A stretch of 64,000 nucleotides of DNA from assembly GCA_951406725.2 (NCBI GenBank), contig OX597837.1, positions 1,302,001 to 1,366,000 of the forward strand, written 5' to 3'. Shown piece after piece: positions 1-64,000 of the stretch. How positions within the stretch are numbered: the stretch's first letter is position 1; every line of letters starts with the position of its first letter. The notes below the pieces were generated by a model. It worked only from the letters and a program-made list of their open reading frames with translations. It had not been told where the DNA came from and searched no databases. This DNA is from Octopus vulgaris (Eukaryota). The translations under genes and the position numbers were made by a program.

Positions 1-41
1 GTATCTTTTTATATCAAATATTTAATGCTGGTTCCTTACCT

Positions 42-76
<35 letters not shown>

Positions 77-214
77 CCTCCCTCCACCACCCACACACCG
101 ACTCGCTTGATGGCTTTAAAACTCCCCACACCCCGCCACACAACCTCACACATTGATGCAGAAACGGAAACATGCATACAAACATGCACGTGCGTTAATA
201 CAATCACAGACAAA

Positions 215-308
<94 letters not shown>

Positions 309-360
309 CCTCTGTATGCACAAGTATAAACAGACAGACCCAGCGACAAACATATACATA

Positions 361-522
361 GGTGCAGGCGTGGTAAGAAGCTTGCTTCTGAACCATTTGA
401 TCCTGGGTTCAGTCGCACCGCGTGGCACCTTGGCCAAGTGTCTTCAGCTATAGCCTCGGTCAACCCAAAGCCTTGTGAGTGAATTTGGTAGACGGAACCT
501 GAAAGAAGCCCGTCATATATAG

Positions 523-577
<55 letters not shown>

Positions 578-752
578 TCTCCCCACTTGACATCGGATGT
601 TGGTGTGTTTACGGACCCGTAATTTGGCGGTTCGGCAAAGAAGACCGATAAAATAAGTATTAGGCTTATTAAAAAAGGTCCTGGGGTCGATTTGTTCGAC
701 TAAAGGCGGTGCTCCAGCAAGACCACAGTCACATAACTGAAACAAGGATAAA
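361..752 (+). mobile_element. tRNA-derived CORE-type SINE, family A (Octopus OR-like), near full length
   Basis: Head GGCGTGGTAAGAAGCTTGC with B-box-like GGGTTCAGTC, CORE-like GGCACCTTGGCCAAGTG, internal (TG)n, tail ...GACTGAAACAAG; more than 12 homologous copies in the window. Confidence 0.9.
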
Positions 753-903
753 GGTATACGTACTTCTATGTTCATGCAATATACACACACGTACCTAGAC
801 ATTTTCAGACACACTTCGAGACGACCAATGCCAGTTACGAAGTTCAGACCCCTGCTCACATATACGCATTCTTACTTACCTCCCAAACACCTATACAGAT
901 AAC

Positions 904-1245
904 TATGTGGTAAGAAGCTTGCTCTCCAACCACTTTGTTCCGAGTTCAGTCCTACTGCATGGCACCTTGGGCAAGTGTCTTCTACAATATCCTCAAACCG
1001 ACCAAATCCTCGTAATTGAATTTGGTAGACGGAAACTGAAAGAAACCTTTCGTATGTGTGTGTGTATTTGTTCTCATTGACAATCGCTGTTAGTCTATTT
1101 ACGTCTCCCTAACTGAGCAGTTTAGCAAAAGATACCGTTGGAATATGTTGCATGCTTCGTTAAAAAGAAGTACTTGAGTTAATTCATTGAACTAAAACCG
1201 TTGTTGGTATGTTTGCGTTCCCGTAAGTTAGCAGTTCGGCAAAAG
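904..1245 (+). mobile_element. SINE family A, diverged copy
   Basis: GTGGTAAGAAGCTTGC...GGCACCTTGGGCAAGTGTCTTCTAC...GGTAGACGGAAACTGAAAGAA. Confidence 0.85.
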
Positions 1246-1289
1246 CGATATACTCTTATATAACTAATCAAACACATACATGATCATTC

Positions 1290-1400
1290 GTATTCTTGCA
1301 TGCCAGTCGATTAGATGGACCCCAGTACGCAACAGGTACTTAATTTATCGACCTCGAAAGGACGAAAGGCAACGTCCACCTCGGCGGCATTTGAACTCAA
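1290..1400 (-). mobile_element. SINE family C (OK-like) fragment
   Basis: Reverse complement of GAGTTCAAATGCCGCCGAGG...GTCGATAAATTAAGTACC, shared with 4036-4232 and 10950-11178. Confidence 0.8.
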
Positions 1401-1469
1401 AACACAACATATATAGTCAACCAGTCACACACCAACCTTCAGTTACAGGAGACGACAAAGGTGTCTTTA

Positions 1470-1670
1470 CATGGTCAGTCAGCATAATATGCTAGAAATA
1501 ACAGTCACATCGTACTCATCTCATCCCTTGCCCTGGTATCTTAAAAGCTGGAGGAACGTGCTAGACAATGTAGTTCTTGATTGACTAAGCTCAATAAAAT
1601 ATGGGATATCGATGAATGGAATGTCTTTGATCATAAGACACCGATCAACATCGAACGAGCTTTAAACAAC
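1470..1670 (-). repeat. Dispersed repeat family D (GCTATTTCTAGCA core; unclassified, SINE-like)
   Basis: TGCTAGAAATAACAG...GGAATGTCTTTGATCATA is the reverse complement of copies near 12095, 24835, 44670 and 55955. Confidence 0.65.
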
Positions 1671-2023
1671 AGCAACAACGATCAACAGACACACGCAAGT
1701 ACTAAGACACACATATATAGAGACACACACTCACATACAATGTCTATGCATACATACACACACATAACGATACATATACCTACCTACCTACATACATACA
1801 TGTATATATGTAGAAACATATATACATATATGCATACTTATATACACATACACACTCACATATATATATTTATACATATATATATATATACTTACATATA
1901 CATATATATATTTATACATACATATTATATATTTATACATATATATATATTTTTTTTTTATATATATATATATTTATACATACATATACATATATATATT
2001 TATACATATATTTATATACATAC

Positions 2024-2086
<63 letters not shown>

Positions 2087-2255
2087 TGTGCACTCGTATC
2101 CATTCACATAACCATGCACGCGCAGCCACATAGGCAGTGTGGCATCTCAGGTATTTCACCATAAAACTGTATCCTCTTCCCTTTCCGCCTTACCCTCCCA
2201 CTACAGTCATTCACATGGAACTCTCCTCTCCCTCTTTCACCAATCCGTCTCTTCC

Positions 2256-2711
2256 CACCACCACCACCATTGTTATTGTTGTTGTTGTTGATCACGCTAA
2301 CAGATGGCAAATCGGTGCAACTTCTGGAATGTTGCTGTTTCATCTCTTCATCATCTCTTGTGCGTCTCCGCCACCACCGCGCCACCACTGCACCACCACC
2401 ACCATCACCACCATTACTACCATTTCCAGTACCTCAAAAACAAGCATAACACCGCCACCACCAACACCTCAACCACCGCCGTCGCCGCCCTTACCATTTC
2501 CTATACCACCGAGACAAAGACAACGCAACACAAATACACCACCACCGCCACCACCACCATCACTGCAACCATTTACAGTGTTACCAACACAATCATAGCA
2601 CCCACCATCTCCACAATCATTACGCCAGCAACCCCACCATGGCCACCACCACAACCAACACCATCAACACCACCATCTCTTTGTGTCCACATCTTCATTC
2701 ATATTCTCTTT

Positions 2712-2753
<42 letters not shown>
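2256..2753. repeat. Degenerate (CAC/ACC)n low-complexity tract ending in (TAC)n
   Basis: Seen directly; source of the poly-Pro/Thr/His ORFs. Confidence 0.9.
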
Positions 2754-2755
<2 letters not shown>

Positions 2756-3474
2756 TCTCTCGTGTTATTTGCTTCCCTGTTTCTTTGTCCCCTTTTCTAT
2801 TCTTTCTTTTCATCCTTCTTCATCATCTCCGTCCTCTTCATCCGTTTATGATCCTTTGTATACGTGGTTGGTCCAAGAGCAGAAATTAATGACTCTCGTC
2901 TCCAGACACCGGGTTTAAGTCACACTTTATTTGCCCTCCCTCTCTAGCTCCATCCCACCCTTTCTTTCTACCTGTTCGGCATGAGTGAATTTTTGGTGAC
3001 ATCATCTTCACAGTCGTTGCAGGTACTTCAGTGCCAAGCACATGGCAACAAAACGGTGATCCAGTGCAAGAAGGCCTTCATATTAAATCCGTAAAAGATT
3101 ATTTCAGCATCAAACAAACCTGGAGAGATGAATGAGGGGAGCACCTTCCCAATGGCGGGGCTTACTGAAGCAGCAACCAGTTTTATTGCACAACCCATTG
3201 GTTCCAAACTATATTTTGGAGGTGGAATCTTTATGCGATTTTTCGAAAATTACCGAAGATAGCTGTAGATTAAGGATAAACCCATTGTTCCTCATTTATA
3301 AATCTCATGGGAGATATTCATCAACAGTACTTTGGAGTAAAGATTATTTTCCAATAAGTCAGGACTGCCATGTTCTGTTGGCAAATATATTTACCACTGT
3401 TCCTCGTTATCGAAATTTTGATAAAACATTCAATGAAGCAAAACATATTAATTCAGAACAGAAAAGTTGTAGGG

Positions 3475-3725
3475 ACATTGCAAAATGGTTTGGGTGTTGG
3501 ATTTACTGTCTCAAGGTCCTGATTTTGACTCCCAAATCGGCAGTGCGCAGTGTTCTTGATCAAAATGCTTCATTCCACTTAGCTGTATATGGATAACCCT
3601 GCGCCAGACTGGCGTTTCGTTCAGGGCGGGTGCAATGTTGGCATATCCGCCTAGCCAACAGAGGGGTATTATTCGAAATGCTATAATGTACATTGTGACC
3701 AGCAGTGTATAAGAACAGCTGATAC
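3475..3725 (+). mobile_element. tRNA-derived SINE family B, old diverged copy
   Basis: Degenerate head and GTGTTCTTGATCAAAATGCTTCATTCCAC core similar to 22678 and 28139. Confidence 0.55.
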
Positions 3726-4035
3726 TCTGCCAATACAGTTATGTGTGTGTGTATTTATATTACTTATATGTGTACATGCGCGCACGCGCATATATTAAAG
3801 AAATAGATATATATTATTGTGCATTGTGTTAATAATGTGTAGGCCCGGAACCCTCATTTCAAACACCGGGACTGCCCACCACAGGACTTAATTTGATGAA
3901 AAAGAAAAAGGAAGGTGTTTTGTTTATGACATGTTTAGCCTCAATTTATATTTTCTCAAAATCTGCATTAAAAAGTGAACTTCCGCTGAAACGGGAAGGC
4001 GTTTGTCTTGCTCTGCAATGCTTGCGACAGAAATG

Positions 4036-4232
4036 CGGCGAAGTGGCAGAAACGTTAGCACGCCGGGCTTAGCGGTATTTCGTCTGTCTTTACGTTCTAA
4101 GTTCAAATTCCGCCGAGGTCGACTTTGCCTTTCATCTTTTCGGGTTCGATAAATTAAGTACCAGTTGCGTACTGGGGTCGATCTAATCGACTGGCCCCTT
4201 CCGCAAGAATTTCGGGCCTTGTGCCTAGAGTA
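4036..4232 (+). mobile_element. tRNA-derived SINE family C (Octopus OK-like)
   Basis: GGCAGAAACGTTAGCACGCCGGGC...GTTCAAATTCCGCCGAGGTCGACTTTGCCTTTCATC...GATAAATTAAGTACCAGT; A/B-box-like head. Confidence 0.9.
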
Positions 4233-4447
4233 GTTCTAACATTAACCCTTTCGGTTCTTTCTTTTACGGTGCTTCGTGCTGTTAAAACACAAACCAATAA
4301 CATTTATGCCAGATTTTCAAAAATAATTACTAATCCCCTTCAAATAAACTTCGATCAACTAAACCCCTTCAACGTTGTGTCTTTGCATGGCTGCTGTCCA
4401 ATGACTGGAATCAGTAAAAGCGTCACAGAGCATGTCCATACGCCGTT

Positions 4448-4672
4448 TTATTCTTTCATTCTTTTACTTGTTTCAGTCATTTGAGTGCGACCATGCTGGA
4501 GTACCACCTAGAAGGGTTTTAGTCTAACGAATCGACCCCAGGATTTAATATATTAAAGCCTACTGCATATTCTATCGGTCTCGTTTGTCGAACCGCTAGG
4601 TTATGGGAACGTAAACACACCGACATTTGTTGTCAAGTGGGAATGGGGGACAAACACAGATATAAAGAGACA
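4448..4672 (-). mobile_element. SINE family A, 3' half
   Basis: TTACTTGTTTCAGTCATT...CCATGCTGGAG...TCGACCCCAGGA...GAACCGCTAG. Confidence 0.85.
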
Positions 4673-4919
4673 CACAAAACTTCTTTTTTGTTTCTTGCTT
4701 GATCTTCAAAAGTTACCATATTCCAAGATTTATAGAAACAGTACCAAGCTGGAATTCGAAATAGGAACCCTTTATCTTTATCTAAAACAAGAGTAATAAT
4801 GCTCTTATCTACAGGACCACTGCTGCTTATATCGGATCAAAAGTATGCGTAGAATGCTTAGGTGGGGTGTACATATCGAGGGATATAATCCCTGATCATG
4901 AAAGGAAACAAGACGTCTA

Positions 4920-5090
4920 TAAGGGTGTCATTGGATTAGTAAATCTCGAAAAGATGAGATTGTTTGGTCACATAATAATGTGAGTCAAGGAATATTATGA
5001 AGCGAGTCCAGGAATATCAGGAGAATGACGACAGTGATATTTAAATTAAAAATGAAATTAATTAAAAACAGAACGTTGGTGATGCAGAAG
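4920..5090 (+). mobile_element. RTE-like LINE C-terminal relic
   Basis: AAGATGAGATTGTTTGGTCACATAATA translates to KMRLFGHII, matching the RLxWxGHxxR motif that follows RT in RTE-clade ORFs; stops and frameshifts present. Confidence 0.5.
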
Positions 5091-5240
5091 AGAGGGAATC
5101 TCATATCTTTGTATAAGGGAGACAATTGTGCATGGGTTTCAGGTTTATTTGTTCTCATTAGCGAGGAATAGTTTTAGTCTTTATCAGTACAGTCACAGAA
5201 ATGATTTCGTTCATTCAGACATAAAAAGACCACACACACA

Positions 5241-5280
<40 letters not shown>

Positions 5281-5383
5281 TACAATCTCAGACACACACA
5301 TATGTACATGATATATTTAACTGTATATAAAATGAAAATGTGTTATGCATATCTGTATTTAAAAGTGTGTGTGATTATATATA

Positions 5384-5670
5384 TACTTATTCTATCGGTC
5401 TCTTTTGTTGAACCGCTAAGTTACGGGAACGTAAATACACCAACACCGGTTGTCAAACGGTGGTGGGGGATAAACACAAAGACTCATATCCCTACACACA
5501 CCACACACACACATACACGACGGGCTTCTTTCAGTTTCCGTTTGCCAATTCCACTCACCAGGCATTGACCGGCTCGAGGGTGTAGTAGCCCAAGGTGCCA
5601 CGCTATGGGACTGAACTTGGAACCATGTGGTTGGGAAGCAAACATTTTAGCAAACAGCCACGCCTAAGCC
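5384..5670 (-). mobile_element. SINE family A
   Basis: Reverse complement of the family A head, CORE and middle region. Confidence 0.9.
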
Positions 5671-5678
5671 TTTTATGC

Positions 5679-5736
<58 letters not shown>

Positions 5737-6097
5737 AAGCAGATATTTATTTATCATTTATATATGTATAAACATATCTGTGTCACCCAATACACACACA
5801 CATATGTACAGTTTAGTTGGTCATCATTGGAATGTCTTTGAATATAGATATGCTTCATGAACGCTGCCCTGGAGCTACACAACGCTATACCAACAACAGC
5901 AACAGCACTCATATTTAAATTACCACAATCACCTCCACCCACCCCACTTTTAACTCCCTCCCCTGCCAACCAGTTGTCGACATGTTTTCCATCTGAGGTC
6001 ACCATTTAGACAATTCACAGTAAATTTACACTCGGATATTAATGGCGTTGGTGCACATTACAGCAAACACCACACGTTTCTGCCTCCTCTTTTCCTT

Positions 6098-6137
<40 letters not shown>

Positions 6138-6208
6138 TTTCTCTCTCTCTCTAACGTCTTATTTCACTCTCCTCATGTGTTAGTTCCTATTATTTTGTTC
6201 TTACATTT

Positions 6209-6278
<70 letters not shown>

Positions 6279-6453
6279 TCTGCTCTTTCTTTACCAATAT
6301 ACCTATCGCTCTCTGTTTGAACGTCTCTTTCTGATTGTGTTATTCTTGTTTACTATGGATATCTTCTCTTCTCTCTATTATAATCTATCTATCTGTTTAT
6401 TTATCTAACCAAACCTGTGTCTGTCTACGTCTTTATTCAACTTTATCTACCTC

Positions 6454-6524
<71 letters not shown>

Positions 6525-6773
6525 GCTCTCTGTCTCTTTCTCTCCCTCTCTCATATATATACATTCATATATATATATATATATATACATACACACATGC
6601 GCATACACTCATACATACACACACAAACACGCACGCGCGTGCGCGCCTCTTTCTTTGTACCTAAACCCTTCAGCCCCAGACCATGTTCCTGCTATCTAGC
6701 AGGTGCTGGAATCGGTAGAGATTATATGGAGATTATTCCGAGGAGACGGTTTGGTGGTAGGAAAGGAGATATA

Positions 6774-6818
<45 letters not shown>

Positions 6819-6951
6819 TAACAACGGTTTTGCGTACGGACCTTGTCACATTAGTAAGTTGTTTATAATAATATCACCACCACCACCACCATGATATTCC
6901 ACCTTCAGTCACTGCCACTACTATTATGCATATTAACACGATCAACACTCC

Positions 6952-6990
6952 TCCTCCTCCCCTCTCCTCCTCCTCCTCCTCCTCCTCCTC

Positions 6991-7072
<82 letters not shown>

Positions 7073-7080
7073 TACTACTG
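6952..7080. repeat. Compound (CCT)n(ACT)n microsatellite
   Basis: Seen directly. Confidence 0.95.
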
Positions 7081-7189
7081 CCATTTCCACCGCCGCCGCC
7101 ACCTCTGCTACCACTATTACCATCGTCTTCATCCTGATCTTTTCCTGGGGCTAAACAACACAATGTGTCTCCGAGTCAAATATAGGATT

Positions 7190-7390
7190 GCTTGACCTGC
7201 TCGACACCAGAGCCAAATGCTTCTGCAAATCAGATAGCACTGCGTCTTCATTTCGAAGGAAAAGTTCATTGGACAATGGAGTCCAAAATACACTGGGTTG
7301 GTGAGAGAAAAACACATCCTTAAGAATATAGACGTGCTGGATGGAATGGCTTGGATCATGTTCTGGGTAGAGTTTGATTCCAGGATAATC
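7190..7390 (-). repeat. Family D dispersed repeat, degenerate
   Basis: CTTGACCTGCTCGAC...GCCAAAT...GGAATGGCTTGGATCAT similar to other D copies. Confidence 0.5.
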
Positions 7391-7762
7391 GCTATCGAAA
7401 GAAAAAAGGCGGAGTGGGGTAGGGTAGGGTGTGGTGGAGGCTGATAAATTGCCATATTTTATATAAAATTGATATTGTTCATCATGAAGTTTAAAGAAAG
7501 AGGAAATTACATTGATGCAAATCTATCTCTTCATTAAAAGAAAGCGTACGGGGTGGGGAGCGGGTGATTTCACCTGTTTGTGGATTTATAATTAGACAAA
7601 CTGGCAAGACATGCAAAGAAAGGCGGCTCTGATCTCTTCACCGATTCCAGAGACAGGATCGGGAAATGAGTCTGAAATAAACTAGCCTTAGTATAAGTGG
7701 TAGTGTTCCAGCTTGGCCGCAACCTGTGACTGAAATCGAAAAACAGAACGTAATAGGAGTAG

Positions 7763-8190
7763 AGTCGCAGATGTGGCCGTGTGGTAAGAAGCTTGCTTCC
7801 CAAACACATGGTTCTGGGTTCAGTCCCACAGATTGGCTTCTTGGGAAAATATCTTCTACTTCAGCTTCGGGCTGAACAAAGCATTTTCAGTGGATTTCTA
7901 AGACGGAAACTAAAAGAAGCTCGTCGAATACATGCATACATATGAGTATGTGTGCTTGTGGGTGCGTGCGTGTATGTGTGTGTGTGTTTGTCCCCCACTA
8001 CATCTTGACAACCGGAGCTGGTTTGTTTGCGTCTCTGTAAGCTAGCGGTTCAGCAAAATGTAATAAGACCAATAGTATAAATACCTGGTTTAAATATATT
8101 TGTGTTAGAGTCAATTTGTTTGAGTAAAACACTTCGAGGCCGTGCTCCAGCCTGGCCGCAGCTTAGCACCTTAAATAAAAGAAACAAATT
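7763..8190 (+). mobile_element. SINE family A, full-length diverged copy
   Basis: GTGGCCGTGTGGTAAGAAGCTTGCTTCCCAAACACATGGTTCTGGGTTCAGTCCCAC...(TG)n...GTGCTCCAGCCTGGCCGCAG. Confidence 0.9.
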
Positions 8191-8570
8191 ACGATATACA
8201 GCTAGATAAATGCACACACACGCACACACACACACGCACACACACACGCACACACATCTACACAGAATTTATCGTATTGAAGGGTTAATATTTGCCAATT
8301 TGATTACACCTGACGTAGGGTCTCCCTCAACGGCTTGTTCATTGGTGTTGTTGTTGGTGGCGATGTTTTGGTCAGTGTGCAAGACAGAGTACAGCTTCAC
8401 AGATGCCTGACATCCACTGAACGTTCGCTTGCTTTATTAAAAGATGACGGCTTTGATCTCTGCTGCCTCTTCTTCTCCTTCTTCTTCTCTTTCTTTCTTT
8501 TTCCTTTTTTCTGGAGGCGGCAGATCAAGTGGCCACATGTTCTCTTTGCAGAAGCCAGATTGATCCACAT

Positions 8571-8776
<206 letters not shown>

Positions 8777-8898
8777 GGAAGGAAGTAGTGTGCTCATAAT
8801 TCTTATATTTTGTGTGGTCCAGTATATATATATATATGGGTTTGCGCGTGTAAATATATGTATATATGTATGTGTGTGCGTATGTGTTTGTTTGTGTG

Positions 8899-8946
<48 letters not shown>

Positions 8947-9236
8947 TTGACCCTGGTCCGTTCGGGAGGGATTATTGTCCATGTTGTTGATCTTGCTATT
9001 TAACTTGGGACGACTAAGTAGGAAGAACAGCAGTAACAACAACAAAAACATTGCTTCTGCCGCCTCCGCCACCCCCACCACCCAAATTACTACTCCTCTT
9101 ACAACACATGCTTTGCCTTCATTATGATTTCGCTCACAAAAAATCAAAACAGAAGAGGAAGGAAGGAATAAAGGAAGACAGAAAGGAAGGAAGAAAGGAA
9201 GAAAGGAAGAAAGTAAGGAAGAAAGTAAGAAAGAAA

Positions 9237-9278
<42 letters not shown>

Positions 9279-9389
9279 ATGCACGCACATGCACCGAAAG
9301 ATACTTTGGTAAGAGTGAGTGAGTATGTGGTCAGGGGAAAGTCAGGCAGATGGTCTCTTGCGTAAAGATGCGTTTCGGTCAAAAATTGG

Positions 9390-9578
9390 CCCAGGCCATG
9401 TTTAACTTAATAGGACCACCTGATAAGATCTGTTATGTCATTTTAAAGTTTTGTGGTATCAGGTGCCATTCAGGTATGGAGTTGTTGTTGATTCAAATAT
9501 ATCCAGGTGTAGGTGGCTTATTTGGTATCCATTGAAGAAATTTGCCCAGTTTTCGTTTGAAGGTGATGGGATCTTTTT
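9390..9578 (-). mobile_element. CR1/L2-group LINE 3' end (pseudogenised)
   Basis: Minus strand translates PITFKRKLGKFLQWIPNKPPTPGYI*INNNSIPEW, the typical FKxxLDxFLxxIPDxP..PGY...NS C-terminus of invertebrate CR1-group ORF2. Confidence 0.7.
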
Positions 9579-9857
9579 AATTAGATTTTTTTTTTTGGGT
9601 GGGTGGGTGGGGGGGGGGGGGGGGTAATGTTTAAAAGAGGAAAATACTTTGTGTTGCAGTGAATTTAGGTTTTGTGACCCAGAAATGTGTCGAGGACGTA
9701 TGACACGTGATCCCCAGCCTTGGAGAAATTCTGAATCTGGTGTTAAGGTTGTTTCAACAATGTTGATGCTTTATTTCCACAATTTCCAGAGTAAAACGTG
9801 GCAAGATTTGAACCCAGATGTAAAGAACCGGAGCAAATTCTACAAGGTACTTTAATC

Positions 9858-10135
9858 ACAAGGCTTGAAATTTAGACGGGGGAGGCGTTTGGAGAATCAA
9901 ACCGACCCCAGTATTTGATTGGTGTATTACATTTTATCGACCCGGGAATAATTCTAATTCTAACAACAATTTTGAGGAGAAGGTGAAACTCAATTACCGA
10001 CCCTAGCACTTCACTGTATTTTATCGACCCCGAAAGGATGAAAGGCAAAATTAACCACGACTCTATTTGAGCTCAGAACGTAAATAATTGGGAGGAAATG
10101 TGCTAAACATTTCGTGCGAGGTGCTAACGAGTCTA
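9858..10135 (-). mobile_element. SINE family C, rearranged fragments
   Basis: TTTATCGACCCCGAAAGGATGAAAGGCAAA...GAGCTCAGAACGTAAA...GTGCTAACG. Confidence 0.75.
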
Positions 10136-10273
10136 CGTGCTCAGCAAGGCCTCGACGAGATTTGAAATTAGTACGCAAAACACCGACAAATTCGATCCCT
10201 GATTGCGAGTAACCATCTCTATTCCAGTCCAGGACTCCATCATATAATCTGAAGTTCTTGTTAAATTCTTTCC

Positions 10274-10438
10274 GGCTGTGTGGTAAGTAGCTTGCTTACA
10301 AACCACATGGTTACAGGTTCAGTCCCACTGTGTGGCACCTTGGGCAATTGTCTTCTACTATAGCCTCGGGCCGACCAAAGCCTTGTGAGTGGATTTGGTA
10401 AACGGAAACTGAAAGAAGCTTGTCGTATATATGTGTAT

Positions 10439-10490
<52 letters not shown>

Positions 10491-10692
10491 ATGTATGTGT
10501 GTTTGTGTGTCAGTGTTTGTCCCCCCAACATCGCTTGACAATTGGTGCTGGTGTGTTTACGTCCCCGTAACTTAGCAGTTCGGCAAGAGACCGATAGAAT
10601 AAGTACTAGGCTTACAAGGAATAAGTTCTGGGGTCGATTTGCTCGACCACAGTCGAATGGCCACAGTCAAATGACTGAAACAAGTCAAAGAG
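10274..10692 (+). mobile_element. SINE family A, young near-consensus copy
   Basis: GGCTGTGTGGTAAGTAGCTTGC...GGTTCAGTCCCAC...GGCACCTTGGGCAA...(TG)n...ATGACTGAAACAAG. Confidence 0.92.
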
Positions 10693-10949
10693 TAACCTCT
10701 AGAATTTTCTGAAATAGTCACCGGAATATTCTCAGATTTTCTACGTCGGTGACCACAATCCCGTTAACTTCCTCAGCATTTAAAACTGTCAAACTACATT
10801 TGAAAAAAGTAATCTGGTGAAACATTTAAATAATTCAAGTAGTTGAAGGAAATTTAACAAGGTCCTCCTATTGTGGTATTTTCCCTTTGTTAATGACTGT
10901 GAATAGGAAAATAGCAGAACTGCTGCCGCGCCGGAACAAAATGCCTAAC

Positions 10950-11178
10950 GGCGAGCTGGCAGAAACGTTAGCACGGCCGGGCGAAATGCGTAGCCGTATT
11001 TCCTCTGCCGTTACGTTCTGAGTTCAAATTCCGCCGAGGTCGACTTTGCCTTTCATCCTTTCGAGGTCGATAAATTTAGTACCAGTTACACACTAGGGTC
11101 GATATAATCGACTTAATCCGTTTGTCTGTCCTTGTTTGTCCTCTCTGTGTTTGGCCCCTTGTGGGTAGTAAAGAAATA
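10950..11178 (+). mobile_element. SINE family C, young copy nested in an older C copy (about 10912-11345)
   Basis: GGCGAGCTGGCAGAAACGTTAGCAC...TAAAGAAATA; the flanks join into a second, older C copy. Confidence 0.88.
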
Positions 11179-12094
11179 GGTATTTCGTCCGTCTTTACAT
11201 TCTGAGTTCAAATGCCGTCGCGGTCGACTTTACCTTTTTACTCTCGGAGCCGAAAAGATAAGTACCAGTTAAGCACTGGGGTCGAGGTGATCGACTTACA
11301 CATCCTCTCTCGAAACTGCTGGCTTTGTGCCAAAGTTTGAAACCAAAAGCAATAGATTAGGATGTAATTTGCAGAGTTGGCTGCTATTTCTAGCATGTTT
11401 TTTTTACTGCGTACAGACTCCCACCTCGTTATACCGCTCGCCTTCACCGGCGTCCATTTTTGTTGGCCCTTTAAAATATTTCCAAGATTTTCTGTTTCGT
11501 TTATTTATTTAGGGACCATTGGAGATAGTTTTGCGTTTTCTTTTTTCTCTCTTTTTTTTTTAGTAGAGAAAGTCTTTCAAGTATTTTTATTATCCAAAAT
11601 CTGGGGTGACGGTTCAATTCCGACGCAGTACAACCACCACCGCTACCTCTATCAATGTATCGTGCGTGAGTGTATATGTGTGTGTACATGTTTTGTCGTT
11701 GTTTTTGTTATGGGTTTTATTTCGTGTTGTTGTTTTTCTCGTTGTTATTGTTGCTAGTGTTGTTTATTTCTTTTAGTTGGGGCGAAGACAAAGGCGGGGT
11801 TGGTTAAGTAGCGACCTGTCAGCTTTTCCCGAGCGTACGTGCGTCTGTGTATGAGCGTGTGTATATATTGGTCGTGCGCAAATGAGTCCGTGTACGTGGC
11901 TGTGTTCATGGGTGTGCGTATGTGCACGTGGATGGTGCCTATTATGTGTTTGTATATATGTGTGTGTGTGTGTTGTTATGATTGTGTTACTTGGGGTTTC
12001 GTATTGTTGTTGTTGTTGTCCTTAAGTAGCAACATGTCATCGGCGTTCGGAATGACTGACGAATGAAAACAATGTTTGTGTTTTGTTTTGCTGT

Positions 12095-12290
12095 TGTTGT
12101 TTAGCCTCGGGTCAGCGTTTATCGAGCAGAACGCATTCCAGCTGTGGCCATCCTCTTATAATTTCATACGTGTCGAAGGGAATACTTGAGGACCACACAC
12201 GGTTCAATGCTTCTTTGAGAACATAGGATGCAATTTGAAGAGGAATTTAGTAGCTATTTCTAACAGGTCAAACAACCACATAGGGCCACT
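12095..12290 (+). repeat. Family D dispersed repeat
   Basis: GTTTAGCCTCGGGTCAGC...ATCGAGCAGA...CATTCCAGCTGTGGCCATCC...GCTATTTCTAACAGGTC. Confidence 0.7.
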
Positions 12291-12509
12291 ATTCGAACAA
12301 ACTTTTGAGTGTGGTGTGAATCCAAACGCGACCATCCTATATTATATTTTCAAACAAGTGTGACTCTGTGGTATGACGTTTGCTGCTCAACTACACGGTT
12401 CTACATTCAGTCCCATATATATATATATATATATATATACATACATGCACACACACACATATATATACACACACAGAGGGAGAGAGAGACGGATAAAGTG
12501 CGTGCGTGC

Positions 12510-12710
12510 GTGTCTATTTTTCCCCTACCACCGCTTGACAACTGGTGCTGGTGTTTGGTTGTGTCCCCCATGACTTAGCAGTTTGACACAAAAAAAGACG
12601 ATGCAATAAATACGAAGCTTAAGAGAAACAAGTACTGGCGTCGATTCGTTCGACTAAAACTCTTCTGTGCGCCAGCATGGCCGCAGTGGTCTGATGACTG
12701 AAACAAATCA
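12510..12710 (+). mobile_element. SINE family A, 3' half
   Basis: ACCACCGCTTGACAACTGGTGCTGG...GTCGATTCGTTCGACTAAA...CAGCATGGCCGCAG...GACTGAAAC. Confidence 0.8.
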
Positions 12711-13204
12711 TAATCTAAATTATCAAAGATGTCCTTCCACTTAATTTTTTTTTTTAAATATTTCAGGATGTGTGATTTAGGTGAAATCTGGCTTCTATTT
12801 CTAGCAAGTCGAGTGACCACATTGAGGGCTGTCAGCTGTCGTAGTGTGGAGATTGTGTTCATGTCAGTGATGAGAATGGGTTGTAAGGGCTAGCGTTAGG
12901 CTATGGCCCTTGAAGTGGAGTTCGGGAAGAATGGGCAAAACTCACCTCCTGAAAAATAGGGTTAACACCGTCTTCATGCATTTCAGCTTCCTACCATTGG
13001 TTGTTACAGTCAGTCCTCAGGTTACCACTGGTTAGGCAGATATATAAAGACGTTCCACCCTTTATTTTAGCGCTATATTGTCCTATGTGTTCTTTATACT
13101 TTGAATATGTTAAGTTGTTAATTCTGAGAGATTTAACTGCTATTTCATGCAGGTTGAGTGAATGCTTATATTTTCTCTGACTGCTATGATGGCATTTCCA
13201 CACC

Positions 13205-13692
13205 TAAGATGTCGCCGATATCTAGATATCCTTCCTGTAATTGATACTGACATAGTGGGAAGATATCGCCATCATAAATACAATTGCTATATCCCTATTG
13301 ATACCATTGATATCTCTATTTTAATGGACTTTACTATACGTAAATTATACAAGGGCAACTAACATGGCTGTACCCTGGTAGCACCCTTATAATGAACTTT
13401 GGGATATCTGCATACACCAACTCTAAATGATACTGCTATATCTCTATATCTTCACTATAAAGGACATTACTACAGTTGGATATCTCCAGTGAAAAACAGC
13501 CTGCTATAACTAAGATATCACCATTAATATTGGCATTACAATGTCTGGATATCACCATTATAAATGATATTAATATGCATAGATATGACCTATAAATATT
13601 GACACGGCCATAACTAGGATATCACTATTATGAGCAATATTACTCTACCTGGATATAACCAATGCAATTGATATTGTTATTAACTAGGTTAT
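13205..13692. repeat. Degenerate ~35-bp (2 x 17) minisatellite with a GATATC core
   Basis: GATAT cores at 13479, 13514, 13548, 13582, 13618, 13652 (spacing 34-36); consensus approx. GGATATCACCATTATAAATGATATTGCTATAACT. Confidence 0.75.
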
Positions 13693-13699
13693 ATTTATA

Positions 13700-14117
13700 T
13701 TCTTATTTGCTTCAGCCATTAGACCGCGGCCATGCTGGGGCATCGCCTTGAAGAATTTTTAGTCGAATAACTCAACCCCCACTATTTACTTTTTGTTAAG
13801 CCTCGTACTTATGCTACCAATAGCTATTGGCCATTTATTGCAGAACCTCTAAATAACGGCGACGCAATCACACCAACACCGGTTGACAACCGGTGGTGTG
13901 GGACAAACGTAGACACGGAGACACACACACACAGAGGTATAGGCATTTATACGACGAACTTCTTTCAATTTCCATCTACGAAATCTACTCACAAGCTATA
14001 GCCTCGATCCGAAGCTATAGCAGAAGCCACTTGCCCAAGGTGTCACAGTGTGACTGAACCCAGAACCAAGTGGTTGGGAAGCAAACTTTTTTACCACACG
14101 CCCACGCCTGCGCCTAT
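13700..14117 (-). mobile_element. SINE family A, full length
   Basis: Ends ...CACTTGCCCAAGGTG...GACTGAACCCAGAACC...ACCACACGCCCACGCCTGCGCC. Confidence 0.9.
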
Positions 14118-14204
14118 AACTATTTTCACTTGTATGTTTATACCTTGGTATCTTAATTACAATTAACTTTCCTAAACCTTGATAACCTCATTACAAATAA
14201 GGTT

Positions 14205-14460
14205 AACCAAGGTCCACATGACACTTGGGCTCCACATGGCACTTGGGCTCCACATAAGATTTTGTGGTAAAAACTTATGTGCAATAAATCGCTTATTCTA
14301 CTACAATGCACGAAATACGCTTTCTTTTATACAATTCCTGATAATACTTAATTATAAAACTACAATAGGATTTTTTAAAACATCAAATGACCATTGGGGT
14401 CCATCGGAGTAAAAAAGGAACCAAAGAGCTCCGTTGGTAAAGAATCATTGAGAAGCACTT
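14205..14460. mobile_element. hAT-Charlie-like MITE fragment with an internal 18-bp tandem repeat
   Basis: Right end ATTGAGAAGCACTT resembles the Charlie TIR TTGAGAACCACTG; (CCACATGRCACTTGGGCT)x2.4 at 14214-14256. Confidence 0.45.
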
Positions 14461-15117
14461 CAAGAGATGGCGGATATCATAAATGATGTTCCTGTCTGGT
14501 TATCAGTACCATTGCTGTTAAATGGATATTGAAGAGAGAGAAAAAAGAAAGAAATAAACAATTCCTTACATTAACTCTAAAAGACATATTCTGTGGGAGA
14601 TGTCTAATCGATTCCATTGACGTCATAACTTCACTGGTGTTCACTTTATCGATCACAAAATTCTAACAACATTAAATGCCGTCGGGGATTCCATTCTGCC
14701 GTTTCTACCATTTTCGTGGTTTTCTCTCTCATCATTTGAGAAGCGAGAATTGTTAAGAGCTCAGAACCTGAGCCGAAGCTGCAGGATACCAATAATGGAT
14801 GAAGCATTAGGGTCAATTCTTAAACAACAAAACAATAAATGTTCCTTCTACCCATAAAACTTCAAATAAAACAAGGTATCAACGTTATACGAAAATCTGT
14901 GGCGCTTTGGAAGTGGAAACGTTCGAAGAAAAATTCTTTGCGTTTGAAAAGTTCAGATCTTATAAAAGAACCATGTTTTCATTTTCTTGTTGCTAAGGTA
15001 AGAATCGGTAGAGCATCAGCAATATGGAACGCAGGAGTTAGAGCAGTGTCTTCAGGTTCTGGTTTCAATTCCTGCTAACTTTGATTCTGTCTTTAGTCCT
15101 TCTGAGTTGAATTCTTT

Positions 15118-15134
15118 TAATAATAATAATAATG

Positions 15135-15183
<49 letters not shown>

Positions 15184-15234
15184 TGATGATGATGATGATG
15201 ATGATGATAGTAGTAGTAGTAGTAGTAGTAGTAA
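15118..15234. repeat. Compound (TAA)n(TGA)n(TAG)n microsatellite
   Basis: Seen directly. Confidence 0.95.
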
Positions 15235-15235
15235 T

Positions 15236-15445
15236 CGTTTCTACAATAGGCACAAGGCCTGAAAGTTGGGAAAGGGTCCAGTCGATTAGATCGATTCCAG
15301 TGTTTCACTGGTACTTCTTTTATCGACTCCGAAAGAATGAACGGCGAAGTCGACTTCGGCAGAAATTGAACTCAGAACGTAAAGATGGACGAAATGCTCT
15401 TAAGCATTCCATCCGGTGTGCTAACGATTCTGCCAGCGCGCCGCC

Positions 15446-15446
<1 letters not shown>
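15236..15446 (-). mobile_element. SINE family C, full length, flanked by (AAT)n tracts
   Basis: CACAAGGCCTGAAA...CTGGTACTT...TTGAACTCAGAACGTAAAG...GCTAACGATTCTGCCAGCGCGCCGCC. Confidence 0.88.
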
Positions 15447-15514
<68 letters not shown>

Positions 15515-15869
15515 GACGGGTAGTCATGATGGGTATACTGGGCTTCGTATATTTTACCCCAGTGTCACTTTGATGGCATGCACTGCTCTCTCACTCAATA
15601 ATAATAATAATAATAATCCTTTCTACTAGATGCATAAGGCCTGAAATTTGGCAGAGTTGTTGTTGTTGTTGTTGTGGTGGTGGTGGTGGTGGGGTACTGG
15701 CTGATTACATCATCGCCGCTGTTCGACTGGTTCTTATTTTAGGGATTGCGAACGGATGAGAAATCCCCGGTTAAACACCGGAGTCGATTCGAACGTTTTA
15801 TCATTTCTCTTAAGGGCGTGTCTACGTTTACCCACGCACGGGCGCATGCACGCGCGTGTGTATGTGTGT

Positions 15870-16046
15870 GTGTACGGTGGGCTTGTTTCATTTCAATTTC
15901 CTTCTACTAAAACTTCACGCACGAAGCTTTGGTGCGCCCGAGGCTATAGTAGAAAACACTTACCGGAGGTGCCACACAGTGGGACTGAACCCGGAACCAT
16001 TTGAGTGAGAAGCAAACTTCTTACCGCACAGCCACGCCTGCGCCTA
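15870..16046 (-). mobile_element. SINE family A, 5' half
   Basis: CCCGAGGCTATAGTAGAAAACAC...GGGACTGAACCCGGAACC...CAGCCACGCCTGCGCC. Confidence 0.85.
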
Positions 16047-16586
16047 TATATGTTTTCAAATACATCATAGAATGAGATTTGAGTGAGATTTAGCTGCTAT
16101 TTCTAGTAAGTTGAGTAAGCAGGTTTGAGGCTCTTTCTATTTATTTTCCGCATTGCGTGTGTGGGAAGGAGAGAGGGGTGTGTATGTCGTTGTATGTGTA
16201 TATTTCTGCTTCTGTGTGTGTGTGTGTGTGTGTGTAATGTTCTTCTGCGTGGGTGTATCGGAGCAGAAGTTAACGATTTCGTATTTTAGAGACCATCACC
16301 ATCAATATCAGCAAAAGCATCATCATTAACACCATCATCACCACCAACATATGGATCATCATCATCATCATCATCATCACTATTATCGCCCACATCACCA
16401 ACCACCACCACCACCACCACCACCACCACCGCCGCCATCTTATGTTTATTTGTCTATTCCAAAGCCACTTATCGCTTCCATTCTGCGAGTATTTTCGAAG
16501 CAAATGAAGAAAGAAAAGAGCACCAGCCCACCCCTACAACACCCCACCCTGACACCCTTTCTAACACACACGCACACACACACACA

Positions 16587-16663
<77 letters not shown>

Positions 16664-17307
16664 TACAATACATTTCGAAAAGCAAAAACAATGTGCAAGT
16701 AGCACTTGAGATCTCGAATGTTCCATCTGATCTGTCTTATAGTTTAGCCGGAGGGTGAAAAAATAACACCCCCACGCTGCCTTCTTGTGGAGGAGTTTGT
16801 GGGGTGGAGGTTTGAATGGTACTGGCGGTGGCGCTGGCGGAACACGGATAAGTGGGAACTGAAGTGCTGAGATGTTGGTATGAGATGGGTTAACTCTTTT
16901 ATTCTGAAATGGTGTTAAAGTTCAAAGCTTGAGTGAGAGGATTTGTGCCTGGAGATATAAAACGAAAAGGGGCAGCAAGAGGAAGATGAGAGGGAGAGAG
17001 AGAGAGAGAGAGAGACTGGTTGGTAGAGAAAGAAAGAGAGTGTGGGAAAGAGATTGAGTGAGAGAGTGAGTAAGAGTTCAAGAAGTACAGAGGTTGAAAG
17101 GAAATGATACAGGTAGGTGTGTATGTATAAAGGAATATAAGAAAACAAGGGAGAGAGAGAGAGAGAGGGAGGGAGGGAGGTAGAGGGAGAGTGGGTAGCG
17201 ATAGACAGTGAGTGAGTATGTTTTTGTGTGTGTATGTAAATGTATATAAGATAGCTCGGATAAGACAGAGTTTGTATATGTTTGTGGGTGTAAATGTATA
17301 TGAGAAA

Positions 17308-17350
<43 letters not shown>

Positions 17351-18554
17351 TGTGTGTGTGGAGGAAGAGAGTAACGAGACAGGTTGTCGAGAGAAGGATT
17401 ATGAACAATGGAGAGACGTTAAGGGGAGAGGAAGAGGAACATGCGACAGTAAATGCAGATGAAAATCAGAAAGAGAGGGAGAGAGAGAGGGGGGCGGGGC
17501 AAGGAAAATGTGATTGAGAGAAGGAAGGAGACAGAAAAGAACGAATTTGAAGAAAAAAGAGGAGGAGAAAAATCTAGCGAGAGAGAGAGAGAGAGGGGGA
17601 GAGAGAGGGAGAGAGAGAGAGAGGGAGAGAGAGGGAGGGAGAGAGAGAGAGGGAGAGAGAGGGAGAGAGAGACGTATGAAATTGATGTAAAAGGAGGGAA
17701 GACAAAAGGGAAAATAGACATACATGCATAACTACACACGCTTGTGTATGTATATATCTAGCTTTAAAATGTATGTATGTATATATATATATATATATAT
17801 ATATACGCGAGTGTATGTATGTGCATGTATATATGGGTGTATGTATGTACATGCATATATGTGTGTATGTGTGTGCATGTATATAAATGTATGTGCGTGT
17901 GTGTATGTGTTTTTATGTACACGTGTGTGTGTGTATGTATATAATATACATGTACATAAATATGCACACAGGCACACCCATGGATATATATTGAAACTGG
18001 ACAAAATATCTGGTAGTAACAATGAAATCGTTCATGTGTAAAAGGATTTTTAGAAAACTCACAGGAAACAGGCTGAAATAGTATTCATCTCTGAGAATTC
18101 ATATTTGAAAACAAACCCATAATTATTTTTATTTATCTTAGCCATTCATATCGAAATATAACAATCCGCTTATCGTATTTAATAAAAATACATTGCGAAA
18201 AGGCAAATTTGCTGCAGTATTCACCCAGGGATAATATCTCATATGGACGCACTGTGTTAAAAAACACAAAGCTATATCAGTAGCAGACGAAAGTCTTCCA
18301 GCAGCAGCAGTGAGAATGCTTGAGTTACATTTCTACCTCTTTGGGCTTTGTCACTAGCATGTACCCACTATCTACCCAGCCGCATGCTAAGACAAAGTCC
18401 GCAGCTATTAATATGGAGGGAAAACAGTAATTGAAAAAAGCACTGAGGTTGCGATTAGGTGCCCATCTGAACAAAGATTCTTTATATGCAACAGAAATAC
18501 TATTTGATTAGAATCAGTAAGTGTGTATTATGGCTATTTTAATCTAATTACTGC

Positions 18555-18638
18555 TTCTGTTGTATATAGCGGATATTGAACCGACTAAAGACTTGCGAGT
18601 GAATTTGATAGGTGGAAACAGGAAAAAAGATCGTTATG

Positions 18639-18703
<65 letters not shown>

Positions 18704-18935
18704 GTGTGTGTGTGTAGTGTGTGTGTGTGTGTGTCTGTGTGTGTGTTTGTGTCCCACCATCGCGTGACAGCCGGTGTTGGTCTGTTTACTTCCCTGTATC
18801 TTAGCGGTTCGGCAAAAACGGAACGATAGACTAATAGGCCTTAAAAAATGTATTGGGGTCGAGTCATTTGACTGAAATCATTTAAGTCGATGCTCCAGCA
18901 TGGCTACAGTCTACTGACTGAAACAAGTAAAGGAT
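18555..18935 (+). mobile_element. SINE family A, 5'-truncated
   Basis: GTGAATTTGATAGGTGGAAAC...(TG)n...TAGCGGTTCGGCAAAA...GCTCCAGCATGGC...GACTGAAACAAGTAAA. Confidence 0.85.
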
Positions 18936-20292
18936 ATAATGTACATAAAATTATATGAGCCGTACTTGTATGAATGAATGCATGCATACATGTATGTGCG
19001 CATGCGTGTGTATGTGTGTGTGTATATATGTATGTATATATGCATGTGTGCATATATGTATGTATATATGCATGTGTGTATGTTTGTATGTATGTCATTG
19101 TTCAGTTTTAATTCAAGATTTCTTGCCAATTGAGAAAGAACCGGTTTCTAACCTAGATCCAAGGCTCCTTCATTGGAATTTCAACATGGACAGTAGGGTA
19201 GTCTTGTTTGTATGTATGTATGTATGTATGTATGTATGTATGTATGCATGCATGTAATGTGTGTGTGTATGTGTGTGCAGATTTGTGCAGATTTGTATGT
19301 TTTGCTTTATGTATGTACTCTCAGGCATATAGTTACATATCTAGGCTTGTATGTATGTATATTCCTGATAATTGTGTGAAGGGCAAATAAATTCCTACGT
19401 ATTTTTTCCCGTTCATCGAGGACATTTTTTTTTTGTTTTAAACCAGAATTAAGTAAGTTTCAAATGTTGAAACGAAATCAGAAGTCTGCTTTTGCTACAA
19501 CTTCCTAGATTTATAAAAATTCTTTAGAGATAAAATTTGGTATTCGAAATTAGACAACAAAATATTTTAAGAAGCACTTAGGAAATTATTATTGTTATTA
19601 TGCCTTCTCACAGGAAAAAATACATGAAAACAACAATAATAGTAATGGTAATAATAATGATGATGATAGTAATAATAATAACTCCTTATGTTAAAGGATT
19701 TTTCTAGAACTCAAAGGAATACACGAAAATATTATCTTCAGTTGTGTATTGATGTCTGAAAATATCTCAGAGTTAAATCTATTTAGCGTAATAACAGAAG
19801 TTTGGTTATATAGATATACATTACCTGTATATAAATATGTATATGTATGCAGGTATGTATGTATATGCGTGTATAAGCAACCATGTATATAGGTGACTGT
19901 GTGTATATGTTTATATCTCTGTGTATATGTATATATCTATGCATATATGTATGTATGTATATATATATATATGTGTGTGAGTGTGTGTAAATATATGTAT
20001 GTATGAATATATGTGTGTATGCATGTATATTTATATATACCTATATATAATGTAATTAAGAAGTATAGGAGTATATTTTTCATACTGTCAATATACATAT
20101 ATAATCCACCAGTATCTGCCATAGACTGTTTATTTAAATGTTGAGATCATTGCGTGAAAGACATTCGATACGAAACAATAAAGATACAACGTGGACTTTT
20201 ATTGTGTAGTTTAGAACGCGCATAACTTCAGCTTGACAGGAAATGCTGGGCCTGAAGCTCTCGGGGCTCTCCCTGATGGTGACCTATCTAAA

Positions 20293-20583
20293 ACTGGTAC
20301 TCCGTCGCTTACGACGACGAGGTTTCCACTTTATCTAATGAAGTTAACGTGCAAGTGGCTGAGCACTCCACAGCCACGTAGTTGTCAGGGAAATTCTGCC
20401 TGACACAGAATGTGATAAGGTTAGCTCCTTTGAATTACCGCTACAACTCATTTTTGCTATCTGAGTGGAGTGGAGCAAAGTGAAATAAAGTATCTTGCTC
20501 AAGGATGCAATGCGCCACAAGGAATCGAACTTGCGACCTAATAATCGTTAGCAGACTATCCTAACCACTAAGACACCCGGCTC
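20293..20583 (-). mobile_element. SINE family B (long-tail subfamily)
   Basis: CTGGTACTCCGTCGCTTACGACG...GTGCAAGTGGCTGAGCACTCCACAG...CTTGCTCAAGGA...GGAATCGAAC...CTAACCACTAAG; homologous to 28884-29200. Confidence 0.88.
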
Positions 20584-21337
20584 CATTTCCTGAACTCTAA
20601 ATCTATATGAGCATATATCTAATATAACATTAATTAATTAAATATTTCAAAAGTCGCATCGTCTGTTACCTAAGATTTCTCTCGAAAACTAATTATTAAA
20701 TCGAAACTACAGGTTCATTCGTCCATATTGATTAACACGCACGCGCATGCGCGCGCGCAAACACACACTACACAAACACATACACACACCACACAAACAC
20801 ACATACGCAAACACACACACACACACAAACTCACAAACGCACACACACCACACGCCGCCGCCCCCACCCACACACACTGATTCTGAGAGATAGAGGGGGA
20901 GAAGCAGAAGATGGCTGACTCTTCCCATGATTCCTTGGTTCTTCAGTTCAAGTGTTGTTCCTTTCTCTTATCTCGTCTCATTTTTGTGTATATATATTTG
21001 AATGTGTCTGGGTGTATACAATATATTCGTATGACAGAACAGAGTAAACCTCCACCACTTCTCGCTACTACAACCTCTTTCAGTTTAGGCGACTTAAAAT
21101 GGTGGTCCGTTTCATTTTTAAACGGATTCAGGTGTTTATCGTTAAAGATTTAGGAAATATATCGAACAGGTCAAGCAACTAACTAGAAAAAAAAACATTT
21201 TTTGCTTTCTTTTGCTTTTGTCTGTTTCAAGGTTTTCGTTAAAGTAAAACCAAAACAAAGATCTTGAGAAAGATTTCACTATAATATTGATCGGTCAGTT
21301 TCGGCGCAATCAATAACTATTATTTATTTATTTATTA

Positions 21338-21383
<46 letters not shown>

Positions 21384-21684
21384 GTGTTGTTGTTGTTTCT
21401 CATTTTGTCATTTTTGCATTTCTGATCTTATTTGTTGTATCTCGAAAGATTATTTACAAAATTATTATAGTTATATATAATAAAATTATATATGAAATTA
21501 TAGGTTACCTACTGACTCAAAGAGATGCCACCTATAACAGCTTTTGAACAAGACATTCACAGAACCACAACTTCCACGGCTGTTCTGACTGGAATTTTGG
21601 TGTCACACCTATCTGAGCTCGCAGAATGCATTCCTATTAGTTTGAATCATTCCGACAAAATCTCCTCATATTCACTATATAAAA

Positions 21685-21955
21685 TCATAATAGCAGTTGG
21701 CACATGTTTTGTAATCATATGGTTTGGGGTTCATTCCCACTGTCTAGCACCTTGGTCAAATGTCTTCTAGTATAGCATCGAGATTCAGACGGAAACTATG
21801 TGGAAGCCCGTCGTATATGTGTGTGTTTTCCTTTGTGCTTGTCCCCCCACCCCACCCAGCCCGCCCATTCCGCTTGACAACCAAATTCGATAAGTTACAT
21901 ATCCGTACCTTACGGATTTGTCTAAACAGACCAATGGGATAAGTGTCAAGTTTAA
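21685..21955 (+). mobile_element. SINE family A, degenerate
   Basis: GGGTTCATTCCCACTG...GCACCTTGGTCAAATGTCTTC...GACGGAAAC...GAAGCCCGTCGTAT. Confidence 0.75.
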
Positions 21956-21983
21956 AAACCAGTAAAAATATATTTAAGTTATA

Positions 21984-22191
21984 CTCTTTTAGTCATTTGA
22001 CTGTGACCATGCTGGAGCACCGCCTTTAGTGGAGCAAATCGACCCCAGGACTTATTCTTTGTAAGCCTAGTACTTATTCTATCGGTCTCTTTTGCCGAAT
22101 CGCTAAGTTACGGGGACGTAAACACACCAGCATCGGTTGTCAAGCGATATTGGGGGGGACAAACAGACACACAAACATATGCACACACACA

Positions 22192-22241
<50 letters not shown>

Positions 22242-22415
22242 CATATATACATATAGACGACGGGCTTCTTTCAGTTTCCGTCTACCAAATCCACTCACAA
22301 GGCTTTGGTCAGTCCGAGGCTATAGTAGAAGACACTTGTCAAAGGTGCCACGCAGTGGGAAGGAACCCGAAACCATGCGGTTGTTAAGCAAGCTACTTAC
22401 CACACAGCCACTCCT
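21984..22415 (-). mobile_element. SINE family A, young near-consensus copy
   Basis: Near-exact reverse complement of 10274-10692. Confidence 0.92.
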
Positions 22416-22445
22416 ACACATATATGTAAAATCGTAATACATTTA

Positions 22446-22582
22446 GGTGTTGGCTGCATGGTAAGAAGTTAGCTTCTCGACCACATGATTCCAGGTTCAG
22501 TCCTACTGCGTGGCACCTTCTACTATAGCCGACCGAAGCCTTGTCAGACGGAAACTATTAGAAGCCAATTGGGTATGTGTGA

Positions 22583-22653
<71 letters not shown>

Positions 22654-23120
22654 TGTGTATGTGTGTGTGTGTGTGTGAAGGCGTGTGGCTTTGTGGTCAG
22701 GGTACTGGACTCACGACCGTAATATTGTGGTTTCAATTCCTGGACCGGGCGAGCTATTGTATTCTTGAGCAAAACACTTCATTTCACGTTGCTCCAGTCC
22801 ACTCAGCTGGCAAAAATGAGTTCAGCCTGGAGAGGGATGGACTCTGCCAGGCTTTCGCGTCGAAGATATGCTGCATGGCCGCAGCGCCCCAACGCCCCGC
22901 ATGGATTTAAGGAACTTGTTTATATATATATATATATTGTGTGTGTGTGTGTGTCCGTCCTATTACAGATGTTAGTTCGTAAATGTTCGTCAAAAAGAGA
23001 TCGATGGAATAAATACCTGGCTAAAAACAAGAAAAAATTAGGCGCCGATTCGTTGGGCTAAAAGCTTTCAAGGCAGTACCACAGCATGGCCGCAGTCTAA
23101 TGTCTGAAACAGGTAAAAGT
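22446..23120 (+). mobile_element. SINE family A interrupted by a nested family B SINE
   Basis: A head at 22446-22565, then (TG)n, then the B copy, then the A tail (GATTCGTTGGGCTAAA...CAGCATGGCCGCAGTC...CTGAAACAGG). Confidence 0.8.
22678..22912 (+). mobile_element. SINE family B (short-tail subfamily), nested
   Basis: GGCGTGTGGCTTTGTGGTCAGGGTACTGGACTCACGA...GTTTCAATTCC...CTTGAGCAAAACACTTCATTTCACGTTGCTCCAGTCCACTCAGCTG. Confidence 0.88.
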
Positions 23121-24596
23121 TAGAATTTAGAGTGAAATAATGAAAACGTTTACGTGTGTGTGTGTGTTTGTGTGGAAAGACAGAAGATTCTGATGTCAGC
23201 CCCTCTTTCCATGTCACCCATGTTAATCAAATGAACAGTAAACCAAACCAGCTGAGCATCATCAACCTTGGCACCGACGTTATTCTCAGAACACCGAAGC
23301 TGGAACGGGTACCAGAATCCTCTTCACTCTAACTCTTCCTCCTTTTACGTCCACCACAAAATGGGCGGAAAACAAATTTAACCATGGTGGGAAGTGAACT
23401 CGGAACGCAGAGATTAGGAAGTAATAACGCAAACTATTATCCCCGAGGTTCTAACCACTCTTCGCTGTATTATACAAGTACAATATATCTAGTTAAATTG
23501 ATCTTTTCTCACACCATTCTACACTGTATTGTTTTCCTTTACGAAGACGATCGCCTTAACCACAAGTAAACCCCGCAACTAGCTTCCAAATCTCTCTTCA
23601 CACTCTTCCCAACAGTTAACAATAATACTCGTTTCATTTTAGCGATATTTTACGAGCTACGTTAAGCAAAGGTTAGCTTTTACTATGCACAAATTCCCCT
23701 AGTCACTTCAATAATCGCATATTTTCGCTAGAGTAGCATCTTCTCTCATAGTTTCTGCGTCGCTTTTCTCCTTTCCTTTTATTTTATTCCTTGTTCTCAA
23801 TGGATCTATCTCTGCGCTGGTTTTATGCATCGACACAAAAACATCGCTTCTTTTCCCTCTTGTATTACTTATGTTTTGCTATGTTGTTTTCGCTGTTTAA
23901 GCTGCAATTTCAATAGTTGTTGTCAATAATGATAGAATTCTGGGGTGGTTGCTGTTATTGCTGTTGTCGTCGTCATCGCCGCCGCTCTGGCGATGACGAT
24001 GGACGATAGCGGTGGTGGTGGTGGTGGTGGTGGAGCTGGATGATCTTAGATCTGTAAATGAAAACATCTCGATGTCAAGTTTAATTGAATAGCAGACATC
24101 AAAGACACACAACTATTTCATTTATTTTCCTCTATTTTCAGTCTTAAAAAAAAAAGAAAAAAATCATTTCATATTTTTGTTTTTAGTTTTGTTTTTCGAA
24201 GGATATTTTTATTTACTATCTTTATTTTTTGTAATTTTTTCTTATTATTTTTCTTTCACGGAAATCATGAAAACAATGATAAAATAAATACATAAAATAA
24301 AGATAAAATGCAAAGAAAGAAACGGTTTCAATATCTGTGTGTATGTGTGTGTGTGTGTGTGTGTGTGTATTTGTATGTGTGTTCTGTAAACTGTAAGGAA
24401 CGGGGTGCGAGAGGAGGATGCGATTTTTATTACATAGGTAGACAAATGCCATACATACACGCCCGGCATATATATTTGGCGTGTGTATATCTGCATGATT
24501 TGCTTGTATGCATACACAGATACACGCCGACATTTCATATATATATAACTCCCAAATTTAAATGAAATTTTCTTCCCTCACACATATATTATATTG

Positions 24597-24646
<50 letters not shown>

Positions 24647-24834
24647 TAATAATAAAAATAATAATAAAATGCATATATATAAAAGAATGAAAAGCGGCAG
24701 TTGTATTTGAAGAATTCATTTATAAATCGTTGGAGGTGAATTGAATGGCGAGAAGCGGTAGTCGCTCTTGTTGTTGGTGGCGCTGGTCGTGGAGACAATG
24801 ATGGCGGCAGTGGTGATGGGTTTTGGTTGCTGTT

Positions 24835-25225
24835 GTCGTTTAGCCCCATGCTCAATCCTCATAGAGCAGATCAACGCGATTCCTGCCACGACCATCCCGT
24901 CTTTTTATGGTTATGTGGAATTGCTTTATACGATTTGTCGTCATCCTTTCGCAGCAGGTTTTTTGTGTTTGTGTGAGATTTGACTGCTATTCCTAGCAGA
25001 TCGAACGACCACACAAAGCCTCCTTCGTTTACTTTTCTGCTGGTGTTTAGCGTTGCCGTTCTTCTCGTCGTTATTTAACCCCAGGTTAGCCTCGAGCGAG
25101 CAGACGTACAATGGAAACCATTCTCATCATGCCCATCACGCCTGATTCCTTTTGAGCAAGGAACCCATTATGGTTTTTATGCATTGCCTTATTTCCTAAG
25201 ACTCTGTCATTTGAGAGGGATTTGG
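24835..25225 (+). repeat. Two tandem family D repeat copies
   Basis: TTTAGCCCC...GAGCAGA...ACCATCCCGTC...GCTATTCCTAGCAGATCGAACGACC; a second start at about 25073. Confidence 0.65.
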
Positions 25226-25945
25226 CGATGGTGGTGGTGCCGATGATGGAGGGGGTGATGGTGGTGGTGGTGGTGGGGAGGTAGAGGTGCGGGGTAAAGC
25301 GGTGGTGGTAACAGAAGTGGAGGTTTTTGATTGCGTTGGAGTTGTTTAATTTTGGTTGTCGTGGTGGTCACGGGGTGTCACCAGTAGTGGTAGTAGTGGA
25401 GATGGTTCATGAAGTGCGGTGGTAGTTATGGCGGTAATGGTAGTGCTGGTGCTGGTTGATGTAGTAGTGGTAGCAGTAGTATTGATAGTGGTGTGGTAGT
25501 GGTCATAGTAGTTTTGGGTGGTGGTGATGTTGGTTGTGGTGGTCTTCTTTGTAGTTGTTTCAGTGGTAGTGGTGTTGATGGTTGTGGTTGCCGCTGTAGT
25601 GGTTTGGGTGGTAGTAGAAATGGTTGTAGCTGCAGTTGTGATAGTGGTTGCAATATTGGTAGTGTGGTGATGGTGGTGATGACAGTGTTGGTGTCAGTTG
25701 ATGTCATATTGTAAGTGGCTTGGGTGGTGGTGGTTGCGGTTAAGCAAAAGTTATTAGAGAAAAGGCGAAATCTGCGAAGGAAAGTTTTGAACGACTGCTG
25801 CCATCTCTATCACCATTACTCTTACCACTACCACCAGCGCCACCACGACCACCAGCACCCACCTCACCATCACCACTACAACCGTTAGTACCAGCATCGC
25901 CATCGCCAGTGCCACCACCATCACCATCGCCACAACCACTTCAGC
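25226..25945. repeat. Degenerate (GGT)n tract switching to (ACC)n across a ~60-bp unique spacer
   Basis: Seen directly. Confidence 0.85.
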
Positions 25946-26822
25946 CTAACATAGAAGAACCCGATTGACAAATACAGAAGATAAGGTGATAAAATGAGGG
26001 AGAGAGAGACCGTGTGTGTGTGAAGAGAAAGCGAGAAAGGGAAAGTGTAACAGGAGAGAGAGGAAGGAAGAGAGAGGGGCAGTATTGAAGAAAGAGAGGA
26101 TGATAAAGACTTCGAGTGACGGAGGACTACAGAGAGAGAGAGAGAGAGGAAGAGAGAGACAGACTGACAGACATTGACAGACAGACTGACACACTGACAG
26201 ACAGAGAGGAGAAGAGAGAGAGACAGACAGACATGCAGAAATGGACGCCAGGGACGGTGGCAGATGACATGCAAAGGGGATCAAATCAACCAGAAGACGA
26301 CGGAACCGGCAAAATGGCTGCTGCCCTCCTCCCCGTCTCTCCCTCTTATTTCTCCACATTGCTTCCAGCTAACTCACGTTCCACTCTTTGCCCTGATTTC
26401 AATAAACGACCTTCCCCGTCTACGCTCTCCCCCTCCTCCTCTCTCTCTCTTATTTGCTCAGATCTCACAAGCGTCGTATCGCAGTTCTTTCCCTTGCCTT
26501 CTCAACCTCTTTTGTGTATGTTTTGCGTCTCAACGTCATTTTATATCTGTCCGTCTCATGTGAAGCTTGTGTACACAGGAAAATAATTGTTTCTACGCTG
26601 CCAGTGTACATATGCATGCGTGCATATATTAGACATTTACATATGTATGTACGTACGTATGTGTGCACTTATATAAACGAGCACTCTGTAGGTATATACA
26701 TACGTATATGCATAAATTGTGTAATTGCACCTGTGTATGTCGTGTTCTTATATGTGTATGTATATGCGCGTATATGTATAAATGTATAGTTGTATGTATA
26801 TCTGTAGATGTATGTGTATGTG

Positions 26823-26856
<34 letters not shown>

Positions 26857-27634
26857 ACTATATCGTGCATGTGTATATGTATATACATGAGCATATATAC
26901 ATATGAACATACATACATGGATACAATATATATAATATATGCGTAAAGATATATATGTAAATACATATTCGCAAATAAATACACGCACACTCACTTATAT
27001 ACTTACACACACACGTGTACACACAGACTTACACACAGACACACACGCACCTCTACGTCATGAAAGCGCTGCACTCCATCACTTCAATATCTCATCTCTA
27101 AGCTCCCATTGTATGAAGGAATGTTACTCATCCAGTGTGGAATGTCGCTTGATTTTCTCGCTTCGTCTCTCTTCACACCTTCCCATCCTGCCCGTTCCTC
27201 CTCCTCCTCCAACCCTCCCACCCTTAACTCACACATTCTCTCATAAATATGCACACACTCGCCACACATACACACACACATATATATATGTATGTATGTA
27301 TATATGTATGTAATGCCCTTAGAGTTGTAAGCCATGCGCGACACAACAGCACCAACAGATCCTCAACTGACGCGCCACCAATCAGCCATCGCCCAACCAA
27401 CTGAACAACCCAGCTCTCCCCACCTGCCCTCCTTTCCTCCGTTGTCTAACTCCCCCAGCCCCACTCTCTTTCTTCCCCCACCCATGCTCATTCCCCCCCC
27501 TTCCTGACACCGCTTCCGCAACTGTCACCATTTGCAAGCTCATGCATCGTTTTCGGAGACTTGGCTTTCTCATCCTCTAACCCTTCCTCCAACTGTTGTA
27601 AACTTCGTCATTTCCTCCTCGTCCCCCTCCTCTG

Positions 27635-27677
<43 letters not shown>

Positions 27678-28138
27678 GTTGTCGTCGTCGTCGTCCTCTT
27701 CCTTTTTTTCCATCGCCACCGACCCTACCCCTTCCTTGTTCGACATTTAAACTCACATAAAAAAAAAAACGACTTGACCTCAACCCCCATCGCTCCTGGA
27801 ACCACAACACCGACGTATTCGTCATCGCTGGCAATCACCATGAGCAATGCTAACAACAACAGTCAAATACCCTTTAAAATGCATTTTACTGTTTTAAAAA
27901 TGAAGGAAAACATTGGACACTGTAGTTCCAGCCGTAAAAAGAGAAGGCAGCATGGTGTCCGTCTGCCATTTGCTTGGTCATATTATATATATAAGCTCTC
28001 AGATGGCCAACGTTCTATGTATTTATATATGTATGTGTGAAGGACTTGCTAAGTTTATTTTGAGGAAAACTATCCGTTATCCTTATATTGAAAGTCTCAC
28101 TCGTCTCTATGTCACCGATGTTTATCCGGGGGACAATG

Positions 28139-28365
28139 TGGAGGCGCTTGGCTTAGTGATTAGGGTATTGGACTCACGACGGTAAGACTGTGGTTTCAAT
28201 CACGACCGTAAGACTCTGGCTATCCGTTGTGTTCTTGAGCCAAACACTTCATTTCAAGTTGCTGCAGTCCACTCAGCTGTAGAAATGAGTTTAGCCTGGA
28301 GGGGGACGGACTTCGCCATAGATACGCTGCATGGCTGCAGCTCCCCAACGACCCAAAAGGGCTTA
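28139..28365 (+). mobile_element. SINE family B (short-tail subfamily)
   Basis: GGAGGCGCTTGGCTTAGTGATTAGGGTATTGGACTCACGA...CAGTCCACTCAGCTG...GCCTGGAGGGG; matches 22678-22912. Confidence 0.88.
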
Positions 28366-28409
28366 CGGGATTGGTCAATTGTCAATGTGGTCCTAGATAT
28401 TCCTAAAAG

Positions 28410-28640
28410 TGAAAGCATATAATTTTCTGGTTTGAATGTTGCACTCATGATCACAAGATCGTGGTTTCGAATCGCAAACAAGGTGATGCATTGTTTTCTT
28501 GGGCAAGCACATCATTTCTCTTTAGTTGAGTTCACTCGGCTGTAAACTAGGTAACAACTCTGCAACAGACTGGTCCCTCATGCAGGAGAAAAGGGTATGT
28601 TGTGATCTCGGCCATTTATACACTAAACGAAACCGAGTCT
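28410..28640 (+). mobile_element. SINE family B, old copy
   Basis: CACTCATGATCACAAGATCGTGGTTTCGAATC...CTTGGGCAAGCAC...TTCACTCGGCTG. Confidence 0.6.
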
Positions 28641-28883
28641 GGGTACTCGACACAGAAGTTCACCTTCCTTACATGCCTCTGAAAAGTTGGGAGGGTCGTG
28701 GCTAAAACGCCTTTAATCATAAGTCTGTGATTAGGATTGGCCTGAGCCTGCTATGCTAGTGCTTCTGATGGTCAAGGCTGACCATATTTCTACATCTGTT
28801 GGGCAAGCATGGGTAAAATCTTTTGAGAAAGACAACTAGTCAGCCATACATTCCAGTTTTTCTCATTTCCACACCATACATAA

Positions 28884-29200
28884 CTGGTACTCCGTCGGTT
28901 ACGACCATGACGGTTTTGGGTGATCCGATCAACGCAGCAGCCAGCGCGTGAAATTAATGTGCAAGTGGCTGAACTCCACAGACACACGCACCCTTAATGT
29001 AGTTCTCAGAAGGATTCAGCGTGACACAGAATGTGACAAGGCTGGCCCTTTTGATATACAAGTACCGCTCATTTTTGCTGACTGAATAGACTGAGGCGAT
29101 GTGAAATAAAGTATCTTGCTCAAGGACACAACTCACCACCGGGAATCGCACTCATTACCTTACGGTCGTGAGCCGGATGCCGTAACCACTAAGCCACCTG
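28884..29200 (-). mobile_element. SINE family B (long-tail subfamily)
   Basis: CTGGTACTCCGTCGGTTACGACC...GATCCGATCAACG...CTTGCTCAAGGACAC...TAACCACTAAGCCAC. Confidence 0.9.
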
Positions 29201-29299
29201 CCTTTACTCTCTATACCACAGAAATTTATGAAAGGGAAACGCCTCAGGCTCTGGCTATTATTACATATTACTAGTGTCGCAGCAGGCATTGCTGTTAAA

Positions 29300-29466
29300 A
29301 CATAGAAAGACAAAAGATATTGCAAGGCATCTTACCCGAGCTCCCTACAAATCCGCTGATCCACCCCCACCTCCAGGAGGCATGTTTGAAGAGCCCCGAA
29401 TGGATGAAAAGTAATACTGAATCCGGTGGGATTTGAGCTCAAAATGCAAAGGTAACGATTCTGCCA
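29300..29466 (-). mobile_element. SINE family C, degenerate fragments
   Basis: CCCCGAATGGATGAAAAG...GGGATTTGAGCTCAAAA...TAACGATTCTGCCA. Confidence 0.55.
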
Positions 29467-30263
29467 ATATCAGCAGCACCAACAGAATTATCACGTGACC
29501 AATAACATCATCACATAACCAAGAACCAGCATTAACATCACAAGCTCCATCACCACCAGCATAATTCAAACAATCGCCACAACTGCCACCCCACCCCACC
29601 CCACCCTTAACCCACCCCCACCATATTCATCACACGCAAGCACAAACACATATACCCACACCTTCACCACCGTCAACACCGCTAATTACATTGCTATTTC
29701 TACAGCCAATCAAAATCAAACTGGAGAGCCACGAGTAGAGAGCTTCTCTGGTCATCATACATCAGTGCAACACAACTGACCGGGACTAAAGAGAAACAGC
29801 AAGAATAAAAAAACAAAGGTGTTTTTGACATCACCCTGTCCACCCACACCCTCATACCCTTTTAGCAGCTACCCAAGATTAGAACTGTTGGTCCACACCT
29901 CTAAGCCACAATCATACTCTCCTACACAGCTTCCTTGCATGATGCTAGACTGTCTGTCGGTCGGTCCGTCCGTCTTTCTATCTGTCTGCTTATTTATATC
30001 TTTCAGCTTATCTGTTTATCTGTCTGTGTGTCTGTCTGCCTCTCTGCTTATTTATCTATCATTTTTTTTTCACACGATCCCTTTTGATCAGAAATTTATT
30101 TTCTCCTTTTATTTTCTGTTTTCTTCCATTTCTTTCGTAAAGAAAAGCTCTTCATTGTATTTTGTCCCCTCTGTCTTGACACTGTGTGGCTAATAAAGAA
30201 AGTTATCTACCTGCCTATGTATGTATGTATGTATGTATGTATGTATGTATGTATGTATGTATG

Positions 30264-30327
<64 letters not shown>

Positions 30328-30815
30328 AATCAATCTGTCTATCATTCAATCAATCTATCAATCTGTCTGTCTGTCTGTCTATCTGCCTGAGTGCGCAAAC
30401 ACACATCCTTAACCACTCAAGAATTTGTGTGTGCATGCGTATATTATGTCGTTTTTGAAAAAGGAATTCGAATTCGAAAATAATAATAACAATAATAATA
30501 GTAATAATAATAATAATGTAAATGATGAAATAAGAAAAAAAATCCCTCTTGGATGGTAAAAGTAGAATGCTGCCCGCGAGACTTGTTCCACTTTTATCCA
30601 TTCAAAGATTTTTTTTTAACCCAATATTTACTCTCCATTTATTAATAAATTTATCTGCTTCGAGTTTCAACGTGGAAAACAATTTCAGGTCACCCGTTGT
30701 TTCTAAATTTTTATGTTGTAAGCAATGTGTGTGTTTGCGCGTGTGTGTGTGTGTGTGTGTGTTGTGTATGTGTGTGTGTGTTTGTGTGTGTGTGTTTGTG
30801 TGTGTGTGCGCGCGC

Positions 30816-30899
<84 letters not shown>

Positions 30900-30919
30900 G
30901 TATGGATAATGCTTAGCAT

Positions 30920-31113
30920 AGTTACAAGGCATGAATTGAATAGGGGAAGAGTGTTAGTCGACAATGTCAGCATCAGCATGCGGCTGCTTCCCTGTTTAAT
31001 CGACCCTGGATTGATGAAAGGCAGCGTTGATCTCAGCGGGATTTGAACTCGGAACGTTAAGAGCCGGAAGAAATACAGTCCGGCATTTCATCCAATGTTT
31101 TTACGATTCTGCC
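30920..31113 (-). mobile_element. SINE family C, degenerate
   Basis: ATCGACCCTGGATTGATGAAAGGCAGCGTTGATCTCAGCGGGATTTGAACTCGGAACG...ACGATTCTGCCA. Confidence 0.75.
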
Positions 31114-31123
31114 AATCCAACAA

Positions 31124-31395
<272 letters not shown>

Positions 31396-31796
31396 TTTCA
31401 TCTGTCTATCTATCTATCTGCCTATATATATATATATATAATGTATATAACGATCTACATATTTATGAATCTCTCTTTTCATCCACCTATCCTATCAATC
31501 TAAGTATTTATATCTGCCCATAACCGTCTCTCTCTGTCTCTCCCTTCCTGCATACGTATCTATCCTTCCTCCACTTCTCGTCCCCCTCCACCATCAGTTA
31601 AACATTAAGATTTAAGCCAACAACATGGCTTCCAATCCCCCTGTTGTTTGTTTTATGATTTTGTGACATTCCTCTATAACTGCACCGACTTAATATCCAC
31701 ATGTGCGCGATCATACACACACACACACTTACATACAGATGTATATGCATATATACATACACACACATTGCTGTGCATGTGTGACTGTTGCTGCGA

Positions 31797-31825
31797 GTGG
31801 GTCTCAGAGGTGCGCTTAACTGTGA
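31797..31825 (+). repeat. 29-bp exact dispersed repeat, copy 1 (GTG-GGTCTCAGAGGTGCGCTTAACT-GTG-A)
   Basis: Identical to 41125-41153; not part of any SINE family seen here. Confidence 0.95.
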
Positions 31826-32071
31826 AATACATCTCGATGACAACGGCGATGACGTCAACGAGAGTGACTTAAGACCATCATCTCCCACCACTACTACGCC
31901 TGTACCTCTCCCTCATCATCTCGCCATTGTCGTGCCCCTCCCCCTCCTCCTCCTCCTTCTCCTCTCCCGCCTCCCGTGTTTGGGAATTAAGTGTCAGGGG
32001 TGAGAGGTCAATGTCTGTTAGATTACATTGTTACAAGTTATTTTTCCTGCTAGTTACTTAAACACACGCAT

Positions 32072-32152
<81 letters not shown>

Positions 32153-32648
32153 GAGTATATATTTACACGTGCACACACAAAGTTCGTGCACGTACACGCG
32201 CGCATACACGGGCTTACAAACATAAATATGCGAAACACACACGCACTTACATCGACTTGATGCGAATATACATATACACACACATACATATACATATGTG
32301 TGTTTGTATATTCATCTAGCCTATGTCTAGGGCTATATGTTTATGCATATCCATATGTGTATATATATATGTGTGTGTGTGCGCGCGCGTGCATATATGT
32401 ATGTATATATATATATATATATCTACTTACACACATTCACATATTTAGACAATGCATAAAGCTCACATACGTATACACACACACACATATATATATATAT
32501 ATGCATATCTGTATGTGCCTGTGTACACATGCACACAAACACATGCACACCCGCCCACACGCACATGCTTATGTATACATATCGACACAAGATGTAGTTG
32601 TGTGCACGCATACGTATGAGTATATTTCGTGCATATTCATATAGACAC

Positions 32649-32684
<36 letters not shown>

Positions 32685-33081
32685 GTTCATATGTGTATAT
32701 ATATATATATTCACATACATACGTGAAACCATAAGCTTATAGAGACACAGAAGTGAAGAGTCATATACATACATACATACAGAAACCCGTCATACTCTGG
32801 AATCTGACGTACACACGTCAATCTTCGCATGTATATATACACGCACATGCGTACATGTACAAGTAGGCATATACATATCCCCACACTGGAGCATAATCTT
32901 ACACATAATTATCTCTCTTTTTTCCCAAATACACACACGGATAATTTTCGCTGCAGCACTCGTATCATTCAGTGCACATACAACACGCTCACACATGCAC
33001 AGAAACAGATGCAGTGCTCTAACAACATTACGGTCAAAGGGACCACCAACACACACACACACACACACACGTACACACACG

Positions 33082-33112
<31 letters not shown>

Positions 33113-33205
33113 TTTCAGTCCTTTTCCTCATGAATTTTAAATATACACCGATAAAGATATCTGTGTAGAAATCTCTCTTTCTTCTCCACTTTCTCTCTGT
33201 CTCTG

Positions 33206-33297
<92 letters not shown>

Positions 33298-33329
33298 TAT
33301 ATATATAGTGTTATTCTTTTATACAGTTA

Positions 33330-33516
33330 TTCCTTTACTTGTAGCCACACTACTTTAATGTTTTAAAAGCCTGGTATTTATTCAGTTGGTCTCTTTTGCC
33401 GAGCCACTAGGTAAAATTTCAGCAAAGAAGTAACAGTAAATGTACCACCACTGGTTGTCAAGTAGTGGTGAATGACACACACACACACACCCACCTGCGC
33501 CTATTGTATATATACA

Positions 33517-33554
<38 letters not shown>

Positions 33555-33735
33555 TATATATATATATTATATATATGCATATATACAATGTATGTGCCTG
33601 TCTTTGTGTGTTTGTCCCCCACCACCGCTTGACAACCGGTGTTCGTGTGTTTACGCTCCTGTGAGTAGTTCGGCAAAAAAAGTGACCTATAGAATAAGTA
33701 CAGTGAAAATGACTGAAACAAATAAAAGAATAAAA
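33330..33735. mobile_element. Two family A SINE 3' halves in inverted orientation around an (AT)n tract
   Basis: 33330-33480 minus (GGTCTCTTTTGCCGAG...GGTTGTCAAG); 33595-33735 plus (CTTGACAACCGG...TTCGGCAAAA...GACTGAAAC). Confidence 0.75.
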
Positions 33736-34464
33736 GAAAAGAATATCTAATATGGAGTTGATTTGGCCAACGAATGGAACTCCCGATGCTGGCTAAACAT
33801 CGCAAAGCAATTTCATCCTAGCTATCGATTGTTTCCTCTATGGCTTACCATATAAATATCAAGAAGAATATTAATAAAGTTTGGTAGTAATTGCTATTTA
33901 AGAGGAATCCCAATTCAATAGAGCGCTTATTGAGTTTTCCTTTCCGCTGCTACCTTAGCTACAAACAGTTACCGTCTTCAAAATATGTAGATTCTCTTTA
34001 AATACCCACAATATGGAGATTAAATTAATCTGAAACAGATTTCTGAAGCTATTCTATACAAATATCTGTCTACCAATAATGGTTCCATAATGAGAAAAAG
34101 AAAACAAAAGTAATTAAAGAAATAAAAAAATATTCAGAATTACCAGCAAAATGGTTGTACTTCAAAAATTGCAGAGCTGTTTATGCGTTCAGGTTGTTTA
34201 AAGCTATATCTGGAGTCACAAGTACGCATACTTTAGACTATAAAGAGGTTATAAATCGTAGCCAATCTGTATTCATTGCGGCAGCGCTACATGTCTACGT
34301 GTGTGTGTGGACTTAGCTACCTTTGTGTAAGTGAGTGTGTTTGTGTGTGAGTGGATGCGCATGTACGTGTGTGTGTGTGTCTTTGTGTGAATTTTTATGT
34401 CGTGTGCTAATGGGTGTGCATAAGAAATATAACGCTGTGTTTCTGCGTGTGATTTCATCTGCAT

Positions 34465-34503
<39 letters not shown>

Positions 34504-34593
34504 TGTGTGTGTGTGTGTGTGTGAGTGTGAGAGAAAGATTTATAATTTCATACAGCTCTGTAAGTAAATACATGTACAAGTAGGCATATGTAT

Positions 34594-34652
<59 letters not shown>

Positions 34653-34665
34653 ATATATATATATA

Positions 34666-34732
<67 letters not shown>

Positions 34733-35127
34733 AGTGAAAGAGGGAGAGAACAATTTGCTTTTATGTTATATACATAAAAGAAATATAACATTAACTCGAA
34801 GGTATTAAATTTTACAATTAAAAGTTTGATTGTGACTTCGAAGTTGCGGCTTGCTCACCTGTGTGTGTGCGGCGGGGAGTATATATACTGATCGTAGTGG
34901 ATAGTCGTTAACTGGAATAATATGAATGTGTGCTAGTGTATACATGTGTCTCTGTGTGTATATACGTGTGTGAATGTGTGAGACTGGTATTGTGTATATC
35001 CCTCCTCTGTGTGTGTATGTGTATATATGTTTTTATGTATAAGTATTTGCATGTATGTAGCCATGTACATATGTATGTGAACACATTTATGTATGTATTT
35101 ATGCTTCAGTGTATATAAATGTGTGTG

Positions 35128-35260
35128 TATGTATGTATGTATGTATGTATGTATGTATGTATGTATGTATGTATGTATGTATGTATGTATGTATGTATGT
35201 ATGTATGTATGTATGTATGTATGTATGTATGTATGTATGTATGTATGTATGTATGTATGT
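35128..35260. repeat. (TATG)n microsatellite
   Basis: Seen directly. Confidence 0.97.
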
Positions 35261-36129
35261 GTGTATGTATGTATGCATGCATTACGTATGTGTGTGTGCT
35301 TTTTGAATGTAAGGCTATAATTTTACTCTGCAACCGGTTTAAGAGATTCAGCAATGGCGCTACCCGGGGTAGATATTTGCATATCACGTGTACATGTGTG
35401 TATAGATATATGTGCATGAATGCTACTAAACGCACACACACATTCATATACATAAATGCATATTCATTCATGTGTGTATGTGTGTGTGTATGCGTGCGAA
35501 CATATATACATATGTATGGATATGTGACTATGTGTATATGTGTATGTGTTTATATACGTCTATGTGTGTGTTTATATATATGTTTGTGTGTGTGTGTGTC
35601 TGTGTCTGTCTGTGCGTATGTATGTGGTGCGCGCGCACTAATGCCTAGAGTGAAACAGTCCGGCTTTGCTGCGCTTACGGCTGGAAAATGGTGATGACTG
35701 TGGGATGATGGGAAGGCAAGTGAATGCTGGGAAAGCATATATGGTAATGCAGTAGAAGACTGATTCTAATTGATGGCCAGTTTTGGCAAGCCGTCTCAGA
35801 CTTTATAATTAAGGATGACATATTCATCCTCGTTGTTCCGGCCGAAACAGTCACGAAGATCTGCATACGCAAGTGTACGTGGCCATAGGTGCGTGTGTGT
35901 GTGTTTGAATATGTATGTGCTTGTATTTGTCTAACTTTAGCAATGCGTTTGGGTGTTCATTTCTGTGTGCGAGTGGCTGTGTATCTTTGAACATGTGTCT
36001 ATGAATGTGCGTGAGACTGAGCATTGTATGTGAGTGTGTGTGTGTGTGTGTTTGTTATCAGATCAGTACACATATAGAAAAAGGGAGGATGATAAATGAG
36101 TAGAGCGAGGAAAGTGTTTGCGAGTGTAT

Positions 36130-36512
36130 CTCTTTTAGCCTTTACTTGTTCCAGTCATTAGACTGCGGCCATGCTGGGGCTCCACATTTTTTTAAAGTCT
36201 GGCACTTATTCTATCGTTTCCTTTTGCCGAGCCGCTAGGTTATGGCTGGTTGTCAAGCGGTGATGAGGGGACAAACACAGACACAAAAGACACAGTTATG
36301 TATATATATATACATATATATATATATACGACGGGCTTCTCTCAGTTTCCGTCTCCCAAATCCACTCATAAGTCTCTGGTCGGCTCGAGGCTGTAGTTGA
36401 AGACATTTGCCGAAGGTGCCACGCAGTAGGACTGAACCCAGAACCATGCGTTTGGGAAGCAAGCTTCTTCCTGCACATCCACGCGTTCGTCTAACCATAC
36501 AGCCACGCCTAT
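36130..36512 (-). mobile_element. SINE family A with internal deletions and a duplicated head tip
   Basis: TTTACTTGTTCCAGTCATT...GACGGGCTTCTCTCAGTTTCCGTC...GGACTGAACCCAGAACC...CAGCCACGCC. Confidence 0.88.
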
Positions 36513-36800
36513 CCTTATATATACACCCCCCCCACACACACACACACAAACACACACGCATAGGTGTGAGTGACTCTTATGCAATTTTTCTTGACTTTCT
36601 GTTCCATTTTTTATTTCCAGCCCTTTCTTTTTCCTCTCTCTTCACTTTCAACTCCGTATCCGACGCAGTGCTTTGCCCGAAGCTCTTTCATTTTATAACA
36701 AGTTTCTTCGAGCGTCAAACTAAATAATATTCTCCGTAAACGTCGTTTGAACGTTTGTTGTTTTTCTATTTCAATTGGTCCCTTCCTATTGATTTGCTTA

Positions 36801-36846
<46 letters not shown>

Positions 36847-37107
36847 TAGTAAGAAGAGGAATGTAATATCCAGACAAGCTAATAACTGGGGAAAGTTCTC
36901 CGAACAATGCCATACTTAAATGACCTGAAGAGTTCGTACCAATAATGCAGAAATGGCTGCATATGAATATACAACAGGACGCAGTCGGTGCGATCGAAAC
37001 ACGTGTCGGACTGTTATTATGAATAAAGCAACTGGAAATGAGCATAACATTTGAAAATTCAAATTATTCATTCTCCTTATTATCAATATATATATATATA
37101 CATATAT

Positions 37108-37306
37108 ATCAAAATAAGCAACAGGATATCAAGAAGTGATGCAGTACGACCGTTTCAAGCGTCTCCATTTAACTGAACAATCATTATATCAATTTAAATT
37201 TGATGTGTAAATTGAATTGATGTAATGATTGCATTGTTCAATTAAATGGAGCCGCTTGAAACAGTAGTACTGCATCACTTTTGGATATCCTGTTGCTTAT
37301 TTTGAT
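37108..37306. mobile_element. ~200-bp palindrome (foldback), probably derived from a Penelope-like element terminus
   Basis: ATCAAAATAAGCAACAGGATATC...GATATCCTGTTGCTTATTTTGAT; arms of about 95 bp with few mismatches, centre near 37203. The palindrome is seen directly; the origin is inferred. Confidence 0.7.
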
Positions 37307-38350
37307 TTTATTCACCTTATTTTGAAGTTGTACGGATTATACCGCACTAATTTTTGGTGCTTCACCTGAATCTCAGTTATTTTGCTCTCTCTCTTTCTGT
37401 ATATATATATATATATACATACATACGCGCGCCCTCACACACATATACATGCGTCGTTTATGTGTGTGCATGTTTATTTCGTTTAATATTGCTGGATAGG
37501 TTGCTGCGTGACACATTTCAAGAGTATGGTGAGAAGTGCGAGGTGGGATGCGAGACATCTTCAAAGCAGAGGCCGGAACAAGTCCTTTTAAAAGAGTGAA
37601 TTCTCTTAAAGGCACATACAATGGCAGGTGTTGCTTTTAAACCGTATGAAGAATAAAGTCTAGCAACCAAGTAGGCAGCGGCGTCATTCGAACTCAGAAC
37701 GCAAAGCGGGTCTCAAGTATGGTTAAGAAGTTAGCTATGTAGACTCGTGAATTAAGGTTCAGTCCCAGTATGTGGCACCTGCGGCAAGAGTCTAGCAATT
37801 CCCTGGGAGATACTTTTGTTGACAGAGACTGTGTGGAATCCTGTTGCGTGTGTATAATTATTTGGCAAAAAATAAAGACAACATGAACAATATCGAACAT
37901 TTGAACTATCGATTAATTGTTTGACCAGTGTGTTTAACAAACGAGTTAGAAAAACTAGTAAAAGAAAACGGTTGATCGATAGATTTGTTAGTGGAGTAAG
38001 TAAGCCATTAACTAACAATAACAATAAAGGGCCGAACCAGTGCGTGGGTTTCTTATTACCAACATAATGCCCCTCCCAAGGTTCAGTAGTATATACATAT
38101 GTGTGTGTTTGTGTGCTGTGAATTGATATATCCACGTTAATTGATAACACATAGGTAAATTCGATTACGTAATTACAGTGCAGTAATGCCGTTAGAATAC
38201 ATTTAGGTGTTCATACACAAACGGCTAATACAAGTATTGCGAACAACACATTTAGAATACGATGCACAAAAGCATGAATTTCACATAATTTTCATATGTA
38301 ATTAGATTATGAATTATATTTGAAATTTATGCTTTTCTGCTTTATAACCC

Positions 38351-38445
38351 CATACCACCGACACCATTGGAAGACCCGTAATACTTCGTGTAATCTCATA
38401 CCACCGACACCATTGGAAGACCCGTAATACCTCGTGTAATCTCAT
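38351..38445. repeat. 46-bp tandem duplication (2 copies, 1 mismatch)
   Basis: CATACCACCGACACCATTGGAAGACCCGTAATACYTCGTGTAATCT x2. Confidence 0.95.
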
Positions 38446-39484
38446 GCAGTCTTAGCCAAAATGGAAAGAGATTACCAAGATTTCTTCCAAGTGGAACGCT
38501 TGGAACTTGAGAGTTTTTCACCTGATATCATACATAGTATAGATAACCCACAGATAATAAATATATTTAGTGTAAATGAATCAAGTACAACTTTTTAACA
38601 TAAGCAGTGAATAATTTTATTCTGCGTTTGTATTTACGGAATATAAAAATATAAAGATACGTTTCCACAGTGTAAATGTTTTGGGATAGCAATATAATTT
38701 CGTTCATCTGAAACTATATTGATTTCTATAAACATATATAGCGAAAGTGGGAGAGGTGGAAGGAACTATAAGAGTCACACGTTGAATCTAGTCATCTATA
38801 CCAAAACGGTGCTACTATATACATTTCTTTCAGTTTTAGTATTAAAAGTTTTTCTTTTTTTCTTTCTTTTTGTTTTTGTTTATTTTCCTTTTTTGCTGTA
38901 TATGAACAAAGTCATATTTATCTGACCCGGATCCGGTTTTGTTGAATTTAGCCGGCGAAGGTTATGTAATTTTTCTATATTTAAAACCATGAACGGTTTA
39001 ATGATTTTACACACACACAGTATTTCCTTTTTTCTTAGCTCTTCATGCTTAGATTGAATCTTCACCTTGAAACAAAGAAAACTAAAAGGATTCATTAAAT
39101 ATCGTCTGTTGGTGCCATTAGAATGACATGATGGTGTAACTTGCAAAACTTTCGATCATAGTGTTTCTTCCTCAAGGTTGACCTGGAACTAAATAGGCGC
39201 AACAACAATAACAGCATCAACTACAATCGCAAAATGTTGTCTGATTTTTGTGGGGATTTTTTGTGGGGCACAATTGCGTGTATTGTCTGTTAAGCCAAGA
39301 ATGATGAGACCCAAATAGGTTGAAATTGCGACGCTTCGATCATTCTTACATGCTTTTATCTCTTTCCCGTTGGCTTCTTTCTTTACAGCACCTTCACACT
39401 CATATATACATGCATACAACATGCACACAACATGCATACATACATACACACATATATACATACATACATACATACATACATACA

Positions 39485-39518
<34 letters not shown>

Positions 39519-39908
39519 GAAACATACATACATACATTTGCCTGTGTGTGCACGCGTGCGTAAGACAGAAAAGTGTGTCTATGTTTTGATGTATATGAAT
39601 ATATATATTTAAATATAGTATTGGAGTGTAAATAAGCGAGAGCGAGAGAGTAAGTGTGTGTGAAAGTAAGTGAGAGAGAAAGAGAGAGAATACAGACAGA
39701 GCAGTTGTGTGTGTATATGTCCGTAGTTTGTTGTATTGTATAGCCGGTGCGCGTTTGTTTGTTGTTATTTGTGTGTGTTTTCTAAGTGCGTTCGCGTTTG
39801 ATATGTGTACGTCAGTTCGCGTGTGTATGTCTATATGTGTATGTGTTTGGATCTTAGCCTTAGTGTGTGTGTGTGTGTGTATGTAGGCGAATATGTCCGT
39901 ACATGTTT

Positions 39909-39959
<51 letters not shown>

Positions 39960-40332
39960 TGTGTGTGTTTGTGTACGAATATTTCGCACGCATGACATCC
40001 TCTATCAATCAAGTGTGGAGAAAATGCGTGTGCAATTTGGCAAACACGCGTTTTCTGTTGAAATGAACAAAACAATGAGAACCCCCTCCCACCGCCCTCG
40101 TTCCTCCATCTCTCTTCCCCTCCCACCCACACACCTTCTGCCTCCACCAGCACCGAACCCTTAACCCTAGCTTTCACCTACCCCCCCCCCCCCACTACCA
40201 ATCCATACCACATTTGCATCTACTTCATATTCATATATGCATATTTTCTTGATTCTTGTTTCTGCTCAGCTTCAAAGCCTCGAAATAGATTCCTCGCCCC
40301 CGCCATATTGCATTAAGCAAGTTATTGTCGAC

Positions 40333-40425
40333 ACCCCCACCCCTGCTGGCACCCCCGCTGCCACCCCCGCTGCCACCCCTGCTGCTAACCCTGCTGCCAC
40401 CCCCGCTGCTACACCCGCTACCACC
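40333..40425. repeat. 12-bp GC-rich minisatellite (ACCCCYGCTGCY) x ~7
   Basis: Seen directly; gives the TPAA repeat in ORF 40237..40467. Confidence 0.85.
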
Positions 40426-40749
40426 ACTGTAACGACTACTATTTCTCTTACCACTAACACCTTTTGATGATGATGTTGTGGTGATAGTGATGTCGCTAAT
40501 GACAAAATCACTGGTGGTGATGGTGCGGCGGCGGCGGTGGTATTGGTGATAATGTTTTTATGAAGACGATGTTGAAAAAGAAGGAGGAGGATAAAGAATT
40601 CTAACTTAGGCACCAGGCCTCCTTGGTTTTCTTTTTCGTGTCATGAAAGACATTCGATTGTCACGCAGTGTATGACTGGTACTTGACTTACTTGGCTGAT
40701 ATCGGCGAGGTCGATAGTGATGAGGCTGAGAAAGATAACGATAATAAAG

Positions 40750-41760
40750 GTGATGATGATTTTGATGATGTTAATGATTTCTTTGACTTGATCACGAGGG
40801 CCCAAGACATTGCTGACAATCCTGGGACAAAATAGAATCCACAAAGATTAGGTTCACATTGAGAAAAAAGAAAGCAGAAAAAACAAAAGATATGAAGGAT
40901 TTCCGCAAGCTCCCTAAACGAAGAAGAAGGCCATGTAGCGTTAGGCCCGGGTAGCACCTGTCAAAAGCCCAGATATTTTGTAACACTCAAGGCATCTCCG
41001 TTTCATCCCCTTTAGAAGCGTATTACCCACTCTCGATCTATTCAGCTTTTACCGTTCTTAACCACAATTCGTGGAACATAACAAGAGGCAGCACCCTTCT
41101 CTCTACTATCACTTTGGTCTTCACGTGGGTCTCAGAGGTGCGCTTAACTGTGATATTTGAAGAATTTCATGAGGGTGTGGTCAAAGAGGAAAATACCTGT
41201 CTTCAAACTTAACAGACGAACCCACTGCACAAATTCTTTTGCCATAGCCGTCTAACCGACATCGAATAGCCACCTTCCCTTGCCAAAGGAAAATGGCGCA
41301 TCAATCTTCACTCAAGACTCAACAGACACCTGAATTCGTCTCATACTTGACAGCAGATGTCTGGCAGAAGACCCGTAAGCTGCTGATGTACGGACATTGG
41401 TCGATAACGTGTAGGGCAGTTTCTTCGCCCTGTGCACATCTGTTAGCAAATCCATACCTGCAGACTTAATTTCAAATAAATGTCATCTACGTGTAGTATT
41501 TCCACGCCAAGGACTTTTGGAAGTTGTCAATAGCCTCCAATCTAAAAAAAAATACCCCGCCAAAAATCGATCGCTTTGACTTTCTCGACGACGCTCAGTC
41601 TGTCATTATTGATAATCTACATTAACCCCGTCTAAAATGCAAAAGTTGTTTTGCTGCCAACGGTCTTTTCCAGTTGGCACATTACTGTGAACGTCTGGCA
41701 ACATTCTCGATGTCGGACGTCGATCTTATCCTGACCTGTGATTGCAGCTCATTCAAAGAC
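40750..41760 (-). mobile_element. L1/Tx1-clade LINE 3' part (ORF2 C-terminus with zinc knuckle, 3' UTR, (ATC)n tail), pseudogenised
   Basis: Minus strand: IDNFQKSLAWKYY ... C(N)RCAQGEETALHVIDQCP (zf-RVT-type CxxC..EETxxHxxxxC, about 41391-41450, one indel) ... MAKEFVQWVRLLSLKTGIFLFDHTLMKFFKYH/VKTKVIVERRVLPLVMFHELW; T-rich 3' UTR ending in degenerate ATC repeats. Confidence 0.8.
41125..41153 (+). repeat. 29-bp exact dispersed repeat, copy 2, interrupting the LINE ORF
   Basis: Identical to 31797-31825; removing 25 nt restores the LINE reading frame. Confidence 0.95.
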
Positions 41761-41954
41761 ACGAAATTTAGATTTTACTCTTTCATTCTGTTTACTAATT
41801 TCACTCACGAGGCTCGGGCGGACCCGTGACTCTAGTAAAAGCCGTTTGTCCTAGACGCTACGTACTGGGATCCGATCGAATGTTGGGCTTGTGTTTGCAT
41901 AAACGAACGTTGTTATCTATTCAATCATACTGTGTCCATATACTCCTCCACATG

Positions 41955-42003
<49 letters not shown>

Positions 42004-42178
42004 TCACACACGTACCCACGCCAGCATGGATGCACATTTTGTGCTTTTTTCTATATTTTAAGGGGTTATATCATTATTCTTCGTGTAACGATAAACCGTG
42101 ATGTTGTGGTGTTCATGTCCTCGTTCCATAAATATAATACAATACGCCTAGTATAGTTGAAATGCAGAGAATCTAGAA

Positions 42179-42480
42179 CATAGGTTCTCAAAGTAGGCGC
42201 TACCGCCCTTCCCCGGTGGGCGCTGGTGCCTAAGGGGGGAGGTGCGGTAAAGAAGAAGGTGGCGTTGGGAGGAAGGCAGTGGATTGAGGTACGCTATGAA
42301 TTCAGTATAATATTGTTATAGTATTGTATACAGATTATATAATATTATATTAAATATCAAATGATTCATAGTGTATGTAAATTAGTAAAATATAAAATAT
42401 ATATTTATACATAAAAATAGGGGGTGGGGATATTATGTGGCCATGAGGGGGCGGTGACTCAAAAAGTTTGTGAATCTTTG
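42179..42480. mobile_element. hAT-Charlie-type MITE
   Basis: Degenerate TIRs CATAGGTTCTCAAAGT ... AAAAGTTTGTGAATCTTTG; flanks ATCTAGAA / TTCCAGAT resemble the Charlie NTCTAGAN target. Confidence 0.65.
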
Positions 42481-43739
42481 TTCCAGATTAAAAGACTCTT
42501 GCACAGAACACCGCGCAGTGGGGTCGAACCGAATACTTGCTGATTGCGAAGCGAACTTGTTAACTGTTAGGCCATACTTTCTATTAACTGTACTTTATCA
42601 AGGACGGCCAAGGGTCAATTAGTGCTGTAGGGGTCAGTAAGTGCTGAATGTAGGACAAAACATGGTGTCACATGCGCATGTCAGTATGTAGCTATGTTAT
42701 GTGAAAAGATTTTTACAAAGTAGAGAGACAGCGGGGGGAGTGAGCGAAGATGGAAGGGTGGGGTGGAGTGTCTGTGGTTGGCGGGGTGGGGAAGGGGGTC
42801 TAAAGAACGGAGGTGGTGGTGTTTGATGGGGGAAGTGTTGGAGAAAGTGGGATGGTAGAAAGGCAGGCAGGAGGCGGCGGGAGTAAGTGGTGCCGATGGC
42901 GGAGAGTGGAGTGGGAATGGGGTGGGGTGGGGTGGGTAAGGAAAAAAGAAAGACGAAGAGGTCGAGGAATGAGGGATGTGGTGGAGTGCAGCTTGTAGGG
43001 GGAGCGTGGGGGTCAGCTGAGGGTGAGTGTTGAAGAAATAAAGGGACGGGGGGGAGTTGGTAGAGAGGTGGGGGTCATTCGGAGTGTGAGATGTAGGAAA
43101 AGAGTGGTTAAGACTTGGATTGAGAAGACGAATGGAAGAAAGTTGAGTTCTTGGAGAATGTGGTGTGTGGACAGTTGGGTGTGGGCGTGGGGTGGAGAGG
43201 GCTGGAGTATAAGAATAAAAGACGATGGTTAGTGGTGAGGGTGGTGAGTTTTGGTGGAGGAAGCGGTCTGTAGGGTGGTGAGGTGGAGATAGGGAACAAG
43301 AAAGACGGGAGTAGGAAGAAGCCGGAGGAGTAGGGGAGGTGGGGTAGAGTGAAGAAAGAACAAGGATGTGGTACTGGGGCGGGGTGGGGCGGTTTGAAGA
43401 CCGGCTGGACGGTCGGTGGTTCTCCGTTAATGGACTCCACCATTAACAATCATTATTCGTTCCTCACCAACGAACCGATGTTCATCGTCACCGTCCAGTC
43501 GAACGACGCGTCCACCACCGCCGCCGCCTCCATATTATCATCTTTACCGATGTCACAGCCACCGACGACATCATCATCATCGTCATCAGTGTTGCAGTAT
43601 CAACGAAAATCAATACCACCACCATTGCCACTACCATCACGGTTCCATAGACACCATCGCAATTGACATCTACACCACATCACCATCTACACCAGCATCA
43701 TCACCACCAATACTGACTCCACCACCATCACCAAGATAA

Positions 43740-43875
43740 CGAGTCCGATGTGCTAGAAAAAACAGCTAATACTCCCTCAAATAACAACCTAAAAGTAGGA
43801 TACTTGGGATAACTTGGCCCTGGTTACTCTTTGTACAAGTTGTAGAAGACGGGATAGTCACGGCCGGAATGCTTT
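43740..43875 (-). repeat. Family D dispersed repeat
   Basis: TGCTAGAAAAAACAGCTAA..CTCCCTCAAAT...AAGACGGGATAGTCACGGCCGGAATGC. Confidence 0.65.
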
Positions 43876-44132
43876 CATCATCATCATCACCAGTATAACC
43901 ACCGTGACCACCACAACGATGATTTCAACGCAGTCATTCTACTTGCTGGTAAGACCCACGAACAACTTTCAGATTATAAATTAATGTCCTAAAGAAAGGA
44001 ACGACAGAGTCCTAAAGAAAGTGGTAGTCACGTTTGGAGGAGCTGTGATCATATGTGTGTCAAACCCCACCAATTACTATATCGTCATCAATCACATCAC
44101 CAATATTACTACTACTATAACTACTACTACAG

Positions 44133-44196
<64 letters not shown>

Positions 44197-44667
44197 GACT
44201 ACTATTTTAATTTTGACCAAACCATGCTTATGCCGTAGGCTCTATAATTTTCATTGCGTACATTTTTAAAAACAATTTGTCGTGATTTGAAACAGGCATT
44301 TATGGATGTTGTTTCTACCTTGTCAAACGGACAGGAAGAACAGAAGAGAAAATATATTCGGGCATTCGAGATTTATTAAAAAAGTGAATACAAAGCTTTT
44401 TGAAGCTATCACAAGCAACTTCTGTCTGCTGCAATTTCAGTTTTAGTAACTTATATATTTCTAAAAAAAAACATTGTCAAACATGTTGTTTGGAAGTCTT
44501 GTATTCTAAATATAATAATTAATAACAAATTATACATTGCTTGCTTTTTGGGGGAGCCATAAAATGGTACCCACCTTCTTTAGAAAGAGTACGCTAGCAC
44601 TGCCGATAGTACAAGGCAGAAAAGTCTAGTAAAGGGATTCTGCATTTGCTACCGTATTATTGTTGTT

Positions 44668-44825
44668 ATGGAGCCCCAAGTTATCCCTGATCAAACAGAT
44701 CTATGATCAAAGACATTCACAAATCTATCATTTATTTCTGCGCAGGGGACAAATCTGAGACCATGTTCTCAAATGGGTTCTTTTGAGATTTGGCTACTAT
44801 TTCTCGCAAACGTAACGATAGAGCC
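44668..44825 (+). repeat. Family D dispersed repeat
   Basis: GCCCCAAGTTATCCCTGATCAAACAGATCTATGATCAAAGACATTC...GAGATTTGGCTACTATTTCT. Confidence 0.65.
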
Positions 44826-45891
44826 CATTTTTCTCAGAATGGGGCGTGATAGCGATAAGAGTCAGCTTTCGCTAACGAACAAAATGGCTGCCGTATATTT
44901 TAATTCGACGCTCAAACACGATGTGCCATGGCTGCCCAGCCTCACTTTTATTGCCTTATAATTCATCCTTTACTGATTCTCTTTACTTTGCGCCGCCCAC
45001 ACAACCCCCAACCCACACCCTTTACTATAAATTCTGGTCACAAAGGTTTCCTTTGAACACATGGCAGCATACCATTCCAGATGCCGAAGAAATCTGAAGA
45101 CATAAAATTCTTATAAATTTTTGCCCTCTTCTTACGTGTTTACCGAAATATCTGGAAACTTTACAGCTTGTGTGGTGGAGGTGGTGGCGGAGGCGGTGGT
45201 ACGTGTTTTCGTGGGGGAGGTGGAGGTGGTTATATGTATGGTGGCGATGGTGGTGTATGTGTGCGTGGTGTTTGTGTGTACGGTGATAGCAATGATGGTG
45301 GGCGTGGGAGGGGGTGCATGTATGTTTGTAGTGAGTTTGTGGGTGTGGTGTTTGTGACGCTGTGTGTCATTGTGAGACTGTGTGTGTTTTTGTGCTTGTT
45401 TTCTGCGTACATCTCATTAGTAATGCTAATGGTGTGTGTTTATGTGTGTGTGCGTGTGTATGCGTATATGTTAGTCTGCATTATGATAATCGATGAATGG
45501 TTTGTGTGTTTAGTGTTAGTGTGCGTGTGTGAGTGTTGTGTCTATGTTGTTTGTATGCATGTGTGATCAGTATTGGCTGTATGTGTGTGTGTGTGCGTGT
45601 GTCTAGTGTGTATATCCACGTAAGTGGTTTTACATGTGTGTTAAGCTGTGGTATGTTAGTAAGGTCTGTGTGTGGTTTACGTGTGTCAAGTGTGTGTGTT
45701 TGTATTTTGTTTGTGTCTGTGTGTGTATGTTTGAGTATATGTATGTTATGGTAGTCTAAATGAGAGTCCACTGAATATCTGTAGCGTGTGTGTGGGAGAC
45801 TATATACTGTGGCTATGGTGATATGTGTATAGGTGCTGTGTGTGTATATGTGGAGAATCAGCTTCTATTTCTGTATGTTTACGGGTAATGC

Positions 45892-45931
<40 letters not shown>

Positions 45932-46988
45932 TATATATGTGTGTGTGTGCTATACGTGTGTGGTTGTGTCTAAATGCGGTATATCAGTGAATGTATGTAT
46001 GCCAATGTGTGTTTTGTGTATGTATGTATGTATATATGTATCTGTGTGTGTGTACAACTGTGTAGTATCTAATTTGAGTGTCTCTCTTCCGTAAATTCGG
46101 TGTTGTGTGCGGTATGTGGTGAGGTGTAGGAAGAGGTGGACAGAGAAATAGGGAGAAGCTGGAGGAGACATGAGGTGGGGGGGGGGAACTTGTAGAGGCA
46201 TAAAGTAGTAGAGTGAGGTGAGAGATAACGAAAGGAGAGCAAAGAGTCGTAGAGATGGTGGCGGCAGTGGTGGTGGTGTGGAAAATGGTTTTAGTAGGGA
46301 TGGTGGTGGTGGGATAGGTGTTTCTAGTGTTGATATAGATCTTGCATGTGTGTGTATGTGTGGATATACACATACATGATTACCCATCGTCAAATACACA
46401 CAGTGTGTGTATATATATATATATGTGTGTATTTATATATATACGCACACATAATGGTAATATATAAACAGAGAGTTTGGTTAAGGAGTTCAACCATTGC
46501 CAGAGGCCATTACGACGATAGGCCCTCCTCAACTTCTACAACACGTGTTTCGGTGTCACAGAATAGCGCCCGCGGCTCAGTGTCTGGGTGGAGTCAAGAT
46601 TTATATACGGCGGTGCATGGCCATAAATATATATAAACATACACACACACACACACACATGTGCATATGAATGCGTGTATAAAAATGTATGTGTGTGTGT
46701 GTGTGTGTTTGTATGTATAAGCAAATATACGAGTATGAGCATATACACCGGCACACACACATTCGCATATATATATATATATGCATACATGTGTATGTGT
46801 GCGTATATATATGTATATATATATATGTGTGTGTGTGTGTCTGTGTGTGTACACACACACACGCACACATATATGAAATAGAGGAATAGATACTTGCGGA
46901 CACACATTTAAAAAGGGGCTGGAATAGTTAGACATAAATAAATCTCTTACTAATAGTGGTGGTGGTGGTGGTGGTGGTAGTGGTGGTA

Positions 46989-47036
<48 letters not shown>

Positions 47037-47421
47037 AACTTTTGACAAGCGAATTACCTTCGCTGCTCGTTTCAGTAAGAACCCTTCCATGTTTTGTGAA
47101 TTTTCATATAATCATTGCTGGAAAGTATTTTATTGTTATGGTTTAATCTGTTATTTCGTCTCTCAACGTTTCTTCGATAAATCAGTGAAAATCTGTAGAG
47201 AGAGCAGCGGTGATGCGAAGCCCTTGATGATGGGGGATAGGGAGTTGTTGAACTCTGGAAGGCAAAGTGTGGGAGAAAAAAACGGGATGAAATTTTGCAA
47301 ACTCATCAAGAATTTTCAACGCTTCCGCTTCAATACCACCACCACCACCACCACCACCACCACCACCACCAGCATCTCCACTACCCTACAATCTTAAAAA
47401 ATATAAAGAAAAAAGGATCAA

Positions 47422-47709
47422 TTGAAAGTTCTGTTGTGTCTGGGGAGAGTCATTCTCTTTTGGTGCCTTATAATTTGACACACCGGTAAAATTTCCACTT
47501 ATTACTTTTTTATTTTTCTAAAATTTTCGTTGCGTCTTGCAACCTTTTCAATAGTTTTGAGAGTCAAAGCTATTGAAAAGGCTGCAAGGCGCAACGAAAA
47601 GTTTAGAAAAATAAAAAAGAAATAAGTGGAAATTTTACCGGTGAGTGAGTTAAATTATAAGGCATCAAAAGAGAATGACTCTCCCTAGACACAACTGAAT
47701 ATGCTTCAA
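47422..47709. mobile_element. ~290-bp near-perfect palindrome, probably derived from a Penelope-like element terminus
   Basis: GTTGTGTCTGGGGAGAGTCATTCTCTTTTGG...CAAAAGAGAATGACTCTCCCTAGACACAAC; 3-nt loop at 47561-47563; each arm carries a hammerhead-like TTGAAAAG-stem-GAAA. Confidence 0.75.
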
Positions 47710-47809
47710 CACTCGAACACACACGAATAATCTTACAAACCAAATCCAAAAACGAAATTAAATGAAAAATTAAGAGAAAAGACATTATCTCTGATGATAT
47801 TCTGATTGT

Positions 47810-48230
47810 CATAATATGTGTTCGGTTGTTACGCCTTCACCAGCGTTAAGTAGAGAGAGAGAGTAATCAATGGACATATTTAAGATAATGAGTCAAGTCT
47901 GAGTGTTACGCCTTTTAGAAACTTTAACCATGGATCGAAACCAAAGACTCGATACGGCTTTAGCATTTCGAAACTTTGTTATACACACAACCCAACAGAA
48001 ATAGGGTCTCGTTAGTTATAATAGATATTTGGGGAGTTTATTAACTGACGAAACCATTTGAAAATGAGTTAACAATGTGACGGAGAGGAATGTATTTGAA
48101 TATGTTTATTTCTGGTCGGAACCAACTCCAGCATCCCTGGATGGGACAAATATGCAAGCGGAAAGTATATAATTCAGTACTGTCTGACCAGTGTCCGGTG
48201 ATTGGTTATAAAACCTGACCCCTGTTGGGA
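47810..48230 (+). pseudogene. Decayed LINE apurinic (APE) endonuclease domain
   Basis: Motifs in the expected order: VFGCYAFT (cf. VYAPT) at 47818, IFGEFI (cf. GDFN) near 48026, LSDQCPVIG (cf. SDHxPV) at 48180; many stops and frameshifts. Confidence 0.45.
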
Positions 48231-48983
48231 TTACCCCGAGTGGAGTGTGTAGAAGTCTTACAAGTTAAAAACAAACAACATAGAACCTATCAAAATTGGA
48301 TGAGTGGCTTGAGGGCCAATGCTGGCGATTCGTAATCTGGTGAGATGAACATCACCTGAGTTACCAAACCCAAGAGACACTTTAAAGGAAGTTACGCCAA
48401 TAATTAATTCTACATTGGACCAATAAAATATATATAATGAAAACCGGATGTGAAGAAAAGTTGGAAAATATTGCTTAAAGAAAAATGGACTTGTGTCCCA
48501 AAGGCAAGAATATTATGAGAAAATGGAAGCGGAATTATTTCAAAATTTGGAATAATTCAGATGAAAAATGAATAATCTAAAACGTCATCAGATTTGTAGA
48601 ATTTAGCGTTTTGAGGATTACCTTTAGTCCAAAACTGAGTAGAAGACTTAAGAACGAAGAATAAAATCCGAAATGCTGGATTAAATTAGCCAAACGGCAA
48701 TTGAAATTATGCAAGTCGCCGATGTACAATTTTTACCGTGTCTTGGAATTAATAGAGTCATTTAAAATTCAACAATTTCTGGGTCTTAATTCGTCTTAAT
48801 TCCATTTAAATCTTCTTAAATCGTCTTCAGTCTTACGTATATAGCCTAAAATTTTCTTAGAATTTCAATTGGGAATTACAAATCAGAACAATAATCTCAA
48901 AATACACTCACGAGGAATCGATTTTGATGTATATACGTGTAGCCTATATGTGTGTGTATACGTGTGTGTACATGTGTGCATGT

Positions 48984-49024
<41 letters not shown>

Positions 49025-49185
49025 GTGTGTATGTGTCTATATATAAATGCTTGCGTGTGTGAGTCTATATGTATATGTGTGTGTGTCTATACTATATACA
49101 TATATATGTATCTATAAATATATATATATATATATAAATATATGTATCTATAAATATGCGTGTCTATAGATGTGTGTATATATAT

Positions 49186-49223
<38 letters not shown>

Positions 49224-49710
49224 TGGTGCGTGTATCTATGAATGAATATCTTTTTATCTGTGTGATTCTATACATCTGCATAATGGTATGTAATTATGGC
49301 ATGTACGTGTAAATGTATGCCAGTAGGTATTCAGGTATACATGTGTATGAAGGTGTATGCGATTCCATACATACATGTCTATGAGAAATGAATTTTACCA
49401 TAACTGGAAGGAGACTGCATTCCTTAAAATGCGAACTGTTATTGGATGTCCTGTATATATGTGTGTGGGGGAGACGGGGGATGGGTGGATTTTGTCGATG
49501 GTCTTCGGCCATTCCAGTGCCAACACCCTCCAGTGTTTTTTTTTCGCAGTTGAACTCATCTAATCCCCCCACCCACATTGTGTAGTAGTTTAACACGATC
49601 TCCTAAGGGATATAACTCAGACGGAACTAACACAACTTCACCTTCTCATCATTAAAAACACCCGCTCACACACACATATATGTTTATATACGTACATATA
49701 CATAGTTATA

Positions 49711-49759
<49 letters not shown>

Positions 49760-51031
49760 CACACATATATATTTATACTAATGCATACATTATATAAATA
49801 TATATTTATATAAATACACACATATATAGTTATATATATATAACTGCACATACATATATGCATATATATATATATTATGAGAGAGAAGACGAAGGTGTAA
49901 GAGTGAGGGTAAACGGAAGAAACACTACATCATCCATTAGAAAGAAACAATATTAAAGAAAATGGGAGAAAGTTAGGGCGATTTAGATAGGTAAATAGAA
50001 AGACTGAGAGAGAGAGAGAGAGGGGGGGGGGCTGTTGATCGTACAAACCTAACATTTAACATTATTTGATGTGAGAGCATCAAGTGTATTGCAGAGTTGG
50101 TCAATATATCTTGAAAAACCCTTCACCCGTGAGGTCGAGATAAGCAACGAATAACATATTAGCTGTGATGTCTGTTGGTGGTGTTGGTAGATATGGCAAG
50201 ACGGTTGTCGAAGAAGAAGAAGTAGGAGGAGGAGGGGAAGGAGGAGGAGTTAGAGTAAGAGTACGAAAAGTGGTGGTAGTAGTAGTAGTGGTGGTACTGG
50301 TGGTCGTTGATATATTTTCTCGTTTCAGTACAAACTCTCTTTGCAATAGTTTTGTTGCAACACCTATTAACACGAATCTGTGATTGGACATCTATCAAAG
50401 TATCTCTCTTTCCCTGTTAACAAACGCACTCACACACGTCTGTGTATATGTTCGTGTGTGTATGCGTGTGCGTACGTGTATATACCTGTGCATACACAGG
50501 CAAAATGCTCTCTTCTTCGATCGTACCTATAGAAGAAAATTTCTTCGTTTCAGTGAGTTGTTAATTAAATATTACGTATGTTTACGATACTCTTAACAAA
50601 TATTAGTCCCTTTTTACAGATCATCATGGTGTCAGCCGTTCGACATCAAATGACAATTCTTAAGGGGCATCAGAAACGGAAGGTGTATTTGCCTTGTCGT
50701 CCCATCAATCGTAACTCCTCCCAGTACCCCTACATTCTCAGCGACCCCCACATCAATCAACAATGAAACTATCCAAATGATGAGATTTCCTTGTCGCGTA
50801 GGTGTTTGAGACCCTGCAATCGTAACGAAAAATTTGCGTCTTAATTTTCGCAGGATTTGGATAAAAGCGCTGGGGAGGAACTCAATAGGACGACTAGCTT
50901 CATTCATTCGCCCCTGATTTTCTAGACGAGTAGCAAAAAGGGTCAGGTATGCAATGGTATACCCAGAGCAATCACCATGTGTCACCACGAACGGAGCTAT
51001 ATATTTCACCCAGTATTTATTATTATTATTA

Positions 51032-51075
<44 letters not shown>

Positions 51076-51461
51076 TTATTTTATTATTTTCTTTTCATTT
51101 TTCTGCCCGTGAAAACCTCAACAACTGAGGGTTAAGTTTTCTACAGAAGATCCGTTAAAAATCATCTCTTCAAATAAGTAAAGAGATAATCTTTTGAATT
51201 TTTCTGCGAGTGTAAAGAATCGTCAGGTGCGACGATATTTCTTGGCCTGCAGATATCATTTGACCAAAGTGTAGCGCACTGTGGCATGTAGGTAGTTCGT
51301 AAAACTACAGCAGGTAACTGCTGGGGGGGGGGGTGCAGTTTAGTGTCAACGGCATTTGAGCTATATGTAAAAAGAAATAGGTAAAGCCACTGTCATACCC
51401 ATCTGACACCTTATACACACTCACTACTTATACACACTCACAAACACGCACACACACACAC

Positions 51462-51511
<50 letters not shown>

Positions 51512-52670
51512 TGACTGATTTTCCTTCCACCCATCACACGCCTTTCTCTTCTTTTTACAGAAACGTCTTGTAGTCTATTGAAATTCTATAATTTCTTCTG
51601 TTCGTTAGTGCGAATATGAGTAGTTGGCTGGCTGGGCGGTTGGGTGACGTGTTTTAATACCTGCAGAGAGGCAGGTATCATCTTCATGCATCTGTGTCAT
51701 TACCAACACCACATCACCCGATCACCACGGCAACGCCAGCTTGACAATTACCATCACAACAAAAATCATTACCATCCCTACACCACCTCAAAAGTGGCCA
51801 CCACTACAATCTCCAACACCTGAGCAACACCAACGCATAATACCAAAATCACCAACACTGCAAACAACAACAGCAAAGAAGCAATAGTGACCACCACCAC
51901 AAGAGTACCATAGCATTAGTACTCCTAACGCCACTAGCGACATCACCATCTTTAACACCTGAATACCACCACCACGATTACCATCATCACCAACACCCAA
52001 ACTATAACAGCCTAAGTGACTCCCCATCAAAAGAATTTGGAGACCACATATAATCCTCTCACCCTAAACATATCTAAAAATTTACACATTTATATGGAGC
52101 AAGATTTATGGTTCTTTACGGTGAAGTATGGTGTGCAGAAAGAAAAGCTAAGAATTAGGGGATGAGCATGTGTGTAAAGGGTAATTGTACACGGAGGCGG
52201 GCATGTCTTCGTTGCATTTGTAAATCGTGCCATTTGTGGAATTGTTGTGACAGTGAGGAATTATGGGAAAGCATTCTTTTGTGAAGAAATTGCTAAAAAG
52301 ACTAAAGTACTAAAACTGTATGAATATGTGGGTAAGAAGGTGCGGGTGAAGGGTGTGGGAAGCAGGAAAGAGAAGGGGAAGATTCAGGAGAAAAGACGGA
52401 GGAGGAAAAGGGGGAATAAAACGCCTACAATAACAACAACAGCAGCGACTACAACAAGAACATGAACGATAAAGCGAACATCAATAACAGCTTGAAAATA
52501 GTGTATATATGTGTGTGTGTGTGTAATACACACGCACGCAAACACACACACAATTCCATATACATAAGCGCATTCATGTGCATGCACATATGTGTGCATT
52601 TGTCTATCACGTTACATGCGTACATAAATACATACATTCATATGTACTTATACTCATACATGTGTGTGTA

Positions 52671-52701
<31 letters not shown>

Positions 52702-52983
52702 ACATATATTTAGTCGTATACAGAAGCATAAACTACAAGTGGCGAAAAGTTCTCTACAGTACGACCTGCAAAAGAAAGTAAAAAAAAACACACACACACA
52801 CACAAGCGTATATATCGAACTTTCCTCCATAGAAGTGGGTTCTTGTTATCAAATATTCAGATATTCTTTCAAGTTACGTTGAAGGTTGTATCTAAAAGAT
52901 ATTTGGTAATGGCCTGAAAGAGAGAGGGCGTTTTTTAAACAAAGGTGACATGCCGAAGCAATAAAAAATATATCGGTTTAGTG

Positions 52984-53022
<39 letters not shown>

Positions 53023-53627
53023 GTAGTAGTAGTAGTAGTAGTAGTAGTTTTTGCCTATATATAGGCCGACATTTCCTTCTAAACTGACTTCTTATCTTTT
53101 TGCTATTTTCATCTTTTGTCAATATTTTTCCTTTTTTCCTTTTTTTTTTCAATCTTTTCTTTTTGTTGTTACACTTTTAAACCTGAGCATGTTATCTGTT
53201 GTTGCTAAAAATAAGGAATATGAAAGAATGCCATTAGTCTGCTGAATTGTGGAATTTTGGTCTCTGCTTTGCTGGCATTTGCTATGAAGACTTTTGGCCA
53301 TTCGCTGTCTGTAGGTGATAGCAGAAAATGTAGTTCCGAGTGATGCTCATTGTTCAGGAGACGTGGAATATTTCTGGTGAACTCCAAAACATTGAATAAA
53401 CACACACACACACATACACATATATTCACCTCCCACACATATATTTACTAAGGGATTTATTTAGTTCTATATTTATTAGTTTCGTAGACGTTGGGCTCAA
53501 GTTGTACGAATCTGCACCTGCGAAACTTCGAGTAATGTCGAAATGAGCTAATTCGTTATGAAATACTTAAAACTAAATGTGAGACGCGTGCTACATTCTT
53601 TCCTCCTTTTTTTTTCTCCTGCCTGAA

Positions 53628-53698
<71 letters not shown>

Positions 53699-54467
53699 CT
53701 GAGACATACGAAGCAGCGCCAAAAACGTATACAATCATATTCAAGACGATCGTGTACATTTGGACAGGAGAAGACTTTTTGCTGTGAAAGTATTCCCAGT
53801 AGAAAGTTCTCCTCACAGGTTTTATGTAAAAGACATAATTATATATTCGAAAACTAACATCAGGGCAGCATAGATACACCTGCATACATATTCATGTATA
53901 AATATGTATCTAGCTATATATACCAAGTAGATATTATGTAGGTAGGGTTAAAATGTGCTGCAAGCTGTATCCTCTTGAAGCACATTTGCGTATTCTAGTA
54001 TTCCAAATCCGTACGTAGATATTATATGTTTGTGAGGTACCTACAAGCGTTGAAAATTCCGGAAATATTGTTTGCAGAGGTATTACGTATGAAGACAGGA
54101 AATAGGGAAAACATTTATTTTGGTATTATTTTTTCACCATTACACACGTTTCATTACGAAATTGTAAAGTTATTCAGACAGAGAATCAAATGGAACATAT
54201 GTAATGGTAAATGAATGATAGATAGATAGGTTGTAAATGGACAGGTCGATATTGGAAGAAGGTAGAAAGAAACAGGAAATTAAATATATATATTTAAAAA
54301 AGTCCTTCTCAAATACTGATTCTAATCAAACAATACAACACTGAGCGAAACTAGTGGTGAAACTTTATTCCTAACATAGCGAAAAGCTTATTTCGTAACC
54401 ATTAACTGCAAATTTTACAGTTCGAGTAAATATATCTTTGTTAAAACACCTAAGTACAACTCTGTAT

Positions 54468-54551
<84 letters not shown>

Positions 54552-55075
54552 GCACACAGTCATTTGCAACTCTATTCAACTAACAAAAGATGGAGTCAAA
54601 CAACCAAAACTCACGCGCAGAAGAAAAGTATCACAGGAGAGATAATGAAATAAATAAATAAAACATTCCACTCAATATGCTATATTTTCAATAAGGTCAC
54701 ATGATAAGTGCTTCTTTCTGCGCAAGAGAATATATACATACATACATACATACACGTGATAAGATGCAAGGGAAAGAGAAAATCGATAGAGAAATAGATT
54801 ATGTGAGATAGAGGCAAATAGGTAGATAAGGAGAGAGAGAGAGTGAGAGAGAGACTGTGTGTGTGTGTGACAGAGGGGATTCCTAAACGGCTAGAAATGA
54901 CTTAGTGAAAGAGTGTAAAAATCCAATTACAGCTCGATAGAATTTTGTCCATGGAGAAAGGAATGTTTGAGTAAAGTATTCGAAGAACTTTAGTGAAAGC
55001 ACACACCAGCATCAGTTTAGAATTGGTTACTTCTTGAAGATTTATGCGGAATTTAGTTGTTTCTCGCACACCCCA

Positions 55076-55109
<34 letters not shown>

Positions 55110-55954
55110 CATATGCATGCCCAAATTTATGTATGTATATGTATATACGACGCTGGCTGGGAAGAAAAGGACTATTTCATATTTTTAAGTGAACTGTTTA
55201 TTTAATTCGATCGACTGAGCCCAACAGCGTCAACCGTTGGCGTTTGGCTTATACGAAAAGTTCAGATCGCCATATTGGAATATATATTGTTACGTGCTTC
55301 CGTCTTCTCCTACGTGTGTGTGTGTATGTGTGTGTGTGTGTGTGTGTGTGCGTGGTGGTGATGTCCTTCCAGCAAGTTGAATGTAGAGATTTCTTTGGAA
55401 TTGGAAAAGATGTATTATAAGACTATTACCAGCTTTATATTGGGAAACGACAACTAACTGTCATTTGTGTACGCCATCTTCACCGATGCTGTTCACATTT
55501 AATCTTTTACCACTACGCCTCCACCTCCTTGTTCATCTCCTCCTCCTCCTCCTCCTCCTACTGCTACTGCTGCTGCATATATGCTTTCCGTTTTCATGGA
55601 CTACCACAAAATAGAGCAGGATTAACGGTAAGATAGACGGATAGAAGGATCGTTGGATGGATAGAAAGACAAAGGGTGAGAGGCGGAGTAGAAAACGTCA
55701 TAGGGCGGGATGTTAGCTTTTCCGGTTGTTTTCGTGACATGGTCGGTTTTGTGTTCGTGACATTCCGGTTAGTTTCGTGACGTTTACATTGACTTCATCT
55801 ATTAACATCCACTCCACTCCCTTCGTCAACTAGTTTCCGATGACAGGGTTCAATTCTCCCTTCTTTATGCTTTGTGTTTTTTTTTCTAAATTTTATTTAA
55901 TTATTTATTCAACTTAATTAGTTATTCGTTATTCTTTTTGTTGTTGTTGTTGTT

Positions 55955-56130
55955 TCGCCCTTGGTCAGACTTAATTCGGAATACCTATGGCCAAATTTAA
56001 TCTCATACAGTTTTGTTCAGACCCAGTGTATTAAGGACTACATTATCTGATGTATCCATGAAAACCATGTAAGGTTTGGATTTGTGCGAAATTTGGCTGC
56101 TATTTTCCAGTCACGTGGACGGATCCTCAT
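55955..56130 (+). repeat. Family D dispersed repeat
   Basis: GCCCTTGGTCAGAC...AGGACTACATTATC...ATTTGGCTGCTATTTTCCAG. Confidence 0.6.
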
Positions 56131-56405
56131 TTACGGAATGCTATTAATTTTTGTTGGTGGAAGTGATGTTGATTGTGGTAATGATGATGATGGCAGTGGC
56201 AATGACGATGATGATGAGGATGATAATGATGATGACAATTGTGATGATGATTCTCTTCCTCTGGACCTTCTGAAACTAATTGTTGATCTCCTTTTTATTG
56301 TCATTTTCATTGTTGATGTTGTTGTCATTGCTACTTCAACATTTTTGTTTTGCTATTGTTGTTGTTGTCATTGTTCCATTTTCTTGTCGCTGTTATAGTT
56401 GTAAT

Positions 56406-56660
56406 CAGTGGTGGACTGGGTCTAATAATATTGGTTGCCAGAGGACTAAGGGGGCCAACCCGCAACTACAGGGGGGGGGGGCACCCGCAACTACAGAGGG
56501 GGGGGGGGCAACCCACAACTACAATGCTATCATTTAATTTTATTTTTTGTTAAAAGTATTCTTTTCAACTGTCTACAAACACAGCCAGGTTGAAATAATG
56601 CATACTAACATGGGCCCCAATATATGGACTCTAATAGCGCAGGGGGCCCACTTTCAGTCT
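56406..56660. mobile_element. Possible non-autonomous DNA transposon with an internal ~25-bp tandem repeat
   Basis: Starts CAGTGGTGGACTGGG (TIR-like), GGGCCC motifs, (ACCCGCAACTACAG(G)n) x3 at 56458-56523; right TIR only partly visible (CAGTCT). Confidence 0.4.
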
Positions 56661-56965
56661 AAGTGCGTGGCACCCTGTGCAAGTATTACCTTCTATAGCC
56701 CAGGGCAGATCACTTCCTTTTGAGTGAATTTAGCGGACAAAACTGTGTGGAAGCCAGTTGTGTGTGTGTGTGTGTGTGCGCTTGACAATCCAATGCTGGT
56801 TTGTTTATAACACGGGACCTGAGCGGTTCAGCAAAAGAAACCGATAAGACAAATACCAGACTTCGAAATAATAAGTACCGAGGTTGATTTCATTAAGTAA
56901 ATCATTGGAGGGGCGTCAGGACCATAGCCGCATCACCACCACTGAAACGAATAAAAGTGAAAAGA
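56660..56965 (+). mobile_element. SINE family A, diverged and 5'-truncated
   Basis: GCGTGGCACCCTGTGCAAGT...CTTGACAA...GAGCGGTTCAGCAAAAGAAACCGAT...ACTGAAAC. Confidence 0.8.
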
Positions 56966-57409
56966 CAAAGGAAATATTGAATTCGTACTTGGGGGTCTTT
57001 ATAAAAAAAATGTTGCATTTACTTTACCGGTTTCATAATTTCTTGATTTTTAATAGTAGTGTGAGATGGAAAGCCCTGACGCTATGCTGCACTGGTGCTA
57101 TGCTGTACTAGCATTATATCGTATTTGTCTCGACTACACACATACTCTCACACACACCCACACACATACGCACACATACACACACGCTTAATATCATGGG
57201 TGAATCTAGACTTCAATCAATGTTTATTATGAAACCTGCGTCGAATACAAATACCCAAGCACACGCATTTACACACACGGAGACCCAATACATGCAGAAA
57301 CACACTTATACCCAAATTCTGTCACATGACAGAATCAAATAAGTAGTACAGACATTAGGAATGGCAAAATACAAGATAGAAAAGACAGGTGCGGCAATTT
57401 TTCTACTAA

Positions 57410-58040
57410 CATCAAAGGTAGATGCAATCAGAATACGGTAAATGGGAAGCCGAAATCGAAAGAATTGAGTCAGATGGAAGGAGGTCAGTTGAGAAAACGT
57501 CGACATCAAAAAATATTAATAATGAAGCCAAAAAAAAAAAGAAGAAAGAAAAATTATTGAAATGTTATGCAAGGTCTGCTATATGTTGGAATTATTGGTA
57601 TGTGGAACCGAAATAAGAACATTAACCAAAGTATTATCAATTATGGAATCTGTTAGAAAAGCTTTGCGGTGGAGACTTTTAGAAGACTTTTGAGAATATC
57701 ATGGACAGAAATGAAAACCAATGATGAACAAAGAATGGTAAAAATTAAGAAACTTTTATTTGAGATCATCAAAGAGAGAAAATTGAAATATTGTGGACAC
57801 TTAATTAGGGAAAAATAGCTTAATGGGTCTGTTAAAGGAAAAATAAAATGAATAGGAGATGGGGACCGAGAATTAGGTGAATGGATAATGTGAAGAATTG
57901 GACAGACTTTAAAAAATGAAATGAATGTACAAGAATGGAACCAGAAATATCAAGGTTGCTATTCGTGGTATTGAACCAATCGAGAGCAGATGCTAACCTG
58001 ACGATGATGATGAAGATGGCGATGATGAAGTTGATGACTG

Positions 58041-58080
<40 letters not shown>

Positions 58081-58110
58081 GATGAGGATGATGATGATGG
58101 TGATGATATC
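57410..58110 (+). mobile_element. RTE-clade LINE 3' end with a (GAT)n tail, pseudogenised
   Basis: Translated blocks GKWEAEIER, LLKCY, ETFRRLLRISWTEMKTNDE, KLKYCGHLIR, GPRIR*MDNVKNWT are hallmark RTE/BovB-like C-terminal motifs; followed directly by (GAT)n. Confidence 0.85.
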
Positions 58111-58265
58111 AAAGATGAGAGGCAGGAGCTAATATAAATGAGTTGGATGCGGGAGTGATGTACATACATAGGCAGACGAACAAACATATATTAGACAGCC
58201 AGCGACAAACAGACAGACAGATGCAAAGAAACATCCATTCTGTGTGTTTGTTATTAATGACTGAA

Positions 58266-58298
<33 letters not shown>

Positions 58299-58327
58299 GT
58301 TGTGGTTGTTGTTGTTGTTGTTGTTGT

Positions 58328-58374
<47 letters not shown>

Positions 58375-59781
58375 TTGAATTCGTTAAAAGTCTGATCAAC
58401 GATGTCTAGTTTGACGCATGCGTATATTTGACCATCACTGATTAGACAGCTTATTTTCACAAAGATTAAATTCACACCACAGTCTCGCACTCAAAGAAAA
58501 TAATAAAAAAAGAACAAGAAGTATATAACCCCCCCCCCCAATAAAAAACAAAATAAGCAATAAAAACAACTACATAAAGTTATTCCAAAAGCAGAAAAAA
58601 AGAAGATAAAATTAATACGATTTATCAAACCCTGAACGGATTAAACTAATATAAATTTCAACATGATTTCAAAATCTGTTGAGCAGCTCTCATCACTATT
58701 ATTCCAGAATTCAACAACCCCACCACACACACACCGTCCATTTATTAAGCAAATATATTCGTCATGATTACGTAACAGAATCGAAGAAGGGGGAGAAACA
58801 GGTGGTTGATATACTCCGATTCTTAACCATTATTGCAAGCTTTCGTCCTTTTTGCCTTCTTTTGTTTCTGCGTTTTATCTCTCTTCTTTTTATAATGAAT
58901 TATAATTGAGATAACTAATTAAAGGGGTTTTTTTTTGTACTTGGTATTTTGAAAATATTTTTTTTTTATTTGACAGAAGACGAAGACTGATTGGTCGAAG
59001 CATAAAAACGGCTTACCTCAGTCTCCTCTTCTTCTTTCTTTACTTCGCTATTTATCTCCTCCTTTTCCTCCTTCTTAACTTTGTTAGTATCTCCTCCCCC
59101 TCTTTCACCTCCTCCCTTCTCTTTCTCAGTGTCATCGTTATCGTCGCCGAAATCATTGCTGTTTACGTGAGACTACATCTATCCCTAACCACTTGGACGC
59201 TGAATATTTCCCCTGTTCCTTTCTATTTATGCCCACTCTCTCTCACTCTCTCAGTTACACACTCTCTCTCAGTCGTTCTCTCTCTGTCTCTCTCAGTCGT
59301 TTTCTCTCTCTCTCTCTCTCTGTCATTCTCTCTCTCACTATTCTTTCGGTCTCCCTGGGGTGTCTGACGTGAATTGCAATGTTTCGGTGTAATCTTAACA
59401 CACGCCCAAATGCACACAAACCCATCACCTACACACTCAACCACATGTACACACACATACGCACACACACGCACACTTTTATTTGCCTACATACATGCAC
59501 ACACAATATGCGTGACTGTACAGACAAACATATAGACATACATACGCAGATATGTACACGATTCTACTCCTAGCCACCCTTACATAAAACTCCACTCCCC
59601 ATCCTCGTCGATGAGAGCCTATTACAGATACTCCAGTCTTTCGATACACTTTAGCACCACTCTCAGACAGGGTGCAATCCAAAATTACGAAGAATATTTT
59701 CTCTGTATAAAAGACGTCATCGAGTCATTCCGAAGCGAAGTGTCTGGATTTAAAACGTGTCACAAAAACCGAAGAATGGGG

Positions 59782-59849
59782 ATTAAAATCATTCTGAAGA
59801 AAAGAAAGGTTGCTAGTCTATAAAAACCAAATGAAATTACTTGACTTTC
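59782..59849 (+). repeat. 68-bp direct repeat, copy 1
   Basis: 67/68 identical to 60853-60920. Confidence 0.95.
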
Positions 59850-60760
59850 TCATCCAAAGTGCTTTCGATATATCTATTGGAAGTTGCACAGTCTAAATAA
59901 GTAACTTCTTGGGAATAGGTGGGGTTTCCACGTGTGCGCGGGCGTGTATATTGTCAGGTGGAGTGTAAAGTTGGGGTATTTTCAGAGAAGCACTCGACCT
60001 GAATACTTAGCTATCAATACTGCCGGGTTCCAAGCCAAAGCCGGAAATCCTCAGGTGATGAAAATCCAAGTCTCACGACAATTACACCGTAAAGAAAGTT
60101 TGGCGAAGAGTAAAGAATCTAAACAACAGGACAAAGAAAATTCTTTAACACATCTTTAATGATTCTTTACAACTGTTTCTGCCCCATCTCTATTGGCAAC
60201 GGCAGTTTACACAAAAATTTACGTAATGTTTGTGGGTTTTTGACGTTAGGGAGGCCGTTCAAATTTCTATCAAAGGTCTGCTGTCACACGATGCGTCTTT
60301 CAGATCTAGTATTTTGGTTTATATCGAGTGTGTATATATATAATATAATCAGGTAGAAAGTATTTTAGTAGGGAAACACACGTGATGGATATATAAAGAA
60401 AGAGAAACGACGAAAAAATGCACAATATTTGTTTTACAGGATTTAATAGTATATTATTGCCATGATAATAAAGATATTATGCAATTTTGTATAAAATAAG
60501 GTTTTGTTCTTTCAATATAATTGAAGTAAGGACCGGTTTCGCATTGCTCATCAAGCTGAGAGTTGAAAAGGATATATTGCTTGGGGGGGCCTCTAGAAAT
60601 TTATCTTTTTCAACTTTCAGTCTGACTAACAATGCGAAACTGTTCATTTCTGCAATTATATTGAAAGAACAAAAACCTTATTTTATACAAAATTGTATAA
60701 TATCTTTATTATCATGGCTCTAATAGACTCTTAAATCTTGTAAAACAAATCTGTTTTTTC

Positions 60761-60797
<37 letters not shown>

Positions 60798-60852
60798 ATA
60801 TATACATACAGTCGGTGTACAAACAAACAGATGTATTAGTACAGCGCTCAGA

Positions 60853-60920
60853 ATTAAAATCATTCTGAAGAAAGGAAAGGTTGCTAGTCTATAAAAACCA
60901 AATGAAATTACTTGACTTTC
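60853..60920 (+). repeat. 68-bp direct repeat, copy 2
   Basis: 67/68 identical to 59782-59849. Confidence 0.95.
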
Positions 60921-61485
60921 AGGTAATGTGCTCATATAGATACACAACCTGATATCTGAGTATTCACTCATTCAGTCACCTTTGTATAGACATGCACGCA
61001 TATTTCACGATGATGTATTCGGGAGAAACAAAATAGGATCGAATCGAAATAACCCCCCCTCTTTCTCATTCACACATTCACACAGGCAGATATATGATCT
61101 ATTCATTAAGTAGTTAAACCCCTCTGCAAAAAATCCCAAATTTTATTTAATTTGCTTTGCGGGAAGGACTATTTCAACGAAGTCCTGTCTTGCCCTTACC
61201 TTCGAAACACGGAGTAGTCGAAGCAGGGGCACCTGAAGAAGGGGAATGTTCCTTGTGTTGTAATATCTTGTTCTCTGTTTTTTCGTTGTTTGAAAAGTCC
61301 GTTTCCATGTGTTTGTTTTTATGTCTTAGTTTCTCTCTATGTTATACGTTTTTTTCGGTGTCCTGTACCCATATATGGATGTATATATACATGTAGATGT
61401 TGGTACGTACATATATGTATGTATGCATATGTTTTATTTATTAATTTTTTATTATATGATCGAACGCCACGCATCCACTTCCAAG

Positions 61486-61733
<248 letters not shown>

Positions 61734-62021
61734 GTATGCATATATGTATATAGCAGGTTGCTTTCTATTATTTCTATTATAACTATAAAATTTTCTGTTC
61801 TGAAATCATAAAATCTTAACGAGAAAAGAAATATTTGAAAAGTACAACAAAACAAAACAAGAAGAAAAAAATCTCACTACAGACGCTTCATTTCTATTTT
61901 TCATTTGTTTTTAAAACACGAATGATATCACATGACCAATTTTTAATTATTCCATCCTGAATATAAATACACAGTAGATACACGTATCTGTGCCTATAAA
62001 TTCATATCAATGTGCCCCTAA

Positions 62022-62056
<35 letters not shown>

Positions 62057-62213
62057 TAGATAGATAGATAGATAGATATATATGCGTGTGTGTATGAGGG
62101 TGTTATATGTGATATATATTTTCTTGCATATGTATATATGTTTACATATATATATATATATGAGTTAGTTTCAGTGCGATTATAGACATGCAAATATATA
62201 TCTGTTAGTTTTA

Positions 62214-62258
<45 letters not shown>

Positions 62259-62632
62259 AAGACAACCACAAACATTCAAAGGGGAGAAAATGCCCACAGA
62301 AATCCTCTTAAAGTTCTTATTTAATAACTGAATCGGTCTTGTCACTCTTGTCAATATTTAAAAAAAAATATTAACTCCATCTTTATGATTAATTGCTTTG
62401 GTTGGCATGTTTTTGAAATACACACACACACACACCTCCACATCAACGCACACATATACATCTCCCCCACACACATACACAAACAAGATTTCGACAAAGC
62501 TCCCACTTGAAATTGTCAATTCGAGCAGACACGTTTTTCACTCTTCCTGTGTGTGTGTGTGTGTGTGTGTGCTTATGTATATATATGTGTGTATTTCAAA
62601 GCGAACGTATTGAAGTACATCGTAATCTATAG

Positions 62633-62687
<55 letters not shown>

Positions 62688-63043
62688 ATTCCAAGGAGAG
62701 AATAATATCCGCGCCACCTTTTCCAACGCATGACCTCCATCCCTATCAATAAAAATCCGATTATTTTTTAGAAATCTTCTTCAGATCTTCACTAAAGGTC
62801 TGGGACTAAGGACAGAAAGGAAAAGAAAAAGAATGAAAAAGAATTTCAAAAATATATCTATGGACTTGGAGACATTTTAAAATTGAGAAAGTGACATTTT
62901 TGGAATTCAGGAGGAACGCGCGCATACACACACACATACACACACCTATGTATCGAGTGTGTGTTTATAAGTATAAAGATGCTTTTTTTGTATAAATGTA
63001 AAAAGGTTATGCATAAGTATAAATATGTCAATATATTTGCACG

Positions 63044-63087
<44 letters not shown>

Positions 63088-63675
63088 TTTTTATATAGGT
63101 TGTTTGCACTTGATATGAGACAGAGCGAACGAGACCGTGATTCACTGACACACTCAAACGGGGACACACACATACACACAAAAAAACATAATCAGACTAA
63201 GAGACTCGACAGTAGACAGACAGTTATTTGATAGAGAGGCAATTGTATATTTCAGAGTATATCCAACACATGACTGAATTGTTCTAAATTCAAGGGACGC
63301 TACTCGTAGTGAGATAGCTAAACAAAGGCGCCATTATTTACGTCATTGTTTACGCTTTTAAGTGTAAGGGTTCAAAGCCTATCTTGGATTTTAAAGAGAT
63401 GACAAGCCAAGTTCTGGTGAATAAAGTGAAATGTCTTATAGAGAATGAAAGAACAAGAGAGAAAATTTATTTACAATTTTGTGGCATTACTTCTTGTTTT
63501 CTTATAGTGATTAATGTTGTTCTTGTTGTTATGTAGACTTATCTCTCATCCGCTCCTCAAGACTGTTCTAGTGATTGGTGTGTAAATTCATCATTATTGC
63601 TTGAGAACTGGCGCTAACACGCGACCTCTTAAAGGTAGCGTTTAGAAAGTGAAATATATATATATATATATATGC

Positions 63676-63717
<42 letters not shown>

Positions 63718-63730
63718 TGAAGAGGTAGAT

Positions 63731-63775
<45 letters not shown>

Positions 63776-64000
63776 AATATAAATAGAAATAGATAGGAAT
63801 ATATATAGAAATAGATAGACACACACACACACGTATACACACACGTGCGCTACTCCGTCGAACGAATGAGAAAGGAGTACTCAATACACGTTGCAGGGAT
63901 ATAGGTTTATTTACTTAAACTGACGATGAAATTTTATTTCGAAATTATTGTTTCATGCATGTGTGATCTTCAAGCAAACATTTCGTTCCGAGTTTCGCTT

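Follow-up and report, generated by a model that had tools for sequence, protein, structure and literature searches.

Doublets are said to have been described by Thomas et al. in 2004 as sequences of 25–100 bp with a same-strand bias and a spacing of ∼1 kb. Repair-mediated duplications, in the available text of Pace, Sen, Batzer and Feschotte (2009; PMC2671141), were catalogued in vertebrates only, with a detection floor of 50 bp and an ad hoc cut-off of 5 kb; 824 of the 1,136 donors lay within 5 kb, 58 were farther away on the same chromosome and the human spacing peaked at ∼1.2 kb. Three of 39 proximal cases belonged to the 'MH+TSD' junction class, while the 'TSD' class spanned 4–21 nt. Insertions generated by polymerase theta and MMBIR, as described in the accessible sections of PMC12426944 and PMC8421209, are generally shorter than 25 bp and primed by minimal base pairing, with a mean of 3.7 bp of microhomology at the junctions of one data set; they are found as germline variants, and their templates flank the break (polymerase theta) or lie within ∼100 bp (MMBIR insertions in yeast). 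Class 2 templated sequence insertion polymorphisms (TSIPs) had experimental inserts of 73–414 bp in the part of Onozawa and Aplan (2016; PMC5110952) drawn on here.

Here we describe a 25-bp insertion within a 64,000-nt stretch of the Octopus vulgaris genome (the window; contig OX597837.1, positions 1,302,001–1,366,000), which was very probably copied once, in the germline, from native DNA 9.3 kb upstream, through a template switch primed by microhomology while DNA was being repaired or replicated. The features concerned, in window coordinates, are:

31796..31825, forward strand: site 1, the putative donor tract, in native single-copy DNA
40714..41748 (ends approximate), reverse strand: 3' end of a decayed, 5'-truncated non-LTR retrotransposon (LINE) with a simple-repeat tail, which hosts the insertion
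41124..41127, forward strand: microhomology of the left junction, reading AGTG in organisms B and C but just GTG in this assembly
41125..41149, forward strand: site 2, net insertion of 25 bp, the register of which slides to 41128–41152 via the GTG repeat
41150..41153, forward strand: right junction microhomology GTGA, followed by one mismatch and two further matches

As the original prediction had it, positions 31797–31825 and 41125–41153 match exactly over 29 bp in the same orientation, 9,328 bp apart, and identity between the sites, when extended past the 29-mer, amounts to 31 of 32 positions. That such a match exceeds chance was also correct, given that ∼6e-8 exact 29-mer pairs are expected in 64 kb; the 22-nt core was found twice in the window with up to three mismatches allowed, and none of 100 shuffles yielded any match. 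The genome-wide search that had been suggested returned two exact copies of the 22-mer from the 2.8-Gb genome and two copies of the 29-mer at up to three mismatches, both within 10 kb. Neither copy has a poly-A/T tail or inverted ends, in agreement with the earlier statement that no standard transposable element (TE) class fits. The contexts are indeed unrelated, unique DNA at site 1 (where a genome search with positions 31760–31930 matched only itself) and a decayed LINE at site 2. No convincing reading frame was found at site 1.

In order to read the empty state of site 2, paralogous copies of its host LINE were aligned, and by this comparison site 2 is a true 25-bp insertion. The relic has 39 non-self matches in the genome at 68–80%, and the alignment is collinear and continues on both sides of the insert. 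All 29 aligned paralogous copies lack the 25 bp, which thus interrupt a TE copy; the anchor-to-anchor length, 62 nt in the window, is 37 nt in 26 of these copies, 34 nt in two and 31 nt in one. The proposal, made from the sequence alone, of a short insertion that doubles the 3-nt GTG is thereby borne out, and that of an empty site here is supported; the empty-site paralogs mostly read AATGA, with one (L017) having AGTGA. When the 310-aa frame of a paralog, which carries Pfam zf-RVT, was matched to the relic by tblastn, the latter showed stops and was spread over three frames. The insert equals the donor exactly, whereas its host LINE differs from the paralogs by 20–35% or more; at 27%, zero changes in 22 nt have P ∼0.001.

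The read-level comparison comprised five of 24 listed runs: X4 (organism B), X7 (C), X10 (D, low depth), and X16 and X17 (E). The insertion is present in X4 and X7. Its date falls after the arrival of the LINE copy and before organism labels A, B and C, ∼1% apart, separated. A coverage hole at 41111–41178 spans site 2 in organism D and makes it uninformative, and the matching contig of organism E stops fitting at 40918. At site 1, both runs of organism E (∼3% diverged), which come from two studies, align ungapped with no listed substitution over 31770–31845 (0 substitutions over 76 bp, P ∼0.06 at the local rate), as does the low-depth run of organism D over 31770–31877. No empty allele was found there in organism E (two of two runs) or D. 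As far as these relatives reach, the empty site reconstructed earlier for site 1 is contradicted, the locus being intact; site 1 is the native donor and bears no sign of being an insertion, although it could itself have been inserted before organism E branched off. The E runs compared at site 1 showed no second copy of the 29-mer, a weak observation that we do not count as evidence. Since site 2 is empty in 29 of 29 paralogs while site 1 is unchanged in a relative, the pair points to a single event, with site 1 as the donor and site 2 as the acceptor.

Position 41124 is C in this assembly and A in organisms B and C (C>A in X7), and the site 2 contig of X4 does not differ in any letter from 31796–31825. 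The donor tract accordingly shares 30 nt with the site 2 allele of the relatives and 29 nt with that of this assembly. Both junctions are microhomologous, by 4 + 4 nt (the left one in the B/C allele), and the microhomology continues into the genomic flanks of the donor. The parsing of both copies as GTG, 22 nt and GTG is arithmetically right; however, the supposed GTG 'duplication' and 'target consensus' correspond to the two 4-nt junction microhomologies. The target preference deduced from them in the original prediction is not supported, as likeness of the flanks is the trace to be expected when a single donor and a single acceptor pair through microhomology, and 21 look-alike targets in 1.46 Mb are unfilled.

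A templated insertion (repair-mediated duplication or 'doublet'), one of the options named at the outset, fits the one-way copy and the junction microhomologies. At the acceptor motif AGTGA, a DNA end would have terminated in AGTG, annealed to the AGTG of site 1 and been extended through the 22-nt core into the second GTG(A) of the donor; the extended end would then have dissociated and re-annealed to the GTGA of the acceptor. Because both junctions would use the same acceptor GTG, this trinucleotide is doubled, nothing is lost and a TSD is mimicked. Polymerase theta end joining, SDSA and fork template switching are indistinguishable from one junction; a POLQ-type gene is present in the genome (same-strand exons for POLQ_helical and DNA_pol_A, G000:C24:24.25–24.27 Mb). 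Among the differences listed for the reads, none was a deletion joint linking the two sites, but each site was compared separately, making this a weak negative. Against the copy stand the donor distance of 9.3 kb, which exceeds the 5-kb group of PMC2671141 and lies far outside the template ranges given for polymerase theta and yeast MMBIR, and the empty site, which was seen at no orthologous locus and is read from paralogs that mostly have AATGA. Nevertheless, the locus is most likely an ordinary repair scar of a known kind rather than a new mobile element, and the inserted copy is most likely neutral.

Like the repair-mediated duplications in the available text of PMC2671141, the insertion interrupts a TE copy with a sequence that has exactly one other genomic location, its donor is on the same chromosome, it lacks poly-A and its junctions show microhomology (2–9 nt in that study) in an 'MH+TSD' arrangement; there too, for species without close relatives, the empty site was inferred from TE copies. 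At 25 bp, however, it is below the 50-bp floor and so works alike while standing outside that catalogue, its donor is 9,328 bp away and thus beyond 5 kb, and its 3 nt fall short of the 'TSD' class as delimited there. With doublets, so far as these are described, it shares an exact match of short length between two same-strand copies that recur nowhere else in the genome and have unrelated flanks; one copy is native and the other inserted without disturbing its surroundings, albeit at a spacing of 9.3 kb rather than ∼1 kb. An insert of 22–25 nt, apparently primed by microhomology of 4 + 4 nt, resembles the polymerase theta and MMBIR insertions in the accessible sections of PMC12426944 and PMC8421209, but here the donor lies 9.3 kb off and does not flank the break. 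As in class 2 TSIPs, in the part of PMC5110952 cited, a patch from another genomic region fills a presumed break without LINE hallmarks; the donors of those TSIPs, however, lie far off or on different chromosomes, and the present locus showed no polymorphism in the five runs compared. The sole unusual point is the short length together with the 9.3-kb donor distance.

RNA might instead have been the template of this one-way copy, if a site 1 transcript or small RNA was used as a patch by way of a reverse transcriptase. The core is of small-RNA size, site 1 has no substitution over 76 bp relative to organism E, and PMC5110952 names RNA as an origin of patches in templated sequence insertions. 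This reading is nonetheless unlikely: the microhomology reaches into the genomic flanks of the donor at both junctions, and proximity on one chromosome (9.3 kb) is what a DNA template predicts. Moreover, folding of 60–110 nt windows on both strands placed the 29-mer in no hairpin arm, microRNA-like or other, and the 114 matches (E≤5) of an Rfam scan of 28000–45000 all scored under the gathering score and overlapped neither copy; a microRNA or other Rfam RNA was rejected on the same two grounds. It is equally improbable that site 1 is conserved and transcribed and that its RNA patched a site 9.3 kb away, which would amount to RNA-templated repair fixed in the germline, with a functional motif of 25 bp transferred to a dead LINE.

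That the acceptor is a LINE and that the two copies are identical in this assembly would also suit arrival of the 25 bp with the LINE, by a template jump during reverse transcription, or maintenance of identity by selection or gene conversion. Either is highly improbable, as the insertion is internal with collinear LINE sequence on either side, and the insert is unchanged in a LINE copy that has stops and frameshifts. A length of 29 bp is short for gene conversion. LINE-mediated insertion (a class 1 TSIP) was rejected, there being neither a poly-A tail nor a TTTT/A target, the hallmarks given in the cited part of PMC5110952.

The reading first envisaged, in which a 22-nt mini-element, footprint or recombination site entered a preferred target twice and independently, has a very slim chance. 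Both copies parse alike, site 2 truly is an insertion and organism E is the oldest outgroup compared at site 1; against this, site 1 is empty in neither E nor D, the two copies in 2.8 Gb both lie inside 10 kb, and the look-alike targets and LINE paralogs are unfilled. No source emerged either, with no exact match to the insert in viral, metagenome and prokaryote contig collections and no record among 72,556 plasmids covering 80% of the query (two matches at E=9 were at chance level). A mobile element or excision footprint with a TSD was discarded for the same lack of dispersal and of an empty site 1. An assembly, adapter or vector artefact, feared because of a BsaI-like GGTCTC hexamer at the core start and favoured by nothing else, is practically out of the question, because both loci occur in independent public runs of other organism labels, the second copy in those of two such labels, the above collections gave no counterpart and neither strand of the 22-mer was found in the papers searched.

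A survey of 1.46 Mb around the locus gave 24 two-copy pairs, 12 of them less than 10 kb apart against 0.33 expected under a uniform-distance null that ignores the inverted ends of transposons. One similar pair lies inside the window, and five other direct pairs have gaps of 1.0–1.8 kb; three of the other local pairs were checked genome-wide. These are pairs, with no insertion status implied, and the inverted pairs among them may in part represent the ends of transposons. With a complexity filter, the BLAST survey counted nine of 16 pairs under 10 kb, the filter having removed eight pairs (one of them real) from the full list of 24. In strict exact-match surveys, where two of 140 pairs in 464 kb and four of 113 in 1.46 Mb were isolated, the present pair was the sole isolated direct pair under 100 kb.

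As a single and probably neutral repair scar, the insertion has little significance alone. It is a clean example, with an empty site from paralogs, a direction fixed by relatives and both microhomologies readable, and it cautions that a 3-nt 'TSD' with a 'target consensus' can arise from microhomology alone. A narrow literature search for repair-mediated duplication in octopus returned only plant work, so that cephalopod examples of the class may not have been catalogued, although this does not by itself establish absence from print. Of modest value as a side result, the two-copy duplications with gaps of 1.0–1.8 kb lie near the human peak of ∼1.2 kb given in the available text of PMC2671141. 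A likelier but weaker extension than RNA-templated repair is that octopus genomes may share the ∼1-kb-spaced short duplications of vertebrates, which would then be fossil traces of the contacts made during repair in the germline.

The 29-bp sequence at 31797–31825 (site 1) recurs without a mismatch and in the same orientation at 41125–41153 (site 2), 9,328 bp away, and can be read as GTG, a 22-nt core and a second GTG. None of 100 shuffles produced any match to the core, and about 6e-8 exact 29-mer pairs are expected in 64 kb; the repeat is therefore beyond chance, as the original prediction held. The genome-wide searches proposed with that prediction were performed against the 2.8-Gb genome with exact matching for the 22-mer and as many as 3 mismatches allowed for the 29-mer, and each returned two occurrences, sites 1 and 2. 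The repeat sequence had no match in viral, metagenome or prokaryote contig collections or, on either strand, in the text of the literature searched, and only chance-level matches in the plasmid collection. Neither Rfam families nor hairpin folding accounts for it.

A genome search seeded with 40900–41400 yielded 190 candidates. Of these, 40 were scored, and 39 non-self matches resulted (68–80% identity), most of them starting at 41151, the right edge of the repeat. The 29 non-self matches returned as loci (L006–L034) are collinear with the window on either side of the repeat, from a simple-repeat tail near 40714–40780 to at least 41360. The anchor-to-anchor length is 62 nt in the window and 37 nt in 26 of these 29 paralogs (34 nt in two, 31 nt in one). 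Site 2 is thus an insertion with a net gain of 25 bp (22 plus the second GTG). Its host is the decayed 3' end of a minus-strand LINE: the reading frame of one paralog, in which Pfam zf-RVT was found, aligns to the window across three frames interrupted by stops.

It is very probable that site 2 is a single microhomology-primed templated insertion copied from site 1. A DNA end at the acceptor AGTGA would prime on the donor AGTG, copy the 22-nt core plus the donor's second GTG(A), and return to the acceptor GTGA. Both microhomologies would overlap on the single acceptor GTG, so that nothing is deleted, GTG is found twice, and an apparent target site duplication and target consensus arise. Outside the junction motifs, the flanks of the two sites in this assembly agree at 4 of 12 positions on the left and 2 of 12 on the right. 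A single junction does not discriminate between polymerase theta end joining, SDSA and fork template switching. On the minus strand of G000:C24:24250265–24274106, exons matching POLQ_helical lie upstream of those matching DNA_pol_A, which marks a polymerase theta-type gene; a donor 9.3 kb away speaks to some extent against the classic route, in which polymerase theta copies from the flanks of the break, as the excerpted accounts describe it.

The repeat had originally been interpreted as a short, target-preferring insert with a GTG duplication. The short insertion (25 bp at site 2, with empty paralogs) and the doubled GTG stand, but the target consensus and the duplication are explained by overlapping junction microhomologies. 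A target-seeking element would occupy some of its targets; 21 look-alike targets in 1.46 Mb and all 29 LINE paralogs are empty. The hallmarks of LINE-mediated insertion, as given in the portion of PMC5110952 consulted, are missing at site 2.

Relatives were compared in five of 24 public runs. In a contig of organism B the repeat is bordered on either side by site-2 sequence, and a contig of organism C (run X7, which differs at 9 letters over about 1,180) covers 40790–41299 with no gap; the artificial or assembly origin raised as a caveat is therefore ruled out. Position 41124 is A in both organisms and C in this assembly. The shared tract therefore probably measured 30 nt, the left junction being AGTG and the right one GTGA. 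Removal of 25 bp from the B/C-type allele leaves a single AGTGA motif, matching paralog L017; in most LINE paralogs the empty-site motif is AATGA. The inserted sequence shows no difference from site 1, while the LINE copy around it has diverged widely from its paralogs (P about 0.001 for 27% divergence); the insertion is therefore younger than the host copy, with the reservation that paralog distance overstates the age of a copy. The insertion also predates the split of B, C and the organism of this assembly (A). No orthologous empty site 2 was seen among B and C (both filled), D (a coverage hole over it) and E, where the matching contig ceases to fit before site 2. In both organism-E runs, this one contig of single-copy depth fits 40790–40918 with 11 other letters before the fit ends; it is either a rearranged ortholog or a closely related paralog.

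No sign of an insertion was found at site 1, whose context matched only itself in the genome. Two organism-E runs from two studies each gave one contig spanning 31540–32060 (15 and 16 other letters), with no substitution or gap listed in 31770–31845. A low-depth organism-D contig covers 31770–31926 ungapped and differs at 2 letters; it is weaker evidence, since no more than 27 letters align on the left side of the repeat. Zero changes over 76 bp has a P of about 0.06 at the local rate, and hence makes no case for special conservation. X8 and X9, small runs presumed to be RNA that may be DNA, contained 0.47 and 0.30 of words sampled from 31750–41700. A long inverted-repeat element at about 37100–37310, with several relatives in 1.46 Mb, is likely a MITE.

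The pair agrees with the definition of a doublet reportedly given by Thomas in 2004. Like the repair-mediated duplications in the consulted portion of PMC2671141, site 2 interrupts a transposable element and has one donor, microhomology and no poly-A; it falls outside both operational cut-offs used there (50 bp, 5 kb) and is therefore not assigned to that catalogue. Templated insertions by polymerase theta and MMBIR, in the excerpts available, agree in size and microhomology but differ in donor distance. The site-2 insertion is a further case of an already known type of event.

The 1.464 Mb around the window (C24:902001–2366000) was compared with itself, keeping pairs of 25–1000 bp, at least 88% identical, that matched only each other within it. 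Of 24 such pairs, 12 were less than 10 kb apart versus 0.33 expected under uniform placement (9 of 16 under a harsher complexity filter), six direct, including the present one, and six inverted. In the remaining five direct pairs the copies are separated by 1004, 1091, 1149, 1689 and 1769 bp, the 1689-bp pair being short and weak (E=0.003).

Local two-copy pairs; positions are on G000:C24 unless marked as window
59782–59849 / 60853–60920 (window), direct: 68 bp, 67/68 identical, flanks unrelated; the copies lie 1,071 bp from each other and are the only two in the genome
1010560 / 1011940 (L126), direct: 292 bp, sharp bounds, searched genome-wide
2030990 / 2032194, direct: 56 bp, sharp bounds
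2146005 / 2147940 (L154), direct: 168 bp, sharp bounds, searched genome-wide
1030034, 1508385, 1666250 and 2313693, inverted: 57–314 bp, gaps of 0.1–1.8 kb; these are either transposon ends or repair duplications in inverted orientation

The L126, 2030990 and L154 pairs have gaps of 1.1–1.8 kb. A genome-wide search with three of the direct pairs showed two of them to be strictly two-copy; in the third the partner is the sole full-length match, accompanied by partial matches to an internal simple repeat. Some inverted pairs may be transposon ends. Surveys limited strictly to exact matches gave no isolated direct pair less than 100 kb apart other than the present one. Given the excess of pairs within 10 kb, the candidate local-duplication class is common in this region, and the present pair lies in its short, distant tail.

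What the first reader, a model, noticed from the sequence alone, without database searches (positions are those of the whole stretch)
41060..41250. The 25-nt block breaks an otherwise open Tx1/L1 ORF2 frame, evidence that copy 2 is an insertion
Seen: the minus strand reads ...ATG AAA TTC TTC AAA TAT CAC [AGTTAAGCGCACCTCTGAGACCCAC] GTG AAG ACC AAA GTG ATA GTA GAG AGA AGG... With the block present there is an immediate TAA and a frameshift. Deleting exactly 25 nt gives the continuous MAKEFVQWVRLLSLKTGIFLFDHTLMKFFKYH-VKTKVIVERRVLPLVMFHELWLRTVKAE*, which resembles an L1/Tx1 C-terminus. The LINE continues on both sides, so the motif arrived after the LINE and does not mark the border of a 9.3-kb inserted island.
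Basis: partly seen in the sequence, partly recalled or inferred. Interest (0 to 1): 0.7.

Follow-up and report, generated by a model that had tools for sequence, protein, structure and literature searches.

The report
Copied 25-base patch in dead LINE
Twenty-five bases identical to a unique site 9.3 kb away sit as an insertion inside a long-dead LINE retrotransposon, likely a scar of error-prone DNA repair or replication; it is real but ordinary, with no sign of a function.

Summary
Confirmed, and ordinary. The block at 41125-41149 is an insertion: 45 of 45 other copies of this L1-clade LINE, intact ones included, show a gap of exactly 25 columns. Its only other match in the 2.8-Gb genome is a single-copy site 9,328 nt away, same strand. 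The match runs past the insert: 4 nt at entry and 3 at exit, or 4 with the base seen in three other runs and 39 of 45 paralogs. That is the footprint of microhomology-primed copying out to the donor and back, with no target loss. The insert is present in 5 of 7 runs laid, under three organism labels; none shows an empty allele, so it is no assembly artefact. Correction: the frame is not 'otherwise open'. The copy has five further stops, a frameshift and about 23% neutral decay, so the patch hit a dead element. Insertions of this size with kb-distant donors are published for polymerase theta (PMC4183433), and this scan noted similar patches in other genomes. No sign of function.

The parts
41125..41149 (-). 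25-nt insertion (copy 2) in the LINE; can be placed up to 3 nt further 5' because insert and target share three bases
   Evidence: 45 of 45 paralogs gapped by exactly 25 columns; 25-nt gap in intact relative L067
41150..41153 (-). 4-nt entry microhomology: target bases that also precede the donor tract
41124..41127 (-). exit microhomology: last 3 bases of the insert equal the target's 3 bases before the junction; 41124 adds a fourth in its older state
   Evidence: base at 41124 in runs X5, X6, X8 and in 39 of 45 paralogs
31796..31825 (-). copy 1, the likely donor: 25-nt tract 31797-31821 with its shared flanking bases, in single-copy DNA
   Evidence: only other genome match; 31770-31940 has 1 match in the genome, itself
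40765..41765 (-). 5'-truncated, decayed L1-clade LINE: end of ORF2 with the zinc-knuckle region, and 3' UTR (ends approximate)
   Evidence: blastn to paralogs; tblastn and DNA alignment to intact L067; domains of L067
41038..41245 (-). the locally open C-terminal stretch that the insert interrupts (32 codons before, 28 after, stop at 41040-41038)

Best explanation
The 25 bases are an insertion into a dead L1-clade LINE, identical to a single-copy site 9.3 kb away and likely copied from it in one germline event by microhomology-primed synthesis out to the donor and back. Shown: insertion status, unique partner site, shared bases at both junctions, no loss of target bases, presence in other runs. 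Inferred: a free 3' end in the LINE (break or stalled fork) paired with the donor over 4 nt, was extended by about 25 nt until it had copied a second short match to the other side of the target, let go and rejoined there. Inferred, less sure: the enzyme was polymerase theta acting in end joining (about 55%) and not a replication-fork template switch (about 35%). The scar then likely fixed by drift and does nothing.
For: Gap of exactly 25 columns in 45 of 45 paralogs. Only 2 genome matches at up to 2 mismatches for the 29-nt tract and for its 22-nt core, 9,328 nt apart in 2.8 Gb. No other similarity between the two neighbourhoods (best local scores 28 and 24 after masking). Microhomology 4 and 3 nt, 4 and 4 with the older base; 9 of 39,870 25-nt segments within about 10 kb would give 4 or more at both ends. 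LINE decay 14/58, 17/64, 5/32 by codon position against 23/290, 6/320, 13/160 in long-ORF copies; chance of 0 mismatches in 25 at 20% pairwise divergence is 0.004. 5 of 7 runs laid span the block without a gap. The genome has a gene whose two tested exons match polymerase theta best. Polymerase theta makes 2-35 bp insertions with donors up to 2-5 kb away (PMC4183433, passages) that start and end at microhomology (PMC7454005, passages).
Against: Typical polymerase-theta inserts are local, AT-rich and rarely over 10 nt per round (PMC7165422, passages); this one is 25 nt, 56% GC and 9.3 kb away, beyond the 2-5 kb cited. The junction statistic was computed after the fact for one event. The enzyme cannot be read from one scar.
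Confidence: 0.85

Rival explanations
1. Two steps: a 9.3-kb tandem duplication followed by a deletion that removed all of the second copy except its first 25 bases.
For: Same strand and orientation, and microhomology at both junctions, fit this too.
Against: The deletion would have to end exactly at the old junction: 45 of 45 paralogs show no gain or loss beyond the 25 nt. One out-and-back event explains that for free.
Confidence: 0.04
2. An RNA-templated patch: a LINE reverse transcriptase copied 25 nt of a transcript spanning the donor into a break (class 2 TSIP-like).
For: Intact relatives with 1145-1149-aa ORFs abound; RNA templates are argued for such patches (PMC5110952, parts 1-2 of 4).
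Against: No poly(A) tail or true target-site duplication; the repeated 3 bases are present in the donor. A diffusing RNA would not favour a donor 9.3 kb away. Published experimental inserts were 73-414 bp and from distant regions.
Confidence: 0.05
3. The reverse transcriptase jumped to the donor and back while this LINE copy was being inserted, so block and LINE are the same age.
For: The block lies inside a LINE copy and leaves the flanks collinear.
Against: The LINE copy has decayed by about 23% at conserved columns, the block by 0 of 25 (P 0.004 at 20% pairwise divergence).
Confidence: 0.02
4. A 22-nt mini mobile element with a 3-nt target duplication inserted at both sites.
For: Both sites show the same three bases on either side of a 22-nt core.
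Against: The core has 2 matches in the genome at up to 2 mismatches, no terminal inverted repeat and no stable fold (-0.8 and -0.2 kcal/mol).
Confidence: 0.02
5. Assembly or sequencing artefact.
For: X2 and X3 are flagged as possible sources of this DNA.
Against: X5 and X6 (one study) and X8 (another) span the block without a gap and differ from the window at about 1% of other sites.
Confidence: 0.01

Closest known systems
Polymerase theta-dependent templated insertions with kb-distant donors (class-switch junctions, distal end joining; PMC4183433, PMC7454005, passages read)
   Same: Length within 2-35 bp, donor kilobases away in cis, microhomology at start and end.
   Different: Germline and fixed, in an invertebrate-type genome; one junction with no target loss, not a join of two distant breaks; donor 9.3 kb away against 2-5 kb; enzyme untested.
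Local TINS scars of theta-mediated end joining (PMC7165422, passages read)
   Same: Direct-repeat templated insert with short entry and exit microhomologies.
   Different: Those are copied from break-flanking DNA, AT-rich, rarely over 10 nt per round; this is 25 nt, 56% GC, 9.3 kb away.
Germline MMB-TI, template-switch insertions linked to MMBIR (PMC8421209, passages and section 10 part 1 of 2)
   Same: Germline, 25 bp or longer, microhomology at most junctions, return to the original template, accumulation as harmless variants.
   Different: The classes described in the part read are mostly inverted or quasi-palindromic and local; here one direct copy from 9.3 kb.
Class 2 templated sequence insertion polymorphisms (PMC5110952, parts 1-2 of 4)
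   Same: Donor intact, no poly(A), no true target-site duplication, microhomology.
   Different: Much shorter, donor close in cis, no microdeletion, not seen to be polymorphic.

Membership tests
Templated insertion (microhomology-primed) | Sequence absent from the ancestral target | tested here: met
   45 of 45 paralogs gapped; an empty orthologous allele was not seen
Templated insertion (microhomology-primed) | Intact, identifiable donor elsewhere | tested here: met
   one exact partner, single-copy context
Templated insertion (microhomology-primed) | Microhomology at entry and exit | tested here: met
   4 and 3-4 nt; 9 of 39,870 by chance
Templated insertion (microhomology-primed) | Donor older than the insert | not tested
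   both read-laying runs went to copy 2; rests on parsimony
Polymerase theta scar | Depends on POLQ | not testable with these tools
   a POLQ-like gene is present, which shows only possibility
Polymerase theta scar | Local, AT-rich, under about 10 nt (typical TINS) | tested here: not met
   25 nt, 56% GC, 9.3 kb (PMC7165422); the kb-distant subclass (PMC4183433) still fits in length
Class 1 TSIP / LINE-mediated retrocopy | Target-site duplication of 5 nt or more, poly(A) tail | tested here: not met
   neither present (definition)
L1 clade LINE (host) | ORF2 with APE endonuclease, reverse transcriptase and C-terminal zinc knuckle | tested here: met
   in intact relative L067: PF03372, PF00078, PF13966 (the last just under its cut-off); best solved match human L1 ORF2 6e-59 against R2 5e-22; window copy matches its residues 976-1109 at 1e-16
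Tx1 subclade (host) | Placement in the Tx1 branch of a reverse transcriptase tree | not tested
   no reference set at hand; ORF1 has a weak CCHC knuckle (E 0.0016, under cut-off), recalled as Tx1-like

The most novel reading that the evidence does not exclude
Lossless out-and-back copying of 25-70 nt from donors 1-10 kb away is a frequent germline mutation class in this lineage, about one surviving scar per few hundred kb, so dead LINE copies hold a datable fossil record of how far broken or stalled DNA ends reach. In 824 kb, 3 of 6 isolated direct low-copy pairs lie under 10 kb apart, but only this one is shown to be an insertion.
Probability: 0.25. Interest if true: 0.4.

Novelty: new member of a known kind. 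Interest (0 to 1): 0.15.

Why it matters
By itself little: one neutral scar in a dead transposon. It is a clean example, because the paralogs give the pre-insertion sequence and related runs recover the older junction base, so both microhomologies can be read. It also disposes of the idea that the two copies bound a 9.3-kb mobile island. A genome-wide count of such scars would give donor distances for germline repair in an animal group where I found no such measure (not searched specifically).

Tried and rejected
Rfam scan of 31000-42500: 83 matches at E up to 1, all below gathering scores, none overlapping either copy. Six-frame reading of the donor region gave no convincing ORF. DNA folding of block and target: no stable structure. 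No RNA holder listed by the run search; X3 is only guessed to be RNA, so nothing is said on expression. Run X10 (organism D) has a hole at 41111-41178 with no loose end; I first took it for a possible empty allele, but one search showed the contig simply ends there. X7 gave no contig across the site. A survey of insertions of 15 nt or more in about 50 kb of aligned LINE copies found 4, none with a donor inside its locus, but it missed this very insertion and the loci are 3 kb long, so it is uninformative. Two stricter neighbourhood scans required exact matches and missed the 68-nt pair, so one search replaced them; its 7 inverted pairs under 10 kb are probably transposon terminal repeats (inference) and were not counted as scars. 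Abyzov et al. 2015 (deletion breakpoints, templated micro-insertions) is not held and was not read. No earlier scan notes near this place. No supplements were read.

Full report
Observation. The 25-mer occurs twice in the window, at 41125-41149 and 31797-31821, both on the minus strand, and in none of 100 shuffles as a pair. The exact match is 29 nt, because four more bases agree on the 5' side. A genome search with the 29-mer and with its 22-nt core, each at up to 2 mismatches, returned these two places only, and the reversed control none. The 171 nt around copy 1 match nothing else (such DNA searches skip common words and are not proof of rarity).

The host. The window matches a large repeat family at about 70% identity. 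Intact relatives exist: L067 and L068 carry a 1149-aa ORF with endonuclease, reverse transcriptase and a zinc-binding end, whose best solved relative is human L1 ORF2. The window copy matches residues 976-1109 of it, with 5 stops and a frame change, and spans roughly 40765-41765. So L1 clade is shown; Tx1 is plausible but untested. The repeats look cephalopod-like from memory; L1-Tx1 families are listed as recently active in one octopus (PMC13282606, passages). I did not establish the species.

The block is an insertion. Of the 29 best paralogs (40 scored of 171 candidates), 25 have an implied gap of zero between the left and right flanks; L006, L009, L011 and L028 have other indels or insertions next to the site; none holds the block. 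In a multiple alignment of 45 copies (those 29, 2, 10, 4 long-ORF copies), all 45 are gapped by exactly 25 columns. The LINE therefore continues on both sides, is not the source of the block, and lost no bases.

It is real and shared. Seven runs were laid. X2, X3, X5, X6 and X8 span the site without a gap and without a change inside the block; X7 and X10 have no contig across it; none shows an empty allele. X2 and X3 may be the source of this DNA. X5 and X6 (study P4) and X8 (study P5) are independent, and X6 differs at 12 of about 1,400 positions. X5, X6 and X8 all carry a different base at 41124, the base found in 39 of 45 paralogs (5 have another, 1 a third, none the window's) and the next base of the donor. 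The window's base is thus a later change, and the original match was 30 nt.

Order of events. At 154 columns conserved among paralogs the window copy differs at 36, spread evenly over codon positions (14/58, 17/64, 5/32), unlike long-ORF copies (23/290, 6/320, 13/160). That is neutral decay of about a fifth to a quarter, though part could be subfamily difference. Zero mismatches in 25 has probability 0.004 at 20% pairwise divergence and 0.07 at 10%. The insert is therefore much younger than the LINE copy and older than the roughly 1% split among organisms A, B and C. It did not kill the element.

Mechanism. Target and donor share 4 nt at entry and 3 nt at exit, 4 with the older base; only 9 of 39,870 segments of 25 nt in 31001-51000 would do as well at both ends. 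The simplest account is one event: a 3' end in the LINE primed on the donor, copied 25 nt until it had a fresh match to the other side of the target, and returned. The junctions are symmetric, so they do not by themselves give the direction; but copy 2 is a proven insertion, and the reverse direction would need an unknown source plus a second event with the same boundaries. Copy 1 was not checked in other runs. Polymerase theta makes 2-35 bp insertions with donors up to 2-5 kb away (PMC4183433, passages), enriched for microhomology at both ends (PMC7454005, passages), and this genome has a gene whose two tested exons match polymerase theta best. Against it, typical theta inserts are local, short and AT-rich (PMC7165422, passages), and this one is 56% GC with no deletion. 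Replication template switching leaves similar germline inserts, about 100 calls of 25 bp or more per person across all its classes (PMC8421209, section 10 part 1). I put theta at about 55% and fork switching at about 35%.

How common. In 824 kb around the window, 19 isolated low-copy pairs of 24-400 nt passed the filters; 10 lie under 10 kb apart against about 0.5 expected. Seven of the 10 are inverted and probably transposon ends; three are direct (68 nt at 1,071; 40 nt at 2,368; this one at 9,328), of 6 direct pairs in all. Only this one is shown to be an insertion. The scan's own notes list similar patches in three other genomes; I did not check them.

Function and verdict. No RNA family, ORF or stable fold was found at either copy. 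The observation and the main interpretation stand; 'otherwise open frame' does not. It is a new instance of a known kind of mutation scar, of low interest.

Noticed in passing
window 59782-59849 and 60853-60920: 68-nt direct repeat with one mismatch, 1,071 nt apart, unlike flanks, only these two matches in the genome; the second copy ends at a splice-donor-like site. Possibly a second local copying scar.
   Followed up: partly
window 38351-38442: 46-nt tandem duplication with one mismatch.
   Followed up: no
G000:C24:1613580 and 1615948: 40-nt direct pair, one mismatch, 2,368 nt apart, unlike flanks.
   Followed up: no
G000:C4:93803409-93833335, C47, C50 and others: Many L1-clade elements with 1145-aa open frames, several in head-to-tail arrays with a period of about 5.87 kb; suggests recent, perhaps site-specific, insertion or tandem amplification.
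   Followed up: no
G000:C24:24250265-24263828 (L149-L154): Exons of a family A DNA polymerase; two tested exons match polymerase theta best.
   Followed up: partly
window 37130-37283: Hairpin-like stretch scoring on both strands against a miRNA model, below the gathering score; probably a palindromic repeat.
   Followed up: no
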